Assembly: GCA_000004985.1 (NCBI GenBank)
Contig: GG739171.1
From: Naegleria gruberi
Lineage: Eukaryota
Length of the DNA stretch: 4,849 nucleotides
Strand: one strand, 5' to 3'
How positions within the stretch are numbered: the first letter of the stretch is position 1; each line of letters begins with the position of its first letter. Positions 1-4,849 of the stretch are shown one piece after another. A program made the translations under genes and the position numbers. The notes under the pieces are model-generated. The model was not told where the DNA came from. It searched no databases and was given only the letters and a program-made list of their open reading frames with translations.

Positions 1-98
1 CATGAAAATTCTGGTTCTATTGCAAGTAAGATTAAATTTGATAGTGATGGAAAGAATCCTAGAGTTAGACTTGAGGAATTATTGGAAGCTTGGACTAT

Positions 99-716
99 TT
101 AATTTTGAATATTTGATTTTACACTCAAATATTTCCTTAAAAGCAATTCTGGATAACCACAAGTTAAAACCTGAGCATCCTGAGATGAGAGTGGTAGATC
201 CTTTTCAACTAGTTGCTTATCAATTTTTTTAAACTTTTTCTCTCCCTCAATATTTACTGATTTAAAATAAAGAGTTTCGTTCACATCCTCAAATTTCAAT
301 GAAAAGAAAGCAATCTCATAATTTCTATAATTTCTTCTAATTTTACAAGTTTTAGCTGAGACAACCCTGTGATGATTTGAACTGAGTGCCAGATCCGAAA
401 CTTGATTCATCTTTAATTGGTTCTCTATACTCTTGAGTAGATTATCCTGATCAGATAAATCAACCTTCTCTGAAAAACAGTGAATTTTCTTCCATTTTTC
501 AATGCCAGATTTCTTTCTCTTTTTACGAATTTTAATTTCAAATTGTGACATGTAAGCAAGTTTAATTCCAATAGTTTCGGGAATAACACTATTTCCCTCC
601 TTATCCACAACAATTAAATACACATCATTTTTCTCTTCCATTTTTTGATATTCAGTAAAGTTGTGATGAAACTCTTCGGAAGTGAGTGGTTTAAATCTTC
701 TAAATTCAAATCCCAT
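99..716 (-). CDS. Hypothetical protein, 205 aa, charged and lysine-rich with an NLS-like basic patch (KIRKKRKKSG); no family recognised
   Basis: Uninterrupted ORF. ATG at 714..716 (reverse strand) is preceded in the sense orientation by A9. TAA stop at 99..101 (reverse strand). It is the longest ORF in the 5' 700 nt. Two other ORFs overlap this span (2..232 plus strand, 425..613 minus strand) and are shorter and hydrophobic/low-complexity. A faint resemblance of residues ~12-45 to the N-terminus of SRP14 (L.SE.F...T......VYI..K) is too weak to call. Confidence 0.5.
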   Translation of the reverse strand: MGFEFRRFKPLTSEEFHHNFTEYQKMEEKNDVYLIVVDKEGNSVIPETIGIKLAYMSQFEIKIRKKRKKSGIEKWKKIHCFSEKVDLSDQDNLLKSIENQLKMNQVSDLALSSNHHRVVSAKTCKIRRNYRNYEIAFFSLKFEDVNETLYFKSVNIEGEKKFKKIDKQLVEKDLPLSSQDAQVLTCGYPELLLRKYLSVKSNIQN

Positions 717-1092
717 TTTTTTTTCAAAATTGATTCTATTAATAAATATTATATTATTGTATTAAATTAGTTCACTGTGAATTAATCATAATTGAGCATG
801 ATGAGTATTAAGAAGTATTTCCACCAGCTTCAATTATTCCTATTGAGGCTTCTAAATTACTGTAAAATTGTCAAATTTCCCAACCACGAAAAATTTCCAT
901 GGAAATTTTACAAGTCCGAGAAGATCCAATCAAAAAGTTTTTAACGGCCAACCACCGTTTTTACAATAGTAAACTTGCATTTCTGACGTGGCCGGGAGCT
1001 TTTTTTTGAGAGATCTTGTTGCGGTCACCACCTGTCTCCAAAGACACCACATTCCATTACATTGATATTTCCATAGTACATTTGTGCCTTCA
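717..1092. promoter_or_regulatory. Divergent intergenic region between the minus-strand ORF (start at 716) and the plus-strand ORF start (1093); presumed bidirectional promoter
   Basis: The two flanking ORFs are oriented head-to-head. T9 run at 717..725 abuts the minus-strand ATG. A single GC-rich island at 983..999 contains TGACGTGGC (984..992; ACGT-core, CRE/ABRE-like) and is followed by a T8 run (1000..1007). AAAATTGA lies at 726..733. No function can be assigned from sequence alone. Confidence 0.3.
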
Positions 1093-1160
1093 ATGATCAA
1101 GTTGAATTTTTCACACACCCTTGTGAATTTCCACATATTCATTCTTCTTTCAATATATTA
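1093..1160 (+). CDS. 5' end of an ORF encoding a signal-peptide-like N-terminus (MIKLNFSHTLVNFHIFILLSIY...), truncated by the assembly gap; possibly exon 1 of the downstream alpha2-delta-like gene
   Basis: The first ATG in this frame is at 1093. The ORF track began the ORF at GTG 1084, which is a prokaryote-style start. A short polar n-region is followed by a hydrophobic h-region, as expected for a secreted or type-I membrane protein. It has the same strand and orientation as the alpha2-delta-like exons beyond the gap. Reading frame continuity across the gap cannot be assessed. Confidence 0.35.
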
Positions 1161-2686
1161 NNNNNNNNNNNNNNNNNNNNNNNNNNNNNNNNNNNNNNNN
1201 NNNNNNNNNNNNNNNNNNNNNNNNNNNNNNNNNNNNNNNNNNNNNNNNNNNNNNNNNNNNNNNNNNNNNNNNNNNNNNNNNNNNNNNNNNNNNNNNNNNN
1301 NNNNNNNNNNNNNNNNNNNNNNNNNNNNNNNNNNNNNNNNNNNNNNNNNNNNNNNNNNNNNNNNNNNNNNNNNNNNNNNNNNNNNNNNNNNNNNNNNNNN
1401 NNNNNNNNNNNNNNNNNNNNNNNNNNNNNNNNNNNNNNNNNNNNNNNNNNNNNNNNNNNNNNNNNNNNNNNNNNNNNNNNNNNNNNNNNNNNNNNNNNNN
1501 NNNNNNNNNNNNNNNNNNNNNNNNNNNNNNNNNNNNNNNNNNNNNNNNNNNNNNNNNNNNNNNNNNNNNNNNNNNNNNNNNNNNNNNNNNNNNNNNNNNN
1601 NNNNNNNNNNNNNNNNNNNNNNNNNNNNNNNNNNNNNNNNNNNNNNNNNNNNNNNNNNNNNNNNNNNNNNNNNNNNNNNNNNNNNNNNNNNNNNNNNNNN
1701 NNNNNNNNNNNNNNNNNNNNNNNNNNNNNNNNNNNNNNNNNNNNNNNNNNNNNNNNNNNNNNNNNNNNNNNNNNNNNNNNNNNNNNNNNNNNNNNNNNNN
1801 NNNNNNNNNNNNNNNNNNNNNNNNNNNNNNNNNNNNNNNNNNNNNNNNNNNNNNNNNNNNNNNNNNNNNNNNNNNNNNNNNNNNNNNNNNNNNNNNNNNN
1901 NNNNNNNNNNNNNNNNNNNNNNNNNNNNNNNNNNNNNNNNNNNNNNNNNNNNNNNNNNNNNNNNNNNNNNNNNNNNNNNNNNNNNNNNNNNNNNNNNNNN
2001 NNNNNNNNNNNNNNNNNNNNNNNNNNNNNNNNNNNNNNNNNNNNNNNNNNNNNNNNNNNNNNNNNNNNNNNNNNNNNNNNNNNNNNNNNNNNNNNNNNNN
2101 NNNNNNNNNNNNNNNNNNNNNNNNNNNNNNNNNNNNNNNNNNNNNNNNNNNNNNNNNNNNNNNNNNNNNNNNNNNNNNNNNNNNNNNNNNNNNNNNNNNN
2201 NNNNNNNNNNNNNNNNNNNNNNNNNNNNNNNNNNNNNNNNNNNNNNNNNNNNNNNNNNNNNNNNNNNNNNNNNNNNNNNNNNNNNNNNNNNNNNNNNNNN
2301 NNNNNNNNNNNNNNNNNNNNNNNNNNNNNNNNNNNNNNNNNNNNNNNNNNNNNNNNNNNNNNNNNNNNNNNNNNNNNNNNNNNNNNNNNNNNNNNNNNNN
2401 NNNNNNNNNNNNNNNNNNNNNNNNNNNNNNNNNNNNNNNNNNNNNNNNNNNNNNNNNNNNNNNNNNNNNNNNNNNNNNNNNNNNNNNNNNNNNNNNNNNN
2501 NNNNNNNNNNNNNNNNNNNNNNNNNNNNNNNNNNNNNNNNNNNNNNNNNNNNNNNNNNNNNNNNNNNNNNNNNNNNNNNNNNNNNNNNNNNNNNNNNNNN
2601 NNNNNNNNNNNNNNNNNNNNNNNNNNNNNNNNNNNNNNNNNNNNNNNNNNNNNNNNNNNNNNNNNNNNNNNNNNNNNNNNNNNNNN
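1161..2686. other. Assembly gap (1,526 consecutive N)
   Basis: Run of 'n' directly visible. The long X-filled ORFs reported on both strands across this span are artefacts of translating N. Confidence 0.99.
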
Positions 2687-2796
2687 CAACTGGTGATGAT
2701 GGAATTCAAAAATATACTCCTAGAACAGCAGTTAGTATTGCTGAAGTTAGAGATTTAAGATGTGCTCTCCAAGATCTGAGATTTACTTATAGAGAT
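2687..2796 (+). CDS. Internal exon fragment (frame 1) of the alpha2-delta-like gene; 5' boundary lost in the gap
   Basis: Open frame from the gap edge (…TGDDGIQKYTPRTAVSIAEVRDLRCALQDLRFTYRD). It ends exactly at a consensus 5' splice site GTAAGT (2797..2802) in phase 0. Splicing to 2837 continues the frame-2 ORF whose product aligns with the VWA_N region of alpha2-delta. Confidence 0.5.
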
Positions 2797-2836
2797 GTAA
2801 GTTTTATCAAACACCCTAATAACCTTTTTTTATAAG
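2797..2836 (+). other. Spliceosomal intron, 40 nt (GTAAGT ... CTAAT branch-like ... T-tract ... AAG)
   Basis: GTAAGT at 2797..2802. CTAAT (CTRAY-type branch consensus) at 2816..2820, 15 nt upstream of the AG at 2835..2836. T7 tract at 2825..2831. Removing it joins frame 1 (ending 2796) to frame 2 (starting 2837) in phase 0. A second in-frame AG acceptor lies at 2847..2848, which would give a 52-nt intron. Confidence 0.5.
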
Positions 2837-4135
2837 GCTAAATATAAGGTTGACGACACTATCAGCCAAATTTATGTTGCTGGTGAATATGCTCCAATGA
2901 TAAACACCTATCCTGGATTGAATTGGAGATTTAATAAGTCACAATCATCATCAATTTGTCTTGAAAATGATGCATTCACCACTGCAACTTCTTGCTACTC
3001 TGGGTTCGAATACAGAAATAGACCATGGTTTATTTCAGCATCTTATGTATCCAAAAATATTTTTCTGATAATAGATTATTCGTCTGTAGTAATGAGAAGT
3101 AGTAATGGATATTCCAGAACAGTATCGGCCTTAAACAGCTTATTGAACTCCTTAAACGAGAGGGATAAGATAGCTGCTGTTCTTTTTACCAAGAAGGCAA
3201 TTATTTATCCAGGAAATGAAAAAACAGGCTTCCTGTTCGCAACTGACGCAACAAAATCAAGTCTACTTGATTGGATTTTGTCGCTCTTTGTTCAAACCTC
3301 TTCCACAACCAATTCCGGATCCTATCATACAGCTGCCTTTGAGACATCATTTGCGTTCCTTAAGCAATACTCAAGCTCATTGATTAATTGTGATACCTCA
3401 CTTGTTGTGTTTGGAGATGCTGACAATATCAAGGACGAATCAAATCCAGTCAACAGCTTACTTACTCAATATCAGTCACTATCGAATTATTTGGGTACTA
3501 GTTTTGTAAAGAAAGTTAGAGTATTTTCGTTCTCAGTTGGCATTCAAAAAGGGCAAGCTAACCCATTGAAATCCTATCCATGTCTAACAGGTGGGCTGTG
3601 GATACCACTGGATCCCTCTGACGCTTCCACAGAGCAAAGTTCTGATGTAAGAGGATTAATGAGTCCATTTTTTAGTTTTCATTCCTACAGAAGACTTGGA
3701 AAGAATGATATTATTTGGTCTAATTTCTATTCCGACTTGTTGGGAATTGGTAATATGACTACAGCATCCCTTCCTTGCTATTCTTCTGGTGGCATGTTTT
3801 TGGGTGTTGTTGGTGTGGATGTTCCAGCTACCTTATTCAACACAACCACATACCCTGATGCACATTCAGAATTCTCTAGGAGAAAAGTGTTATCAGATGG
3901 TGTTGGCTACTGTCCAGATGTAGATATTCAAGACTCATTCGTTGATGACCTTAGAGGAGGAGCTTGCAATTATTGCAACCAACCTTGTGGTAATCTTGCT
4001 GTAATGTTGGGGTTCATACCTGCTGTATTGGTTGCCTTTGTTGTTTTCGTGATTGTTTCGTTCTACTTTTACAAGAGGTCACTTATGAAGGCGGAAGGGG
4101 ATGACGAAAAAGAAGAAAAAGCCCTTGTAAAATAA
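2837..4135 (+). CDS. Terminal exon of an alpha2-delta-like protein. It carries the end of VWA_N, a VWA domain with a degenerate MIDAS, the start of a Cache-like domain, a Cys-rich stalk, one C-terminal TM helix and a short charged tail. The ORF-track version starts at Met 2897.
   Basis: Motif-level similarity to voltage-gated Ca-channel alpha2-delta subunits as I recall them. RNRPWF (3014..3031) corresponds to [17 protein letters not shown] (3059..3091) sits at the DxSxS MIDAS position (DVSGS in alpha2-delta-1). [11 protein letters not shown] (3509..3541) corresponds to [33 protein letters not shown] corresponds to [30 protein letters not shown] corresponds to LGVMGVDV. The hydrophobic stretch [26 protein letters not shown] (3995..4072) is followed by [20 protein letters not shown] and TAA TAA (4133..4138). 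The frame is open back to 2801, and 2837 is the proposed splice acceptor. Confidence 0.8.
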   Translation, partial: [432 protein letters not shown]

Positions 4136-4139
4136 TAAA
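4133..4139 (+). terminator. Tandem stop TAATAA overlapping a canonical AATAAA polyadenylation hexamer (4134..4139)
   Basis: Sequence gta aaa TAA TAA aaa ATG. AATAAA is read from 4134. The predicted cleavage zone 10-30 nt downstream falls inside the next ORF. Confidence 0.4.
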
Positions 4140-4141
4140 AA

Positions 4142-4849
4142 ATGTTAGAAGTTGAATTTAGCCATTCCGTTGTTTGTTTGACCAATGAAGAAATAATAGA
4201 AAACTCATTTGATAAACCAATACACACCCAACTAGGAAATGGGCAATTAAAGTTTTTAGATATGGAAGAAAAACTTAGTGTGATGAATCCAGGAGAAACA
4301 TGTGAGATTTTAACATTAGGAGAGGATCTTGTTAAATATAAAATTTCCATCAAACTATTACGAAAATATTCGAGTGATGGCAATGCTACGGAATGGGATT
4401 ATTCAGATGAAGAGAGCTACAATCTAGCTCTAAACAAAAAAGAAGATGGCAACTTATTCTTCTCTCAAAATAAGAATATTTCAGCTTCCAGATGTTATCG
4501 AAGCGGAATTAAACATGTGAGAAGGATCTCCAAATTGAAATGGGATTTAAATAATAGAAAGGCTAGGGATTTGTTGATCACTCTGTTCAATAATCTACTC
4601 ACATGTGAGTTAAAACTTAAAAGATACTCGAATGTTGTAAAGTTTAGTACTGAATGTCTTGATAATATCGGAGAAAATGTTAAAAGTTATTACAAAAGAG
4701 GTGAGGCAAATATGAATGATGGAAATTATTCTTTGGCTAATGAAGATTTCAGAAAAGCTAAAGAGCTGCTACTCACAGTTGATTCAAATGCTGAAATTTC
4801 TGTAATCAGTAAGGTTATTACAGGCTCTCCTAAGACTATGCAGCAGATA
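4142..4849 (+). CDS. FKBP-like (probably non-catalytic) + TPR co-chaperone-type protein, AIP/AIPL1/TTC9-like; 3' end truncated by the window edge (236 codons, no stop)
   Basis: ATG at 4142 is the first codon after the in-frame stops. The frame is open to the last base of the window. The C-terminal half matches the FKBP52/AIP-type TPR pattern. NVKSYYKRGEANMNDGNYSLANEDFRKAKELL corresponds to [31 protein letters not shown]. The preceding LFNNLLTCELKLKRYSNVVKFSTECL corresponds to [25 protein letters not shown]. The N-terminal ~85 aa (KPIHTQLGNGQLKFLDMEEKLSVMNPGETCEIL) resembles the distal half of an FKBP fold ([32 protein letters not shown] in AIP). Confidence 0.7.
   Translation, partial: MLEVEFSHSVVCLTNEEIIENSFDKPIHTQLGNGQLKFLDMEEKLSVMNPGETCEILTLGEDLVKYKISIKLLRKYSSDGNATEWDYSDEESYNLALNKKEDGNLFFSQNKNISASRCYRSGIKHVRRISKLKWDLNNRKARDLLITLFNNLLTCELKLKRYSNVVKFSTECLDNIGENVKSYYKRGEANMNDGNYSLANEDFRKAKELLLTVDSNAEISVISKVITGSPKTMQQI

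Follow-up and report, generated by a model that had tools for sequence, protein, structure and literature searches.

The 4849-bp Naegleria gruberi scaffold analysed here as a whole (the window) carries, at positions 2837-4135, the final exon of a gene that has its 5' part hidden in an N-run, and the encoded protein is very probably a minimal, single-pass form of the alpha2-delta/CACHD1 superfamily that is conserved in Heterolobosea. Judging from its orthologues, the full-length product is predicted to run from a signal peptide through a long helix and a Cys-rich region, a distal PDC module split by a VWA domain, and a helix with a four-Cys stalk, to a transmembrane (TM) segment and a tail. With architecture and family membership weighted most, the overall explanation that appears probable is a minimal alpha2-delta/CACHD1-type ligand-binding partner subunit without the canonical metal site.

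The gene and the domains that it encodes are laid out as follows:

1161-2686, no strand: N-run masking the 5' part of the gene, about 125 aa by orthologue alignment.
2689-2796, + strand: readable 3' portion of the preceding exon, TGDDGIQKYTPRTAVSIAEVRDLRCALQDLRFTYRD, encoding helices that lead into the Cache module and aligning with N. fowleri and W. magna.
2797-2836, + strand: spliceosomal intron of 40 nt (GTAAGT...AG, phase 0).
2837-4135, + strand: final exon, comprising 432 codons and the first of the two stops.
2858-3049, + strand: N-terminal half of the Cache (PDC) module, beta1 and beta2 (AF2 strands 10-16 and 22-25; motif alignment).
3050-3700, + strand: VWA domain inserted in the Cache module, with MIDAS loops 1-3.
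3701-3838, + strand: C-terminal half of the Cache module, beta3 to beta5 (AF2 strands 293-299, 306-315 and 321-330).
3839-3994, + strand: linker helix and four-Cys stalk (C359, C377, C380, C384), for which AF2 gives helices 342-354 and 366-372 only.
3995-4072, + strand: single TM helix, from a hydropathy scan and an AF2 helix starting at residue 386, and conserved in orthologues.
4073-4138, + strand: cytoplasmic tail of 20 aa, Lys/Glu-rich (4073-4132), followed by TAA TAA.

According to the orthologues, in which about 125 residues precede the position matching the first visible N. gruberi residue, the sequence masked by the N-run comprises a putative signal peptide, a long N-terminal helix, and a region rich in Cys. 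This hides the N-terminal quarter of the N. gruberi protein, together with most of its VWA_N-equivalent region. The visible part of the upstream exon corresponds to helices 134-164 in the AF2 model of the Willaertia magna orthologue; N. fowleri switches frame at the same position as the intron, and W. magna has no intron there. Position 2837 is the first base 3' of this phase-0 intron, and the frame remains open until the TAA TAA at 4133-4138. The public entry, 'predicted protein [Naegleria gruberi]', is a 347-aa partial model with 100% identity to the exon product over those 347 aa. The present gene model corrects this annotation, as well as that of N. fowleri, in which a coding part has been wrongly removed as an intron.

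Several other ways of reading the locus were considered and rejected. Immediately downstream, separated by only TAA TAA AAA, lies an in-frame ORF starting 6 nt 3' of the gene's stop; read-through into it was dismissed, as the genes downstream of the orthologues are unrelated and the ORF is an independent one encoding an FKBP/TPR co-chaperone homologue. Joining the two ORFs by a tiny intron failed as well, since the 22-nt GT..AG candidate shifts the frame into early stops. A ciliate genetic code, raised by the AT-rich and compact sequence, was discarded because neither TAA nor TAG interrupts the 432 codons and because the DNA comes from Naegleria.

The first-pass annotation, made from the letters of the sequence, had proposed a variant of the alpha2-delta/VWA-Cache family with a short architecture, and this assignment holds: the VWA domain interrupts a Cache/PDC module, and the sequence on either side of it is homologous as well. 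Searches of PDB sequences with phmmer gave E=1.4e-11 to CACHD1 and approximately 5e-7 to alpha2-delta-1, and a family profile matched alpha2-delta-1 with E=2.7e-76, over residues 82-500 only. Membership of another VWA family (ITIH-like, CLCA-like or integrin-I-like), with the likeness to alpha2-delta limited to the VWA fold, is barely credible. Profile searches that might have pointed to such a family instead returned alpha2-delta/CACHD1 on both flanks; both flanks align in alpha2-delta and CACHD1 only (315-319 residues versus about 175), the span covered by the family profile stands against it, and bacterial Cache sensors give separate matches to each flank.

Curated domain models were far less informative. 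Mapping of the domain boundaries with the Pfam VWA_N, VWA and Cache models had been suggested, but none of these models reaches threshold, and scans of the protein and its orthologues gave sub-threshold VWA and MCP-like_PDC_1 matches only. Because the Pfam scans were insufficient, the domains were defined by phmmer against the PDB, the family profile, and structure prediction. Among 79 family members, PF08399 matches 26, MCP-like_PDC_1 (the first PDC) 34, and dCache_1 just 2. As for the proposed VWA_N region, PF08399 misses the protein and three orthologues even at E<=10, and homology is found only at the level of the family profile (alpha2-delta-1 residues 82-250).

What had been described as a partial Cache is instead one PDC module, complete but interrupted by the VWA domain, as the strands before the insertion and the three after it give the full count and order. 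Structure prediction, proposed at the outset as a check on whether this segment folds, yielded AF2 models in which the flanking strands form a distal-type PDC module, both for the window protein (pLDDT 87.4, pTM 0.84) and for the full-length W. magna orthologue (pLDDT 83.2, pTM 0.81). Both models proceed from two strands to the VWA domain, then to three strands, and then to helices alone up to the TM segment, and Foldseek comparison with alpha2-delta-1 gave E=4e-21. A double-module architecture of distal and proximal PDC is seen in neither AF2 model, each having a single PDC; the absent parts are the membrane-proximal PDC module and the second dCache_1. Positions 64-110/113 of MCP-like_PDC_1 match the 3701-3838 block in the orthologues, and the family profile matches PctA and other bacterial Cache sensors on the two halves of the module, with PctA dCache residues 85-125 corresponding to the N-terminal half.

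The two halves also carry the amino-acid motif that, together with the VWA insertion, was defined previously (Y121, R126, W128 ... Y144 ... D173; PMC8915833). Its N-terminal part, F-x4-R-x-W-F, is found at YRNRPWF (3011-3031), and its C-terminal part is represented by Tyr298 (3728-3730) and Asp328 (3818-3820) in the 3701-3838 half, which also holds the LGVVGVDV block. Arg62, Trp64, Tyr298 and Asp328 are invariant in 4 of 4 orthologues; in bacterial dCache_1AA sensors and in alpha2-delta-1, the corresponding four residues hold amino-acid ligands by their carboxyl and amino groups. At the position of the first motif Tyr, N. gruberi has Phe57 and W. magna has Leu, and some variability of the motif is tolerated according to PMC8915833; the Phe57 replacement is predicted to remove one hydrogen bond to the ligand carboxylate.

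The VWA domain, whose fold AF2 predicts with high confidence, has a degenerate MIDAS, as the first reading had recognized: HMMER aligns D-Y-S-S-V (3074-3088) with D-V-S-G-S of alpha2-delta-1, and the fifth Ser is replaced by Val. The downstream Asp is retained, as Asp194 (3416-3418) in FGDADN (3410-3427), but the MIDAS Thr, also thought to be kept, is not, the aligned residue being Ser162 (3320-3322) in the SG-S-YH of SGSYHT (3314-3331). The N. gruberi protein accordingly does not have the intact MIDAS (DxSxS, Thr, Asp) of alpha2-delta-1 and -2. The site is imperfect in every orthologue, with a lesion that varies: DxSxV is found in three of the four, and the Thr position reads S, S, A and T. 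Since four of the five MIDAS positions are still occupied, by Asp, Ser, Ser and Asp, weak metal binding may persist.

These remnants bear on a different view of the protein, in which the VWA domain is a working metal-dependent adhesion site, the protein acts mainly as an adhesion or ligand-capture receptor, and the Cache module is a scaffold only. The kept Asp80, Ser82 and Asp194, the possibility that Ser162 replaces Thr, the confidently predicted VWA fold, and the fact that a fully intact MIDAS is reported for alpha2-delta-1 and -2 but not for alpha2-delta-3 and -4 (PMC9901441) all favour it. This view nevertheless seems unlikely, given the recurrent Val at the fifth position and the variable Thr position, which suggests relaxed constraint; moreover, paralogues in the same species have a perfect DxSxS/T/D, and the invariant Cache-pocket residues argue against a purely structural Cache.

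The C-terminus was found much as first described. Homology ends soon after LGVVGVDV (3800-3823), the phmmer alignment stopping 17 residues past the block, and is followed by a Cys-rich segment starting with GYCPDV (3905-3991), the TM helix, the charged tail, and the double stop. The stalk motif RGGxCNYCxxPCG, with its four Cys residues, is conserved across the alignment of the short-stalk subfamily. From Asp328 to the TM helix there are 56 aa, in which AF2 places two short helices only, and the stalk and linker helix occupy the place of the membrane-proximal Cache module. A C-terminal GPI-anchor signal was not found; KR and the 20-aa charged tail come after the hydrophobic helix, which is therefore a transmembrane anchor rather than a terminal GPI signal. 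A search for short orthologues, as had been recommended, recovered orthologues of 423, 553 and 656 aa, and the same ending recurs in W. magna, in N. fowleri and on an ENA contig, with tails of about 27-73 aa that differ in sequence and, in the N. gruberi protein, a tail that carries no signalling domain.

Whether the short form might be an artefact, that is, a truncated model or assembly fragment of an alpha2-delta-like gene of about 1100 aa with further exons elsewhere, deserves consideration, since the scaffold is only 4849 bp long, contains a 1.5-kb N-run, and is represented in public databases by a partial model. The orthologous loci speak strongly against this. In W. magna, a 355-kb contig carries the gene as one unbroken, intronless ORF of 656 codons that has its downstream neighbour on the opposite strand, and in N. 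fowleri the next gene on a 605-kb contig is an unrelated, Syf1-like one; downstream Cache exons are therefore impossible. In addition, three other sequences share the TM helix, tail and stop, the FKBP/TPR gene of the window begins 6 nt past the stop, and in most of the 76 aligned relatives the GVxGxD block is followed by a TM helix at a distance of 50-140 aa. The artefact explanation is thus largely refuted and highly improbable, in agreement with the initial claim that the feature is not a fragment: the C-terminus, with stalk, TM helix, tail and stop, is complete and shared by the orthologues, whose downstream neighbours differ between species.

An incipient pseudogene, decaying from the MIDAS-intact paralogue XP_002681477, would fit the degenerate MIDAS and the failure of all curated Pfam models to reach threshold. 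Yet the ORF is intact, comparison with N. fowleri gave pN=0.24 versus pS=0.74 (dN/dS of about 0.08), the Cys residues, fold-critical residues and amino-acid pocket are conserved across genera, and the AF2 model is confident, leaving this explanation next to no probability. On sequence grounds, the short end is genuine, and the feature is a real, conserved N. gruberi gene.

Most of the best-scoring members of this family are short. Approximately 850 relatives were found, and the best 150 of 848 are mostly 400-780 aa long; a TM helix follows the GVxGxD block in 62 of 76 aligned relatives (395-772 aa), usually within 50-140 aa. Longer relatives with an 8-Cys stalk also occur. Single-Cache-plus-VWA proteins are known from diverse non-vertebrate eukaryotes, and the groups listed as having dCache_1AA proteins include Heterolobosea (Gumerov et al. 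2022, PNAS, PMC8915833). The window protein, with one Cache unit and a VWA insertion in a non-vertebrate eukaryote, conforms to this pattern. The short architecture is confirmed, but it is not as unusual as the first reading suggested, short forms being common in protists and reported in 2022 (PMC8915833).

With regard to function, the Cache pocket, which keeps Arg62, Trp64, Tyr298 and Asp328, probably has a small, amino-acid-like molecule as its ligand. The VWA domain lacks a canonical MIDAS through the changes of the fifth Ser to Val and of Thr to Ser, and any binding of a partner would probably occur by means other than a canonical metal bridge, by analogy with CACHD1. As the tail lacks an output domain, the protein would associate laterally with a different membrane protein, such as a channel or receptor, and modulate the trafficking or activity of the latter. 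Taken jointly, the pocket ligand, the metal-independent VWA domain and the lateral partner form a tentative proposal that falls somewhat short of an even chance. Literature searches found no usable statement on a CaV channel or a CatSper partner in Naegleria.

The paralogue XP_002681477 combines a perfect MIDAS with the loss of residues in the pocket (Y to F, D to A), the opposite of the window gene, in which the pocket is kept and the MIDAS lost. A speculative reading, held with low confidence, is that the Heterolobosean and wider protist proteins with the RGGxCNYC stalk are true minimal alpha2-deltas (a single distal Cache with VWA, not a dCache_1), acting as free-standing and possibly ancestral amino-acid-sensing partner subunits, and that the two N. 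gruberi paralogues have split the binding sites between them. If true, this split would mirror the divergence of alpha2-delta and CACHD1 in animals.

The gene, which comes from a deep-branching eukaryote, offers a compact, confidently modelled example of the common core of alpha2-delta and CACHD1, a VWA domain within a Cache module. The ectodomain of its product (about 500 aa by orthologues) could be tractable for separating the roles of the split amino-acid pocket and the VWA domain without a second dCache or delta. The gene also corrects an older survey that listed a bacterial-type adenylate cyclase as the sole Naegleria Cache protein (PMC4822843). The conceptual gain is small, because short single-Cache-plus-VWA proteins in protists, including Heterolobosea, have already been published.

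Among known systems, the gene most probably belongs to the single-Cache-plus-VWA class of Gumerov et al. (2022), whose protist and invertebrate proteins likewise have one Cache unit, an inserted VWA domain, and a split amino-acid motif. Those proteins were described as having a single dCache_1 (double-module), whereas the models here contain only the distal module and a four-Cys stalk, along with a degenerate MIDAS. The best pairwise sequence match is CACHD1 (PDB 8s7c, 9eq6), which resembles the Naegleria protein in having its VWA domain inserted in Cache, in the disruption of the MIDAS, and in type-I anchoring with a cytoplasmic tail and no GPI, and which acts on CaV2.2 despite its disrupted MIDAS (PMC6231325). 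However, CACHD1 is about 1100-1270 aa long and has two complete dCache_1 domains, with the amino-acid motif in the second (PMC8915833), whereas the Naegleria protein has one PDC, with the motif in the VWA-split module; the MIDAS lesions also differ (DxGxS in CACHD1, DxSxV in Naegleria). In alpha2-delta-1 (PDB 8x90_B, 7mix_D and others), an intact MIDAS bridges to CaV alpha1, and there are approximately 600 more residues (the proximal module, second dCache_1 and delta), alpha2/delta cleavage, and a GPI anchor; the Naegleria protein has neither the intact MIDAS, nor the extra residues, nor the GPI anchor, and is presumably not cleaved. It likewise lacks the complete first dCache_1 and the second dCache_1 (VGCC_alpha2) of CACNA2D1-4, profile homology stopping at alpha2-delta-1 residue 500. 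Finally, bacterial dCache_1AA chemoreceptors (PctA, PDB 5ltx) share the PDC fold and the ligand residues R126/W128/Y144/D173, but unlike the Naegleria protein, their dCache_1AA domains have two PDC modules and no VWA insertion, are flanked by a TM helix on either side, and are linked to a signalling domain in the cytoplasm.

The alpha2-delta-like gene lies in AT-rich (34% GC), eukaryotic DNA and can be followed from a visible upstream exon across a short intron into its last exon, where every motif quoted in the first-pass annotation was found at its expected position. The features are as follows.

1-102, plus strand: ORF entering the window from the left and ending ...RVRLEELLEAWTI and a stop
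99-716, minus strand: 205-aa ORF
1093-1160, plus strand: ATG-started ORF MIKLNFSHTLVNFHIFILLSIY... entering the N-run
1161-2686: N-run of 1526 bases, concealing the remainder of the 5' part of the alpha2-delta-like gene
2689-2796, plus strand: upstream exon, 36 visible codons
2797-2836, plus strand: intron, 40 nt, GTAAGT...AG, phase 0, ending exactly before the reported interval
2837 to the TAA TAA at 4133-4138, plus strand: last exon, single open frame of 432 codons
3074-3088: D-Y-S-S-V, loop 1 of the MIDAS (metal site of the VWA domain)
3314-3331: SGSYHT
3410-3427: FGDADN
3800-3823: LGVVGVDV
3905-3991: Cys-rich segment beginning GYCPDV
3995-4072: hydrophobic helix, 26 residues
Between this helix and the two stop codons: Lys/Glu tail, 20 residues
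4142-4849, plus strand, running off the window end: FKBP4/5/8/AIP-like TPR co-chaperone gene (phmmer E=1.3e-9 to FKBP4; weak Pfam TPR and FKBP_C matches)

The ORF at 1093-1160 shares its reading frame with the visible part of the upstream exon, and its beginning looks like a signal-peptide start. That its ATG is the true start of the gene is speculative, the N-run of 1526 nt being far longer than the ~360 nt that the orthologues would need. At the left end, the stops of the two convergent ORFs (1-102 and 99-716) overlap by 4 nt, and such overlapping 3' ends exemplify the compactness of the genome; the minus-strand ORF had no Pfam or PDB match.

Searches with phmmer against all PDB chains returned CACHD1 (E=1.4e-11, query residues 57-382 against chain residues 191-520) and alpha2-delta-1 (~5e-7), the alignment stopping 17 residues past LGVVGVDV; judged by sequence comparison, the alpha2-delta resemblance is not a product of chance. 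Curated Pfam models scarcely detect the window protein, giving a weak VWA match (E=0.03) and no VWA_N or Cache match. In the orthologues, MCP-like_PDC_1 gave sub-threshold matches over the LGVVGVDV region (best E=3.4e-5, profile positions 64-110 of 113). Searching 1.84 billion representatives at E<=1e-3 with a profile built from the four orthologues (N. gruberi, N. fowleri, Willaertia magna and an ENA contig protein) recovered 848 relatives, 299 of them at E<=1e-10; the best 150 of the 848 are mostly 400-780 aa long, with a minority of 1000-1100 aa. Pfam detected VWA in 73 of 79 family members, MCP-like_PDC_1 in 34, VWA_N in 26 and dCache_1 in two, and a few relatives bear extra domains (C-type lectin, 4/79). 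The 76-sequence family profile matched CACHD1 at 2e-53 and alpha2-delta-1 at E=2.7e-76, the latter only over residues 82-500, which comprise VWA_N, VWA and the remaining part of the distal Cache module, while bacterial Cache sensors matched each half separately (PctA residues 85-125, histidine kinase 109-170). Together with the CACHD1 match, these results uphold membership of the alpha2-delta/VWA-Cache family and make it highly improbable that the protein belongs to some other VWA family.

Two AlphaFold2 models were built with the family alignment, one of the W. magna orthologue at full length (pLDDT 83.2, pTM 0.81) and one of the window exon-2 protein (pLDDT 87.4, pTM 0.84). The predicted elements of the window protein, in residues, are as follows.

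10-16 and 22-25: strands, before the VWA
Between strands 22-25 and the VWA: short helices bearing YRNRPWF
About 72-288: VWA fold
293-299, 306-315 and 321-330: strands, after the VWA
342-354 and 366-372: two short helices, with nothing else before the TM helix

Since two strands precede and three follow the VWA, the Cache, initially described as partial, is predicted to be a complete single PDC module (the Cache unit) whose sequence is interrupted by the VWA insertion, with sheet pairing and pocket geometry taken from secondary structure and superpositions. A 56-residue helix-plus-4-Cys stalk stands in place of the absent membrane-proximal PDC module, second dCache_1 and delta region. The protein is very probably, in architecture and family, a single-pass membrane protein whose extracellular alpha2-delta core (one Cache module plus inserted VWA) is carried by a short disulfide-rich stalk; its 20-residue tail contains no recognisable domain.

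The short ending proved genuine, being shared by the N. fowleri protein (annotated 553 aa), the ENA contig protein (423 aa) and the full-length W. magna protein (656 aa), in all of which ...LRGGxCNYCNxPCG is followed by a TM helix and a charged tail at the end. In W. magna, the gene forms one uninterrupted ORF on a 355-kb contig, and the next gene downstream lies on the opposite strand; in N. fowleri (605-kb contig), a Syf1-type gene comes next; and in the window the ATG of the co-chaperone gene lies 6 nt past the TAA TAA in the identical reading frame. These immediate neighbours and the uninterrupted W. magna ORF leave no space for further Cache exons, and the differing downstream contexts in three species rule out a conserved longer transcript; an artefactual short form is accordingly most improbable. 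The co-chaperone gene is independent. Either the 3' UTR of the alpha2-delta-like gene must overlap it or its true start must lie further downstream. By tblastn, the N. fowleri intron occupies the same position as the window intron, and the public model (FDP41_004522, 553 aa; locus L001, 4372-5832 on VFQX01000037.1) wrongly splices away ~37 residues that the locus encodes in frame and that N. gruberi and W. magna also conserve; its intron is thus annotated as too long. Comparison of the N. gruberi and N. fowleri genes gave pN=0.24 and pS=0.74, with dN/dS ~0.08 at a dS near saturation; this pattern of substitution indicates purifying selection on the gene rather than a decaying copy, leaving a pseudogene scarcely credible.

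In most relatives of the family alignment, a perfect MIDAS (DxSxS, Thr, Asp) is retained together with the amino-acid motif (Y/F-x4-R-x-W-Y ... Y ... D) defined previously (PMC8915833). In that motif, R126 and W128 bind the ligand carboxylate and Y144 and D173 the amino group; D173A abolishes binding by PctA, R241A abolishes gabapentinoid binding by alpha2-delta-1, and D491A abolishes the gabapentin effect on alpha2-delta-1 trafficking (PMC8915833). The pocket R, W, Y and D do not vary among the four orthologues (Arg62, Trp64, Tyr298 and Asp328 in the window protein), the first motif Tyr being replaced by Phe, or by Leu in W. magna. None of the four has a perfect MIDAS, and the lesions are not all alike.

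N. gruberi: loop 1 D-Y-S-S-V, Thr position Ser
N. fowleri: loop 1 D-Y-S-S-V, Thr position Ser
W. magna: loop 1 D-M-S-S-V, Thr position Thr
ENA sequence: loop 1 D-Y-S-S-S, Thr position Ala

The degenerate MIDAS was thus correctly recognised at the outset, D-Y-S-S-V facing D-V-S-G-S of alpha2-delta-1 in the phmmer alignment. Of the two downstream residues thought to be retained, the third-loop Asp is present throughout the orthologue group, whereas the Thr is Ser in N. gruberi, so that this claim was only approximately right.

Mainly because the Cache pocket is strictly constrained and the MIDAS relaxed, we tentatively propose, as a possibility short of an even chance, that the pocket would bind an amino-acid-like ligand while the VWA would engage a partner by means other than a canonical metal bridge. 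CACHD1 acts on CaV2.2 although its MIDAS is disrupted (PMC6231325). The output would pass through lateral association with another membrane protein, as there is no cytoplasmic signalling domain. The main rival, in which the VWA still binds some metal and the protein serves chiefly as a VWA-type receptor for adhesion or capture, seems unlikely.

Heterolobosea hold additional members of the short-stalk subfamily in the family alignment, including Percolomonas cosmopolitus A0A7S1KPW0 and W. magna KAL9650842; in the latter, MIDAS and pocket are both intact. The N. gruberi paralogue XP_002681477/EFC48733.1 is reciprocal to the window protein, with a perfect MIDAS (DVSSS, Thr, Asp) and a pocket altered from Tyr to Phe and from Asp to Ala (LGVALAAISA); from these residues, the two binding sites may be divided between the paralogues. 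Two stalk classes occur among the 76 relatives, that of the window protein (~50-60 residues, 3-4 Cys, RGGxCNYC motif) and another of ~100-140 residues with 8 Cys. In neither stalk was similarity to the proximal module of alpha2-delta detected, the profile match ending at residue 500. A rather doubtful reading is that of a distal-only "minimal alpha2-delta" unit, its two binding sites shared out between the paralogues of N. gruberi.

The interpretation as a short architectural variant was essentially right. The core is common to CACHD1 and alpha2-delta, to whose working mode that of the window protein is likened by inference, whereas the proximal module, second dCache_1, intact MIDAS and GPI-type C-terminus of canonical alpha2-delta are missing; the protein should not be named an alpha2-delta subunit. 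An earlier survey gave a bacterial-type adenylate cyclase as the sole Cache protein of Naegleria (PMC4822843), a statement contradicted by the window gene and its paralogues. The gene, whose public entry, a "predicted protein [Naegleria gruberi]" of 347 aa, matches the window protein with 100% identity, is new and mis-annotated, but the kind of protein is already described. Gumerov et al. 2022 (PMC8915833) reported proteins with a single dCache_1 bearing a VWA insertion in diverse non-vertebrate eukaryotes and placed Heterolobosea among the groups having dCache_1AA proteins. The window protein fits this single-dCache_1-plus-VWA class, with a nuance perhaps new to the literature: instead of a two-module dCache_1, its unit consists of one distal module mounted on a Cys stalk.

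Follow-up and report, generated by a model that had tools for sequence, protein, structure and literature searches.

In very compact genomes, such as those of microsporidia, nucleomorphs and Giardia, transcription units overlap. For Naegleria gruberi, nanopore direct RNA sequencing identified AAUAAA as the top poly(A) signal, located ∼15–20 nt before the cleavage site, with UGUA enriched upstream and U-rich sequence downstream of the signals (PMC11529991). Some 11–13% of the stop codons in this species overlap AAUAAA ("dual-use" stops), and the median 3' UTR measures 39 nt overall and 22 nt for AAUAAA dual-use stops (PMC11529991). As to gene order, Heterolobosea have ∼2 genes per directon, and both long directons and a polycistronic signature are absent (bioRxiv 10.64898/2026.07.29.740908).

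The window analysed here, 4849 bp in length, covers all of an N. gruberi scaffold. It contains a gap of 1526 N (1161–2686), and the junction between two same-strand genes lies within the 2163 bp of contiguous sequence that make up the right-hand contig (Table 1). The 3' end of the upstream ORF reads ...GCC CTT GTA AAA TAA, with the stop at 4133–4135 and a second in-frame TAA directly after it (4136–4138). A TAA after a TAA is nothing special at ∼30% GC. The hexamer AATAAA at 4134–4139 overlaps the stop and is the sole plus-strand copy in the right-hand contig. After a spacer of 6 nt (TAAAAA, 4136–4141) follows the ATG of the downstream ORF (4142–4144), in one frame with the upstream ORF (4142 − 2897 = 1245 = 3 × 415). 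The preliminary description had given these coordinates, the second stop, the hexamer overlap, the spacer and the shared frame correctly, as direct inspection of the sequence confirmed. The left part of the window (1–1160) had no homology to the N. fowleri, N. lovaniensis and Willaertia neighbourhoods, and an exact-protein look-up of a 205-aa minus-strand ORF yielded no record.

Table 1. Features of the two-gene junction and its surroundings, in window coordinates
Feature	Coordinates	Strand	Remarks
Exon 1 (last 110 nt) of the alpha2-delta-like VWA/Cache gene	2687..2796	+	Remainder of exon 1 falls in the N gap 1161–2686
Intron, 40 nt, phase 0, GT..AG, T-rich acceptor cctttttttataag	2797..2836	+	Shift from frame 1 to frame 2 joins conserved ORF pieces
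Exon 2, NAEGRDRAFT_54870 (VWA, Cache/PDC-like region, C-terminal TM helix, short charged tail)	2837..4135	+	Stop TAA 4133–4135
Presumed promoter and transcription start of the downstream gene	4040..4141	+	Inference only; within the last ∼30 codons of the upstream gene
TGTA, possible upstream auxiliary poly(A) element	4126..4129	+	Read from sequence; a 4-mer easily occurs by chance
Multi-purpose 12-nt junction TAATAAAAAATG	4133..4144	+	Stop, back-up stop, AATAAA, A-run start context, start codon
AIP/FKBP38-like immunophilin (FKBP-like domain and TPR), first 236 codons, unannotated	4142..4849	+	Cut by the scaffold end, ∼60 codons missing
Predicted cleavage/polyadenylation zone of the upstream mRNA	4150..4160	+	From hexamer distance and 22-nt median; corresponds to codons 3–7 of the downstream gene
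TTGTTTGTTTG, possible downstream U/GU-rich element	4170..4180	+	Read from sequence; a motif this short is expected by chance in AT-rich DNA

The upstream gene comprises two exons. The translation of its first exon, ending in TGDDGIQKYTPRTAVSIAEVRDLRCALQDLRFTYRD, corresponds to the end of exon 1 in the orthologue from a Naegleria-like species of an ENA metagenome (hereafter ENA species; L002 up to 554) and to N. fowleri L003 6361–6477, and the ENA orthologue is interrupted at the corresponding position by an intron of 33 nt (L002 555–587). The existing gene model NAEGRDRAFT_54870 is 5'-truncated. The exon 2 product is 100% identical to N. gruberi XP_002668267.1 and 62–63% identical to the orthologues of N. 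fowleri and the ENA species, with which its C-terminus shares the end position in the alignment. A reading of TAA as a sense codon that would fuse both ORFs was rejected on account of this shared end and of 432 codons free of in-frame TAA or TAG. When compared with the PDB, the family profile matched only Cav alpha2delta-1 chains (E = 3e-10, residues 235–492); MCP-like PDC_1 was matched in two of three members of the family, and the single-sequence Pfam match to VWA stayed under the cutoff. At the C-terminus, a 25-residue hydrophobic stretch precedes the charged tail. Judged by its sequence, the protein combines VWA, Cache/PDC and a C-terminal membrane anchor, and is in this sense alpha2-delta-like.

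The downstream ORF is 49–57% identical to orthologues of N. lovaniensis, N. fowleri, the ENA species and Willaertia. A protein search with it returned no N. gruberi protein among its matches, no other N. gruberi copy was found, and the gene set of this species is thus without its AIP/FKBP38-like immunophilin. An AF2 model of moderate confidence (overall pLDDT 62; 70–80 in the FKBP-like fold) predicts a beta/alpha/beta arrangement at residues 2–77, whose first beta-strand begins at residue 2, followed by helices. The best Foldseek matches of the model were 7zub_C (XAP2; 4.4e-9), 2if4 and 5mgx, i.e. XAP2/AIP, FKBP42 and FKBP38. Pfam did not detect the FKBP-like domain in this ORF; TPR_1/TPR_2 were matched in all five immunophilin family members, and PPIase_AIP is on record for the orthologues. 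As modelled, the gene has the N-terminal FKBP-like fold plus TPR that define the AIP/XAP2, FKBP38 and FKBP42 type. The two labels assigned beforehand, alpha2-delta-like and FKBP/TPR, are hence backed by the exclusive profile match to Cav alpha2delta-1 in the first case and the best Foldseek match to XAP2/AIP in the second.

In the alignment, the ATG at 4142 is the sole in-frame ATG between the stops and the residues that are conserved in every orthologue (from about residue 4 onwards). It is preceded by AAAAA; in related species the same holds for 20 of 42 annotated starts, and 27 of the 42 have at least four A's. The downstream ORF is without the variable N-terminal leader of 17–50 residues found in all four orthologues; an additional upstream exon was considered for this gene and rejected, the Naegleria orthologues being single-exon. 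Sequence comparison indicates that both ORFs are genuine genes with authentic ends and orthologues in other Naegleria and in Willaertia.

We consider it likely that the locus is a genuine, lineage-specific head-to-tail pair of unrelated genes, each conserved independently of the other, giving rise to two monocistronic mRNAs with overlapping ends, a transcript structure that we infer from the following observations. The upstream gene has a dual-use stop: the poly(A) hexamer of the species overlaps its stop codon, in one of the five registers for such overlap (TAA 4133–4135 with AATAAA 4134–4139; cf. PMC11529991). Employing this UAAUAAA as stop and poly(A) signal, the upstream mRNA would probably be cleaved ∼15–25 nt further on, within the first few downstream codons. 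Cleavage is predicted inside the downstream CDS because an ultrashort 3' UTR exceeds the spacer, the ATG lying 6 nt past the stop. That the upstream 3' end forms inside the downstream CDS had been proposed before and would fit the published hexamer distance and 22-nt 3' UTRs (PMC11529991).

The immunophilin, in turn, would probably have a compact promoter within the final codons of the upstream gene, since transcription has to start before 4142, where only upstream CDS lies. Its leader would be very short and A-rich, ending in the genus-typical AAAAA-ATG. When the sequences preceding the immunophilin ATG were compared across five species, no conserved promoter motif emerged; an 8-mer (TTGTAAAA) that also occurs in the ENA species does not exceed chance expectation. 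Across N. fowleri, N. lovaniensis and the ENA species, CDS-to-CDS gaps amount to 25, 37, 47, 72, 74, 81... nt for tandem, 3, 3, 4, 6 and 13 nt for convergent, and 33 and 60 nt for divergent pairs; the VWA gene of the ENA species, for instance, is followed by a different same-strand gene after 25 nt. With gaps this small, promoters and 3' ends should routinely lie inside neighbouring genes, and for promoters this follows from the divergent pairs, which are never co-transcribed and sit 33–60 nt apart. The earlier objection that there is no room for an independent promoter therefore holds for the spacer itself, yet not beyond it. Within the junction, the individual elements are statistically unremarkable (AATAAA occurs four times in the window against eight expected, i.e. 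without enrichment), and the 6-nt head-to-tail spacing is the unusual part. It falls below all 15 tandem spacers sampled (minimum 25 nt) and is an outlier even for the genus, the sample being drawn from related species (N. fowleri, N. lovaniensis, the ENA species, Willaertia). Fully overlapping transcripts, which the preliminary description had entertained as a fallback, are the reading we favour, tight packing being usual in the genus.

The gene order in relatives points to a lineage-specific origin of this arrangement. None of the three other species in which both could be examined (N. fowleri, N. lovaniensis and the ENA species) has the two genes side by side. On one N. fowleri contig, the VWA gene lies nine genes (∼14 kb) away from the AIP-like gene and on the opposite strand, a linkage whose chance for two random genes is ∼0.15% if ∼12,000 genes are assumed. 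In N. lovaniensis and the ENA species, each of the two genes has other neighbours. Upstream of the immunophilin, the three species have either a Ras-like gene in divergent orientation or, at a distance of 129 nt, an unrelated gene, and the immunophilin is therefore independent of the upstream ORF. The neighbourhood is conserved, with a block order that differs by an inversion between N. fowleri and N. lovaniensis. A protein search with the actin-related neighbour, run for further N. gruberi sequence, returned no N. gruberi protein. The juxtaposition probably arose through a lineage-specific local rearrangement: a single inversion of the block between both N. fowleri genes would reproduce the order seen in the window, and the same event may also have deleted the variable leader of the immunophilin. 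Under such an inversion, the missing sequence downstream would hold a convergent actin-related gene and, after it, a longin gene.

The missing leader is also the starting point for the best-surviving alternative, in which the juxtaposition is real and the downstream ORF is a 5'-truncated breakpoint copy with little or no expression, so that no transcription from inside the upstream gene would be needed. Without the leader present in all four orthologues, the gene might indeed be impaired, and the FKBP-like domain escapes Pfam and the gene lies outside the N. gruberi gene set. However, the ORF stays open over 236 codons at ∼31% GC, keeps all strongly conserved motifs (e.g. LLITLFNNLLTCE.KLKR) along with its overall similarity to the orthologues, and has a canonical start context. 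What it lacks is the non-conserved, low-complexity portion, the FKBP-like fold being predicted at pLDDT 70–80 from residue 2 onwards, and the protein search revealed no other N. gruberi copy. We therefore regard a defunct copy as unlikely.

A further possibility is one bicistronic mRNA, on which ribosomes would reach the downstream ORF across the 6-nt UAAAAA by termination-reinitiation or internal entry. The short stop-to-start distance and the A-rich, unstructured spacer would suit such a mechanism, and a dual-use poly(A) site, if weak, would leave read-through transcripts. On the other hand, folding analysis of the junction predicted no structured element (z = −0.15), and an Rfam search of the window gave no match. 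Reinitiation downstream of an ORF this long (>430 codons) works inefficiently in eukaryotes unless dedicated elements assist it, which counts further against this explanation, as does the independence of the immunophilin from the upstream ORF in the other species. Translation from a shared mRNA is thus very unlikely. The same slim chance applies to the corollary that N. gruberi, whose genes are otherwise conventional and monocistronic, makes a true bicistronic transcript of this pair, on which TAATAAAAAATG would link production or translation of the second cistron to 3' processing or termination of the first, by reinitiation or via a 5' end made by cleavage.

Slightly fainter still is the prospect that the junction was created in assembly or cloning and that the genes are not truly adjacent. 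The scaffold is a very small, gapped Sanger scaffold, its downstream gene lacks annotation and runs off the end, and the neighbourhoods of both genes are unlike those in other species. Besides, scans of JGI metagenomes gave no independent copy of the junction: an exact 33-mer spanning it had no match, and a profile scan for immunophilin relatives found nothing. A random join, however, would have to hit a 6-nt interval that spares both ORFs, flanked by a conserved C-terminus and a canonical AAAAA-ATG start, and the presence of both genes in one chromosomal neighbourhood of N. fowleri would be unexpected for a random chimera.

Least probable of all is the explanation that the preliminary description had preferred, namely an operon-like polycistronic unit whose downstream cistron is freed by spliced-leader (SL) trans-splicing at an AG in 4111–4121: the same-strand 6-nt spacer with AATAAA at the boundary and the position of Naegleria as sister lineage of the trans-splicing Euglenozoa speak for it, yet SL trans-splicing has been described as uniting Euglenozoa, with Naegleria as an outgroup (PMC7052976), the pair lies apart in N. 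fowleri, N. lovaniensis and the ENA species, and instead of co-directional clusters the sampled N. fowleri genes form 10 directons for 19 genes, in keeping with the ∼2 genes per directon of Heterolobosea at large. Nor do the three AG dinucleotides at the end of the upstream CDS (4111–4112, 4114–4115 and 4120–4121) resemble trans-splice acceptors, a role that had been suggested for them. They sit in a purine-rich run (GAAAAAGAAGAAAAAG / GACGAAAAAGAAGAAAAAG) that is missing a pyrimidine tract; cis-intron acceptors, by contrast, are pyrimidine-rich (window, cctttttttataAG; ENA orthologue L002, ctcattgtttcAG), and start contexts in the genus are A-runs, not a Y-tract plus AG. To our knowledge, SL trans-splicing has never been reported in Heterolobosea.

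If two overlapping mRNAs are indeed produced, the locus would represent a clean extreme of gene packing in a free-living eukaryote, in which the 3' end of one gene falls within the next gene, whose promoter sits within the first, and a 12-nt string serves five roles. As such, it could be a compact system in which to test transcriptional interference and to define minimal Naegleria promoters. It raises no new operon or trans-splicing question.

With respect to known systems, the SL operons of nematodes, Oikopleura and rotifers and the polycistrons of kinetoplastids resemble this locus in their same-strand genes, near-zero spacers and poly(A) signal at the boundary. They differ in that the N. 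gruberi pair is unconserved, has no pyrimidine tract with AG, and is not part of directional clusters, in a group for which we know of no SL system. Closer parallels are the overlapping units of microsporidia, nucleomorphs and Giardia, where, as would be the case here, spacers are shorter than UTRs, and mRNA ends and promoters lie inside neighbours. Unlike these organisms, N. gruberi is free-living and has a moderately compact genome of 41 Mb and normal transcription factors, for which reason its junction is to be seen as a local extreme rather than a genome-wide regime. The dual-use stop/poly(A) signals of Giardia, Spironucleus and N. gruberi itself (PMC11529991) share with this junction the overlap of AAUAAA with the stop, in the UAAUAAA register; what sets this case apart from other dual-use stops is that even an ultrashort 3' UTR is too long for the spacer, so that cleavage is predicted within the neighbour's CDS. 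The N. gruberi pair is thus most likely an extreme but ordinary instance of a known compact-genome arrangement.

Re-reading of the sequence confirmed the junction between the VWA and immunophilin genes and bore out all factual statements of the preliminary description: on the + strand (...GCC CTT GTA AAA TAA TAA AAA ATG TTA GAA...), merely six nucleotides (TAAAAA) separate the upstream stop from the downstream ATG, the stops are in tandem and overlapped by AATAAA, and both ORFs occupy one frame (4142-2897 = 1245 = 3 x 415). With about 30-40% GC, the window is AT-rich, and it contains a run of 1526 Ns (1161-2686); in the 2163-bp contig right of this gap, the AATAAA at 4134 is the sole + strand copy. 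No RNA structure was predicted at the junction (z = -0.15), no Rfam family matched the window, and metagenome scans returned no independent copy of the junction. At the left end of the window, a + strand frame-1 ORF entering from the scaffold start (…RVRLEELLEAWTI*) terminates at TAA 100-102, and a minus-strand 205-aa ORF (99..716; AAAAAAAAA-ATG start context), with no Pfam match and no homologue in the comparison loci, terminates at 99-101. Should both be genes, they would form a convergent pair whose stop codons overlap by 2 nt.

Features of the VWA gene and of its junction with the immunophilin gene
Feature	Position	Strand	Basis or remark
VWA exon 1, last 110 nt	2687-2796	+	exon mostly lost in N gap
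VWA intron, 40 nt, GT..AG	2797-2836	+	position matches 33-nt intron of L002
VWA exon 2	2837-4135	+	L002 comparison
Stop TAA of VWA gene	4133-4135	+	read from sequence
AATAAA	4134-4139	+	read from sequence
Second in-frame TAA	4136-4138	+	read from sequence
ATG of immunophilin gene	4142-4144	+	read from sequence

The VWA ORF is 100% identical to XP_002668267.1 ('predicted protein [Naegleria gruberi]', NAEGRDRAFT_54870), and its gene structure was derived by comparison with the orthologue L002 of the ENA metagenome assembly. The deposited model (347 aa) begins at an internal Met (MRSSNGY…). Since conserved coding sequence reaches 5' past the intron into the N gap (2687-3091 region), this model lacks its 5' part, roughly 200 residues by comparison with N. 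fowleri (553 aa). In the PDB, a family profile of three Naegleria-type sequences matched nothing but alpha2delta-1 chains of voltage-gated calcium channels (E about 3e-10, from VWA into first Cache region); besides, two of the three members matched a PDC/Cache-type Pfam model, and a C-terminal hydrophobic helix precedes a short Lys/Glu tail. The label 'alpha2-delta-like' is therefore fair. In the alignment, the tail terminates at an equal position in N. gruberi (...EKEEKALVK*), N. fowleri (...EKEENNRPQSISAKK*) and the ENA species (...EKEELTKK*); the VWA stop is authentic. The N. fowleri VWA locus (L003) has, at 6361-6656, sequence homologous to a segment of the window's VWA gene that the annotated product (P0003, 553 aa) lacks; the gene model there may thus be mis-spliced.

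The downstream ORF (236 codons) shares 49-57% identity with N. lovaniensis, N. fowleri, ENA species and Willaertia magna proteins, orthologues to which annotation or scoring assigns an AIP-type PPIase plus TPR. From a small alignment of these, AlphaFold (moderate overall pLDDT of 62, 70-80 over residues 1-80) predicts an FKBP-like beta/alpha/beta unit in residues 1-80, with the first strand from residue 2, and the top PDB matches of the model (Foldseek) were XAP2/AIP, FKBP42 and FKBP38. Annotation, model and matches thus agree with the earlier FKBP/TPR label. The ORF lacks the extra 17-50 N-terminal residues of its orthologues, which are poorly conserved and of low complexity, and Met1 aligns to the conserved Gly of the first-strand motif GDxVxFHY. 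With conserved residues almost directly after and two stops before it, ATG 4142 is the only available start, barring an intron; Naegleria orthologues are single-exon. Among 42 annotated starts from N. fowleri, N. lovaniensis, the ENA species and Willaertia, position -3 was A in 36, and positions -5 to -1 held at least four As in 27 and five in 20; the AAAAA preceding ATG 4142 is hence a typical context for the group. Owing to this strong A-run, AATAAA often arises within start contexts (e.g. N. fowleri L003 7966-7975 and L005 12445-12454), where it could also act as poly(A) signal of an upstream tandem gene. No N. gruberi protein was found among the immunophilin homologues, the scaffold-truncated window copy (4142-4849) being the only one seen, and the published gene set seems to lack the gene. 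As protein search likewise returned no N. gruberi orthologue of the actin-related neighbour gene, assembly of this part of the chromosome may be poor.

According to a nanopore direct-RNA study including N. gruberi (PMC11529991), the leading poly(A) hexamer of this organism is AAUAAA, typically about 15-20 nt 5' of the cleavage site, with UGUA enriched upstream and U-rich sequence downstream; the median 3' UTR measures 39 nt, and 22 nt at the 11-13% of stop codons that AAUAAA overlaps ('dual-use'). By these distances, the upstream mRNA of the window would be cleaved at roughly 4150-4160, within codons 3-7 of the immunophilin ORF. The window also has TGTA (4126-4129) and TTGTTTGTTTG (4170-4180), yet motifs so short prove little. 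The proposed formation of the upstream 3' end within the downstream CDS is reasonable and agrees with the dual-use stops documented for this organism. Most likely, and as the simplest model, the locus yields two monocistronic mRNAs overlapping by a few tens of nucleotides, with immunophilin transcription starting, in this model, in the last VWA codons.

The VWA/immunophilin adjacency is not conserved in N. fowleri, N. lovaniensis or the ENA species. In N. fowleri, a Syf1-like gene follows the VWA gene after 143 nt, and the immunophilin gene, on the opposite strand of the same contig, is nine genes and about 14 kb distant; its flanking genes are a Ras-like one (divergent, 139-157 nt) and an actin-related one (convergent, 6 nt). 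N. lovaniensis has these immunophilin flanks too, at 60 nt and 3 nt. In the ENA species, an unrelated same-strand small membrane protein gene follows the VWA gene after just 25 nt, and a further, different gene lies 129 nt before the immunophilin gene. Three species keep the block immunophilin -> <- actin-related -> longin, and the immunophilin 5' flank is different in each species compared. The N. fowleri Ras-like/immunophilin/actin-related/HAT-repeat region occurs, with identical tblastx scores, on two GCA_008403515.1 contigs (L004, VFQX01000038.1; L005, VFQX01000037.1), probably as a haplotig or redundant contig. The longin/synaptobrevin-type gene at L005 9328-9921 (minus strand, tblastx) is uncalled in the N. 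fowleri record and has conserved counterparts in N. lovaniensis (L006 12325-13095) and the ENA species (L001 3559-3885).

CDS-to-CDS gaps in related genomes were 3, 3, 4, 6 and 13 nt for convergent, 25, 37, 47 nt and longer for tandem, and 33, 60 nt and longer for divergent genes. Being below the shortest tandem spacer among 15 sampled pairs, the 6-nt spacer makes this locus an outlier within a continuum. Divergent genes cannot be transcribed together, which means that these genomes must make do with very short promoters and leaders, regularly overlapping adjacent coding sequence. Thus, while the spacer itself is indeed too short for a promoter, it does not follow that the pair is polycistronic. 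The initial interpretation is thus partly supported, in the 3'-end overlap and in what had been the fallback reading, overlapping transcripts.

We know of no report of SL trans-splicing from Heterolobosea. The SL trans-spliced operon initially preferred is not supported: the pair is not conserved, and directons in Heterolobosea are reported to hold about 2 genes, with none of great length (preprint 10.64898/2026.07.29.740908), in agreement with the mixed orientation in N. fowleri (10 directons among 19 consecutive genes). Furthermore, SL trans-splicing is described as a character uniting Euglenozoa, with Naegleria as outgroup (PMC7052976), and the AGs suggested as acceptors near 4108..4120 (4111-12, 4114-15, 4120-21) lie within GACGAAAAAGAAGAAAAAG; this lacks the pyrimidine tract of the cis acceptors in the window (cctttttttataAG) and L002 (ctcattgtttcAG). 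A bicistronic mRNA with reinitiation at the junction has a low probability, as does a silent, truncated immunophilin copy downstream of the VWA gene.

The common N. fowleri neighbourhood of the two genes, together with an inversion difference already present in this region between N. fowleri and N. lovaniensis, points to a lineage-specific local rearrangement as the likely cause of the juxtaposition. Starting from the N. fowleri order, a single inversion of the block between both genes would bring the immunophilin ATG directly after the VWA stop, and the same breakpoint may have cost the gene its variable N-terminal leader. An assembly artefact is improbable: a chimeric clone would require a random join within a 6-nt interval that spared both genes, which moreover share a neighbourhood in N. 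fowleri.

The UAAUAAA of the window corresponds to one of the five dual-use stop codon registers of N. gruberi (PMC11529991), and the overlap proposed for two monocistronic mRNAs is comparable to the overlapping transcription units of compact protist genomes. The locus is a new, extreme case of these known features.
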